NCBI GenBank assembly: GCA_001643675.2 | Contig: LSRY02000047.1 | Location: 310,001-374,000, forward strand | From: Monocercomonoides exilis PA203 | Taxonomy: Eukaryota; Protista; Preaxostyla | Reading direction: 5' to 3' | DNA length: 64,000 nucleotides | Part shown: positions 1 through 64,000 of the stretch, in pieces | Numbering within the stretch: the stretch's first letter is position 1 | Layout of the letters: the number at the start of each line of letters is the position of its first letter | Made by a program: the position numbers and the translations under genes | The notes under the pieces: generated by a model | Databases searched by the model: none | What the model saw: only the letters and a program-made list of their open reading frames with translations | Told to the model about the DNA's origin: nothing

Positions 1-597
1 AAAGGTATATAACTGTAAACCTGTGTCATACTGTGACCATTTACAGACAAATTTGGCTTCCTGACGAACCGAGAGATAATTTTCACGTCAAAACCCCAAT
101 TATGAAAACAATAATTTAAAATGCTAATATTGCATCATATTAATTCAAATAAGCGAATAATAAGAATTTGATTTTCAAAAATGATATTGACAAAAAGTCA
201 AAATTGGAATTTTTGAACGCCGGACCGTTAGGGATGTCAGTGACTAAAATGGAACCAAAATCTGGTTGGAAAGTTTTTTTGTTTTATTTTTGAAACAAAG
301 TGAAGTACGAAAAATAATAAAATGATAAAAATTAATATAAATTGATTTGTATAACGAGAATTCTAAAAATCAGTAAAAATAATATAATATTTTAAAAAAT
401 CATAACTGATATGGATTCACAATTTCTGATTGACGTTTCAAAATATTTTTATTTCTGAAACACATGTTTAAATCATAGTGGAAAAAATAAAAAATATCTG
501 ACTTTTTCGTATTATGATTTCAATTTCACTGACATGATAGCCTAACTCTTAATTTTCACTCTTCAGTGATATCCATCACTTATCATTCAAATATTAC

Positions 598-830
598 AAA
601 ATTTTTTTAAAAAGTTCCTTTTGTTTAATTTTTTTAATAAAGAAAAATTTCATATTTCGATAAATTTTCTGTTTCCACTCACGAAACTTCACTAAAATGG
701 AAATATAAACGTTGTCTAGATTTTGCTTTCATGACAGCGAAATTTGGTGAGTGGGAACAGAAATTTGATCGAAATATGAAATTTTAATTTTATTTGAAAA
801 TTAAACAAAATGAACCTTTCAAAATAATTT
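598..830. repeat. Long imperfect inverted repeat (arms ~598-693 and ~736-830, ~42-nt loop)
   Basis: The reverse complement of the left arm (agtgaagtttcgtgagtggaaacagaaaatttatcgaaatatgaaatt...aattaaacaaaaggaac) aligns by eye with the right arm (agcgaaatttggtgagtgggaacagaaatttgatcgaaatatgaaatt...aattaaacaaaatgaac). Confidence 0.9.
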
Positions 831-1000
831 AGACATATGGTGAACTTTCTCCAAAATTGTTTAGTTGCTAATTCGAAACAAACTTTATTGAGTGTTCTGA
901 AACAAAAAATCAGTGTGTCAGCCTTTTATTGATTGAGTATTGGAAAGCGAAGAAAATGTCAAAAAATCATCGTATCGAAAAAATGATGAAAAATCGAATC

Positions 1001-1391
1001 CAAATAAATATTATTTGTTGAATAACACAAAAAAATCTTCTTTTTCTGACAAAAATCATCGCCATGGAGATTTAATTATTTTTCAATGATTACCCCTCAC
1101 ATTGTTTTATTATGCATAATCCTATTAAGGAAAGTTATTTTTATTTTCATAAATTTTAATGAAAAATATTTAAATCATAAATAATTCAGAAAGTGTATGC
1201 ATCGATGAATTCAATAGCGAATAAAGTGTAACTTTCAGCATCCTGTTTTTTTGTCAATACAAAATAGTTATTGAAAATGGATAGTCTCACAATATGAGAT
1301 AAATTTATTCTTAAAATATCATATTTCCATGACGATGATTTTTGTCAGAAAAAGCGGATATTTTTGTGTTTTTCGACAAATAATATATTTG
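1001..1391. repeat. Second imperfect inverted repeat (core arms ~1001-1073 and ~1320-1391, weaker extension to ~905/1475)
   Basis: Left arm ttatttgttgaataacacaaaaaaatcttctttttctgacaaaaatcatcgccatggaga is a near reverse complement of tttccatgacgatgatttttgtcagaaaaagcggatatttttgtgtttttcgacaaataat. Confidence 0.88.
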
Positions 1392-1629
1392 ATTATCTTT
1401 TAATCCACATTTTCACAATATAAATTATCTGTTTGAAAATTCACTTTGAATATTGATAAATAAACACTGATTAGTTGTAACCTCTTTCAAACGTTATTTT
1501 TTTTTTTAAATATAATCCCTTCAATTGTAATATTTAACAATTATCATGACTTTTTTATTGAATGAATAAAACATCTCCAAAGAAATAAAACTGTTGAAGA
1601 ATCAGCATTTCAAAAATTGTTTTATATTT

Positions 1630-1905
1630 GGAGGAAAATATGAACTTACAAGCTTTTTATGCACAAAGCATATAAAAATTGTTTCACTTATAACCTTATT
1701 AAACTTTATCAGATTTCAAAATAAATAAGATTTTCATATATTTAAACTAACATCATTGAAATAATAACATTATGTTTTGTGACCTCACATGTATTTCAAA
1801 AAATAAACCCATTTATTTCACATTTTTTGATCACAAAAAGTTTATCTGATGTGCATAATTTTTCAATGAAAATGCCTGAAGTTATATAATTTTGTCCCAT
1901 TTCAA
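1630..1905 (+). repeat. Dispersed AT-rich repeat module, copy 1 (direct paralog at ~57062-57335)
   Basis: Collinear shared blocks: ggaaaata.g.actt.caag, tcagatttcaaaa, catcattgaaataa, tcaaaaaataaacccattt, tttttgatc.caaaaagttt, atttttcaatgaaaatgcctgaagt. Confidence 0.88.
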
Positions 1906-3639
1906 TATAATCACCCGAATTATTGGGATTTAATTTTTCATTATTTTCATTAATATTGAAAAGTTACGGTATTTTAATCACTTTCCGACGCTCAACCAAT
2001 GGAAGGTTTTATTTAAAAAATGTTTTTTTTTAAAAATCAATTTGATTAATTGAGAATATGAAGTTCAACAACTAGCATTCTAAATCAAATTACATTTTGT
2101 GAAATGCTTTCCTTTGAAAAGTGTTGAAGCCACTTTTTTGCACTTTTTAAGACTGAATGAGAGACCCAAACTGTTCAGCTTCACAAACGAAGCAAAAGGA
2201 AAGTACTTATTACATGAAAAGTATTTCTTATCGAAAAGATTTATCACGATCTCCACCAACGTGATTATTGAAATAATTCTCCTTCAACATCTTCTTCTTC
2301 TCATTCTTTTAAAAATAATTATTATCATCATCAAATTCCACTGGAATTCATTTTTATCTTCCTCTTTTGCATCTTTATTGAATAAGAAATGAATAAAGGT
2401 TTATAAATCAGCATTCAAAACAAAAGAATTTGTTTGTTACAGGAAATGTTAACAAAGAAAGTGTAAGCGATGAGAATCATTATTTGAATATCTAAAGAAG
2501 ACAAAAAAGAAAACAAAGACAAGAAGAAAAAGAATAAGATGAAGAAATGGTTTATGCTGAATAATCAGAGTTAAACACATTGACTGCTTTCGCAAACAAA
2601 ATTCTTGCAGAAGCAGATGTGAGGAAAGAACGAAAGAAAAAAGGAATGAAAAAGAGAGATAATGTGAATTAAATCTGATGGTGCTCTTTGGACGAGCTTG
2701 GAGACAAAGTGAACAAAAACCCATTTGATGAAAATGCGGAAATAAAGAAAGGATTCGAATTTCAACACATATTATTACAGCAAAAGATAACCGATTTATT
2801 TGGTGTTGCAACATAAAAATTTGATTGAAATTGTGCTTCACATTTTCAAACATTAATTCTCTAATACGAAGGAAACCATCTTTTCACCAAGCAAAAATAT
2901 TGGTGATTATTTTTGAAATCATATCTTTTATTGGAGTGTTGATTCTTTAATTATTTTATTTCTTAGGAAATGAATTCTTCAATAAAATGAAAAATGCTTG
3001 ATAATTGTTTTTATAAATTTGATGTTTGAGAAAATTTGCATGAATTAAGTATATTTGAAAAGAGTTATAAAATTTTTGTGTTCATTTATCATTATTCAAA
3101 GAGAATTTTCATTTCGAGTTTTTTGATATGTTAAATGTGGATTCAAAAATCATCACCCATATAGATGGAAATATTATCACAATTTATGGAATAATAAAAA
3201 AATAACATTCATTTAGCATTTTTGTGTTTTTAATAAAATTGTTGCATTCGTTTGTCCATCCAATTACAAAAAATCATCAGAAAGAATTTCAAAAATATTG
3301 CATTGCCTCATTTCCAGCTGTCATCATAGGAAATAATATTTCAAATTTTATAGAAAATGTTCACTCATTGAACTCTCAATCAGTGCATGAATATTCCAGT
3401 TTTAAAAAAATTATTTGATCGTGGAATCCATAACAACAAACTTAGAAAAAACAAAGCGTTCTTTTTCTTCTAAATCACAAGCCGAAAATGCCATCGCAAG
3501 ATAGAATGGTTTGAATGCATATATTACTATGGTCTTTTTGAGTTTTTTATTTTTCATTAATTTCTTCTGTTCAAACATATGCGAATTCAATGTGAATGCC
3601 TAAATCTTCTTGTTTTCTGACTGCAATGTATTTTCAAAA

Positions 3640-5063
3640 ATGCAGACGGAGAATGCCACTCAAAAATGCACTGGTTTGCAAACATATTTGCTTTTTGAAT
3701 TTTTGCTTTTTTCTTTTTATTCTTTGTTTTTTATTGAAGAATTGCTTAATGAACTGGAAGGCTGCACTGAAATTGAACAGAAAGTTAAAATCCTTGAAAT
3801 GAATAAAATGATTGATGAAACGAATGAAAAAGAATTCAAGTCTATTTTCGGGATTGAGCTGTTTGACAAAATACCAAAATGATTGAAGAAAAGAATTTGA
3901 CAATTGAAAATGCAGCTTCATTTCTAAAACACTTAGGTTATTGGAAAATAATTTATCAAGTTGATGAAGATGAACTTTTTTATTCCCAGCTGCTCAAAAG
4001 ACTCAAGAAAGTGATTCTTGAAGAATATGGAAAAAGAGAAAAGAACGAAAAGTTTTTGGTTGATCTCAGCAAATGCTATCTTTTTCTCAATTATTTTCTT
4101 GGAGATTTATCAAAAGAAATGACAGAAATTTGTGTGCCTTGCCTTCTGAAAGCTGCATTGACTAAAGATGTGACCGAAGAAGCTCAAAAAGAAGTGGAAA
4201 TGGCTTTGCTGGCATTAAGCTGCATTTGTGAATTTTGTGCATGAACGCTTCTTTATGTTTTATTAATAATCTTTTTCAACATATTTTTTAAATAGAAAGT
4301 GAAATATGAATTGTATGAAAAGGAGACGAGTGAAATCATCAAATATCATCAAGAATATCGCAATCTGACGCGACTTGCCTTTCAATCAGCTTTGCAATTT
4401 TTGGTTTATAGATTGAAATATCGCAAAAGCTTAGAAAAAGTGATTATGAATGAACTTCATTTCATGAGAGAAGCAATAAAAGAACAAGAAGAATTAAAAA
4501 AATGTGTAAATTGAAAAAGAAAAGAAGAAGAAGAAGAAGGCGAAAAAGAAATGATAGAAACGAAGATTGTCGGTCGATAGTTAAATGTTATTTTGGGTTT
4601 TTTTTATCATTGCAATTTGCATGATGATGAGGCATTAATCAGACTAATTTGTTGCCTTGTTGGATTGTGCAAAGCAGTGAAAGAGCATGAAAGAGAAATA
4701 ATCGTTTGGATCATTTTGATATAAAATCTTTTAGCACGTAATGAAACTGCAGACCTTGATATCTTTGTGAATTACGGAGCTGTTGGTGCTATTTTTGAGA
4801 TAATACGAAGAACAACGTTGAATGATTCAACCGCAAGAAATTGTTTGACGTGTTTAATGGAGACTTCGGAAAGATTGAAAAGAAAGGAGAACGAAGAAAT
4901 GAAAGAGGCAAAAAGAAAGGCAACAAAAAGGAAATTGTTTGAAAAATTGGAAGAAGAAGGATTCGAAGATATCATCACAAGCTTTCAAACTATATTGGAA
5001 TATTTTAACAGAGTTTACAATTCTCAATTATCAATAAATTTTGAAGACTATTCTGTAAATTGA
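3640..5063 (+). pseudogene. Disrupted copy of an expanded oxymonad-type helical (ARM-like) hypothetical protein family; paralog of 24914-26364
   Basis: ATG at 3640; introns 3674-3739 and ~4237-4295 sit at the same positions as in the intact paralog. Shared motifs: CVPCLLK.AL, IIKYHQE..NLTR.A.QSA, EEEG(F/Y)ED. Lesions: frameshift at ~3879 (aaaatga) and in-frame stops TGA 4512, TAG 4578, TAA 4722. Confidence 0.85.
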
Positions 5064-5904
5064 TGGTTCATTCGCTTTTTGATTCACTCCATTTGACATT
5101 GATCTGAACATCTGTTCGCTTTTATCGAATTCGAGAAAAAATAACTTTCTCTTCAAAAAGAAATTACATTCAACGCTTAATTTTGCTTTTAAGGATTTTC
5201 TGAAGCAAAAAATTGAGTTCATTGATTGCGTCCAGGTTTTTTTTTTGATCTGGTAAGTTTGCTTTCTTTTCTTCTCTTCCTTCTGTTTCTCTTCCTCTTA
5301 ATTCTTCTTTTTATTCTCTTCGCCAATTTAATTCTTCAATATTTCCCTTTCATTTCAATCGTATTCTCCAATTTGGACTTAGATTGAAAAAACTCCAATA
5401 AGATGTTTTGATTGATGATGAAGAAGTGTAATTGCTTTGAATGACGTTGCAGTATCGAAAAAAAGTTTAATATTTATTTGACAAATATAGAAGAACATTA
5501 TTTTCAGAGTTTTTAATTCAAAAGTCAAACGTTGAACCATTTTGATAAAACTTATTTTTCAACATAACAATTTTGTTTTAATTATCCTTTTATGTTTCAA
5601 AAGTTCTGAAAACAAAAAGAAAACATAAATTTTTTTCGAAGTGTTTTATCAACGAAAACAAAAACTGAAATATTCAATTTTGTATCACATTTTTGGAAAA
5701 CAATCGCAAAAACGACAAATATTATTTCAAATAAACACAAGCAAATTTTCAAACAAATTTGAAAACAAACACCAATATTCATTTTTAAAAAGTCCAACCA
5801 TTATATTGTCTTTAACAAAGTTTGATTCATCAATAATTGCTTTTTTCCACGTTATTCTGCATATTTATATTAAATATTTTCTTTACAAACGTAAGATAGC
5901 TTTG

Positions 5905-8900
5905 ATGGCAAAATCTCAAGCAGAAAAGAGATTTGAGCAATTTTTATTGGATGAATGTTTGCAGTTTTTTGTTTTTGCAAAGTTGCTAAATTTGACTCAC
6001 CTATAAATTTATCTATGCATTTCACTCTGAAAGATAAATCTGTGAAGTTTTTGAGGAATGTTGATGAGTGCAGGGTGTTCAGCACAGTGAAAGAAAATGG
6101 AGAAAAGAACATTTTGAAGCATTACCATTTTGAAGACAAATTTTGTTTGGCAAATGAACAAATTAACTTGAAGCTTTCGAAAGCGAAAACAATCAAAAGT
6201 CCATATACTGAAAACATTGTAGAAGCAACATTTGATGATGATAACGAATTGCGCATTATTTTTGAGTACTGTGAAGGAACTTTACTGAAAGATGATATTG
6301 AGAAGAGAAAAAAACACTGGAAATACTATTCTAATGAGGTTTGCACATTGCATTTATTGACAATGTTATATTTGCAGTTTATAAAATAATATTATCAAAA
6401 AAAATCAATTTTTAATTTTTTCATTTGTTGAAGGAATTGTGGACTATCATTACAGAACTTTTGCTGGGGCTTTTTGAATATGTCAAGATGGGTTTGAAGC
6501 ATGGTAACATTCATTCGAACAACATTCGTCTGACCCCTGATGGACACGTGAAACTAGGCATGTGAAAAAGTTTTTCCTTTTTTTTTTAAATATTCAACAC
6601 AAATCTGAATATGAAAACGTTTTTGATTTTATCAATCAGGAGAATTACGAATCAAGAAGCCATCATCTGCGTTGGGACAAGCATCCGCTTCGTCTTCGAG
6701 TTCATCTTCATCGGCTGTTCAAGCGTTTTCAGACTCAGCAACCGATCTCAGGCAACTTGGAATGGTGCTCTTTGAATTGTGCACGCTCCATCCTTTGTCA
6801 TCAAATGATTTGGATGAATTGTCATTGAATGGCTCAAGGAGATTTGTTGAGAATCACTTCAGGGATTCAATTGACAAAGGGATTGTGTCGCTAATATCGA
6901 TTTTGCTAATCCACAACCCAGACAGCGAATTAGACTTGATCGACGTGCTAACTTATCCGAGTGTGATGTCTAAACTTCCAAGACAAGACAAGACGAAACT
7001 GGAAACATACGAACCGACACATCCCAGCCTCGGAACTAGCTTCAACGACACAAATGGAAACTGGCAGAAACACAGAGATTACCCACAAAGCACACAAAGA
7101 GGCGAACGCAGAGAACATCTGATGAGGGATACGAAGAGCAGCACTACAGATATGAGCGCATCTGTGGCTCTTTTGATTCAAGAGAAAGAAGAGACCGAGA
7201 AGAAGGTCAAGTTGCTGACTGAATTTAATGAAGAGCTGAAGGGGAGGATGGGTATGATGGAAAGACAACAAAAGCAGTGTCAGAGGCAACAACAAGAGCA
7301 ACTTCAGCAACAACAAAAGCAATTGCAGCAACAGCAACAACAGCAACAACAACGGCAACTACAAGAACTGAAACAACAACAGCAGCAACAACATCAAAAA
7401 CAACTGCAACAATTGCAACAATTGCAACAATTACTACAACAGCAACAAAAGCAACAGCAGCAGCAACAACAGCAATTGCAACAGTTGCAACAACAATTGC
7501 AATTGCAACAGCAAAAGCAGCAGCAGCAACAACAACAGAAGCAGCAACAACTGCAACAACTGCAGCAATTGCTACTGCAGCAACAACAAGAGCAACTGCA
7601 ACAACTTCAAGAAATGAAACAACAACAACTGCGACAGTTGCAACAACAGCAAGAACTGCAGCGACAACAGCAACAGCAACTACAAGAACTGAAACAACAA
7701 CAACTGCAACAACAGCAACAGCAGCAGCAACAACAAAAGCAAATGCAACAACAATTGCAACAGCAGCAGCAACAATTGCAACAGTTGCAACAACAGCAAC
7801 TGCAAGAATTGCAGCAACTACAAAAGCAAATGCAACAACAACTGCAATTGCAACAGCAAAAGCAATTTCAACAGTTGCAACAATTGCAACAATTGCTACA
7901 GCAGCAGCAGCAACAACAACAACAGCAACAGCAAGAACTTCAACAGCTACAACAACAGCAGCAGCAACAACAAAAACAATTGCAACAACTGCAAGAACTG
8001 CAACAATTGCAACAGCAGCAGGAACAACAACAAAAGCAGCAGCAGCAACAGCAAGTACAAGAACTGAAACAACAACTGCATCAGCAACAACAACTGCAAC
8101 AACAGCAACAAAAGCAACAGCAGCAGCAACAGCAGCAACAATTGCAACAGTTGAAACAACAACTGCAATTACAACAGCAAAAGCAACAGCAACAGTTGCA
8201 ACAACTGCAAGAACTTCAACAGCAACAACAGCAGAAGCAGCAGCAGCAACAAAAACAATTGCAACAGCAGCAGCAGCAGCAACAACAGCAGCAGCAAAAG
8301 CAATCGCAACAACTGCAAGAACAGCAGAAACTTACCAATGATATCCTCAACTTCTTGATATTTCTTCTACGCGGAGAAACAGAAACTGACAAAAGTCGTG
8401 ATCTTCTCGAAATGCCTAAGATGCACCGAAAAATGATGGAAGAGTGCGCTGCTTCAATAGACAGTGAATTGGCTTCTTCTTCTTCTCCAATTTCTTCCTC
8501 TTCCTCTTCCTCTTCCTCTTCCTCTTCCTCTTCCTCTTCCTCTTCCTCTTCCTCTTCCTCTTCCTCTTCCTCTTCCTCTTCCTCTTCCTCTTCCTCTTCC
8601 TCTTCCTCTTCCTCTTCTTCTTCTTCTTCTTCTTCTTCTTCTTCATCCTCCTCTTCTTCTTCCTCCTCTTCTTCTTCCTCCTCCTCTTCTTCTCTTCCTT
8701 CTTCTCTTCCTTCTTCTTATACTTCTTCCTCCTCTTTTCCTTCTTTTCTCTCAAGAGTTTTTAGTTGGGTTTCTCCTCCATCATCAACTACTTCTTCTTC
8801 CACTTCTTCTGTTGCTTCGCCACAGTTATCATCCACATTAGCATCAACAAAGTCTTTAAATGTGACTTCAACTTCTTTTCTATCTTCTTTTTTTGATTCC

Positions 8901-10719
8901 ATTTTGATGACTTTTCATTCTCTTTCTTTTGGTGTAAGTTCATTTTTTGATTCATTTTTTGATATGTTTTCTTCCGAAAAGGAGGAATCAAAGAAACAAG
9001 AAACAAGAAAAGATGATCTTTGTCATTCAACAACATCTTCTTCTTCTTCCTTTTCCTCTAACCCTTCTCCCTCCTCCTCTTCTTCTTCTAATAGATCATC
9101 TTCTTATCCTTCTTCTTCTTCTTCAAATAGGTTGTTATCTTGTCCTTCATCATCTTCTTCTTCCTCAAATCCGCTTTCCTCTTCCTCTTCCTCTTCCTCT
9201 TCCACTTCCTCTTCCTCTTCCGCTTCCGCTTCCGCTAATCCTTCTTCTTTTCATTCTTCTTCTAGCAGGATATCATCATCATCATCATCATCCTCATCAT
9301 CCTCATCACCACCACCACCACCATCATCATCATCTTCATCATCATCTTCTTCTTCCACTTCTCTTTTCTCTTCTGCTAATTTTCACCCTCCTTCTTCATC
9401 TTCTTCGTCTTCGGCTCATTTTAAAGACGATGCATACGAAATTCATGTTGTTCAAGATGAAGATGATGATATTCCGATTGTTTATTTGAGAAGTACATTA
9501 CGGCTGCTGACAGACAAAAGCAACGCGCCTTATTTAAGCATTGATGAAGACACTGCAACGTGCTTGGCATCTGATAGAAACTTTCTGGTGACTGTTGACA
9601 AGACTTTGAGCAAAGTGTGCGAATTAGAGTGAGTAAATGAATGAGTAAGTGAGTGAATGGATATATAATTATGTGTATTTATTTTCTAATGCTATTTATT
9701 AGAAATTGTGCCATTTTTTTGTTTGGAAATGCAATTTGTTCGCTGTTCTATTTATTATTTGATATGTCTGCCTTTCATTCTCTTAAATTGTTGATTGTCT
9801 CATATGCGTTTTATTTCTTATGTTGCTGGTGCATTTTGTTCTGTCTTTTGTGAATTGCTCCATTTTGCCAGGGGTTTTGGGAATGGTGTGTCTTCTGCTT
9901 CATTCAGAATATTAACCAAACATTGTTCATGATTTATCTAAATTTCAATTACAATATCAATATCAATTTCTTATCTCTGGATGCTTTTATTGAATTCAGT
10001 TCGTTCTCTTTCAGAGTTAATCCTGCTTTTGTTGTTGGAATTGGTCTGATCAGAAGAGACAGTCTGTCTGACATGCGCAGCAGATTGGGCGAAGACAGCA
10101 ATTCTTTTGGATATCAAAATAGGTGTGCTTCATTTTAAGAAATGCTGCAAATGTAATTTTTGTTGCTAATTCTTCTCTTTCTCATTCTTTCTCTGCCCTA
10201 TGCTTATTGGCCATATGTTACAAATAACACATTGACATATTTTCTTTTTAACATTTTTGATAATTTCAATTATTATTTCCGTTTTCATCAAAATTAGTGG
10301 GTGTGTTGCACATGGCGGATGCCTTACAAAGTGCATGGACAGCTATGACATTTATGATGTTGTTTCGATTGAATTATTTATCCCTGATAATTGCGGGAAA
10401 GAAACATCTGAAGCTCATTTTTATGTCAATGGAGTGCTTCAAGACGTGTATTTGTGCAACTTTCCAAAGAATGTAGTTTTGGGGGTGTGATTTGTGCAGT
10501 TTTATTGAAATAGCTAAATCCCATTTTCCCTTCATAATTCTCTTTCTTCATTTTTCCCCTGATTTTTTAATGATTTTCAAAATGTACTTGTTTGGATGAA
10601 TGCTATGTTTCCAGTTTCATCTATTTGGCAAAAAATCATCGTGCCGCGTTTTTGGATTCTCAAAAATATCGGGTTTTACAAATCCTGGCCATAGATCGTT
10701 ACAGGCTATCAGTTGGTAG
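5905..10719 (+). CDS. NEK-like pseudokinase with Gln-rich coiled coil, poly-Ser tracts and C-terminal B30.2/SPRY-like domain (~1294 aa, 8 exons)
   Basis: Exons 5905-5956, 6034-6338, 6434-6557, 6640-9614, 9872-9885, 10000-10122, 10298-10484, 10615-10719 join in phase (3885 nt). Kinase-like motifs: LRIIFEYCEG, HGNIHSNNI, VKLGEL, DLRQLGMVLFELCTL. SPRY-like motifs: DKTLSKGFWEC, VGIGLI, DVVSIEL, HFYVNG. Confidence 0.8.
7280..8330 (+). repeat. CAA/CAG-rich coding repeat (~350-aa Gln tract punctuated by Leu/Lys/Glu)
   Basis: Directly visible, in frame with ORF 6672..9632. Confidence 0.97.
8493..8612 (+). repeat. Perfect (TCTTCC)20 hexamer encoding poly-Ser
   Basis: Directly visible; continues imperfectly as TCT/TCC repeats to ~8740. 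Confidence 0.95.
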
Positions 10720-11729
10720 AAGTGAAAGAGGAGATGGAACTCTTTTCATTGAAATTTTGCTTCTTTGCTTATTTTCTTTCTTCACTTTTAAATCGAAAAA
10801 TTTCCGTTCATGCGTTTCTATTCTATACTTTTAATTTTTTTTCTTTTTAAATTTTTCTTTTAATCTTTCTTTTTTTCTCATTTTCCCCTGCAAAACCGTT
10901 TATCATTTATTTGCATTTGATTGCAAAAGCACGCTGATTTCTTTCAGCTTGCTTGTGCGTTGATGTTTCAGAACCAAAGCAGTGTTTGGCACACAACAGC
11001 AGACAATGCAAATGCATATTGTTTTGTGTCAATCTTCTTTGGGAGTTGAGATGTTATGCACTTGCAAATTTGCATATTGATAAACTATCTTGTTATTAAA
11101 GTCCATTTTCTATTTTATTTTTGGCAACAACCTTTTTCTTTTTGACAAATTCAATTTTCACTCAAGAATCTGGACTATTGAAAGAAAGAAAAAGTGTGTT
11201 TTAAAGACCTTTGAAAATATTGAGAACTATATTTATTGTTTTGTTGAAATGGGATTAAATGTGAAGTGAATGAGCAAGAAATGTCAAATTTAATCATGAC
11301 TCCCTTGAGAAATAAAGACAATCATTTTTGGAACCCACTCTCAAACCAATAGAACTTTTGAGTATTTGCATTTTGAACACAAATCCAAGCAAAGGCTGTT
11401 GACATTTGATGTTTTTTGGACAACATACAAACAAAATTCGTTTTCATTGAGCTTGCAAAACGGGTAACATATTCAGAAATTTCAATGATATTATGTGAAT
11501 GTTTGAGTGATGACTAAGCTTTAGACTATAATAATGATACGATTCCACATGATTCTTGTAATTCTCTGTTGAAAAACCTCTTATTTCAAAAACCCAAAGC
11601 AACTTTAGGTAATGGCAGTTCTTTTAAATCTCATGTTTCTTCTACGAAGCAAATGCACTCTTGTGTCTTTTTGTCAATTTGAAAATATTGTTTCATTCAT
11701 TAAATGTGCAAGAGGGAAATCTGCATGTT

Positions 11730-14700
11730 TCAAGATTCCGATTGCCCACAGCTTTCGTTGTTGTCACTTGCAACTTGTTCATCATCAGAATCTTCTTCAT
11801 CGATAATAGCATCTGAAATTGTGATCAGCACTGCATTTGCTGGGAAGCACTGGATAAAGTGACGCTTCAGATCGGCCAATGTGGGTCTGTCTTCAGAATT
11901 CCCTGAAGTGCACGAAATAACTGCTTGCAAATGCTTTGAGCGTTGAATTCCCTCCAAACTTGGTCTCTCTCCTTTCACAATCTTGTCTCCAGCTATTACT
12001 GCTTCATACTCCCCAAAGGGAATATTCAATGTCAGACACTCCCACGTCATCATCCCAATCGAAAATGAAACTGATTCCTTTGTTGCCTCCATTTTCTTGT
12101 TGATCACCAGTTCTGGTGCCTTCCATCTCATGCACTCTTTTTTGAATTCATACTCATCCTCAAACGCTGATGAAGGAAGGGAGTCATCATCATCATCGCT
12201 GGCGGAAGTCACAACAGTCGACGAGGAGATCGATGATGAATCTGAATCATCATTGGACAATAAATCAGAATGCATCACAATGCAGATCACCATGTGTTCG
12301 GAGAACAGCACAATGTGCGGACTCAGATTGGCAAGAGAAGAGAGCGGATTGTCCATTTCATCAAATGAGTGAAGAGCGAGATTAGCCACCCAGAACAGGA
12401 TCTGAGCAGCTGTCATCTCTCTTTCTTTCAAAGAGCCAATCGCCACCTCCTTCTTCTCGTTCCTTCCATGCAACAACATAAACAAAGAATCCCTCAGATC
12501 CACAATCAGCTTCTCGTGAGGAGACGAGCATGCCATTGCATCCACAAGGTTTGACATTGATGAGGTGGTTGGGCACAGTTCTTCCCCTCGGACAAAAGTT
12601 GATTCTGAATCTGTGGTTGAAGTGGATGAAATGGATGGTGATGGTGTTCTCTTCCTGAGCTCTTCTTCCTCCTCCTTTTCTAATGCCCAATCAGGGATCT
12701 TATCTGAGTCTTTTCCCAATATGTATTCAGTGGAGTCACTCTCAGATAGAAGATGCTCTGATGACTCTGAGTGTCCCAAGCTTTTCGCAAACACCCTCTT
12801 CTTGAACCTCTCCTCATTCTTCTTCTCAGCCTCCCTTTCGGCTCTCCTCCACTGCTCCTCTGGCGACATCTCCATCGTAACCATCTCAAACGCCTTTGGA
12901 TCCTTTTTGATGTTATCATTCACAATCTCTTCTAATTCTTCTGTCCTTATCTTCTGTTTTCTCCACCTAATAGCAAGAACAATTGAAACTATCAAAACTA
13001 TTAATAGTACAGCAGCCATTACAATCACAATCAACAACCAATAAGATTTTCCTTCTTTTCCTCCTTCAACAATTCTTTCATCCCCTTTTGGTTTGAGATC
13101 GCTTCTGTTCTTCACAACAAATGATTCGGTTGATGATGGCGAATCTTCATTTCCAAAAAGAATGCACACCGACACTTCTGTCTCCTCAGATGCTGTTATC
13201 ATTTTTGAGTCTTCCACTGTGCCTCGCACCTCACATTCTGAAATATATCCTCCCTCCAAAAACACATGCTTATCAATTTGTTTCGAGTCTCCTGTTGCAA
13301 ATACAACCTGGAATGACAAATTACAAGGCATAAGTTCACGCCCAAAAAACACAACCTCGCACTTCTTTTCTGTGCACTCAACCTTCACATCCTCCAAAAC
13401 TGGAATGAAAAGCAACGATTCTCTGTCTGTCACCACCCCTTCAACAACACACCCATCGTTCAGAATCCACAGCGATGCATTCGGCAACACTCCATCCCCT
13501 CCTTTCAGACTCATCACATTCAACTCCCCTGCTCCTGCGCACATCACATTCCTCCGAGCTGACCCATACCCTGGCACCTCCGGATTGTTGTTCCAAAACT
13601 CACTTTTTTCAATGGACACCACCCCTCCCCATATGGACATCCCTCCTTTCAGAGAATTCGCCACCTCTGAGTATTTCACACAAATCGTGCTGTTTATCGT
13701 GTCAAAAAGTGATCCATTCCACTTGCACAGTTCATCTCTCTTTCTTTCCTCTTCAATCTCTTCTTTCTCTGCCATTTTCTTTTCTCCCTCGAAAATGCAT
13801 GAGTCCAAATCAACCATTTTGCAGAAGGACACACAAAGCTCATCGCCTTTCTCTTTCTTCATTCTGTTCTCCTTCACAGTGCAGTTTGCAAATCTCATTG
13901 CTCCTCTGAATCCATTGCACATAATGACTGCCGATTCTGAGTGACTCGATGTGATGTTAGCATATTCAAAAACACTCATCATGGCAACTGGCTCGTTGTT
14001 CTCCTCTTCTTGCTCTCTTTCGGGTTTTGCTTCTTGAATATCAACAATGCTTCCATTCCTCAGCTCAACATTTTTCATCACCATTTTTTCAATCGACACC
14101 TCCCCTTTCACACCTTGCATCTCAAAAATCGATGCTTCAGCAATGATCCCTGAAATATTGATACCATCAAGGGCCATCTTGCATTCTCTTGATGCAAGAA
14201 AACTCCCACAAAGCACAGCATCAAAGCAGTTCAAACCCTGCATTCTCAAAGCAGATCCCTCTGAAAACACAAGAACAGACTTCTCAAATGTCAATCCTTC
14301 AATAACCACAGAATTCATCAAAACACTTCCACCAACACATTTCACAAGCGAAAATGGAATGCTCAACCTGTTGTCACTTCCCTCTTCACTCACTTTCATT
14401 CGCCCGAATGAACACGAGGCAACCGACAGTTCTCCATTTTCTTCGCACAACAGAACACTCGACTGCTTGCCAATCACCGACTGCTCAGAAAACACAACAC
14501 TCAACCCTTGAAGCATCACATCTCCGCTGCAGCTGATCACACTTTCTGCTTCGTCTTCTGCTCCAATCATCAGAATAACCATCCCTTCTCCTTTCCCTTT
14601 TCTCTGAAGCACAACATTCTCTGCTCGCATCCACCCTTCAATCGGCACACATCCCTCAATCAGTATCCTCCTGTCATAATCCCCCTGAACATGCTCATTC

Positions 14701-17700
14701 CCAACATCCACTGTTCGGCACGGGGCAGACACAGACCCACACATCCTTGTTTCATCAAACTTTGCGGATGACACATAAACAGTATCCGATCGGTAAAACA
14801 ATACATATCCAATCAGGTTGATATCCTCGTCCTCCTCCCCCAGCGTCGAGTCTCTCCCATACAGCGCATCTGTCCTGTTGAATACCCCTTCATCCATCCG
14901 GAACACAAACTGTCCCTCGTTGATCTGTTCCTTTATCAAATAGCAAACAACAAACACATCTCTCCCCTTCACAGCCATGTTGTTCCTAAACAGCGTGTTG
15001 TTCAGCAAAAACCCAAGCTCCCCCTCCCCATGGCAGTCCAAGAACAAAAACCCTCCTTTTCCTTTCACCGCACTGCACGATGTTCCATTCGAGTCTTTGA
15101 TCTCAAACTTCATCTCTCTTTCATATTCGCAATGCAGCACTCCTCCTTCTCTCTCTTCTGCAGAACTGCATCCTTCAAACGAGCTGTTCAGCACAACGAA
15201 AGAATACCCGCTCCTCAACACATGTGAGCCAACAATGCTGGGCTTTCTCTTTTCTTCCACTCCTGTCTGCTGAACAGAAGAGAAAATGCACCCTTCAATC
15301 CCAACTCCAAGCTCCTCTGCTCCATTCTGTTTGCCTCCATCTTCAATCTCCAATGCACATCCTTCCTCAAACTCCACTCTCATCACTTTTGTCCTGTTCA
15401 TTCCAAAATATGACGAACCACCACCAACAACAAATGCTGAAGCTCCCATCGTCAACTCATCAATCACACATCCGATTATTTCAACTTTGCCCGAGCTCTG
15501 CCGAATCAGATTAAAATTCATCCCTGATGCTCCACCCTGCTTTGCAAAATCACATCTCTCAACACACAGTTCGCTTTTCTGCTGATTCACTGCAAATAGC
15601 ACACTTTTCCTCTCTGAAAGAGCACTTCCAAGCGATATGCTCAGCATCCTCAACCTCCCTTTTCCACTCACAAGCACAGCATCTTCTCTGCTCCCACTCA
15701 TTTCACAGCTCACAACAAGAGCGGTCTTCTCATTTTCCAATCCCGATTCAATCTGGTGATCGTCAAGCTCCATTTCTTCCTTTATCCAGTTCTCATCCAT
15801 CAAATTGAGCGTTTTCTGGCTTCCTTCACTTTCACCGCTTAACAGCTGTCCCATCCCAAACCCAACTGTCCCACACATCACTCTGTTGTCTCCACATCCA
15901 ATCGCATCATATCCATCTACTGAAGATACCCATATTTCTGGTGCAAAATACTCAAACAAAAACAGACCCAAATTCACACCCTCACCAAAATGCTCATCAC
16001 TTCCCACAAACGCATTTTGTTCCTCCTTCCAAGTGCAGATCCAATCTCCAAAGTGCATCATGCTCACACTCGAATTCAGCTTGTCGCTCATCACAAACAC
16101 ATTCTTCCCCTGTTTCGCTTTGTTTGTGTCTCCAAATGCAATTGATGAAAAGAAATATTGCTCACCATCGCTTTTGCATTCAACAAACACTCCCCCTCCT
16201 TTCCCACTCTCTGAACTGCATCCACACCCTCCAAACTGTGAATCATTTACCACCTTCAGACTGCTGCCACATCCCATGCTCATTCCCAATGCTCCTCCCC
16301 TTTCTGACTTTGCTGATTTGCATCCCTCAAACACCACAGCATCCAGCTCAACAATCATTGTTGTCTGGACATTCGACGTTGTGTTCAGCACACACACACA
16401 GCCATTCATGTTTTCAACAGAAGAGATCGTGCAATTCTGCATCGATATCTTGCATTCACTTTGCGGAGATGAATAAGCGATGCACAGCATGCTCCCTCCT
16501 TCAACCTTCATGTTTCCCACAAGGCATTTCGTCATCTTCCATTCCCCAACACTCGACGAACAGGCAAACGGAGAACTTGCAAATGAGAGAACTCCCAGCT
16601 TCCCAATCACTTTCACACTCATCATTTCAACTCTGCCACCATCTGCCTTGAGAAGGCAAAACCCAACCTTCTGTTGAAATGTCAAGCTCAAAAATGAAAA
16701 GGAGCACATCTTTAGCACTCCATTTCGTGAATTCAGCAGCGACTCCACTCCTTCTGGAGATATGAACAAGCTCGGAAATAGCAAATCCACGCTTTCCCAT
16801 GTTGCATCTGCTTCACTCACCAGCACATCCTTTTCACTCCCGCTCAGTGATTCGCTCAACTCAATTCCAACTGTTTCCGAAGACCCAACCCCTTTCACAG
16901 ACACACCAGAAATATTCGACTGCTTTCCACAAACCCCATTTTCCTTCACAACAATTCTTCCATCTCCCTCAACAGAGCCCAAATGCTTCATGCCCTCATC
17001 CAGTGTTTTGCATGGGTACAGCACATGGCCACAATATGTTGCATCCTCTCCGCTCTGCCCAACATACACCTCTTTCCCCAAAAATCCTTCAAGAAACACA
17101 AACAGATCAACATCACATCCCCTTGCCACCTGGTGATCGCTCCCAAACAGCGAATTCTCTTTGTTCTCAATCGAGCTCCAAAACGGAAACATCAGCTGAG
17201 TGACACTCACCCGAAGATCCTCACACACAAAATAGATGTCTCGCCCACATGAAGCATTGTTTCTAGAAAACTGAAGTTCCATCATTCTTATCTCTGATCC
17301 GAGTGTTGCATCCAAATACATCCCACCCCCTCTGCCACTTTTTGTTTCATCATCAACCTCTGTCGATGCTTCGCATCCATCAAACGAAGTGCCATTCAGC
17401 AGAATCGCTTCCTTGTCAGCATCCACAGTGATTTTCATGCATCCGCCTTTTTTGCTCATTCTTCCCAAACATCCTTCAAAAACGCACTCAGAACATGATA
17501 TCATCCCCTTTGGCGCCAATCCATCAACAACACTCGGACAGTCACCGATTGACTCGATGCCAAAGATGTTGCACAGATTCATCTCCAGCAACCCTCCCTC
17601 CGAAAGAGACAAAAGAGGAACTGAAGAGCGCATTGATGTGCATTCCACGTTGTTCAGACTCATCTTTCCTCCTTTTGCCTCCAGAAGAGGAGCACTGAAG

Positions 17701-19814
17701 CTCAGCGATTCTGTTGCTTTTTCCCCTTCAATCCTCATATCATTCAAATCTATCCTCCCATCTCCAGTTGCTGTTTTCAACACAATCATTCTCTGCATTT
17801 CATGACGCTCCTCTTCACACACCCTCACAAAAGTCAGACTTTCCATTGCCAGTCGCCCCTCACTCACCAACCACAGGGCTTCTTTTCCATTCTCAAGAAG
17901 TTGCGAGCTGATTGTTGTGTCTGCTCTCCCTTTGCCCCTGATTCCAATCCTCTTCTCTCCCACCTCAATCGTTGTTCCCTCTTGTTCAAACCTTCCTCTC
18001 AGAAGATGAATGCTGCAATCCATCCAGTTCACAAATTGACTGGTGGCATATCCAATTGTCAGACATGCATCAGATTCACTTTTCCCGCACATGCTCTTGT
18101 TATCTGAACCAGATGTGCTCACATATCTTTCAATCAGAGTCTCACCAATCCAATCAGAAAAATCATGTGTCGAATTACTCACACTCTTTGAAGATTTCTC
18201 TGATGAGAAACAATTGAAAAGCAATTCCGAAGTCAAAGTGTATTCTGAATCACAAAAAAAATAAATATCAGTTCCAAATTCTGTGGAAGCAGTATTGTTG
18301 TGAAAATAGCAATAAGATAACCACGTTTTGGGAAGAACAAATCCTTTCCAAAGATATAATTCAATTGCCCCAGCATAACCACTATTTGCTCTGTTGTGCT
18401 GAAAGTCACATTCTTTCATTGAAAAAGGACTATTGCAACACTGAATAGAACCAGCTCCTCCAGCTTCTGCTGCCAAGCCATATTGAAAAGAGCATCTTTC
18501 AACCAGACTTCCTTCTTCATCATTTCTTTTTTGAGGAATGATACGTTCAGTTTGTTCTTTTTTTGGTGAAAATCCTGTGATATCTGATGAAAAAGAGCTT
18601 GAAGAGCTTGCGCAATGCCTGGAGGGCTCATTCGGGCAGACACATTCACAGCTTGTTGCCCCAATATATGTTGTCACAATGAGAGCATGATTTCCACTTG
18701 TTGATTTTCCGAATTCAAAATGGCAATCTCCAATATAGAATCCAGCTGAGATATTCAAAAACTCAGTTGTACCTCTATCAGAAGCTGAATTATCAGAGAA
18801 ATTTGATTTTTTGATATGCACGCACATAATGTTGAAGACAAATAATGCCCCAGCTTTTCCTGATGCTGTGCAATTCTTGAATTTGCAATCAACAATACAA
18901 AGAGCAAGTGATGGATGGTCGTTCGCTGTTATAGCTCCTCCTTTCACCCCTGAGCAACTTTCAAAATCTGTTGAGATGAAAGAAATAGAACTCGAAATGT
19001 CAGCATGAGTGGATGTATTGCGGGCATTCGAAGAATGGAAACATCGCACAAATGAGCAGTTGGTTGTGAAGAGCTGTGTTTGTTGGCTGTTCATGAGAGC
19101 AACAATTCCCCCATAGATCGCATCATCCACATAGCAAAATACACAGTTGCTCAGCATCGATGTGAAGGCATTTTCTGTGCAAATATTTGATTGTCTGTTT
19201 GTTACTGCAGTGGAGATGTTGAAGAAGAGTGTTTGTGTGAGCAAAACAGAAGAGATGCTTTCTGAGTGCAAAAATGGCCCTTGTTTCAGTTCAAAACACG
19301 AAAAAGCAGAATTCTCAACAATCAGATTCCCATCACCCACAGCCGACGAATGATCCTTCTGCGACCAAACAACTGGTAGAACTGAAATTGCGTGACAATC
19401 AGCGAAGCAAAACGATATGTCGCGCAAATGGATGTTCCCACCTTGGTGGCAAATCAGGCTTTTCTGTGAGCGTCCACAAAAAGTGATCTTGCAGTCATTC
19501 AGCACAAGCAAAGACTCTCCTTCCAGATGCACATGTTCTTGTTCTTTTGGAGTGAAACCCCCTTTTCTCACTTCCAGTGATGCATTCCTCAATTTAACGC
19601 TTGCTTTCATCTCGCTCCAATCAGAACTCTTGATACGCAATAAAAATGAGTTGCGCTCATTATTGCAAAAGTTTCCACTTGAATAGAGTGAATTGTGGTG
19701 ATTGATTTGCTCCAATAATCCAGGCGAGCTCAGCTGCTCATTCAACTGAAGGGAGTGTTGCTGCGCGATGCAATAAGACTGCACCAGATACAGCACAAAG
19801 CATTGCCATCTCAT
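11730..19814 (-). CDS. Large type I membrane receptor-like protein: Cys-rich pectin-lyase/Pmp-like beta-helix ectodomain, one TM helix, degenerate TK/TKL-like kinase tail (~2694 aa, intronless)
   Basis: Probable ATG at 19814 with hydrophobic leader MRWQCFVLYLVQSYCIA. Four V..GxD...CG.....C.T modules and many GG(A/G)(I/L/M/V) and FxxN motifs. TM YWLLIVIVMAAVLLIVLIVSIVLAI followed by RWRK. Kinase C-lobe motifs MRWKAPEL, FSIGMMTWECLTLNIPF, RPTLADL; no HRD or DFG. Confidence 0.85.
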   Translation of the reverse strand: MRWQCFVLYLVQSYCIAQQHSLQLNEQLSSPGLLEQINHHNSLYSSGNFCNNERNSFLLRIKSSDWSEMKASVKLRNASLEVRKGGFTPKEQEHVHLEGESLLVLNDCKITFCGRSQKSLICHQGGNIHLRDISFCFADCHAISVLPVVWSQKDHSSAVGDGNLIVENSAFSCFELKQGPFLHSESISSVLLTQTLFFNISTAVTNRQSNICTENAFTSMLSNCVFCYVDDAIYGGIVALMNSQQTQLFTTNCSFVRCFHSSNARNTSTHADISSSISFISTDFESCSGVKGGAITANDHPSLALCIVDCKFKNCTASGKAGALFVFNIMCVHIKKSNFSDNSASDRGTTEFLNISAGFYIGDCHFEFGKSTSGNHALIVTTYIGATSCECVCPNEPSRHCASSSSSFSSDITGFSPKKEQTERIIPQKRNDEEGSLVERCSFQYGLAAEAGGAGSIQCCNSPFSMKECDFQHNRANSGYAGAIELYLWKGFVLPKTWLSYCYFHNNTASTEFGTDIYFFCDSEYTLTSELLFNCFSSEKSSKSVSNSTHDFSDWIGETLIERYVSTSGSDNKSMCGKSESDACLTIGYATSQFVNWMDCSIHLLRGRFEQEGTTIEVGEKRIGIRGKGRADTTISSQLLENGKEALWLVSEGRLAMESLTFVRVCEEERHEMQRMIVLKTATGDGRIDLNDMRIEGEKATESLSFSAPLLEAKGGKMSLNNVECTSMRSSVPLLSLSEGGLLEMNLCNIFGIESIGDCPSVVDGLAPKGMISCSECVFEGCLGRMSKKGGCMKITVDADKEAILLNGTSFDGCEASTEVDDETKSGRGGGMYLDATLGSEIRMMELQFSRNNASCGRDIYFVCEDLRVSVTQLMFPFWSSIENKENSLFGSDHQVARGCDVDLFVFLEGFLGKEVYVGQSGEDATYCGHVLYPCKTLDEGMKHLGSVEGDGRIVVKENGVCGKQSNISGVSVKGVGSSETVGIELSESLSGSEKDVLVSEADATWESVDLLFPSLFISPEGVESLLNSRNGVLKMCSFSFLSLTFQQKVGFCLLKADGGRVEMMSVKVIGKLGVLSFASSPFACSSSVGEWKMTKCLVGNMKVEGGSMLCIAYSSPQSECKISMQNCTISSVENMNGCVCVLNTTSNVQTTMIVELDAVVFEGCKSAKSERGGALGMSMGCGSSLKVVNDSQFGGCGCSSESGKGGGVFVECKSDGEQYFFSSIAFGDTNKAKQGKNVFVMSDKLNSSVSMMHFGDWICTWKEEQNAFVGSDEHFGEGVNLGLFLFEYFAPEIWVSSVDGYDAIGCGDNRVMCGTVGFGMGQLLSGESEGSQKTLNLMDENWIKEEMELDDHQIESGLENEKTALVVSCEMSGSREDAVLVSGKGRLRMLSISLGSALSERKSVLFAVNQQKSELCVERCDFAKQGGASGMNFNLIRQSSGKVEIIGCVIDELTMGASAFVVGGGSSYFGMNRTKVMRVEFEEGCALEIEDGGKQNGAEELGVGIEGCIFSSVQQTGVEEKRKPSIVGSHVLRSGYSFVVLNSSFEGCSSAEEREGGVLHCEYEREMKFEIKDSNGTSCSAVKGKGGFLFLDCHGEGELGFLLNNTLFRNNMAVKGRDVFVVCYLIKEQINEGQFVFRMDEGVFNRTDALYGRDSTLGEEDEDINLIGYVLFYRSDTVYVSSAKFDETRMCGSVSAPCRTVDVGNEHVQGDYDRRILIEGCVPIEGWMRAENVVLQRKGKGEGMVILMIGAEDEAESVISCSGDVMLQGLSVVFSEQSVIGKQSSVLLCEENGELSVASCSFGRMKVSEEGSDNRLSIPFSLVKCVGGSVLMNSVVIEGLTFEKSVLVFSEGSALRMQGLNCFDAVLCGSFLASRECKMALDGINISGIIAEASIFEMQGVKGEVSIEKMVMKNVELRNGSIVDIQEAKPEREQEEENNEPVAMMSVFEYANITSSHSESAVIMCNGFRGAMRFANCTVKENRMKKEKGDELCVSFCKMVDLDSCIFEGEKKMAEKEEIEEERKRDELCKWNGSLFDTINSTICVKYSEVANSLKGGMSIWGGVVSIEKSEFWNNNPEVPGYGSARRNVMCAGAGELNVMSLKGGDGVLPNASLWILNDGCVVEGVVTDRESLLFIPVLEDVKVECTEKKCEVVFFGRELMPCNLSFQVVFATGDSKQIDKHVFLEGGYISECEVRGTVEDSKMITASEETEVSVCILFGNEDSPSSTESFVVKNRSDLKPKGDERIVEGGKEGKSYWLLIVIVMAAVLLIVLIVSIVLAIRWRKQKIRTEELEEIVNDNIKKDPKAFEMVTMEMSPEEQWRRAEREAEKKNEERFKKRVFAKSLGHSESSEHLLSESDSTEYILGKDSDKIPDWALEKEEEEELRKRTPSPSISSTSTTDSESTFVRGEELCPTTSSMSNLVDAMACSSPHEKLIVDLRDSLFMLLHGRNEKKEVAIGSLKEREMTAAQILFWVANLALHSFDEMDNPLSSLANLSPHIVLFSEHMVICIVMHSDLLSNDDSDSSSISSSTVVTSASDDDDDSLPSSAFEDEYEFKKECMRWKAPELVINKKMEATKESVSFSIGMMTWECLTLNIPFGEYEAVIAGDKIVKGERPSLEGIQRSKHLQAVISCTSGNSEDRPTLADLKRHFIQCFPANAVLITISDAIIDEEDSDDEQVASDNNESCGQSES

Positions 19815-20409
19815 GCGAACTTTCAAAATCAAGATTCTTCAGCTGAAAAACTGAAACGGGTCTGATCAACATTTGAAAGCATTAATTATACATTCAGTTG
19901 AGCTTGATTGCAAATTTTCTAATTTCAATGTGATAAAAATCGAAAAATGTAGATTTGGAAATGTCATTCCACGTCCAAGCGAAATCTTTCCAAAAATAAG
20001 TGTGCTCATTATATTTCTTCAACTTCTCATTTTTTTTCAATTTCAAAGTTCTTTAAAGCAAAAATTCCAGAATAAAATGAAGCGATTTTAAAAGCTGTTG
20101 AATAAATCATAAAAAAAAAAGGAAGCAAACAATTATTCATTCCAATAATGATAAGAATATCAATGTATTCCGGTATTTCTTTTATATCTCTGCCTTTTAA
20201 AAGGAAAACTCTGTCAAATCTTCTTCGCCAATCTCAAATGCCATCTCCAGAGGTTTTGCACAATCATCTTATAAAATACTTTGGTTGATTTTTCATCGCT
20301 TCTTTTTCTGATTACATCTCCAAATACGTGAGAATTCTTTGCCAAACAGCGATGTCATTCATTGGTTTCTTCCATTTTTTTTTCCTTATGAATTCCTTTT
20401 TTCCCCCTT

Positions 20410-23256
20410 TCATGGCACTTCTCTTCTCAACGACTTTGCAAAGTCTTTGGCTTTTCTTCGCTGCTTCTTTGTTTTGGCCAGAAATACTTTTGCTCGTTGG
20501 AAGCCGTGGAAATAATCAACAAGAACCAATTTCGAGTCTGCCTTGGACTTCCAAAAAGAGTTGCGCTGCTCTTCATTCTGATGAATCTTGCTGGTTTTGC
20601 TGGTCTGATTTCCTTTCATCCCACTTCCATTCTGCCACAAACCACCTGACCTGCTGCCCAAAGGAGAATGCGTGCAATCTTCCTGTAAACCCTTTTCCTG
20701 TCGATTTGTCACAGATTCATCTTTCAATACACCTGAAGAATTCTGAGCAAATAACATTGTCTGTGTCTGTTTTGCAGCTATCTCTCGAGGATCTCGCTTT
20801 GCATCCCCTTTGCTTCCTGACTCTGCTTGTGCTCGCGGAAGCGTTGGATGAGCAGAAGCATCAAACTCATCCCCAGAAAATCTGCTGCTCTCTTCTCCTC
20901 TATCATCTGCCATTTCTTTCGAAAGAACACTTGCTGCACTGAATGTGTGTGGCTGTGCTGCTGATGGCGATCCAGGCGGAGTGCACGAAGAAGGCGACAG
21001 AGAGGCTCCTTCTCTCCATTTCCCAAACTTCCCCAGCAGATCGCTCTCCAAATCGCTCTGCTCCTTCCCGCTCTCTTTGCGAACTCTCCAAAAAAACGTG
21101 CTTGCATCCCCTGAAAACGATGGCTCAGGCTTCTTTGCAGCTCCCAAGCTCCCTTTATCTGCAATGCCCGAATTCAAATCAGAAGAAGAAGAAGAAGAAG
21201 AAGAATGCATCTCGCTCAAATTTCTTTGCCCTTCCCACCTTCTGTTGCTGTCAAAAAGAGAGAACGGTGCAGACTGCCTCACTCCAAGTGTGCTGATGCT
21301 CCTTTTCGCCTGTCTTCTCCCTTTTGACGAGATGCTCTTTTCACTCCAAGCATTGTTTGACAACCTGTTCTCAGAGCCTATCGGATGTGCCGTATGATAT
21401 CCCCATCCAGCTGAAGAGGAAGATGATGCTGGCATTGATGCTTGCAGACGGAATTGTGCAGGATGCGAATGAGGCGTTGTGGCTGCTGGAAATGATGGGA
21501 TCGATTGAAGACGCCTTTCTTCGTTCCATTCAATCGGAGCTCTTCCCCAGCTGTTTGTCGAAGATTTGGCTTGCTCTTCACAAAGGCCAGACGGCATTCC
21601 ATCTCTCAGATGCTCTCCAGACACAGGAAATGGAAAGAACGAGCAAAGACTGCCAGAAAGCGGTCGAGCTCTGCCTGCTGAAAGCGAACGAGACTCAAAT
21701 CCAGAACTTGTTCTCAGATGCCGTTCATTTGAAAGCTTTCCTAAAATCGTGTTGCGAGCAGTTTTATCTGCAAAACTGAAGGATATGTCGACACTCGAAG
21801 GAGAAAGCGACCGACGGAGAAACACAGCACACGAAGGCAGTCGCGTGGCAGGAGAAATAGCACGAATTGACGAAAATGAAGACCCAGAATTTGCAGGCGG
21901 AAAACCAAATCGATAAGTGCTTGGTGAAGCACCACTTTTCTCTTGATGTGATCGCATCATTGGTGGAGGAGAAAAAAACGAACGCATTTTGCCTGAAGCA
22001 CCACCTCTGCTGTTCAGAACAGACAAAACTGCTTGAGTCGATGTGAGAGGCTTCCGATGCAACGATGCCATCACTTTTCTCGTGATCACTTTTTTCCTTA
22101 ATGATTCTTCGTTTTCAAACATCTGGCTTGCATTCCTGGTCTTCTTTTCAATGTTGCGAGTATCTTTAACCCTTGCTTCCTTGCCTTTCATTAATATCCC
22201 CTCCGCTCTTGATTTAAGATCGCAATTCTTCCATTGGCCAATTGCAGTGAGCAAAGAATGCTGAATCAGAAGCTGTGGCGAATCGAATTTGTTTGTTTTT
22301 GTTTTCAAAAACGTGTGCGGGGTGACCAAATTTGGAGATGTTTCAAATCTGTTTTTCGCGAAAATTGACATCAGTTTTCTTCTCATCTATCAGCACATAA
22401 TAAGTGAAAAAATATTTATTTATTTAAAAAAATATTTGAAAAAAAGCACAAATAAAAAACAAAAACAAAATAAAATAATATTATCACCACATACAAAATT
22501 ATAGCCAGACTGATAAATCAACTCAACAAAATTGTCCATTGTCTCTCTCAAAAGATTTGAATCACCTTCTTGCCTTTTTTTGTACAGCTCTCCTCCAATT
22601 GCTTCGATAACATCTGCTGACAGCTTTTGCTGCTTGAGTTCGTTGTCTGTGCCTTGGAAGCATTTGTCAAAGGACAATCTTTCTTGCGGAGTCAGAATTG
22701 TTAATCTGATTTTCAGATTCTCAAAAATTTCTCTGAAATGCCCATTCTGCACGCAGCAAACGCGCAAAAACCTTAAAAGCTCTCCATCAAAATTGAAATG
22801 CTTCATTATAATCTTTTTTGTGATTCTATGAAGCCTTAAAGATATATCAAACAAAAGCTTGCAAACAATTCCTCGAGAATCGAATCTCCAAGCCACTCAA
22901 TCGCTAAAAGCAAAAAGCATGTTATAATTAACTACTAACACAACGAACATACTCTCAAATTCTCTGCTTCCCACCAAAAAGCAATCGATTAATAAATGCT
23001 TAGATTTGCACTCTCTGAGTAAGTTTCCCACCTTGTCGTACAGTTTGGATCTGCCCAATTTCATCCTTAAAAACAAGCAATAAAACAAAAACAAACATGT
23101 TCATTTATTTATGATTTTATAAAAATTGATCATAGACATATTTAATGTTTTCAAAGCTGAAAGATTTTTTATCTCGCTTTTTGAGCCAACAAGAATATTT
23201 TTATGAATAAATGAAAGGCATTCCTTTATCCAAATGCCAAGCTTTAACAGAAACAT
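20410..23256 (-). CDS. Single RNase III-domain protein with long disordered Ser/Arg-rich C-terminus (~870 aa); 1-nt frameshift at ~22872 in this sequence
   Basis: Exons 23256-23138, 23065-22953, 22903-22495 and 22386-20410, with GT-AG introns in matching phase. The spliced product reads FETIEWLGDSILE/GIVCKLLF ... LRVCCVQNGHF ... KLSADVIEAIGGELY, matching RNase III ERLEFLGD, LVxN and ADxxEAxxGAxY motifs. The 3' end of the model is uncertain. Confidence 0.78.
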
Positions 23257-23332
23257 CGAAATGATTGTTTGTTTTAATTATTATTTTTTTTAATTTATTT
23301 TTTAATTTTTTTAATAATAATAAAAATTATTA

Positions 23333-24140
23333 TTATTGTGTCAAGTTTCTGTAATGTTCATTCAGAAGTGCTCTTTCTGTTGTGGTTCCTGCTTGCAACA
23401 ACCCATTCAGCGCCTTTCCCTTCAGAGGTGACTGTTCATGTTCATTGTCAGCATATAGCTTGTGTTCAAAGAGATCCCATTCGCCAAGTTTATTCATTGC
23501 TCTTCTTTTCTTCCTCCTTCGCGTTTCCCATCTTTCCAGCATTGCCCATGCTGCTCACTCCTCTCATAACCCACCATCTCCGTTCCTGACATTGATTCGC
23601 AATCCTTCTCCCTCAACAGCAGGCAAAGCCTTTTTATCTTTTGTTGTGCCTCATCTGTTTCCTATTGCTCCATCTCATTCGCTTCCTCCAGCTCTTTTGC
23701 ATCATTCAGCAAAATCTTTGTGATCCCTTCGTCATCATTGAAGGAGAAGATATCACTTTACAGAAAAACTCGAGACTCATCGCATTCATTAAATTCAATA
23801 ACCACACCAACAAGCCCATGCACAAATGTTCTCTGAATCGCTTGCAAACTTCTGTGCTTTTACGGTATGGGTCACCACTTTTGGTACTTCAATCACGCTG
23901 CACCGCAAAAGACACCACATGAGGAACATATCTGCCTTGCTGAGTTCGTCGTTGTTCGTCGTCTGCTTCTGCTGGATGAAGATGTTGAAGGCAAATGATT
24001 CAGATGAAGCGATGCTACCGAGCTATGAGTAGCTTTCTTCCTCTTTTCACTGCACGGATCTTCATTTTTAGTTGTTTTTCACTTTTCCTGGTGAATGCTT
24101 CCATCTCCTTCGATTTCAGATAAATCAGCTGTCAATCGAC
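23333..24140 (-). pseudogene. Possible decayed coding remnant of unknown family
   Basis: GC is raised relative to the flanks. A protein-like minus frame (GLVGVVIEFNECDESRVFL*SDIFSFNDDEGITKILLNDAKELEEANEMEQ*ETDEAQQKIKRLC) is broken by TAA 23758-23760 and TAG 23662-23664. No homology recognised. Confidence 0.35.
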
Positions 24141-24384
24141 AAACCTGTTTTATTTTTATGTAAACTCATGACTACAGCATCGAGAGGGAGCATTGGTAAA
24201 ATATCATGCTCATGAAGGAGCAACTGGTAAGGGTATTTGAGAATTTGATGCGCAATCGGACTAGAATGCTTGCTGAACTTTCTATTTTTTAGTGTTGAGA
24301 TAAACTTATTGGAAATAAACAAAGGCTCACTTTGTCAACATGGAAAAGTCGAATATTAAGCAGTTAATGATGATGGGAAACAGA

Positions 24385-24420
24385 AATTTGAGGAATTTGA
24401 GGAATTTGAGGAATTTGAGG
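24385..24420 (+). repeat. Tandem 9-mer (AATTTGAGG)4
   Basis: Directly visible. Confidence 0.9.
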
Positions 24421-24913
24421 AAAAAGAAGAGGAAGAGAAAGAAATAACAGCTATTAATTTGAGAGACAATTTCAATGAATGTGATTTGGGAATGGAACGA
24501 AGGGCCATTTGAATGAAGAAGGAAGAATTGCAATTGACAGAGAAGAGAATGAAGAGGATCGACACAAACACTTTTCCTTCTCAGTTTCATGGAAAATATT
24601 ACAAGAAAGGGGATAAGACGAGAAAGCGAGAGGTTGCAAGAGATGATAGCTGACCAATTGAACACATAATAAAAAAATAGAACTTCTGAGAAGAAAATAA
24701 AGCTCAATAATTCGTTGTGAAGATTCTTGGTGGCAATTAAAGAAAAGATTTGAAAGGATTTTTTATCTTTTTCATTTATTTTTTTTCCCCTTGAAATGAG
24801 ACAAAATAAAACTCTTAAAAGCTTCTTTCAAAACGAATGTTTTCAATATCGTGAGTGCATAATAAAAAGAAAAATATCAATTTGGAGTTACAGAATTTAA
24901 AAGATTCAATTTA

Positions 24914-26364
24914 TTAAATATTCACAAAGAAATTGGAAAAATTTTTCATAAAATGAGCATGATATTTTTCATAAACAAAATCAAATATTTCATGCAAGCA
25001 TGTGATGCTATCTTCGTATCCTTCTTCTTCCATCCATTCAAATATTTTTCTTTTGAATGTCTTTCTTTTCGCTTCATCCATTTCATCATCCGTCTTTTTT
25101 TTCAATATTTGTGAAATATTCAAAAAGAAATGAAAACAATAGAATACAATAAAATCGTTCAAAGTTGATTGTTTCATTTCCTCCAAAAATGCATCAATGA
25201 CACCTTTCTTCAACAAAGCATCAGCAATCTCGATCACGGCTTCCGTTTCTTTTCTAAAGATAAAAATGCACAAAAAGCTAAAATTTCGGTAATTTTCCAT
25301 TGCTGATCGATAAACTCGAACGATGCTGTCAGTAAGACCAGAAAGCTCTTCATTCCAATGTGGGCACGCCCCAAAGAAATAATAAACAGTAGCGAGCCAT
25401 CTCAAGATTATATTCATTTCTTCTTCTTCTCTTTCTTTTTCTTCTGTTTTTCTCTTCCAATCAATGCATTTCATCAGATGATCCAGTTCTCTGCTTGCCT
25501 CTCTCATAAATTGCAGTTCATCCACAACAACTTCATCCAAGTTATCGTCATAGCTGTATAATCGGTGAATAAAAAACTGCCAAGCTGATTGATAAGCAAT
25601 TCGTGTCAGATTGTGATGCTCCTGATGATATTTGATGATCTCTTTGATTTGCTTCAAATACAGTTCTTGTTCCAGATACTAATAAAACCGAGAAAGTCAT
25701 TTTAAAAACGTCTTAAATAAAATAGAAAAATTCAGACTTCATGTTTTATATTGCTCAAAGCCCTTAAGACCACCTCAACTTCTATTTTGGTTTCCTCCTT
25801 TTCTTCTTTGTTCAAAGCAACTTTCAGAAGGCAAGGCACACAAACAGAAAGTAATTCTTCTGAACGATCATCGTAATGCAGTATAATATAGCATTCACAG
25901 AGATCAATCAGGAGTTTTTCATTCTTTTCTTCTTTTTTCTTCTCCTCTTCAACAACCATACTTTGAATAATTTTGCTTGCCAATGATTCATTAAAATTTT
26001 TCGAATATAATTCATTCAATAATTCATAACATCCAATAGACTTCAATAAATAAATGATATTTTCCATCGGTATTTTCTTTTCTTCAATCATTTTTCCAAT
26101 TTCATTGAATCGTTCTTCTGTGAAAACAGATTCAAATTCTTCTTCATTCAAATAGGCAATCAATTCGTCCATTTCTTTGAGTTTCCAATTTTGTTCATCT
26201 GCATCGTAATGCCCCAGCTCAGAAAACAATTCTATTAAATTTTATGAATAAAAAGATGTTGAGCATTCCAAGAAACAATAAAAATATTGCAAACTTAAAA
26301 ATTTGTCCGTTGATGGCATCTCTTGAAGTTTATTGGCAGACTTATTATCGGATAATGCTTTCAT
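24914..26364 (-). CDS. Intact member of the expanded helical (ARM-like) hypothetical protein family (~442 aa, 3 exons)
   Basis: Exons 26364-26295, 26231-25738, 25678-24914 join in frame (1329 nt) with 63- and 59-nt GT-AG introns. Collinear with 3640-5063. Confidence 0.88.
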
Positions 26365-27092
26365 TCGAATTATAACTGGTTTTTCTCTTTTTATTTAATT
26401 ATTCTTCAGACAAAATAAAATATAAATGCAAATATCGATTATTATCAAGCAAAAAGAAAAGGATCGCAAAGCAAACAATTAATTTTTTGTTTTATATAAA
26501 GAAGTGAAAAAGAAAGTGCGAAGAAGCAATAAGGACTGGTTGTAGGATACCAGAAATTTAAATCTTTTTTCTTTTTGATCTTACCAACAGTTTATTAGAT
26601 GAACATTGTTTTTTTACAATAATTTGAAAAACATTCTTTTAGCACTTTTTTCTCATTTTTGAACGGAACAAATCTAAAAACATAAATTGAATTTGAGTGA
26701 ACAGAAAAAGAAAGCAGATTGTCTTGAAAGTTCAATGGCGTATTCTTCTTGTTTTTTTGATTAAAAAATGAAATTGCAAACAAAAACATGAGATGTTTTT
26801 TTGCTTGATATGTTTTGCATTGTATTGCATTAGCCATGGGTGAAGTAAAGAAAAAAGTTTGTCACGTCCGTCACCACTTCTCCACTACAAAAAAAAAAAA
26901 AAAAAGAAAGAAAGAAAGAACACTAATATTCTATCTGTCAGAGATGATGAAGAAGAGACATTTATTTTATAATGCTCTTCTTAGCTTTAGTCTTTTCGTA
27001 TTTTAAACAAATTTTCCATTATAAAAATACTTAATTAACTTGGATTAGACTATTAATTATTTGTATCGAAAAAAGGGCTTTATGTGCGCGCT

Positions 27093-30000
27093 ATGGATGA
27101 GAGATGCCCTTACTCAATTGGAAAAGATGGTTCATCTTTTATATGCAGAAAATATTGCCGTCGTTTCTGTTTGACAATATTTGGCTTATATTATAATTTT
27201 TTGCAATTATTATTTCAGAATAAATATAAATATTTATCAATTCCATTTATCTGTTGCTTCTATCTTTCTAAATTAAAAGGACTTCGGCTTCTTCTGCATA
27301 TTTTGTCTTCATCTTCTTTTTCTGTAAAAGACAGTAAAAAGAACTTGTTGCAATGGCGTTGGACAAAAATCAAGCAAATTTTTTCACAACTTTGCATTAT
27401 GCTTCCAAGCGATGCACAACTTTCTAGACTTGCTGAAGTTTGTTTCTCGTCTTTTGGGACTTTTGATGGCCAATGCTCAAAATGTTGTGTGTGCCGCAAA
27501 TGTTCGTTTCGGAATTGTATTAAGCACTCGAGATGTTGTTGCTATTTGGAAGAATCTCGATTAAGTTCAATGGCTTCGGCTAACGGAAACAAAAATACAT
27601 TCATGGAGGAAAAATTATCTCCAACATTTATCCATAACGTATTGAATCAAGATGAAATATTGTCAACGATGACAATACCCAATCAACAAAAAAGGGAAAT
27701 TTTTAAGATTTTTTCACAAAATAGTATTGGAAATTTGGCAAATAATTCCACTTTTCAGTCACTTAGAAATTGGTTGCCATTAATTTTTCAGGTTATAAAG
27801 CAGGAGCTTAAACTTTTCCAAGAATTAACAAGCCGAAGAATGTGCAGTGCATTCGATTTGATTGCTGTGCCTCATTTAGCAACCCAGCTCATGTCGCTGA
27901 TATTCTTTATTGATTTCAGCTTTCGGACACTTGCCAGAGCCAATCAGTGCTTCTTTTCTCTATCAAAGGATACAAAGTTGAAGCCTCGGGATTCTGTCAG
28001 TTCGATTCATTCTGAATTTTCTGTGTTATCCTTGCCAAAATTCCTGCTTTCGCATTCTTTATCAGAACTGCCATCTGTGCTTTCTTCTTCTTCTCTTTCT
28101 TCTTCTCTTTCTTCTTCTCTTTCTTCTTCTCTTTCTTCATCGGCAACCATGAGCATTATGTGGAACTTCGTCACCAGCATCAAAGCCAGCGCACTGAGCA
28201 TCTGCTGCTTTCTGATTCAGCACGCTTCACCCGCTGACGTCTTTCGCACGCTGAACAAACCTCTTTTCACAGACAATTTCTGTTCCAACGTGCGAGCACA
28301 ATATTCTGCACTTCCTGTGGCCTATTCGATGACGGCAGTCTTTGTGCATCTGCTTGTGAGTGAGGCACATTGCTCAGTCTTAAATGCTCTCACGGCGCTG
28401 CTCGTGGCTGTCCAACAGCGGTTTGGCAGCTGGCGTGTGGGAAATGACATGAAAGATGAAAAGATTGAAATGCGAACAGCAAATAATTCATCGACTTTGC
28501 GAAAAAATGAAATTTTCTCGTCGAATTTGCATTCGACATTTACTGGTGCTACATCTTCTGCTGAGCAAACGTCAAACTTTTTGAAGTTTTCTCCATTCAG
28601 CCCAACACGAAAAGACTTGAAACAATGTCCGTATTCCGTCTCTTCAATAAAGACAAGTCAGTTAAATCATTCTTCCTGCACAGCTTCTTCTTCTTCACAG
28701 TCTTCTTCTTTATCATCATCATCTTCCTCCTCTTCTTCTTCTTCATTGCCTTCTTCTTCGTCAACTTCCCCATTTTCTTCTTCTTCTTCTTCTTCTTCTT
28801 CTTCCTCTTCCTCTTCCTCTTCCTCTTCTTCGCCTAAACGCCATCCAAACTCAAACTTCACTCCTGTTTCTCCTTATTCCCTTTCCTCACGATTGTCTCC
28901 AAAGAAAGAAACACACACAGAAAGCACAACAACAGCAGCTGCCAATGTTGAACTTTTGAGCTTTCTGAGTCCACCTCCGTTTCCTTCTCTTTCTCCGCTG
29001 ATTGATTGCTTGGTTACACCCCCATTGATTGAATCGCCTGGATTTTCTTTTCATCTTTCTTCTTTTACTCCTCCTCCTACTCTTTCTTCTTCTAATTCTT
29101 CTTCTCCATCTTCTTCTTACTCTTACTCTTCCTCTTCCTCTTCCTCTTCTTCCTCTTCCTCTTCCTCTGTAAGTTTCCCAGCATCAGCTTCAACTGAACT
29201 CCACAGTCATTCATCACAACCGGCTTCTCCTCTTTTCTCGCTTTCTCGTTCGCTTTCTCTTTCTCCCTCGCAAAATGCAACAGAAAAGCAACAGCAGCAG
29301 CAACAGATGAAAAAGTCGCAAAGATCGCTTCCTTTTTGCATCTCAGACATTTTGGCATCATCAACTGCGTCGACATCATCATCATCATCATCATCATCAT
29401 CTTCTTCTTCTTCTTCTTCTTCTTCTTCTTCTTCTTCTTCTTCTTCTTCTGTAGCTTTACTCCCTCCGCCTTTTCATATAAATTCTCAAACTTCGAATTC
29501 AGCAATTGCAACATCATCATTAACAGCATCATCATCATCTTCTTCTTCTTCTATTTCTTCTTACTCATTACCATCTTCTTCTTCCTCTTCCTCTTCCTCT
29601 ACTTCTTCTTCTTCTTCTTCTCCGATTTCTCCAAATCCAACTTCTCACTCAGAACTGCCCAAGCCTCATCGTTTCAACGCCGAACACATGAAAATCCTTC
29701 CTCCTCCTCCTTTTATTTCCCCCAAACATCATTCAATTCGCACTAGTTGCTGTTCTTATCAGTGTCATAATTGCTCAGAAGCTGCGCCTCTGCTTTCGAA
29801 TGGCCATCGATATCATCAACAGAATCGGCAGGAGAAAGCAGCCGTTTCTCCTGTTCCAACCGGAATTGGCCAGAACTCATTGAATTTTGGAGCAAATGCT
29901 CATGTGCCGCTTTTTTCTCCGATTTCTCCTGATTCTTTTATTTCTCCGAATTCTCCAATTTCTCCGAGTTCATCATCATCATCTTCGTCGTCGTCGTCGT

Positions 30001-30191
30001 CGTCTTCTTCTTCGTCGTCGTCGTCTTCGTCTTCCAGTGATGATTCATCTTTGGCTCGGGATGAGAGCGAGCTGAGAGATGAAATGATTGAAGAAGGACT
30101 GTTTGATCTGGTGGTAGCGTTTATTCACCATCCCATTGCTGAAAAGTCTTTGAATGTTGCTAAATTATTCGAATTTACTCAGCTTTTATAA
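27093..30191 (+). CDS. Ser-rich hypothetical protein (~1000 aa) with N-terminal Cys cluster and helical segments
   Basis: 1035-codon ORF; ATG at 27093; probable in-frame intron ~27160-27279. Contains CSKCCVCRKCSFRNCIKHSRCCC, multiple poly-Ser tracts and C-terminal ELRDEMIEEGLFDLVVAF. Confidence 0.8.
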   Translation: MDERCPYSIGKDGSSFICRKYCRRFCLTIFGLYYNFLQLLFQNKYKYLSIPFICCFYLSKLKGLRLLLHILSSSSFSVKDSKKNLLQWRWTKIKQIFSQLCIMLPSDAQLSRLAEVCFSSFGTFDGQCSKCCVCRKCSFRNCIKHSRCCCYLEESRLSSMASANGNKNTFMEEKLSPTFIHNVLNQDEILSTMTIPNQQKREIFKIFSQNSIGNLANNSTFQSLRNWLPLIFQVIKQELKLFQELTSRRMCSAFDLIAVPHLATQLMSLIFFIDFSFRTLARANQCFFSLSKDTKLKPRDSVSSIHSEFSVLSLPKFLLSHSLSELPSVLSSSSLSSSLSSSLSSSLSSSATMSIMWNFVTSIKASALSICCFLIQHASPADVFRTLNKPLFTDNFCSNVRAQYSALPVAYSMTAVFVHLLVSEAHCSVLNALTALLVAVQQRFGSWRVGNDMKDEKIEMRTANNSSTLRKNEIFSSNLHSTFTGATSSAEQTSNFLKFSPFSPTRKDLKQCPYSVSSIKTSQLNHSSCTASSSSQSSSLSSSSSSSSSSSLPSSSSTSPFSSSSSSSSSSSSSSSSSSSPKRHPNSNFTPVSPYSLSSRLSPKKETHTESTTTAAANVELLSFLSPPPFPSLSPLIDCLVTPPLIESPGFSFHLSSFTPPPTLSSSNSSSPSSSYSYSSSSSSSSSSSSSSVSFPASASTELHSHSSQPASPLFSLSRSLSLSPSQNATEKQQQQQQMKKSQRSLPFCISDILASSTASTSSSSSSSSSSSSSSSSSSSSSSSSSVALLPPPFHINSQTSNSAIATSSLTASSSSSSSSISSYSLPSSSSSSSSSTSSSSSSPISPNPTSHSELPKPHRFNAEHMKILPPPPFISPKHHSIRTSCCSYQCHNCSEAAPLLSNGHRYHQQNRQEKAAVSPVPTGIGQNSLNFGANAHVPLFSPISPDSFISPNSPISPSSSSSSSSSSSSSSSSSSSSSSSSDDSSLARDESELRDEMIEEGLFDLVVAFIHHPIAEKSLNVAKLFEFTQLL

Positions 30192-31377
30192 CAGTTTTGA
30201 TTTTTTTTCTCTCTCTCTTTGAAATGTGGACCAAACAATGGTTTTTTTTCTTTATTAAACATTCGAAATATTAATTGAATTGTGTGAAATTCTGTAAACT
30301 ATTTTCCCTTATATATTTTTTAAGTTTTTTTTCGATTTTTCTTTCTTTAAACTTTTTAGTTTTTTACAAAACAATGTTAAGCTTTTGATATCTTCTCATT
30401 TCATTTTGTTTCTTGTTGTTATTTCGCAAGCTGAATTTTGCTTTTCTTTTTTATTTTATCTTTCAACTTGAATGAAAAAAAGGAAGCTTGCACAAGTGCA
30501 TTCTTCAGCCATTTTGTTTGAACCTTCTCTTTTTCGAACAGAATTTTATATTCTATGAATCGTCAATTATTGTAAATTTTTCTCTTTCTTTTTGATTTTT
30601 TTTCTTTTTTCTTTTCTTTTTTTGTGTTTTGTAAGATTTCCGTTCTTTCAAGTGAATGTTACGCTCTTAGAAAATAAATGGATTATGCTGCTGTAAATTT
30701 ACAATTTGGAGTTGTTTATAATCAACTGTCAATTGTAATGTTAACCATTTCCTTTCATTGCCTGCACCGTGTTATTTGAATGGCAACGCAACTTTTTTCA
30801 CTTTTTTTTCCATTTTCTTTAAGTGTTTATTTAAAAGTGGATTTTCTTCATTCGATCCTTTCTCTGATTGGACTGTCGTTTGGCATCCGCCACGCAAATT
30901 GCATTATTCTCTGATGATTTTTCATTTTTATTAACTTATTCTTTTCTTCTTCTTTTTCTTCTGAGAGCTTTTTGACGGCAAGCAATTGCTTTCTTCATCG
31001 GGAAAAACATGTCGTTTTAGTCATGTTTAGAAAGAAGAAGACAACGTTGTTTGTTTTATTTTTTTCATTTATTCCTTCTCTCTTGATTTTTTTAAAAAGA
31101 TATTTTCAATTTTATTTCGACAATGAGTTGCGTACATGTGCTTAGTAATTGTTTTATTCTTCTTGTTTCAGAGAAGAACATATTGAACACAAGAAAAAAA
31201 AAGAATAAACAAGAAAAAAGAAAAAACAGAAAAATCGAATTTTTTTAAATCTCGCTCCGGTAATCAATCATAAATAATAAAAGAAATCTCAATAATCAAA
31301 AACAAATAATGCACAATTCACAAAATAATAAACTGCAAAGATAACAAAAATCCAAATGAGCGATGTTCAATTAAAGC

Positions 31378-34300
31378 TCATTTTGAATCAGAATCTGAAT
31401 CTAATTCAGATTCTGAATCTGAGTTAAATGCATCCATCAAAGCAGTAGCACTTTCATTTGTGCTTAACATCTGCTTTTGAGCCTCTTTCATTTCACTCAC
31501 AAACTGCTGATTTGATGAAGAAATACATACAAAAGGAACAAACGAAGAATCATCGTGCACAGAAACCGTTTTGTGCTCATTGTCATCAACAGCCTCAGAA
31601 AACTCTTCCAGCATATTTTGAATGAATTCATTCCCACTGGAAGTCTCCTGCTTGAGCGCTTCAATCATCTCCACCATCTTCGGAAGTTTGTTTTCTGCTA
31701 AATTCCATGTTATCAATGCTTCTGAAAGAATAGCATCACAACAGTATTTGTATACGCTCGCTTTCTCTTCTTTGACGATGTTCGTGTTGCGCTCAACCCA
31801 ACTTGGAAGTAAACTCGTCAGCTGGCTGAGGAGAAAATGAGTACCTGTCTGTGAATCAACTAAATTGTGTGTGAGTTTTGAGAGTTTAGACGATACAAGC
31901 TTTGCAGAGAGGCTCATTTGTTCTGCATTAGAAGAAAGAGAAGAAGAATTCGTAGATGATTTAAGAAGCGAATCATCATCCTGTTTGAATAAAAGTGTAT
32001 CGTAAAACGGACTTGCTTGGTCAGATAGCGCATTGCGATTGAGAGAGACCGAGATTAATGGGAGAGAAGGAGTTATATGTTTAAGAGAAAGAGTTTGAAT
32101 TGATGATTGCAAAGACTGGCAAGATGAAACATTGTTGTCTTCCTTTTGAATTGAAGCAGATAGAAATTCTTGCTGATGAGAAAGATTTAGAGTGGAATAT
32201 AGATTAAGAACGCTGTTTGTGAAAGCAGTGGGATTAGAGGAAATTTTGGAAGGAGAAGACAGAGAAGTGGATGAAGAAGGCGACAATGCTTGAGACATTT
32301 GGATTGATGATGGTGAAGATAATGAGAAAGACTGTTTTCCTAGAGAATTTTGAGTATATTTTGTGTTTCTCCTTTCTTTTGAAGCTGCATTTGCAGCCGA
32401 ATCTAAATCGCTTCCCTCAACTTTGCCTTCGGTTTCCAGAATATTTGACAAAGAAAGATGAACATGCTTCAAATTTGCAGCTGTAAAGCTGACAGTCGCA
32501 AAGAATGCTCCAAAATTCGATAAAATACTGTTCATTTCGGTTGAGTCCTTTGGAGTGCTGTGAGAGAAAGAAGATAAATTGGATGTGTTTGTGTTTGTAG
32601 CTTCAGTCGCAGTTGGCATTTCTTGATTGCAAGAAAGGATAGAAGGCTTGCACTGTGCTGTAAGTTGCTCTAATATTTCAAGCAGGCTATCAAAAATATG
32701 TCTTTCATGCTGGGCAATTTCATTCGATGATTCCACATTAATTTTTGACGATTCCTCTTGAGTATGTTCTTCAAACGAAGCTGATCTCTGCGATTCGCTA
32801 ATGACCATATTAGAGTGTTTGATCTGTCCGAATTGTATTTTATCTTTCGTAAGTATATTTGAAGCCGAACTACTGATAGAATGGAAAAGTTTTACAATTT
32901 GTTCCATTGATTGATATAAAAGAGAAGTTAATGATGAAGCACGTGAAGATAAGATGGCTGAAACAACTGCCTTGAGAGATGATTCGACTGCACTGCATTC
33001 AATGTTTGTATCCTTCAAAATGGTGCTAAGCTTCATAAGATTATCTTTCATCTGCTTATCACCTTGCAGTTGCTGTCTTGATTGCTCTGTCATTTTGCTT
33101 TCTGGTGATGACAATGGTGATGCCAATGCAGATATGGAATTCTTTTGCGGAGTTTGAACTTGTGAATTGTTGTTTTGCTCTGTTGATGGGCTAGTTTGCT
33201 GTAAACTTCCGTTTTCTGTGTTTTCAATATCCAAATCTTTGATTTCTCCTCCTTCCTCTTTTGCCTTTTCCTCTTCTTCGATAAATTCCATCCTGATCAC
33301 ACCACCAGATGTTGCAAGTTCTTCACTCTTTTTAGCTTCACTCATTCTTCTCAACAGCCTGTCAAATTCTGTCAATAACACTCGTGCAGCACAAGTCAGT
33401 GGATAGATGCTGATGACTCTACGGTGCGTGAAAGTCCAGTTGTAGCAGATGAACATCACACGCTTTGCCAACTGAGCAAAACCAGAAAACAGATTGATTC
33501 GTTCAGTGTTAATTGAAAGTGGATGTTGAACGATCAAAAGCAAATAGTGAGCATATTCCGCGATTGAACGAAAAAGTGTAGAAAGAATGAGCTTTGGAAA
33601 TCTAATCTTCTGAAAGGCTGAATTTTTGTCTGAATATGAAAAAACAGGTTCAGTCTGCAAATTAAGTGGAGGTGGCTTGTGAGAGATTAACGAGCTTGCA
33701 CAAGATGCTCTTTCGAACTTTTCACAGTCCATTCCAGAAGCATTATTTTCGCTTTCAGTTTCAATGTGTTCAACAGATTCTTCATTTCCATCTTCATATT
33801 CATATTCATTATTTTCCTCAGTTTCATTTTGAGAATCGTCGGCATCTTCTTCAAAGCCCTTCAAGATCCACATGTTCCAATCATCTTCAAAGCATCTTGT
33901 GCAAAAGTATGCTTCAGCCTTTGAAAGACCTTTTGTAATTCTATTCTGCTGCATTTGCAATAGACTTCTCTGAGTAGAAAGTTGCTCGAATTGTTCTGAT
34001 TGCTCGAAAATCCGAGTGTGAAGTTCTTTGAATGTTTCAACCAGAAGCGTAATTGTGGAGACTGCTTCTGAGAGACGCAACGAGAGGAACAATGGCTGTC
34101 TTGTTGACGGAATAATTGAATTAACAGAAGCAAATGGGATAATGATGTCATGATTGAACTCTCCATTCTCCTTTGCTTTCTCTCCTTTTTTGCGGAGGAT
34201 GAAAAGGCATCGCTGGATTGAACCGTCGAGTAGATCGCATATTTCTGCAAAGTTAGAAAGAGAAGATAAAAATGCTGTTGGATCAACTCGAAAAACTTTT

Positions 34301-37300
34301 TGCAACTCAGCATCTTCATTGTATTGTGAATCCTCGGTAATACCATCAATTTCTTCGCTTTCTTTCGTTTCGTTTCTTTTTGATTGATCTTCACCAAATA
34401 TGAATTTATTGAGTGGAGTTGTGTTAATTGAAGGGTTGTTCAAGCAATGGCAAGCTTGTTCAAGTGCATTTTTCGCTTTTAATAGCTCTTCAAGGCAATT
34501 TGTGTATGTCAAACTTGATAGCGAAGAATAATTAGTCATTGCAACATTAATTTTTGAAGCACTATTTGCAAATGCTTCGCACAAAGTGACGCAATTGACT
34601 ATTGTTGAATCTAACAAAGAAGAATACTCACAAGCAATGTTTGAAAGAGCAAATAGAAGATAGAATTCCATATATTCGCTATCAAATAAGGCATTGAGTC
34701 CACAATTTGAAGGATATTTTGCTGGTGGTTGTGTCGAATGTTCGATAAACAAATGACTGAAAAATATATGTTCCTCTGTTCCACAAACAAATGCATTTGG
34801 CATTCGAATAAATGACTTTTGCATTTCCATTTCTTTTGAATAGTTTTTGTGCAATTCTTCAGTATTTTCTGAATCAATTGATCTGCTTTGTGCTTCATCA
34901 GTTATTTGAAGGCACAACATACTTGCAAATAACATCTTCTGCTTTGTTGTTGCAAACGAATCAGATGATTTTTCGAACTCCATTCCTGAATTTTCAAGTA
35001 AGCTATTCATCATCTTCATCAGCAATGTGCAATAATCAACAGAACGTTTTGCCGAGAGATCCATTTGCATCTGAGAGAATGTCTCCACACTTCCATCAAT
35101 ATCTTCCAAGGTATCATCAAATGTTGAGTCAAATCGTGAATTTGATGCTTCATGCATCTGCTGATTTACAAATTCACCTTCTTTTACTCGACTTAGTTCA
35201 TTTTTTGATGTTCTTCTTATCATTTGTTGATCCTTAAATATTACGAAAAGTTCACTTTTGCTGTTCATTTGAGTCAAACTTTGTGTCTTTCCAAAGCAGC
35301 ATTCCAACATCTTCTGTGCCCAAATTTGGTAAACTTCTAATTGAACATATTTTGTTCTGTTATTCAAGATATTGTCAATAATGTCTCTTGAACAAGAAGT
35401 GAATCTGCTTTGAAGATCTGCCAGTGCCTTAATTTTTGCATTCCATTCACTTTTAATTTGAATGTTTAATTGTTCAGCTTGTCGGACATCTTCGGCATTG
35501 CTCGTAAAGTCACGCAATTCCACAACAGATGAATAAAACTTCATTAATGGATCATAACGAACGAATTGTGTTTGGTAGAATAAAATAGCAGTAAAGCATT
35601 GCATAACAATTTGATCAATTTGAATCTTGCCATTCAGTATATTTTCATTACAGTTTTCACTATCAGGATTTGTGTTATCATTTTCTTCTTCGCTGAATCT
35701 TCTATAATGCAGTTTATTCTTTTCAATTTGCTGATTCGAAAGATTCTTCATCTGATTTTCATCTTTTTCTTTTTGAACTTTCAAATATTCTTTATATGCA
35801 GCCTCCACTTTGTCCACTGTTCCTTTTGCACTCTCCAAAAACTGCAACAGAAAAGATGCTATTCCCATCAGAATCTCCATATTACTCATCTCTCTCAACT
35901 GTCTGTGTGCAGATGGTGATATTTCTTGCATCACAGCAACCGAGTTAAGCTCAGCTCGCTTCAGCTGTTTCTGACTCTGAGTGCACATTTCGATAAGAGC
36001 AATGGTTTGCTCAGGCGATGCTGCTGTTGAGTTCAAGAAAGAAGATGACACATCTCTTTCAGTCCCTTCTATTCCTGTTGTTGAATCCAGCTGTGAATTA
36101 GGGTTATCTGAAGATATAGACAATGATAATTCCTGTGAACTATCAGTTGTACATAAACGAGACGACAAATAAATTTGCTTTTCAGAAGCTAAAACTGAAT
36201 GAAGCGGTGGTGAAACAGAAAAGAAGGGAAGAAGAATTGATATCTGATTGTTGCTGATCGCAGATTTTTGTGCAAGAGAGCAAAACATCTGAATCGTTTT
36301 CTCGATATCACCTCCATTTGTTGAGTGATTAAACTTATCAGAAGAAGCATCAAACATATTACTGAGTGCTGCAAACGAACGTATGTTTGCTTTTGTAATC
36401 TGGGGAAAGTCTGGTGAAGAAGTTAGTCCGTCGATCTGTTTCTCTTCATCGTTTATCTGAATTCGAACTGGCAATTTATGCACTGCAGATTCGAATGAAA
36501 CAGATATTTCTTTCGATTCGTCATTTATTAGTCCTGCAAGCTCAAACATGTTACTATAGAATGTTGAGACAGCACTTGCAGATGTTGGGAAGAGTATGTT
36601 ACGTAAAGCCAGTTCTGGAGCAGTCATTAACTGCTTTTCCTTCTCATAAAGAGCATCAGTTGAAGCGAAAAGAGAAGGATTGAAAAAGAAGTCGAATAGA
36701 AATGAAACAACAGAATTTACAGTGACATTCAGTTGAGAATGTGTTTGCGCTTGTGTTTTGTTGGAAATTTCAGCAACATCATTTGCGTCATTGTTAGGAT
36801 TTCGCAGGTATAGCAGCGTTTCGATCGTCTTTTCCTTTTTTAAATCTTTCAATTGTGATTTCAATTTTGATCTTAATTTCTTCACAATTTTTTCCTTTTG
36901 AGTTGTTTGTTCAATCTTTGAATAATTCTCTTCCTTTCGCATTTCATTCAACTCGTTTGCGTTTTCATTCATTTTCCTCAAAAATAGAAGCAAATCTTCA
37001 GCAGACTTTGTTTGAGCAGTTGATTCATCGAACTTCTTCTGCTTTATTGCATTCAACAAGAATAACATTCGTTGAATGAATGCATTGAATGACTCGATTC
37101 GTGGAGCAATCATTGATGCATACTGTGGAAGGCTTAGTGTTGGAGAAGAAGATGTTTGAAAAGAGGGCAGATAAGACTTTACAGATCGTAATTTGACCGA
37201 ATTCGTTTCAGAATATAACCTTTTTGTGTGTTCGTAGCTGGATTTTTCATCTAAATTGTCGCACATCTCCTCCGTTGAAGTTGGAATTGTGTAAATTGTT

Positions 37301-40300
37301 GAAAGTTTGTTGTTCAATAGCTTGAGGAACATTCTAATAACCTGCTGATGAAGCGCATTGGGATACAAACAAAGAGGGAGATGTGTTATAGCTGCAACAG
37401 ATTCCGATGAAAAAGAAGAAGGAGAGCTCAAAGCCATTGTCACTTCCCATTCTTGTTGCGAGTAATTCGTTTTCTGACAGTCGTCAAGATGGCTCTGCAA
37501 TATGAATTCCGCATCTTCGATTGTGCGCTCTGCAATGTTCAAAACTGTGTTTCTGAGCATCTCACTTACTATGTCATGATCAACGCTTTGGAGCAAATGA
37601 AGCAGATGCTGCGAGATTTGAATGAATTGCTCGCAAAGATTGTTCCATTTGTCGATGAGTGAAGAAATGTGGGAGTGATCTCTGATTGAAAATGACGGTT
37701 GCTGAGAAAGTTCATCAATTTGTGACGAATCTGTGTTCATCGAGCTATCTAACAGCGTCAATTCTGCTCCTTCTCCATCCATTTCCCTATTCAGCACAGT
37801 TTCCTTGTTCCTCTTCTCATTTGCAATCTCTTCCTTTTGACTTAGCAAACTTTCTCTCTCAAATTCTTCATGCAACTTCAATTCCTCTTCTGTCCACACA
37901 TCCATCTCGCTCAGTTGAGCAATCGCATTTTTAATGTTGATGCTTGCATCACGGAAAGTGGTTACATGCAGAAGCAGAATTTGAGACAAAGATGTTCGTT
38001 GTGAAAGAGGAGATGCTGTTCTGGTCTTTATCTTTGTAGAATTCGAAAGTGATGAATTGCCTTTGGATAAATCTGACATCATCTTTTCCGCAAAATATTC
38101 ATTTTCACTTGATTTTTGTTCGTCTTCTTTAACTTCATCTTCACCTTCATCTTCAACAATGCCACTTGCAACTGCATCTGCTTCTTCTTTCGACACTTTC
38201 ATTGCTTCAATCAGCTCCTCAATCACTTCACTCGTCCCTTCGCACACATCTTCCATTGCATCCACTCTTTTCAGCACATCTTCCATTTTCTCCTGTTTTG
38301 CAACAAGTTCATCAGTCAATTTGTCTTTGCTGTCTGAAAAGAGAAACCAATATGAATATACACAGGAAAAGAAACTGGACGGTGGATAGCTGAATTCTCC
38401 ATAGTCCTCTTCGTCTTCTTCGTCTTCATCACCTTCATCTGTAAATTCTTCCTTTTCTTCCCTTTTTCTTTCCGAATAAATGGATCGAATGCTATTCAAA
38501 CCTGAACCATTCTCAAAACTTCTTCTTGTTGTAATTTCACTGTTTTGTAATTCAAGTTTGCTTTTATCATATAGTCCTAATTTGATATCTGAATAATCTT
38601 GATTCATTGAATTTATATTTGACATTGCCAAATCTTCCATTTCTCCTTTTGTTTGCTGCTCTTTTTCATCTTTTTCATTTTCTCCTCTTTCTTTTCTCTG
38701 CTCAATTGCATCGAGAAGCATTTGCAAAGAACATCCTCTCTTGAACATGTTTTCTTCTTCTTCTGCGCATTCAGCCAGAAGATTGTTCCAACCACTCTGT
38801 GTTTGTGAATCAACTCCAGCAATAAACAGCAAATGCCACTTGTAACACCAGAAAAGAAGTTGAAGCGAATGAACAACAAGAAGATCACGAGGATAGTTGT
38901 GTTTTGGTGAAGATGTCGACGAAGAAGAAGCAAATGATTGAGAAGTCAAAGCAGATGCAACAGAAGCGGAGGATTCATTTAATGAAGGACTTATTCCTGT
39001 TGATGAAAATGTTGAAAACGAAGAGAGCATATCATTCGAAGGCAATCCATCTTCATTGCTTCTCCTTCCTTTCTTCTTCATCTTCTTTGCTTCTGCTGCT
39101 TCTTTTGTCAACAGATCAACTGCCACATAAAGCTGCGGATGTATGACTTGTTGATCGGTTCGTGCCATTTGCTCTTTCAGCTCTTCCTCCAACTTCTTTT
39201 GCGTCTCAAGCAGAATACACTGAAGCGACCACACATCGCTCAAAAGAGATTTCACCTCACTGACAGTTGTTTGAATTATCCTCAATTGTCCTGGTGATTG
39301 ACTGGGAGAAGGAGTTTGCTTGCTATTTTGGTTATTATGTTGGAGGGAAAACTCTGAAGATGATGATATTTCCGCGATTTCTACTAAAAGAGTGCTCGAA
39401 TTACACCAAATATCTCTCAATTTTTGTTGATTTTCTGCGATTGTTGAAAGGCAGTCAGGAATATAGTGTCCGTTGCGAACGATTGTTGAAGCGATGCTGA
39501 AAGGTGACATGGAAAGCACAGGAGAAGGAGCAGGAGAAATTGATGGAGAAGCAGAGGAAGATCGAACAGAAGCAGAAAACGTTGTTGCGGCTGATGCTGA
39601 TAGTGAAATAGGAATGTGTGTGTTCGTTTCCAAGAATTCGTCCAGAGACTTCCGAACACTTTCAAATGAATTCTTTAAAAGGCCAGCTCGTTTAGAAATA
39701 TCAGAGATATCAGATTTTGATATCTGTGAAGCGTCTGATGGTGAAGATGAAGAAGGAGAAAGCGATAAGATTGAGACTTTCGATTCAAACAACGTTGAGT
39801 TATTAGGGCTGTTTTTCTTTTCCATTCTACTTCGGTTTGCTTCAGATTTAGTTGCCTTTTTGCTTTGAAGAAGATGCTCCAGATATCTTTTTTGTGCAGT
39901 TTGCGTTTGGTCAAAGAACTCGCGCAAGTCGTCCATGAGCAACGAAGATATCACTTCCTGACACAAACCACAATCGCATTTTTCAGTTTCCATATCAAAA
40001 CTTTCATTGTTTTCATCTTCTTTTTCAATGGTTTCTTCACTCTCATCCGAAGAATTCATCGAATTGCTTGCTAATAATTCGTTTTGTTCGTCATCTTTCT
40101 CAACTTCTGTCGAATCTATTAAACTTGTTGCTTTTGTTTCTTTACTTTTCTGTTTATCAAAGCACTCATCTGAACACATTGCATTGCATCTTCCTTGAAT
40201 TGACGACTCAAGATGTTCGAGTGTGTTTATCTCCAATTTTATCATCTGGTTCCTTTTTGTTATTTGCTGAAGGCACATTTTCACTGCCTCATCAACTCCA

Positions 40301-43300
40301 TCAGCATCTGCTTCTTCTTTGTTTTCATCTTCCTCTCTTTCATTTTCACTCTGCAAACTCTCAAAAGATGCTTCCATGTCTGCTTCTCCATTTTTGTTCT
40401 TTTTCCCCTCTGTCAAATTCTCTGTGTCATCTTGCTGCTCATTCGGAATAATTCTGCAGTTGCATCGTGCCTCTTCTGCAGAACGGAGTAAATAATACAA
40501 ATTCTTCTGATACGAAGAAAGCGATGCGAAAAGTATATCAACTGAAGACTGACTTGATGACGATAGTGAAATTTCCAGGGAAGACGCCGAAGAGGCAGAA
40601 GAAGATGAGGAAGCTGATGAATTTCGTTTATGGTTGGCTGCGTTATCAAAATCAGATTGAAGTAATGGTGTGAAGCTTTGCTGCGGAATAGGGCTTCCAT
40701 TTTTATTCTGCTCCTTTTCTTCCTTCTCACATTCTTCTTCATTCATCGCTTGTATCTCGTTTTTGTTTTCTTCTTCGTCTTTTTCTGAATCGTTTCTTTT
40801 TATTTCTCTTAACATATCATCGGCTTCTTCTCCATCTTCGTTTTCTTCCTCGTCATATTCTTCTTTATTGCCTTTCGAATGAATTCTCATTCCTGATTCT
40901 TGATTGTTTTCTTTGTTTCTGTTGAAATGTCGATTGTATTCATCATCATCTTCATCCTCATCTGCCTCTTCGATGCCTTCGTCAGCATCCTCCGAATCAT
41001 CATTTCCGTCTGCAAAGACAAACAGAGTATGTTCTGTGTGTTTCCTCATTTGAGACTGCAAATAAGCAACAAATGAATCGATTGCACGAATAACATAAGG
41101 GAGCAGCGGATGTGGTGGTATAACTGATGCATTCACAGCAGAAAGCAGTGGGGCATTAAGCGACGATCGGGCAGAAGAAGATGAAAATATCGTTGAAGTG
41201 GACGATTTCAATGTTGTAACTCTCAATTCCTTTGGAAGTTGGATGTGATCTTTTGCGTTTGAAGGATAATTTCTTTGATTTGACTGCGTTTGTAGCAAAG
41301 CATCTTTCAACTTTTGCAAAAACGACAAGAGAAGCTTGAGTGTTTTGTCATCCATCATTGAAACAGCAGAAATATGTTTCATTTCAGTTGAAGGAAACAG
41401 CAAGTTGTGTAAAGATTTTGAAAATCCGGTTAACAAAATAGAAGAAGCAACAGATTCAAATCCCAAGATCTCATCATTGTTGTTTTCTGCTTTTTCGTGA
41501 TTGTTATGAAGATTTAAATCTGCAGCTGCATCTTTTTCATCAGCGCATCTTTCCTTCAACCACTTCACTTGCTGCACAAACTGAGGAGGGCACGTAAATC
41601 TGCTAGCGAAGTTCGAAAGAAAAGCAATCGCTTCAATGACTGTAATGTGCTGCCATTTTGTTTGGTTCATATTGGATGGTATGTGAGACAGAATTAAAGG
41701 TGAAAGTTTCAATGTCAGTGAAGATAGCGTTGTAAACTCTTGTTGAATAGTCAGAAGAGCTGGAGGAGAATGCAATGGCAAAGGAATGTCCGTTGGTTGC
41801 TCTTCTGGAATTGCCTGTGAAAATGAAGAAGTCATCTTCAAATAAGACGGAGGCGCAAAGTTGTTGACTGGTTCGTATGGATTTGAAGAAGGTGCAGAAG
41901 AAGAAGTGTATCTCTGGTTATCATCACTTCCATTTGATGCTCCATAAATGTGTTGTGACGCATGCTCCATCATGTTTGTAAGAGCCTCATCGTATGCTCC
42001 GCAGCTAAAAGAGTTTGAGTATGAACCATTTTTCTTGTTTTGTTCGTTCAGAAGCTGAGACGGAGAAGAAGAAGAAGAAAGTGGTGAAAGGGTTGCATTC
42101 TGCAATGGAGACGGATTTTCAGTGCTTGATTGAAACATATCAGAGATCTGTGGCGAACTGGCAAATTCTTCATTGTTTTCATATTGGTCGCAACTGTCAG
42201 ACAACTGCAAAGATTCTTGAATATCAGAAGATTGCAACGAAGCAGAAGAAGAAGAAGAATCCAAATGTGACTGAAAATGTTGAACGAAACGCATGACGTT
42301 TTTCACCAAGACGAGAAACTCGGAAGCAATCGGATATACAGCTTGTAGATAAGTCACTTTTGAGCACAAAGAAATAAACATTTCTTTATCATCGTTTTCA
42401 TCGCATTGGTGTTCAAAATTGTCAAAATAACCTTCTGTCGAAGAGTGCAATGCATCATTCTGTTGATTAGTGTTTGAAATATCAATTTCTGAATATTTAA
42501 GTGAATCTCTTTGTTTAGATGTAATTTTAAGTTCTGAAAAGCCTGATGCCATATATTGATTCAATGATTTTGTACCTTCTGATTGCTTCATCTGAAATTC
42601 TCCTTTTTGTTCGTTGCTCCTTTCTCTCGTTTTGTATTTCTCCCAAAAGAACAGAAGCTTATTGTAAGTATCACACACCTCAGAACAATAGCTTGTAATG
42701 AACTGTGCAACTGGCTGAATAAAGCGAGATATCAATATTTCAACTCCTCTCAGTTCATCCTCAAGAATTGCCTTCCATTTAATGAGAGACGGAAGTCTTT
42801 GTCTCATCTCCACATTTGCAGAATGACTACTTTCAGATTCTTCACTTGCTCTGTCTGATTGTTTTTTCCTAAACCCTCCGCTTTGCTTTTCTTTTGCTTC
42901 TTCATCATTCATTTCTTCTGACTCACTTGCATTTGTCAGAACAGCTTCCCACATCCTCATCTTCTCCTCAAGTGAATTGAGCAGATGAAACATTGCGTTT
43001 GCTTCTCCAGACACCTCTTCATACTTCTTCCACTCGTTTGCACTTTCGATTCTGTTCCTCTCCTCCAAAAACTGAATGCATTGGGCATTTGCTGTTGATG
43101 CTATTTGCTTCAGTTCTGAAAGGACTGCTTGAGAATGGGAAAGGAATGTGTTGAAAGAAGTGAAAGATTGAGTAATTGCAGGATGGGTCATAATTTTTGG
43201 TTCAAAATGCAGTAAGCAATTTGAAGAAGAAGCGGATTGCGTTGAATCATTTTCCGTGCAGCAGGTTTCTTTCAAAGAAGAACTTCTTTTCTCATCATTG

Positions 43301-46300
43301 TTATCAATATTCGAATTTGAGAGCTTTAATGAATCTCCAATTTGCTTCATAAATTTGCATCTTGAGTCCCATTCTTGTTCAGAGCCATCAACTGATTCAT
43401 CCTTTTGATGCTGGCAGACACAAAGAATAAGCGGAGTTTTTGCTAATTCTGAATGAAAAGCGCTGAATTGCGAGAGGCAAAAGGCACATAATTTGGATGT
43501 CATCGAACTGTCGATCTCCTGCCATTGAAGAAGAGTTCCTTTCAAAGAAGAAAGAAGAGGAATGAACGGCGACACTTTCAAAGGTGCTTCAACAGATTGC
43601 GTTGCAAATGACGATGAGTCTGTTGGAGTATAAGATGCTGTTTGAATTGCCTTCTGACTGTCTGAATTTCCTGAGATCATTCGCACAACGTGCTCCACAT
43701 CAACATCTGCTGGGTGTGAAAGAAGAGAAAGCAGTCTCGAACTCACAATGCTTTTTTGGGTTTGGTCTGAAATCTGTGAGTTGAGCAGTTCTGATGCAAA
43801 AGAAGACAGCAATGGAGATGAAAAAGATGGTTGGACTGCAAACACATCAGACATGGACTGCAAAATGGAGTCTTTGATTGAAAAAAGCGAAGAAGAATAT
43901 TCCTGAGAAGGTGATAACAAAAATGTATTGCTTGTTGATGAGGATGATATTGAACGGCTATTTGCATGTTGACGCTTGCTTTTCATGTTTTTGTTCTGTT
44001 TGTAAATGTTTGTATCAACAAGAATTAGCAACGTCAGTGATTTTGTGAGTCGCTTTGTTGCAATTTCAATTATTTTCTCTATTTTTTCAAGAATTTCGCA
44101 ATTTTTATCCTCTCCTTCTTGGATCGCTTCTTTCAATGTTTTCAACACAGCAGATATAATAAGCTGCTTTTTCAAAAGGATGTCGCATTGGGCTCTCCAC
44201 ATCTCTACATCTGATTGATTTCTAAATGCTGTTAAATCCTCAGATCGCAATTTTGATTGAAAAGCAGTTGTTTGTTGTGTTCCCTCATTTGACTGCAAAA
44301 GAAGATCTTGAATTGAATCAGCAAGGATAATCAACTGTTTCTGTGGAAGATGAACACTTTGATTATTCGATGCAGTTGAATGATGTTCTTCTGAAGCATC
44401 TTTCTGTTCTGCAGGATCAAAATCTTTGGATGTCTCATTTTCATTAATCATATGCATTTCATCCTCATTATTATATGCTTCTGTGTGAAACAAGTCAGAT
44501 GAATTATTTTGCTCAAAAGTATTAGTCACTACAGAGATTTTGCCTGCATTGTCCAAAAACACACCCAGAAAAGAAGTCTGAGCAAAGAATTCTTTGGCTG
44601 CACTAATCCAATTCGGGATAGCGCTGCACAAAAAGTCCACAAATAAGCGATTTGGATGTAATTCATAAGGATATGGCGAAGAATGTTCATCTGAACAAAG
44701 TGGCTTAGAATCATTGGTCTCATTGAACTTATCATCACTTGAATATTCTTCCATGTTATTTCCTTCTTTTTCTATTTCATTCCCATCAATCTCCTCAATC
44801 TCCATCCTCTTTCTGCTTTTAATCTCATTTCCAATTGTTCTCTTCTGTTCATCATAAAACAGCTCAGCCACTTCATCCAGCAATCTTCCTGCTGCCTTCC
44901 ATCTGTTCTTCCTTTCGATTGCCAATGAGCTCACAGAAAATGACAGCGGAGACTCAACACACAGCCTGAAAAGAGGTGTTTGGTGCATCGTGAGGAAGAG
45001 AAGAGAAGAGTTGAGATCGTTCAAACGAGAGAGAATTGGAGAAGCACAACAGCTTGACGATGTTTGCACAAGTTCTGAATGAAACTGAGAAGATGAAATT
45101 TTATCGCTTTCTTCATTCAGCTGTCTCTTTGCTAAGTCTAATTGTGCTTTGGCAAAGGCAAAACATTCGTCAAAAGACATTTTTCTACCAAATTCCGACT
45201 CGATTTGCGTCTGAAGGTTTCGCCTTTTTTCGTCGTTGATTCTGTTTTCGTATTCAGCCACCATCGTCTTCAGCACAATTTTCTCATCTTCTTCCATATC
45301 GCTCATGTTATCTTCGCTGCTGTCGCTTAAATATTCCTCTTGTTCTTCTCCATTTCTGTTCAAAAGCTGTTCGTTGTTCATTTCATTGTATTGTTGGTTA
45401 ACATTTTGAGGTGATGTTATATCAGAAGCATTTGCTTGTGAATTATGCAATTCAGAATTGTTCTCTTCTTGTTTTGAATGCTTGTGAGTCTTTCTTGAAG
45501 AAGAAGAAGATGATGATGATGAAATATTGCTTGCTAACCCTTCTCCTTCAATTGGATGCAACTGGCATCTTGTCACATCAATAAGCGCAACGATAATTGC
45601 AATGAAATTGAATGAAAGAACGAGAAGAATGTGAAGAAGTTGTGTTTGGAATGGGTTTGTCATGGGATACAGATATTTCATACTGTATGAATGGCTCATT
45701 GAAATAGAAGAAGAAGCAGAAGAAGCAGAAGCAGATGAGACAGATTGTGAAAATACCAAGGAAAATGGAAGCAAATCAAGCATTTCATCGAGTTGATCAC
45801 TGAAATTCTGTCTGAATTTTGAGGGTGATAATCTTTCTTTTTCTTCTTCTTCTTCTTCTTCATTTTGATGTTGAAGTTCATCTTTTGAAGCATAAGTCCA
45901 ATCGAAACAATCAGCTCCTTCCTTCACAAAATCTTCATTGCATCTTTCTTTCTCTTCCATTCCCACTTTGCCAAACATTTTCATTTCCTTCATCATCTTC
46001 TCTTTTTGTTCGTTCAACACACAATCCAACGGAGTTAGTTTGTTCCTCTGTGAAAAAAGCACATCCAAAAACTGTCCAACTGCCTTGGAATGCACATAAG
46101 ATGAAAGAGACTCATCGAGTGAAGGGAAATCGGGTTCGGAAACAGAAAGAAAAGAAGAAGAAGAAGAAGAAGATGTTGAATTAGAAGATGTTGATAATGA
46201 TGAATTTTGATTAAAACTCGAAGTATTTTGCACATTCTCATTGAAAGTGGCTGGATTTCCCCAGAGCGGAGAGGAAGATGCCTTTAAATCAGCATCTTTT

Positions 46301-49300
46301 TCGTGAAACTGACTGAAAGTGAAGACGAGTGGACGAGAACGGAAAAGGGTGGCGAAGTCTGTTGACAGAAAAGACAAGAGCGAACGGAATTTTGAGTGAG
46401 CTTCAGTTAAATGGGAACAAACAGGAAATGAAGAAGAGGAGGAGGATGAGAAGGATGATGATAAAGCAGAAGAAGAAGAAGAAGAAAGAGAAGAAGAATA
46501 ACCTTTCCCCATCTTCAAACTTCTTTCTTCCTCGCGTCTTCTCACCAGATGCTTCACATGCGTAAACAGCCTGTGTATTTCCAGCTTCTCTTTCCTCTTT
46601 CGAAACTCCTCTTTCTCCGCCAGCTCCAGCTCAGGGCAATCTTCCTTCATTCGCACGCTCTCAATCGTCTGCGAGTCGTTTGAGCTGCCTTCGCTGCTTC
46701 GATATGTGCTTCCGGAAAAGCTCGATTCTTGTGTAAAGTGAGAATTCCGCTGTGTTCCTTGGCTTTTCGTGTCTAATTGTGAATATGATGACTTTTTGTC
46801 TGCTTCTGTATTTGCTTCTCTTTCCCTTTCCCTTTCTCCTCTTTCTCCTCTTTCTCCTTTTTCTCCTCTTTCTCCTTCTCCTTCTTCCATTCTCCCTTTC
46901 ATCATACGCTCCCTTTCTCCAACTCCACATGCATTCCTTCCAGACTGATAACTCACACTTGATCTATCTGTCATCGCAAACTCTTCTTTCTCACAAATTG
47001 TGTTGTCATTTTCATAGCCATTTCCATTTCCTTCACCTTCGCCTTCATCTTCGTCTAATACTTGTCGTGTGCTGAGTTCAATCCAATCGTCCAGTTGAGA
47101 ACACAGCTGCTTCATCGTCATTGGGCCGGCGACGGTTGAGAGAGGAAGCTCAGATTCTGTGATGTTCTGCTTGGTGAAGGTGGGGAAGGATGAGGAAGAA
47201 GAAGAGGAAGAAGAAGAAGATGATGATGATGATGATGGAGTGGAAGAAGAGGAAGAGGTGGAAGAAGAAAAAGATGCTGCTGTTGTTGATGTTGGTAATT
47301 CCGATGGAGGAGTTTGACGTAATGAATCTATTTGAGGTGAAGAAAAATGAAGTTGTTCTGAAGTATTGTTTGACGAACCTGCCTCTTCTTTCTTCATTTG
47401 CACTTCTCCATTTTCCTCATTATTTTCCTTAAGAATTTCTGGTTTTGTTACGTTTTCGTTGTTTTGCTTGATTTCTGATGGAATTTCTTTTTTTGTTCCA
47501 CTTTCATCTGATTCAACTGTTGAATAGACTTGTTTGTCTGTTGAGACACTTGATTTCTCTTCTTTCTCGTTTGTATCCTTCTTTATTACTTCTTCATTAT
47601 TCTTCTCTTCTTCTTCTTCTTTCATTTCTTCATCTTTCATTTCCTCTTTCTCCTCCTGCTTCTCCTTTTGCTTTGCCTCTTCCTTCGCCTCTTCCTCTTC
47701 CTCTTCCTCCTTCTTTTTCTCTTTCTCTTCTTTCTCCTCTTTCTCCTTCTCTTCCTCTTTCCCCTCCTCTTCCTCTTCCTCATCCACCTCTGCAGTCAGC
47801 AACGCCACTCTCAAAAACGTCTCCAGCCTTTCCTTCTCTTCCCGTGCTGTTTCTTTCTCATCTCCCAATTTTTCAATGCGACCAACAAAATTCTGAGTCA
47901 ATTTGCCTGTTTCCTTCGAAAGCGCCTTGAAAATCTTGGCAAAAAGAGGAAGAAGACGCGAAAGAGGGATGGGGATTGGGGAGAAGAGAAGAGAAGAAGA
48001 GGAAGAATAGGAGGAGGAAGAAGAAGAGGAAGAAGAAGAGGAAGAAGAAGAGGAAGAAGAAGGATAATTATGTTGATAAGGTAATCTTGAAATGAAGACA
48101 GAAGAAGCAAGGGAAGGAGCAGGAGAGCGAATGATTGCTTGAGAAGGCGAAGAAACAGACATAAACGAAGCAATTGAGGAAGGTTTGGTGAAATGTGGAG
48201 AAGTTTGAGGGAGGAAAAGAGAAGAAGAAGAGGAGGAGGAGGAAGAAGAAGAAGAAGATTGAGGTGAAGAAGAAGAAGAGGAAAAAGAGGAGGAAGAGGA
48301 AGAAGAGGAGGAAGAAGATGTTATTGGTGAAGATGATTGAAGATGTTGTGAAGTGATTTCTGATGTGGAAGAAGAAGAAGAAGAAGAAGAAGAAGAAGAA
48401 GAAACAGAAGCAGAAGGAGAGGAAGAATTTAATCCAATCGATGATATGTTAACAGAAGAATTAGCAGCTGATGTGTTTGAATGAATATTTGTTGAAGCCA
48501 TCTTTCGAGGAAGGGTTGTAAGAAGAGAACGTGAAATGAAGCGGAAGAAGAAAGAATGGAAAAGAGTTGCGTGTTCGTTGAGAAACAGCTCGGAGAAGGT
48601 GAAGCGGAGGTAGGAGAGAAGAGGAGGAGGAGGAGGAGGAGGAAGAGAAGAATGAGGAAAAGGAGAAGAAGAAGAAGAAGAAAGAGGATGAGGTTGAGAA
48701 TGGTAAAGGGAATGAGGTGGTTGAATTGATGAGGAGGAGGAAGAAGAAGAAGAAAGAGAAGAAGAAGAAGAAGAAGAAGAAGAAGAAGAAGAAGAAGAAG
48801 AAGAAGAAGAAGAAGAAGAAGAAGAAGAAGAAGAAGAAGAAAGAGGAGGAGAAGAAGAAGCAGAAGAAGAAGTATTATTGTTATTGTTATTTATGCTGTT
48901 CTGATCGAATTGTCGAAGGGAGTTGAGAAGGAGGGAATAAAAATGCATGTGAATGTGAAGGAGCATCAGATGGAATGCGCTGAGAGTGAGAAAAGGAAGC
49001 TCTTCTTGAAGAAAATGAGAAGAAGAAGAGGAGGAGGAGGAGGAGGAAGAAGAAGAGGAAGAAGAAGTTAAAGTTATTTGACTTGAAGGTGTTAGAGGCA
49101 TCGGAACAGAAGAAGAGGAAGAGAAAGTAGAAGCAGCTGGAAGCAATTTACTTGGCAAATTTGAAGAATTCGGTGAATTTTCTATTAAATTCATTTTTTG
49201 TGTATTGTTTTGACTCATTTTCTGTTCAGAAGCAGTCAAAGAAACATTAAAACGAGGCGCAGGAAAAGGTTTTAATTGACAAGAATCGCTTTCTTCTTCA

Positions 49301-52300
49301 CTTGTTTCTTCATTTTCATTGAAATTTCTTCTTCTCTTTTGAATTTTCTTGCTTTTCCTGCTTTTCTCGCTTTTTTTCTCGCTTCTTTTCCCACTTCTTC
49401 TGCTTTTATTAGCAAGATCATCATCATCATCATCATCATATTCTTCTTCTTCTTCTTCATTGTTATTATTGAATGGACTATCAAACATAGCAGAAGTTGG
49501 AGTTTTAGGTGTTTTAGGCGATTTTGGTGAAAAAGGCGAATAAAAAGAAGAAGAATAAGGCGATGTTGGAATTGCTCCTCCTTCACTGTCATATTCTTCC
49601 GAACTCAAATTATTGTCCCTCTTCCTTCTTCTTTCTCTTTCTCTTTCTCTTTCTTTCTTTCTTTCTCTTTCTCTTTCCTTTCTCTTCCTTCTTTCTCCTT
49701 CTTTTCTCTTCCTCTGAACTTCTATGTTTTCCCTCGCTTTCTTCACTTCGTTCATCAAATGTATTCGACTTATCAAATTCACCAACACATCCAAAACACT
49801 CACAATTCTTTTCAAAAGCCGTTTGGCGCTGTTTCGCGCTTCCAAATTAAGCATCGCAGCGAAAATTCCGCTGGCTGCCTCGTTTTGCTGCTTCAGCCAT
49901 ATCTCCTGGGCAGTTGCGGAATAAAGAGAAAGAGATTTGCTGTAGATGTGTTCGAGAGAAGAAGAGGAGGAGGAAGAGGAAGAAGATGACGAAGAAGATG
50001 ATGATGAGGATGAAGGGGAAGAAGAGAGGGAAGAAGGGGAAGAAGAAGAAGAGCGAGTGTGTAATGTATTTTGAGGTGATTTTTGAGGAAGAATTTCTTT
50101 TGAATGAGAAACAGAAGAAGAAGAAGAAGAAGAAGAAGTTGATGATGATGATGAAGATGATGATGAAGCTGAATGAACATAATTTGTGTTATGATTGTTG
50201 CTGTTGTTGATTTTAGCAAATGACACGAGATATTTGCAAAGTGACACTAAAAATGGCGAAATTACATGTTTTTGGTGAGTTAACCATTTTCTCGTTGTTT
50301 TGCGCATTTCAATCGCTTCTTTTCCTCTTTTTTCGTTTTCTTCTTCTCCTTCTTCTTCTCCTTCTTTTCCTTCTTTCTCTTTCTCTCCTTCTTCTTTTTC
50401 TTCTCTTTTCCCTTTCTCCCTCCCTCTCCTCCTCTCCTCCACATTCATAATTTCTCCGCTCCACCAATTAATTTCTCCGATCGTTTCTTTGTTTCTCTCT
50501 CTGTTTATTTTCTGCTGCGAAAGAAGAAGAAAATGTCTGTGAATGAGCAAGGCGCCTGTAACAATCAGTTTTCGTGTCAAAAGCGAAGAAATCTCACAAA
50601 ACTTGTCTAAAAATGTGGGTTTGGAGAAAGAAGAGGAGGAGGAGGAGGAAAGGGGGAAAGAAGAAGAAAAGAGAGAAGAAGAAGGGAAATAAGAAGAGGA
50701 GGAGGAGGAATATGGTTGAATCAAAAATGGATGTTGTTGATGTGACTGAATATTTGTGTATGAAGAATGAAATGAAGGAGTGCGAAATGAAGAAGAGGAG
50801 GAGGAAGAAGAGAAAGAAGAGGAAGAGGAAGAAGAAGAAGAAGAAGAAGGAAATGTTGGAATTGGTTGAGATGAAGTGTTCTGAAACAGCAATTCGGATG
50901 AATTGAAAGGATGAGAAGAAGAAGAAGCAGAAGAAGAGGAGGAAGAAGAAGAAGAAGAAGAGGAAGAGGAAGAGGAAGACGCAGAAGAAGCAGAAGAAGA
51001 ATTGACAATATTTGAAGCTTGCACATTTTTTATCGAGTCTGACTGCATCTGTCCAGCAGATTGGTGAAATGGCAGTAAATTTTGCTGCATTTGTGGTATT
51101 TTCTCTATTTTCTCTGTTTGCTCTAATTTCAATGAATTTATTGAATTTGATGCATTTTGTGCTTCAATTGGCTGAAGTGATTGTGATTTGTCTGAACATT
51201 CAGAAAAGAGAGAGTGAATTTCATTCAACTGAGCAGTGGCATTGCGGGCAGTATATATCAGCTGCTTTTGAAGAAAAATGTCATCAGCTCGGAAAAATGA
51301 AGAAGAAGGAGAAGAAATAGAGGAAGAAGAAGAGGAGGAGGAAAGGAAAGAAGAAGAACTTTTTGAATGTTTTATTTGTGAAGGAGAAGTGAAATGTGTT
51401 GTTTCTGAAGCTGATTGCTTCGGATGAGTACGAGGTTGAAGGGAAATGGAAGGGGAAAATGAAGATGAAGGTGAATGAGATGGAGAATGAATATCTTGAT
51501 GAAAAGTTGATTGATTAAAATAAAGAGAGATGTTAAAAGAAAGTGCGAGGAATATTGCTTGGCCTTTGTCTTGGAGCGATTCAAGGCAAAGACTGTTACT
51601 TTGTTCTGATTCTTCTTTGGCACTTTCAACTGGTGGTGTGTCGAAAAACAATTGAATTTCGTCCAATGTCATTGACTGAAAGAAGTAATGGCAGTTCTTT
51701 TGGAATAAATAAAAAACCTTTCGAAGGGAATATTTGGTTGTCTCTGAACGTTTTTGAAAAGAGTTTGCAAGAATTGCAACTAGTTGAGTGATTGTAAATG
51801 GAATTTTTACCGTGTTTGAGCTCTTATCCGAATCTTGGGCCAATTTATCTTGAATCCAAAGAAGAAGCGCTTCAATTCCATTTCGCCCCTCAAAAACTAA
51901 TGATGAAAGAGTCAGCTTTTCAAATAATTGCCACAGAAGAGATTCTTCCGCGCCTTCTTTTTCTTTCACAATTGAAACAGCTATTTCATGTGCCTGGGAT
52001 TGTGAAAATAATTTTGAATCCTTCAGACATCTTTCCATTTGAGAAATTTTCCCAAACTGTCTCAGATTACTAGATCTATGGTGAGACTGATAAAATGTCC
52101 CGTGTTGCTCCAAAAATCGATCGAAAATAGCAGGAAGAATCCATGTTCCATCTTGTTTCATTGAAAGTGAAGGCAAAAAAGTTACAAATGGATTGTTCTC
52201 TTTTGATAATTTAATTTTTGAAACTGACAGGCGGCTATTCCCTGATAAAATCGATTTTTGTTCAGTCTTGCTTGACAATGAATTTATCGTTCGTTTTTGA

Positions 52301-52608
52301 AGTTTTGTTTCTTCATCTAAATTCCATTTATGTAAGGCAGAATCCAAAAAAGAAGTATTATCGCTTTCATCATCAATTTCTAAAGCAAATGATTCGTTTT
52401 GAATTGGTTCGTTTTCTGGATATCGAAGTACAAAATGCACCCATTCAAGAAGAAGATTTTTAAACGCATTTTGAAGCTTCTGGCTCATGAATCCAACTTC
52501 AAAAAATGCGAATTTTTATTAAAAATAATAATGGGTTTCTCAACATCAACGACATGTTATGAATAGTCCACCAAAAGCGAGGAAATGATACAAAGATAGG
52601 ATGAACAT
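31378..52608 (-). CDS. Giant hypothetical protein (7036-aa ORF; ~7057 aa with a predicted 55-nt first exon), helical blocks separated by Ser- and Glu/Lys-rich low-complexity linkers
   Basis: Uninterrupted 21.1-kb ORF 31378..52488. A putative exon 52608-52554 plus a 57-nt GT-AG intron (52553-52497) adds the hydrophobic leader MFILSLYHFLAFGGLFITFGF in frame (lower confidence). No domain recognised. Confidence 0.85.
48758..48841 (+). repeat. (GAA)~28 tract encoding poly-Ser on the minus strand
   Basis: Directly visible inside the giant ORF. Confidence 0.93.
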
Positions 52609-52731
52609 TCATATCTCAAAAAAATTAATCAATTGGAAAATATTGAAAATAAAATTCAACGGCATCAATAACAAAACATATGATTAAACTTCTTAGCTTT
52701 AAAAAAAAAACTGTTCTCAAAACATTTTCAG

Positions 52732-54168
52732 TTAATATGCAACATCACGATGTTGCCTATAATCTGGCATTGGAGCGGAAAGATCGTCACGTGCTTGTGG
52801 TTTCTGAATAATTGAATGATTCAAATTATTAGACAAATATCAAACAGATAAAAAATGAAAGTATTTCATAAATTTCAATAAAAGTAAAAAGTGTGTAGAA
52901 AAAAATTAAAAACACAAATATTAATATACAAATACATATAAATAAATTTTTTGTTTTGAAAATAGAAAAATAAAAATGTTTGTAAAGCACACTTGTTTGC
53001 AAGCCATGCAAGCAGAAATCATGACTAAGAATAAGAAGATAACAATAATAAAGGCAATAGCTACAACAATGCTGAGCCATCCGCCAAGCATATCCTTCAT
53101 GTATTTAATGATAGTTGAAAATGTCACGTTGGACATGCATTTTGCTTTTTCGGCATCGTCTTTGATGAGCCCGCAGAGATTTTCCTGAAGTGCCACTTGC
53201 ATTTCTAAGCATGTCTTCTGATTGTCACCTGAGCACATGTTATCCAAGACCTTGAAGACGGCTGTCTGTGCAGCTATGCCCACAATGCCCACAGCAAGGA
53301 ATGCAATAAACAGAATAATAACACCAATCAAGTAGATAAACAAGAGGCATCGTGACTTGTGCCCACAGCATGCGGAGATTAAACCAAATAATCCCCAAAG
53401 AAGCAACAAAGCACCAACAACGATAACTACAACGAATACAGGGGTTCCTATTGTAACTGTTGAAAACTTGGTTCCAGATGCAACTAAAAATCCACTTAAT
53501 CCTGCAATAACTATTCCGACAACGAACATCACAATTGATCCTGCAGCGATAAAGAACTTGAAAAATAGTTGATACCCCATATGGAACGATGTGACAATCA
53601 GTACAAAAAAGATCACTCCACCAATCACACAGCACACAACACCAACAGTCGTAACTGAAGTAATTATTGTCTTGACAAATTTGTTAACATCTGCGAGATC
53701 AGCTTTTGATATTCCAGAAAAAATCTTCACAATCTGATCTTTGCTTTGTGTCATGATCCATTCGATCGTTGGTTTAATGCATATGCAAGCAATTCCCAAA
53801 ATAACAAAGACAATGCACAATACCATCATCACAATGAAGAAAAGAACTATGCAAAAAGTATATTTTCCTTTCTCACGTGGGTTATATGCAGCACCCAAAA
53901 ATCCACAAACTGAAACTCCCAATCCTAGAACACCAAATATTATAACTCCTACACCAAATGCAGCAAATCCTTTCATATTCACTGTTGCAATAATTCCAAT
54001 GATTGTTGCAGCAAGGAATAAAAGCATTAATACGATGGAAATAATCCTCAAAAATATTTTCGTGCACTTATTAGCTATATGGTAAAATAACAAAAATCAA
54101 ATTGAAAAATACACGTAAAATAAGTAGTTCAAATATTTGTGATAAATTATCACTTGCAAACCAGCCAT
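52732..54168 (-). CDS. Tandem (8-TM) tetraspanin-like membrane protein (~386 aa, 3 exons)
   Basis: Exons 54168-54162, 54074-52993, 52803-52732 join in frame. Two units, each with 3 TMs, a large loop and 1 TM. Tetraspanin-like TM2/TM3 motifs GVSVCGFLGAAY and GLFGLISACCGHKSRCLLFIY. Confidence 0.78.
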
Positions 54169-54515
54169 TTGATGAATTCAATTCACAATAGTGAATATAT
54201 GAATATATTCAAATAAAGGGGATTCTTGCCATAATAATGTTAGTGCTTTGTTGTCAGTGTTTATTTATTGAATGAAATTGTTAACATGAATGAAAACAAT
54301 TTTATCAAAATTCACAGCAGTTTTCCAAATCGTTTGCATGACATTTTCTTCCATTCCATTGATCAATATTTTAATTGAATTTGCAGGAATGTGTTTTTTG
54401 CCGGAAATTGCCTAAAATGATATCTTTAGTGTTATCGATAACATAAAGCTGAATAATACTCAAAGATAAATCATCACAAATTTTGATCATAATTTTGCAT
54501 AATAAAAATATTGAA

Positions 54516-55643
54516 ATGGTGTTTGAGAAGATATGTCTCAGCCTGGGAGTATCTGAAAAAGATATTAATGAAGGAACAGCGTTTCGTAAGCATACTCGCA
54601 CTTTCCAGTTGGCTGTTACAACATATCGAATTATTGTTTCAATTTACATGACAACATATATAATTATTGGACTATTTAGTTTGCAACAATAAGTTTCTAT
54701 TTTTTTAAAATATGAATACATTCTTTTTTGTAGGAGATAGATGCACCCTCGAATTTTATACGAATCAAAGTTACTACATCACAGCATTGTACTTTTTCGT
54801 TTGCCTTTTTTTTGTTGTTGTTATTGTTTCTGAAAACGAAGGAATATCAATTTTATATAGGTCATGTCTTCATATGGTTTTGATAAAACGTCAAATGATG
54901 ACTCTTTGACAAGATTTAACAAGCACAATAAAAAACCACAGCAAAGAGAAGGGCTTGTTTATATATTCGCTATTCTTGGTTGTACAGGAAGCGCAACCGC
55001 TACTTTAGGGTACTGGATTTTTCTCTTTAAAGAAGAACCAGAAATTTCCTTTGAAATTTTGTGGTTCGCGATCAATCCACATGGATTTTCGTTGCTTTTG
55101 CTGATGATTGACTTAGTTTTTTTTAATTATGTAACTTTTAAATACATACATATGGTAATTCCACTTGTGTATGTTATATGTTATGCGGCATTTGCATGGC
55201 TTTATTACGCGATCAATCACATGTGTGAATCAATTATATTGATTGCAATTTTTTTTAATATTTAAAAATGTTGAACATTTGAAAATTTTTAAAGTTGGAT
55301 ATATTCATTCCTATCTCCTTCAAACGCCTATTCGCACCTGGCATATCCAACTCTTTTAGTGACTCCTTGCTTTATTTATCTTCTTGTGAAAGTTGTACTT
55401 GATTTGTGCAGAAAGTACATTCCATCTGATTATGTTGAGCAGTTTGGCTCACCTAAGCAAACACAAAATATTTGTGAAGTCGACACTTTGCAACCAAATT
55501 GTTCCCAACAAAAATCAAAAAAAGCTGAGGAAACAGAAATTGCTGATAGCCTCAAAACAAATGTTGCGTTGTCGTCAACTCCTTTTATTGTTGTTTGTGA
55601 AGAAAAAATTGAGGATGATCTCAAAAGTCAACGAGAAATTTGA
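54516..55643 (+). CDS. FAR-17a/AIG1 / rolling-stone-like multi-pass membrane protein (4 exons)
   Basis: Exons 54516-54678, 54734-54798, 54861-55222, 55295-55643 join in phase. Motifs FYTNQS, YW, NPHG and WIYSFL, with about six hydrophobic segments. Confidence 0.72.
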
Positions 55644-56474
55644 TTTATTTAGATTTGTATGTTGTTACAATTACAAGGCATTGCTCTTTCGGTAAATCCA
55701 TCAACTTACCAATTTGCTTGTTGCTGTGGTGGTGGTTATGAAATGATTTGCATTTGCCGCTTGAAAAATGTTGTCATTTTTTACGTGCTTGATTCTTTAT
55801 TAAACTCCTATCTGGGTTGAGCATTAATGTATAAAATCACCTTAATGATTTTTTTTGTTGTTGTTTTATGTAAAAAAAAGAAAAATTATCTGCATTTGAT
55901 GAAATTTTGGTCTTGAAATGTTGCTTGTTCTCATTTATATACTTTGAATTTGAATTTTTTTATTCATCGAAAAACGTCATTTAATTATTTTTTTTTTTGA
56001 CTATCAGAAAGAGTGTATAGTCAATGTATTTCAGTTTATTGTTTTTTCTTTTTTTTCATTATATATTAATATTAAGACTTTATTAGTTGTGTATTAGTTT
56101 CACTCTTTTTCAATGATGTATTCCATTTAGATATGGGATAAAATATTTTGCTTTTTGAATTTTGTTCCACATAATATTTTCAAATCTTTTTCTCATTTTA
56201 ATATTTTTTCTGTAATTGTTTGCATTGTTATTGTTGATTTATAATGAAATGATTGCAGAAAAAGTTTTGAACAAATCTCAGTTTTATTCATAATTGCAAA
56301 ATTTTTGCCCCATATGCTTTGCTGATTTTAACATCTTTTTTAGAATTAGGGTGGTTTTGTATTTCCGGACTTTTTTTTAATCTGAACATTTTTTTATCAG
56401 TATATCTCACTCTTTAAAACCAAAAAATAGAAAAATCATATTGAACCAGATTTGAACACAGATTAAATGTAAAT

Positions 56475-56476
<2 letters not shown>

Positions 56477-56528
<52 letters not shown>
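56477..56528 (+). repeat. 52-nt poly(T) tract (poly(A) on minus strand)
   Basis: Directly visible. Confidence 0.95.
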
Positions 56529-56530
<2 letters not shown>

Positions 56531-57061
56531 CGGAAAAAAAATGAAAAATAATAATAATAATATAAATAAAATTCAGAAATAAAAAAACAATTTTTCTTGA
56601 ACCTTGCTGAATATTTCAATTTTGCACAGCAAATTTGATGCGTTTTCATCCATTTCCTTTTTTCACTATTTATTTGTTATTTCACAAATTAATTGAATGA
56701 TTCTTTTTGATATCACATTTTTCAATTCAAAAATAAAAATTTGAATATTTCCCTTGAATATTAACTAATGAATACTGTAAAATAAAAAGGTTTGTTAAAT
56801 ATATATTCATCAATATTTCTGGTGAAATATTTATTTTTTAAACTATCGTGATAAATTTTGAATTCGAACTCAAAATCTCTTCCCTTCGACAAACAACATT
56901 CGAAAAATCAGTGTCCCGGAAAAAGTTATGATTTCCAAAATAATCACCTATTATATTTGTTATTCATTTTGAAAAGTTGCAAATGTTTCATATCTCGGTC
57001 AAAAATTGTACCTTGTTTGATAATTTTACACCATTAATTGTTCAAATTTTGTGAACTGGTT

Positions 57062-57335
57062 AGGGGGAAAATACGGACTTTCAAGTTTTTTTTGCACAAG
57101 GCATTGAAAAATTACTTCACTCATAACTTTATTACGCAAACTCAGATTTCAAAAAATTTTTGATTTTCATATCCATAAACATGCATCATTGAAATAAAAA
57201 CACAAAGTTTTGTGGCATTTCACGAATGTCAAAAAATAAACCCATTTTAATTGTGTTTTTTTGATCTCAAAAAGTTTTTTAAAAGTGCATGATTTTTCAA
57301 TGAAAATGCCTGAAGTGAAATATTTTACCCCATTT
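57062..57335 (+). repeat. Dispersed AT-rich repeat module, copy 2 (paralog of ~1630-1905)
   Basis: Same blocks in the same order as copy 1, e.g. atttttcaatgaaaatgcctgaagt and tcaaaaaataaacccattt. Confidence 0.88.
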
Positions 57336-57507
57336 AGAATTTGGATTTTAACATCATTTGTTATTCAAATTTGGTGAGCTTCTTTTGCAAAATAAATCAA
57401 AAATAAGAATATTTCGGAAAATAAATATTTTGTGATAAATTGGTTTTTGGCTGATTTTTAGAAAGTGATGAAATTATTATATTGTGTAATTATTCGTGAA
57501 AAGGAAG

Positions 57508-57640
57508 AGAAATCGAACCCAGATGTTTATTATTTGTCAATTAACATGAAATTTTCTGATTTTTCAGTAAAAAAATCATCATCATGGAAATCTAACAATT
57601 TTTAATATTATTTCTGTCACATTGTTTGATTACACATTAT
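57508..57640 (+). repeat. Repeat module similar to ~989-1120 (left arm of the second inverted repeat)
   Basis: aaatcgaaccca..tattatttgt...aaaaatcatcatcatggaaat...tcacattgttt.atta versus aaatcgaatcca..tattatttgt...aaaaatcatcgccatggagat...tcacattgttt.atta. Confidence 0.7.
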
Positions 57641-58324
57641 ACAATCAAAATATATTATTTCCATCAATACAAGATGCAGTATACATAAACTTTTTTCAAT
57701 TGAATAATTCTATTTATGCGCTTTCAGAATTCTTCATTTGTTTATTGTTGAACTTTTGAATACGGGTGATTTATTTTTGTACTCATAACTTTTTTAGGAG
57801 TGTTAATTTATCAAAGGTTTTTATTTTTTGGTGTGGAGTTTTTAATTTAAATGTTTAAAGAATCAAAGTTGCTTAAAAAATAACGATGTTTGAGATGAAC
57901 ACATGAAAAAAACATCAATCAACTCTGTGATTTCTTTTCATTGTTCATTCATTAATATTCAACACAAATCTTCGAACCTAAATTTTAGAGAGTAATAAGT
58001 TATGAGTCCAAAATAAATCATCCAAATTTAAAAATATCTTTGAATTCCAGAAAAAGGTCACAATAACTCAAAATAGTTTTGATACAATAAACTTTTATGA
58101 ATTGATTGCAATGACTTTCACATACATATAATTGTAAGAATTATTAAAAAAATATGAAAAAGTTGTAATCATTACATACATTCAAAAAGAAAACAAGACA
58201 AATCAATGAAAAGATACTTCAGAAAGGTGAGATCAAAATAAAAGAAAGTTTGAAATGATCAAAAACAGATATTCGAACATACAAAAAAAACAACATATAT
58301 ATTTTCGTATTTACATAATAAAAA

Positions 58325-61300
58325 TTATTCGTGAATAATATTCACAGGAAGATCATTGATCGAAATTGCAGCAAAATCAGACTGTGAATTTTCTCCATGT
58401 GCAACTTCAGACGAACAACTCCTCGTTCTCTCTGTCTCAGGAATCTGCGTCAATTGACTGTCATATCTTGTCTGGTGCTCATTCTTTTTCGGCTTCTCAG
58501 AGCCACACCCATCAGTTCTCACATGCAGCAGCATATCCAATTCCAACCGGCTTGGAGAAAGGCTGCTTTCTACAACAAATTCCGAAGGAAGAGGAGGAAA
58601 TGGATCAATCTCAGATGTGCTCGGCAGCTCTGCAAGAAGCGAATGTGAGAAAGAAGAAAGCGATGAACGAACATTCACTGATGTATTCTCATTTGCGGAT
58701 GAACTTTGTGAGCTGTCCTGATTGGTCGCACAAAGAAATGCAGATGTTGCTGGTGAGATGTTTGTGGCTGGTTGAGAGTCTGAAGTGCTGCTGTTTGATA
58801 GCAAATTACACGAAGCAGGCACAGATGTGTCAGAAAGATTGTTTGACATTGAAGTTATAGCTTGTGGCAGTGTGCGGTTATCGATACAGATTTCTCCATT
58901 CTCAAAGGATACACACCGAAACAGCATGGAAGAAGAAGAAGAAGAATTAGTTGATTTCGACGTTGGCGAAGAAGAAACAAAGGAAGAAGGAGGAGAGGAA
59001 GAAGACAGAAAGGCTGCTGTTGGAGAAATTGCACACAGTTTCCGTTTGGGAGAGATGCTTTTATCAGAAAAAGAAGGGCTTGACAAGCCCGTCTCTTCAT
59101 CAGAAACAGAGAAATGTGCGCTTTGTGGTGTATCTACATACTCATCTGCAACATTCATGCATGCTCTTGTCATTTGAGGCTGAGAAGCAGTTTGTGCGCA
59201 GTTTTGAGCAGTATAACCAGAAAGATAAGTCAAACAGTGCTCATTTTGGATGCTTGCAAGATGTTCACACAACTGAGGCGGAGACAAACGAACGTTTTGT
59301 GCTTCATTTTGATAGAGATTACCAAACATGACCTTCATTGCATTTTCTTTGTCTGCATCATCAGCATCATCACTTTCTTCGCATTCATCGCTTTCATCGT
59401 CATCTTCCTCTCCCACACCCGCACTCGCACTCCCATCGTTGTCTGACACATTCTCCGCTGTCTCTGCTCCTCTGTTTATTGATTTCCCAGCCTCTGCCAC
59501 TGTCTGCATCTCAGCCAGCTGAGGAGCAAGCACAGGAGCACACGCCATCGATGAGAGCAGCTGAATGTGCGAAGACGAGCACAAAGCGATAGAAGAGCTG
59601 CCCGACGACTCCAGACTCGACTCCACACTCAGCCGCGGGCTGTATGAAGGCAGCCAATGGGCAGAAGATGGCTTGTCGTTCGAGTTGTATGCTTTGCAGG
59701 GCAGCACCGCGGGAGGATTGAGCTTGCCGCTGCTTCCACTTCCAGAGGCACACGCACACGATGCCAGTTTCTCGTATTCCTCGTTCTGAGGAGCATCCGA
59801 ATACACCTCGTTCACCTCGACCTCTTCCTCTCCCGTGGTGATCCCATCCTCTTCTTCTCTGCTTTCTCGCGTGTCTTCCATTTCTCCGCTCACTGTGAAA
59901 TCTTCTGTTTCACTCTGAAGTCCTCGCCGAATCGGCTCAATTTGTTGTCCTTCACTTTCCCTTCTCAGCTTCTTACTCTTCTTACTCTTCTTCTTCCCTC
60001 TTTTCTTCTTTCCTTTCTTTCCTTTCTTCTTCTTCTTCTTCTTCTTCACATTGCTTTCTTCAATGGCTAAAGTTACACAAACACGTCCTTGCCCCATTGG
60101 AATTTGTTCATCTGCCACTGTTATTGCCGTCGCTGCTGTCTCTGTTGGAGCAATCTCCACATCAACTGTCGAATTCTTCTTCTTCCTCCTCCTCACGAAC
60201 AGGAATATCACAACTGCCAAAACCGCACACAAACAAAACAGACCACATCCCAACCCGATTGAGACAAATGTGATTGTCTTAACTTTCTTTTCAGCTAGTT
60301 CTGTCACAACAAAAGTCACTGCCCCATCCCCAGGATCGTCTTCAAATGCCATCGGAGGCGGGGTTGTTGCGTTCTTCAGCTCAAACGCTTCACTTGCAAT
60401 CGAATCTTCCCTCGAAAAATTGAACAGCACACGGAAGCTGATTGACTCCCAGTCGGGTGAAGAGGTGAAGATAGATCGAGACAAAAAGAAGCGCAGTTCA
60501 GATTCATTGTGACTCTTGATAAATGCTTTGAATAATGCAGGTGAGTGATTAGAAAAATGATTAGGGGAGTGATTAGGAGAGAGATTAGGTGAAATACAAA
60601 CAGAGTTATTGTGAGGGATATTAAAAGAATAATGAGGAGAAGAGGAAAGATTTGCTAAAAGATGAGTTTGAAGTGGATGATGTGAATGACAAGAACAATA
60701 ATTTCCGGATTCGGAGTGAGATTTCATATTTGAAGAGCGAAATGATGAGAGAGAGGAGGTTGTTGGCAATTCAGCTTCTGTTATTGCAGGCAAAGGAGAA
60801 GAAGAACGAGTAGAAGTAAAAACCGGAGAAATATTGTGTGTATTGATTGCTTGATTTGAAGAATGTTGAATAGAAGACTTTGCAACAAATGAATCACGAG
60901 TACAACGCTTTGTATCGCTGACTTTTGAAAATACGTTGTTTGAGTGAGTCAATGACTGCTGTTTCTGGATCTGCTCTTGTTTGTTTTCACGCTCATATGA
61001 GTGATTTGTCATTTCATTTGCATTCACATTTGAGTTGAAATCTAAAATATGCACTGAAGTTGAAGCGCCGATTGTGCTAATCATCTCAACAGTCAGTCCA
61101 CACGGAACAAGCAATGACCCTTTCACTGCAACCTCCACCATTTCTTCTGAAGTATCCATCAGAACAGAAGTTGACGTTATTGTTTGTGAGTCAGTGTTCT
61201 TATGCTTCAAATTGGGGCATTGCTTCTTAAATGTTTTGCTTGTTGTGGAACTGTATTGGTTTCCTTTTCTGCTTCGAGCAAAAATATTATCATTTCTCTT

Positions 61301-64000
61301 GTTTTTATAATTTCCATTTTCTTCATCTTCTTCGTTCTCGATGGTTATGCTTTCAATAAACGGAATACAAAGAAACGATTTTGCCTTTTCCAAACCTTGT
61401 ACTTCGCAGTTGTCAATATAAAACCACAAATCGTACTCAACTTCTTCATTGCTAAATAGTTTTTGAATGCTGAGTGTTGTTCGGCTATCTTCAGAAAGTG
61501 AATTTCTCTTTTTTGAATTATTTTTGAAAACAGAAAAATAATCTTTTGTTTTTTTGAATTTATTTGTATATTTTGTTCCCGATTGTTGTTGCGATTCAAC
61601 AAAGTAGGATGATCCATCTCCTCCACTCAGACTTCTCACCACCACTTTTCCAGCTTCTGTGCACTGAAGATTCTGTCTCATTGAATCAAACCCAGGTAAA
61701 TGCAGGTTGTTGTTCTGAAACATCCCATCTTCAATGTATATTGTTGACTTGACAACAGAAACACCTCCCACAGACGAATTCACAATTGGCGTGCTTTTCA
61801 GTGTGATTGTGCTGTTACTTGCTCGAATAAGAGAACCATTCCACTTGCAGTTTGGCTCAAAAGAATTTGCTCCTACAAATTGAGACAGATTGGAATAAGA
61901 CGATGAAATAGAATAGTCGCTCCTTCCTGTTTGATTCCAGGAGCAATTGCTGACAACCACGTTTGCACACGAATCAAAAAGTGCTATCATTCCATCAATG
62001 TTGCTTGCAGAAATGCTCACACCAGACTCAATCGTCACACCTTCGAACTTCACCTCCTCTGCTTCTCTCAGCACAAATAACGACAGCACAGACAGATTGA
62101 ACAATCGCACCGAACTTAAATGCACTCTTCCTCCAGAACAGCATAAAACGGAAATCTGACTGGCAATTTTTTCATTGGATGAGAGTTGCAATGAAGAGTC
62201 AGAAGCAGAAGATACAACACCACTGCACGACGAAACAGAAGCATTGCTAATCGTCAGAAACCCGTCGTCCACAAAGAATATAAAGTACAAAAACGGCAAA
62301 AAGTCGCTCTGAATCACAAAGTCAATACGCTCCAGAGCCGAATCGCCGACACACGTCACATACCCAAAATGCGAAGCCCTGTCCATTTCAGAAATAGTCA
62401 CTGTTGATCTCTCCTTCTCTGAAGCAACACGAACAGTCCCGATTTCAAACGGAGGACCCATCTCTGCCTTGTCCAGCAGCTTCAGCAGCGGAACACAGCT
62501 GACTTCTGCTGGATCAGCTGAGTCACTTGCACAGAAGCAGAACAAAGGAGAGATCGAATACGGTAGAACGGGCAAAAAATCTTCCATCACTTGTTTTATT
62601 CTGTCACTCATGAATTCACTCGCTGCGCAGTCAACATGCTTCACAGCCTCCCTCATAGTCGCACACGGAAACTCCGCACTCCCGCAAAATGCTCCATCAA
62701 TCCCATCAACATTACATCCCTTGCTTTTAACTGAACCAGCAAACACCGCTGCTGCTGTGTGGAACAGAAAGAGAGGCACCAGATCTTCCAGCTCGTTCGC
62801 ATTTTCTGTGCAGCTGCCCCAAAACGCATTGGCCGGGTCAAACGCAGCTGGGGCGAAGGGAAACTGGAACATGAAGCGGCTGAGCTGCCTGCGGAAGGAG
62901 TTGCACAAGACAAACACGTTTCTTCCGTACGTCGCTGCGTTCTGCTTAAACTTCACATCGCGAAGGAGCAGACGGACCAGCAGGTCGCCTTCTTCTGCCG
63001 GTTCCACTGTCAGCTGCGGGTTCGGCTCACACAAAAGACAGAGAGCTCCGCCACGTCCGATGAACTTCGGATCGCCGACTGTTTTGTTTGGCGCGGCACA
63101 CGAGTCAAACAGTGTCTCTCCTGCTATTGTCAGCGAGCAACCCTCACGCAGGCCGACGAAGAGGCAGCCACCGTGGGATCCCTTTTTCGTGGTGCAGGCA
63201 GTGAAGTTAGTGTTATTAATGAGCAGGTGCAGCGGCGGGTGGGTGTCGCTGACAGGCGAATGGCGCAGCGGCTCCGTCGCCAGCACGCAGCTGTTGTTTC
63301 CGGCGAACGGCTCGTTTGTGATGTTGGCAAACACACAGGACTCCACAACGAGGTACTTCTGACCGTCAAACACTGCCCCGTTCTCGCACGTGCGTATGAT
63401 GATGACAGGAGCACAGGGACTCAAGTCGCAGAAGCACACGTCCCTCAAATAGCACACCCCTGTCCGAATCATAATCACCCCTTGCACAAAGTCGGTGAAT
63501 GAGCTGGCGGACTCTGTTATCGTCACATGCTCCAGCAGCAGCGAGCCTCCACGGTATGCCTCTTCATTTCCTTTGCTTTTACTTCTGCTGCTGGAAATGG
63601 AATGACGATGGCTTTTGAGTTTGTTAGTTCTTGTTCTTGTTTCAGTTCCAATGCTATTTTCCACACCAACTCCAACAATAACATCATCTTCATTATCTTC
63701 GTCATTAACATCATCATCATAATGAGAAGTATTAGCATAATCACTTATCACTCCATCGTCCTTATCCGACTCAACCAGAAAAATCGGCGCCTCAAACGTC
63801 GAATGGTATGTGTACAGCACCCACTTCACATTCGCCACAAGCAGCGCCCCCGAAGTCACGTGGAAGATGGGCTGCTCAGAATCGTCGTATGAGTCTGAAG
63901 ACAACTCAGTTGTGTCTCTGCCTTCGCCATACATCTCCACACTCAGCTCAAACACCTCAGCTGCTGCCCAGATGTCGTATACACCGCTCGCCAGGCGGAT
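58325..64000 (-). CDS. Second beta-helix type I membrane protein (5' end outside the window) with low-complexity cytoplasmic tail and no kinase domain
   Basis: The frame is open to the window edge. It shares motifs with 11730-19814: GRGGAL, FKQNAATYGRNVFV, CG....PC.T, CKWNGSL, SL.GGDG, L.PC.L. TM ITFVSIGLGCGLFCLCAVLAVVIFLFV followed by RRRKKK. Confidence 0.85.
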   Translation of the reverse strand: MRLASGVYDIWAAAEVFELSVEMYGEGRDTTELSSDSYDDSEQPIFHVTSGALLVANVKWVLYTYHSTFEAPIFLVESDKDDGVISDYANTSHYDDDVNDEDNEDDVIVGVGVENSIGTETRTRTNKLKSHRHSISSSRSKSKGNEEAYRGGSLLLEHVTITESASSFTDFVQGVIMIRTGVCYLRDVCFCDLSPCAPVIIIRTCENGAVFDGQKYLVVESCVFANITNEPFAGNNSCVLATEPLRHSPVSDTHPPLHLLINNTNFTACTTKKGSHGGCLFVGLREGCSLTIAGETLFDSCAAPNKTVGDPKFIGRGGALCLLCEPNPQLTVEPAEEGDLLVRLLLRDVKFKQNAATYGRNVFVLCNSFRRQLSRFMFQFPFAPAAFDPANAFWGSCTENANELEDLVPLFLFHTAAAVFAGSVKSKGCNVDGIDGAFCGSAEFPCATMREAVKHVDCAASEFMSDRIKQVMEDFLPVLPYSISPLFCFCASDSADPAEVSCVPLLKLLDKAEMGPPFEIGTVRVASEKERSTVTISEMDRASHFGYVTCVGDSALERIDFVIQSDFLPFLYFIFFVDDGFLTISNASVSSCSGVVSSASDSSLQLSSNEKIASQISVLCCSGGRVHLSSVRLFNLSVLSLFVLREAEEVKFEGVTIESGVSISASNIDGMIALFDSCANVVVSNCSWNQTGRSDYSISSSYSNLSQFVGANSFEPNCKWNGSLIRASNSTITLKSTPIVNSSVGGVSVVKSTIYIEDGMFQNNNLHLPGFDSMRQNLQCTEAGKVVVRSLSGGDGSSYFVESQQQSGTKYTNKFKKTKDYFSVFKNNSKKRNSLSEDSRTTLSIQKLFSNEEVEYDLWFYIDNCEVQGLEKAKSFLCIPFIESITIENEEDEENGNYKNKRNDNIFARSRKGNQYSSTTSKTFKKQCPNLKHKNTDSQTITSTSVLMDTSEEMVEVAVKGSLLVPCGLTVEMISTIGASTSVHILDFNSNVNANEMTNHSYERENKQEQIQKQQSLTHSNNVFSKVSDTKRCTRDSFVAKSSIQHSSNQAINTHNISPVFTSTRSSSPLPAITEAELPTTSSLSSFRSSNMKSHSESGNYCSCHSHHPLQTHLLANLSSSPHYSFNIPHNNSVCISPNLSPNHSPNHFSNHSPALFKAFIKSHNESELRFFLSRSIFTSSPDWESISFRVLFNFSREDSIASEAFELKNATTPPPMAFEDDPGDGAVTFVVTELAEKKVKTITFVSIGLGCGLFCLCAVLAVVIFLFVRRRKKKNSTVDVEIAPTETAATAITVADEQIPMGQGRVCVTLAIEESNVKKKKKKKKGKKGKKKRGKKKSKKSKKLRRESEGQQIEPIRRGLQSETEDFTVSGEMEDTRESREEEDGITTGEEEVEVNEVYSDAPQNEEYEKLASCACASGSGSSGKLNPPAVLPCKAYNSNDKPSSAHWLPSYSPRLSVESSLESSGSSSIALCSSSHIQLLSSMACAPVLAPQLAEMQTVAEAGKSINRGAETAENVSDNDGSASAGVGEEDDDESDECEESDDADDADKENAMKVMFGNLYQNEAQNVRLSPPQLCEHLASIQNEHCLTYLSGYTAQNCAQTASQPQMTRACMNVADEYVDTPQSAHFSVSDEETGLSSPSFSDKSISPKRKLCAISPTAAFLSSSSPPSSFVSSSPTSKSTNSSSSSSMLFRCVSFENGEICIDNRTLPQAITSMSNNLSDTSVPASCNLLSNSSTSDSQPATNISPATSAFLCATNQDSSQSSSANENTSVNVRSSLSSFSHSLLAELPSTSEIDPFPPLPSEFVVESSLSPSRLELDMLLHVRTDGCGSEKPKKNEHQTRYDSQLTQIPETERTRSCSSEVAHGENSQSDFAAISINDLPVNIIHE

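Follow-up and report, generated by a model that had tools for sequence, protein, structure and literature searches.

An overlooked 41-nt intron most likely holds together a predicted single-domain RNase III gene, a candidate Dicer, in Monocercomonoides exilis

EhRNaseIII of Entamoeba histolytica (EHI_068740) possesses one RNase III domain with a divergent signature and neither a dsRBD nor a PAZ domain (PMC5357909; PMC4521922). Its six catalytic-type residues include N and, at position D-4, K, the pair by which eukaryotic RNase III extends its catalytic set (PMC5357909), and the protein is 256 aa long with a C-terminal region of about 90 aa. Without a dsRBD, EhRNaseIII acts cooperatively to yield products of about 25 nt, and it also supports RNAi in yeast (PMC5357909; PMC4521922). 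Budding-yeast Dcr1 (K. polysporus/S. castellii) and Rnt1/Pac1 likewise have just one RNase III domain, in which N and K are of the eukaryote type, but they comprise an N-terminal domain as well as one or two dsRBDs. In the metamonads Giardia and Trichomonas, Dicer is a reduced RNase III enzyme (PMC2817412); the Giardia enzyme is devoid of helicase and dsRBD, but has a PAZ domain and two RNase III domains. In bacterial RNase III and Mini-III as well as in giant-virus RNase III, the domain lies near the N-terminus.

Monocercomonoides exilis is a gut protist without a mitochondrion. Repeats make up 46% of its genome (PMC8767320). Among other Preaxostyla, Dicers have been listed for Paratrimastix, Blattamonas and Streblomastix, namely PAPYR_3978, BLNAU_14655 and Streblo_st4808 (PMC10703272 supplement), and the M. 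exilis column of the table is blank for Dicer and also for Piwi (PMC10703272 supplement file 5). Because the Piwi cell is blank too, the blank Dicer cell is weak evidence, and the RNAi set of M. exilis seems never to have been curated. Here, a window of 64,000 nt from M. exilis contig LSRY02000047.1 was analyzed, in which the 658-aa ORF at 20410-22386 is 100% contained in MONOS_6768. The public model of this gene (762 aa, 2397 nt) begins at the internal Met 22806 and includes CVQN and KLSADVIE while excluding the ETIEWLGD signature; that automated annotation would miss the signature had been anticipated in the initial annotation of this DNA. Most likely the public model omits two small 5' exons. 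We propose four coding exons on the minus strand (23064-22953, 22903-22867, 22825-22495 and 22386-20410), which together give 818 codons with no internal stops in a local frame check, and the predicted 818-aa product would most likely consist of an N-terminal eukaryote-type RNase III domain followed by a 658-aa Ser/basic tail. An overlooked 41-nt intron, and not a frameshift, most likely holds this predicted gene together. That the gene is an intact, spliced RNase III gene, whether it serves small-RNA or rRNA/snRNA processing, appears probable, and MONOS_6768 is a good candidate for the unlisted M. exilis Dicer.

Like EhRNaseIII, the predicted product has one RNase III domain with a divergent signature and six catalytic-type residues including the extra N (22746) and K at D-4 (22626), and neither a dsRBD nor a PAZ domain was found. 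The likeness is architectural: MONOS_6768 has a 658-aa tail in place of the short C-terminal region of EhRNaseIII, and no sequence similarity between the two was detected. The initial annotation had described a stand-alone RNase III of the Entamoeba type, and the architectural part of this claim is borne out by motif order, spacing, profile, Atlas result and paralogue, whereas no structural match was obtained from the downstream exon: AlphaFold models of this exon, which is without the signature helix, built either unaided or with viral RNase III rows as a circular aid, reached pLDDT values of 46 and 68 and matched no RNase III fold. In accordance with the earlier description of a single domain followed by a long tail, PAZ, helicase, DUF283 and dsRBD gave no match in Pfam, NCBIfam or Atlas searches with the exons, although a very divergent domain may lie in the first 120 or so residues of the tail, and neither the tail nor the DNA upstream of the two full copies of the gene yielded a second RNase III domain. 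By its predicted domains MONOS_6768 is neither a canonical Dicer/Drosha, which has two RNase III domains per chain, nor a member of the Rnt1/Pac1 class, which has a C-terminal dsRBD, as these defining extra domains were not found. RNase III matches in two stretches of PDB 2ffl fit the two domains of Giardia Dicer; in MONOS_6768 only one RNase III domain is seen. With bacterial RNase III/Mini-III and giant-virus RNase III the gene shares the motif spacing and the position of the domain near the N-terminus, but it differs from them in its spliceosomal introns, its long tail and the absence of a dsRBD; the downstream exon is 9-19% identical to the viral RNase III set. K at D-4 is also common among giant-virus RNase III in the reference comparison and therefore does not mark a Dicer.

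At the 5' end, the initial annotation had placed a first exon from ATG 23256 (23256-23138, minus strand). This exon is doubtful, since its frame carries a TGA in the paralogue MONOS_4794 (on the stretch L003) and its donor GTCTAT is weak; it is probably 5' UTR or non-coding. The possible intron A that follows (23137-23066, 72 nt, alternative donor 23096), with a T-rich tract and AG at 23066, would probably lie in the 5' UTR. The TGA in the frame of ATG 23256 is the reason for placing the coding start at ATG 23064, which is the more likely of the two. The first coding exon (23064-22953) would contain the start of the domain and ends in the E of the signature; HLLIDCFLVGS is its best match to the LALTHxS block, though it ranks only in the top 3% window-wide, and pairwise hhalign found no match for this exon. 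Intron B (22952-22904, 49 nt, GTATGT...TTTTAG) splits the signature. In a three-frame reading its removal joins ...GSREFE to T-IEWLGDSILE, as had been claimed, and its GT donor and AG acceptor are kept in L003. The resulting ETIEWLGD equals ERLEFLGD at five of eight positions, both catalytic residues included. These residues, E 22898 and D 22886, would be contributed by the 37-nt exon that encodes IEWLGDSILEE (22903-22867), in which L003 shows two changes: in the EWLGD frame they amount to I-to-V and a silent change, whereas in the competing frame they cause D-to-G and a TGA. Because these changes spare the EWLGD frame yet stop the competing one, EWLGD appears to be the frame in use. An in-frame alternative acceptor at 22896, which would skip EWLGD, was rejected on account of the TGA in L003 and a poor GAG acceptor.

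The rest of the domain (DGELL, CVQN and KLSADVIE) lies in the exon at 22825-22495. ORF 22420-22896 contains LRVCCVQN and KLSADVIEAIGGELY, and KLSADVIE provides the downstream D-x2-E (D 22614 and E 22605), so that the metal-binding residues named in the initial annotation are present, joined by N 22746 and K 22626. Intron D (22494-22387), exactly 108 nt long as implied by the annotated range and product length of MONOS_6768 (2397 nt, 762 aa), connects ORF 22420-22896 to the 658-aa ORF. The frame of IEWLGDSILEE meets a stop near 22837, and the remaining domain is found in another frame, which had been taken for a frameshift. This claim is probably wrong, as a donor GTTTGC at 22866 pairs with AG at 22835 (32 nt), 22826 (41 nt) and 22772 (95 nt), and each of these introns restores the frame. 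In 49 of 50 RNase III references, a conserved V follows the LGD aspartate at a distance of 31 residues. With the 41-nt intron the D-to-V spacing is likewise 31 (and D-to-N 33), as compared to 34 with the 32-nt intron, 13 with the 95-nt intron and 45 with a 1-nt frameshift, which would call for 14 extra residues inserted after the signature and ahead of the conserved V. A programmed or fixed 1-nt frameshift is thus disfavoured. The 95-nt intron (22866-22772) keeps the frame and has a typical length, yet it deletes DGELL and is a minor possibility. An assembly homopolymer error was rejected as well: because MONOS_4794 carries identical bases, the frame break is not a one-off assembly error. Moreover, an ungapped profile of the references was slid along the downstream frame. 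Among the registers located upstream of D-x2-E, the best one implied the removal of exactly 41 nt; two better-scoring registers fall after the D-x2-E motif and cannot be collinear. With 66 registers, the probability that the chosen one agrees by chance with any of the three permitted lengths is about 0.05. If intron C (22866-22826, GTTTGC...CATAG, with 22835 as alternative acceptor) is spliced, the RNase III motifs would share one frame at canonical spacing; this further short GT-AG intron is most likely the better explanation of the apparent frameshift.

For comparison, nine introns of 49-99 nt were inferred in neighbouring M. exilis genes by fitting to the exact annotated product lengths; an unconstrained version was unreliable and was not used. 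Since two of the nine have the donor GTTTGC, this donor suits the M. exilis genome. In size, intron C is shorter than all nine and also shorter than the minimum of 46 nt among 21 Streblomastix introns (PMC1501061). The introns inferred in the MBF1 and AP-sigma genes (L005, 7953-8556; L187, 24605-25155) are 49-69 nt long, with GTAAAC, GTTTTG, GTATGC, GTTTAA and GTTTGC as donors.

Assignment of these exons to RNase III was further assessed by profile searches. A local RNase III HMM, built from 64 bacterial and giant-virus domains, was scored separately on each stop-free segment that the six frames of the window offer, 2,684 in all. The piece with IEWLGD took the first rank with 10 bits and an E of 0.067; the piece with DVIE, on the same strand, in order and about 260 nt away, ranked third. 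Pairwise hhalign gave a probability of 92.9 and an E of 3.8e-7 for the signature piece and an E of 0.011 for the downstream exon (22495-22825). The patterns E[FWY][LY]GD and K-x-x-A-D-x-x-E-A, both devised after the gene had been seen, each occur once among the 109,131 residues that result from translating the window in six frames. Additionally, an Atlas feature search with the downstream exon, without the signature, pointed to Ribonuclease_3 clusters at a score of 0.90, which we regard as a lead of moderate weight. Single exons as queries found no match in Pfam, NCBIfam or PHROGs, nor in PDB sequence, phage, metagenome and representative-protein searches, and with pieces of the gene as queries, within the length limits of the searches, no homologue outside the M. 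exilis genome was found. These missing curated-family and fold matches, together with a best local HMM E of only 0.067, would suit an unrelated lineage-specific protein with a chance arrangement of motifs. Nevertheless, several motif blocks are ordered and canonically spaced, the Atlas match rests on the exon that is without the signature, and the changes in the paralogue favour the EWLGD frame, which leaves such a coincidence very unlikely.

With regard to function, we tentatively propose, as the most likely role though at slightly less than even chances, that the gene encodes a non-canonical, homodimeric, EhRNaseIII-like Dicer that feeds small RNAs to Piwi-clade Argonautes. Following the splicing of introns B and C, itself an inferred step, two RNase III chains would dimerise, building two metal-dependent sites, each formed by E22898, D22886, D22614 and E22605 with the assistance of N22746 and K22626, and, as expected from RNase III biochemistry, the dimer would cut both strands of dsRNA. 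In an enzyme with neither dsRBD nor PAZ, RNA binding and product length might be governed by the basic segment after the domain, by partner proteins or by cooperative packing, as reported for EhRNaseIII. The small RNAs made by the predicted nuclease would then be supplied to the Piwi-clade Argonautes of the repeat-rich M. exilis genome. If MONOS_6768 is the M. exilis Dicer, PAPYR_3978, BLNAU_14655 and Streblo_st4808 are its likeliest orthologues; none of them was returned by searches with pieces of MONOS_6768. It is doubtful, although conceivable, that MONOS_6768 is the sole M. exilis Dicer, a ruler-less homodimer with its low-complexity 658-aa tail as scaffold, whose reduction would be independent of but parallel to that in Entamoeba. 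The same intact enzyme could also be a nuclear housekeeping RNase III that cuts pre-rRNA or pre-snRNA/snoRNA hairpins and takes no part in RNAi. Rnt1/Pac1 and Mini-III also have a single RNase III domain (enzyme classes in PMC5357909), and the basic C-terminus of the M. exilis protein may resemble a nuclear signal. However, Rnt1/Pac1 have a dsRBD, which was not seen here, and the studied single-domain protist enzyme considered here, which is without a dsRBD, supports RNAi (PMC4521922). Such a housekeeping role is considered unlikely.

Confirmation would make MONOS_6768 the likely dsRNA nuclease of M. exilis and a candidate for the Dicer that the published table does not list, and two public gene models (MONOS_6768 and MONOS_4794) would be corrected. 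It would also show whether RNAi is usable as a tool in a model for life without mitochondria. Furthermore, a Dicer-like enzyme without a ruler domain would be documented for the second time in a protist, and the role of its long disordered tail would become testable. The class of enzyme is not new in itself, and what looks like a frameshift is most likely an ordinary intron.

The tail encoded by the last exon (22386-20410) comprises a basic stretch of about 120 aa, a Ser-rich low-complexity middle and a basic C-terminus, with 17% Ser and 16% Arg+Lys overall, and has no match in Pfam or Atlas. Its reading frame is open in all five copies of the gene with dN/dS values of 0.24-0.60; the tail is under purifying selection and, judged from its sequence, is real coding sequence. 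RNA runs contained 0.67-0.71 of the words of the region, where the tail by itself predicts 0.66 and the full model 0.79, which is compatible with transcription of the tail and uninformative on the junctions. The nearness of these shares to the tail-only expectation would also fit an RNase III part that is dead, its frame having been lost before duplication, with intron C unspliced and only the tail or the 762-aa product made. The annotations of both full copies, MONOS_6768 and MONOS_4794, begin at Met 22806 or its equivalent and have no intron C, so that the annotated product would be without the first two catalytic residues, and the three copies that have no RNase III exons retain an open tail. 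Although MONOS_4794 has the same layout, keeps all six catalytic-type residues, preserves the splice sites that bound introns B, C and D and shows no substitution in the 330 nt of the downstream exon, it shares about 98% identity with MONOS_6768, and this conservation may only reflect recent copying. On the other hand, loss of the frame would entail the 14-residue insertion (45 versus 31 codons), whereas a GT-AG pair gives exactly the canonical spacing, and neither full copy has lost any of the six residues. A dead domain is therefore regarded as fairly improbable, and the reading as an intact, spliced gene is retained.

The five copies belong to a duplicated module, which in the window extends approximately over 10430-23489 (about 12.7 kb) and includes, besides MONOS_6768, an adjoining gene at 11730-19814 on the minus strand, which encodes 2,694 aa with a C-terminal kinase-like piece and is always co-duplicated. 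This module of MONOS_6768 and a kinase-like surface-protein gene of about 2,700 aa occurs in five copies on LSRY02000047.1 with 90-95% identity. RNase III exons are present in two of the five (MONOS_6768 and MONOS_4794); the other three are 5'-truncated and have an open tail annotated as proteins of 394-559 aa (MONOS_10331, MONOS_14490 and MONOS_7394). Across the five copies, the 5' limits are nested (21675, 21675, 22080 and 23489). The three tail-only copies could act as nuclease-free modulators. The nested series of 5' truncations would be expected if both full copies were themselves remnants, shortened at the 5' end, of a longer two-domain Dicer encoded elsewhere, or if upstream exons had gone unseen. 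Contrarily, the distance between ATG 23064 and the beginning of the domain is about right, the upstream DNA of either full copy showed no further RNase III signal, and no longer protein with an RNase III domain was present among candidates of 419-1,333 aa. Moreover, the upstream open frame differs between the window and L003 in 6 of 50 residues with about 5% DNA change, a divergence that looks neutral. A truncated origin of both complete copies is thus very unlikely, and we keep to ATG 23064 as the start of a single-domain gene. The module ends showed no convincing inverted or terminal repeats, and transposon ends were rejected; a segmental duplication within a large kinase-like family fits, and such a family has been described for the M. 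exilis genome (PMC6759080; PMC8767320).

The module copies have similar 3' ends and nested 5' truncations, and their identity is patchy along the length. Two truncated copies (L004, 9729-10004; L005, 9648-9923) have the breakpoint 21675 and about 275 bp of foreign upstream DNA in common. Genes of an armadillo-like family, with about 67% DNA identity between copies, are located upstream of both full copies (window 24914-26229 and 3236-4528; L003 7309-9124), on the same strand as the RNase III gene in the window and head-to-head with it in L003. Elsewhere in the window, an uninterrupted ORF of 7,036 aa spans 31378-52488, where the overlapping annotated product has only 5,634 aa, and the ORF at 52921-54093 belongs to the tetraspanin family (Pfam E 1e-11).
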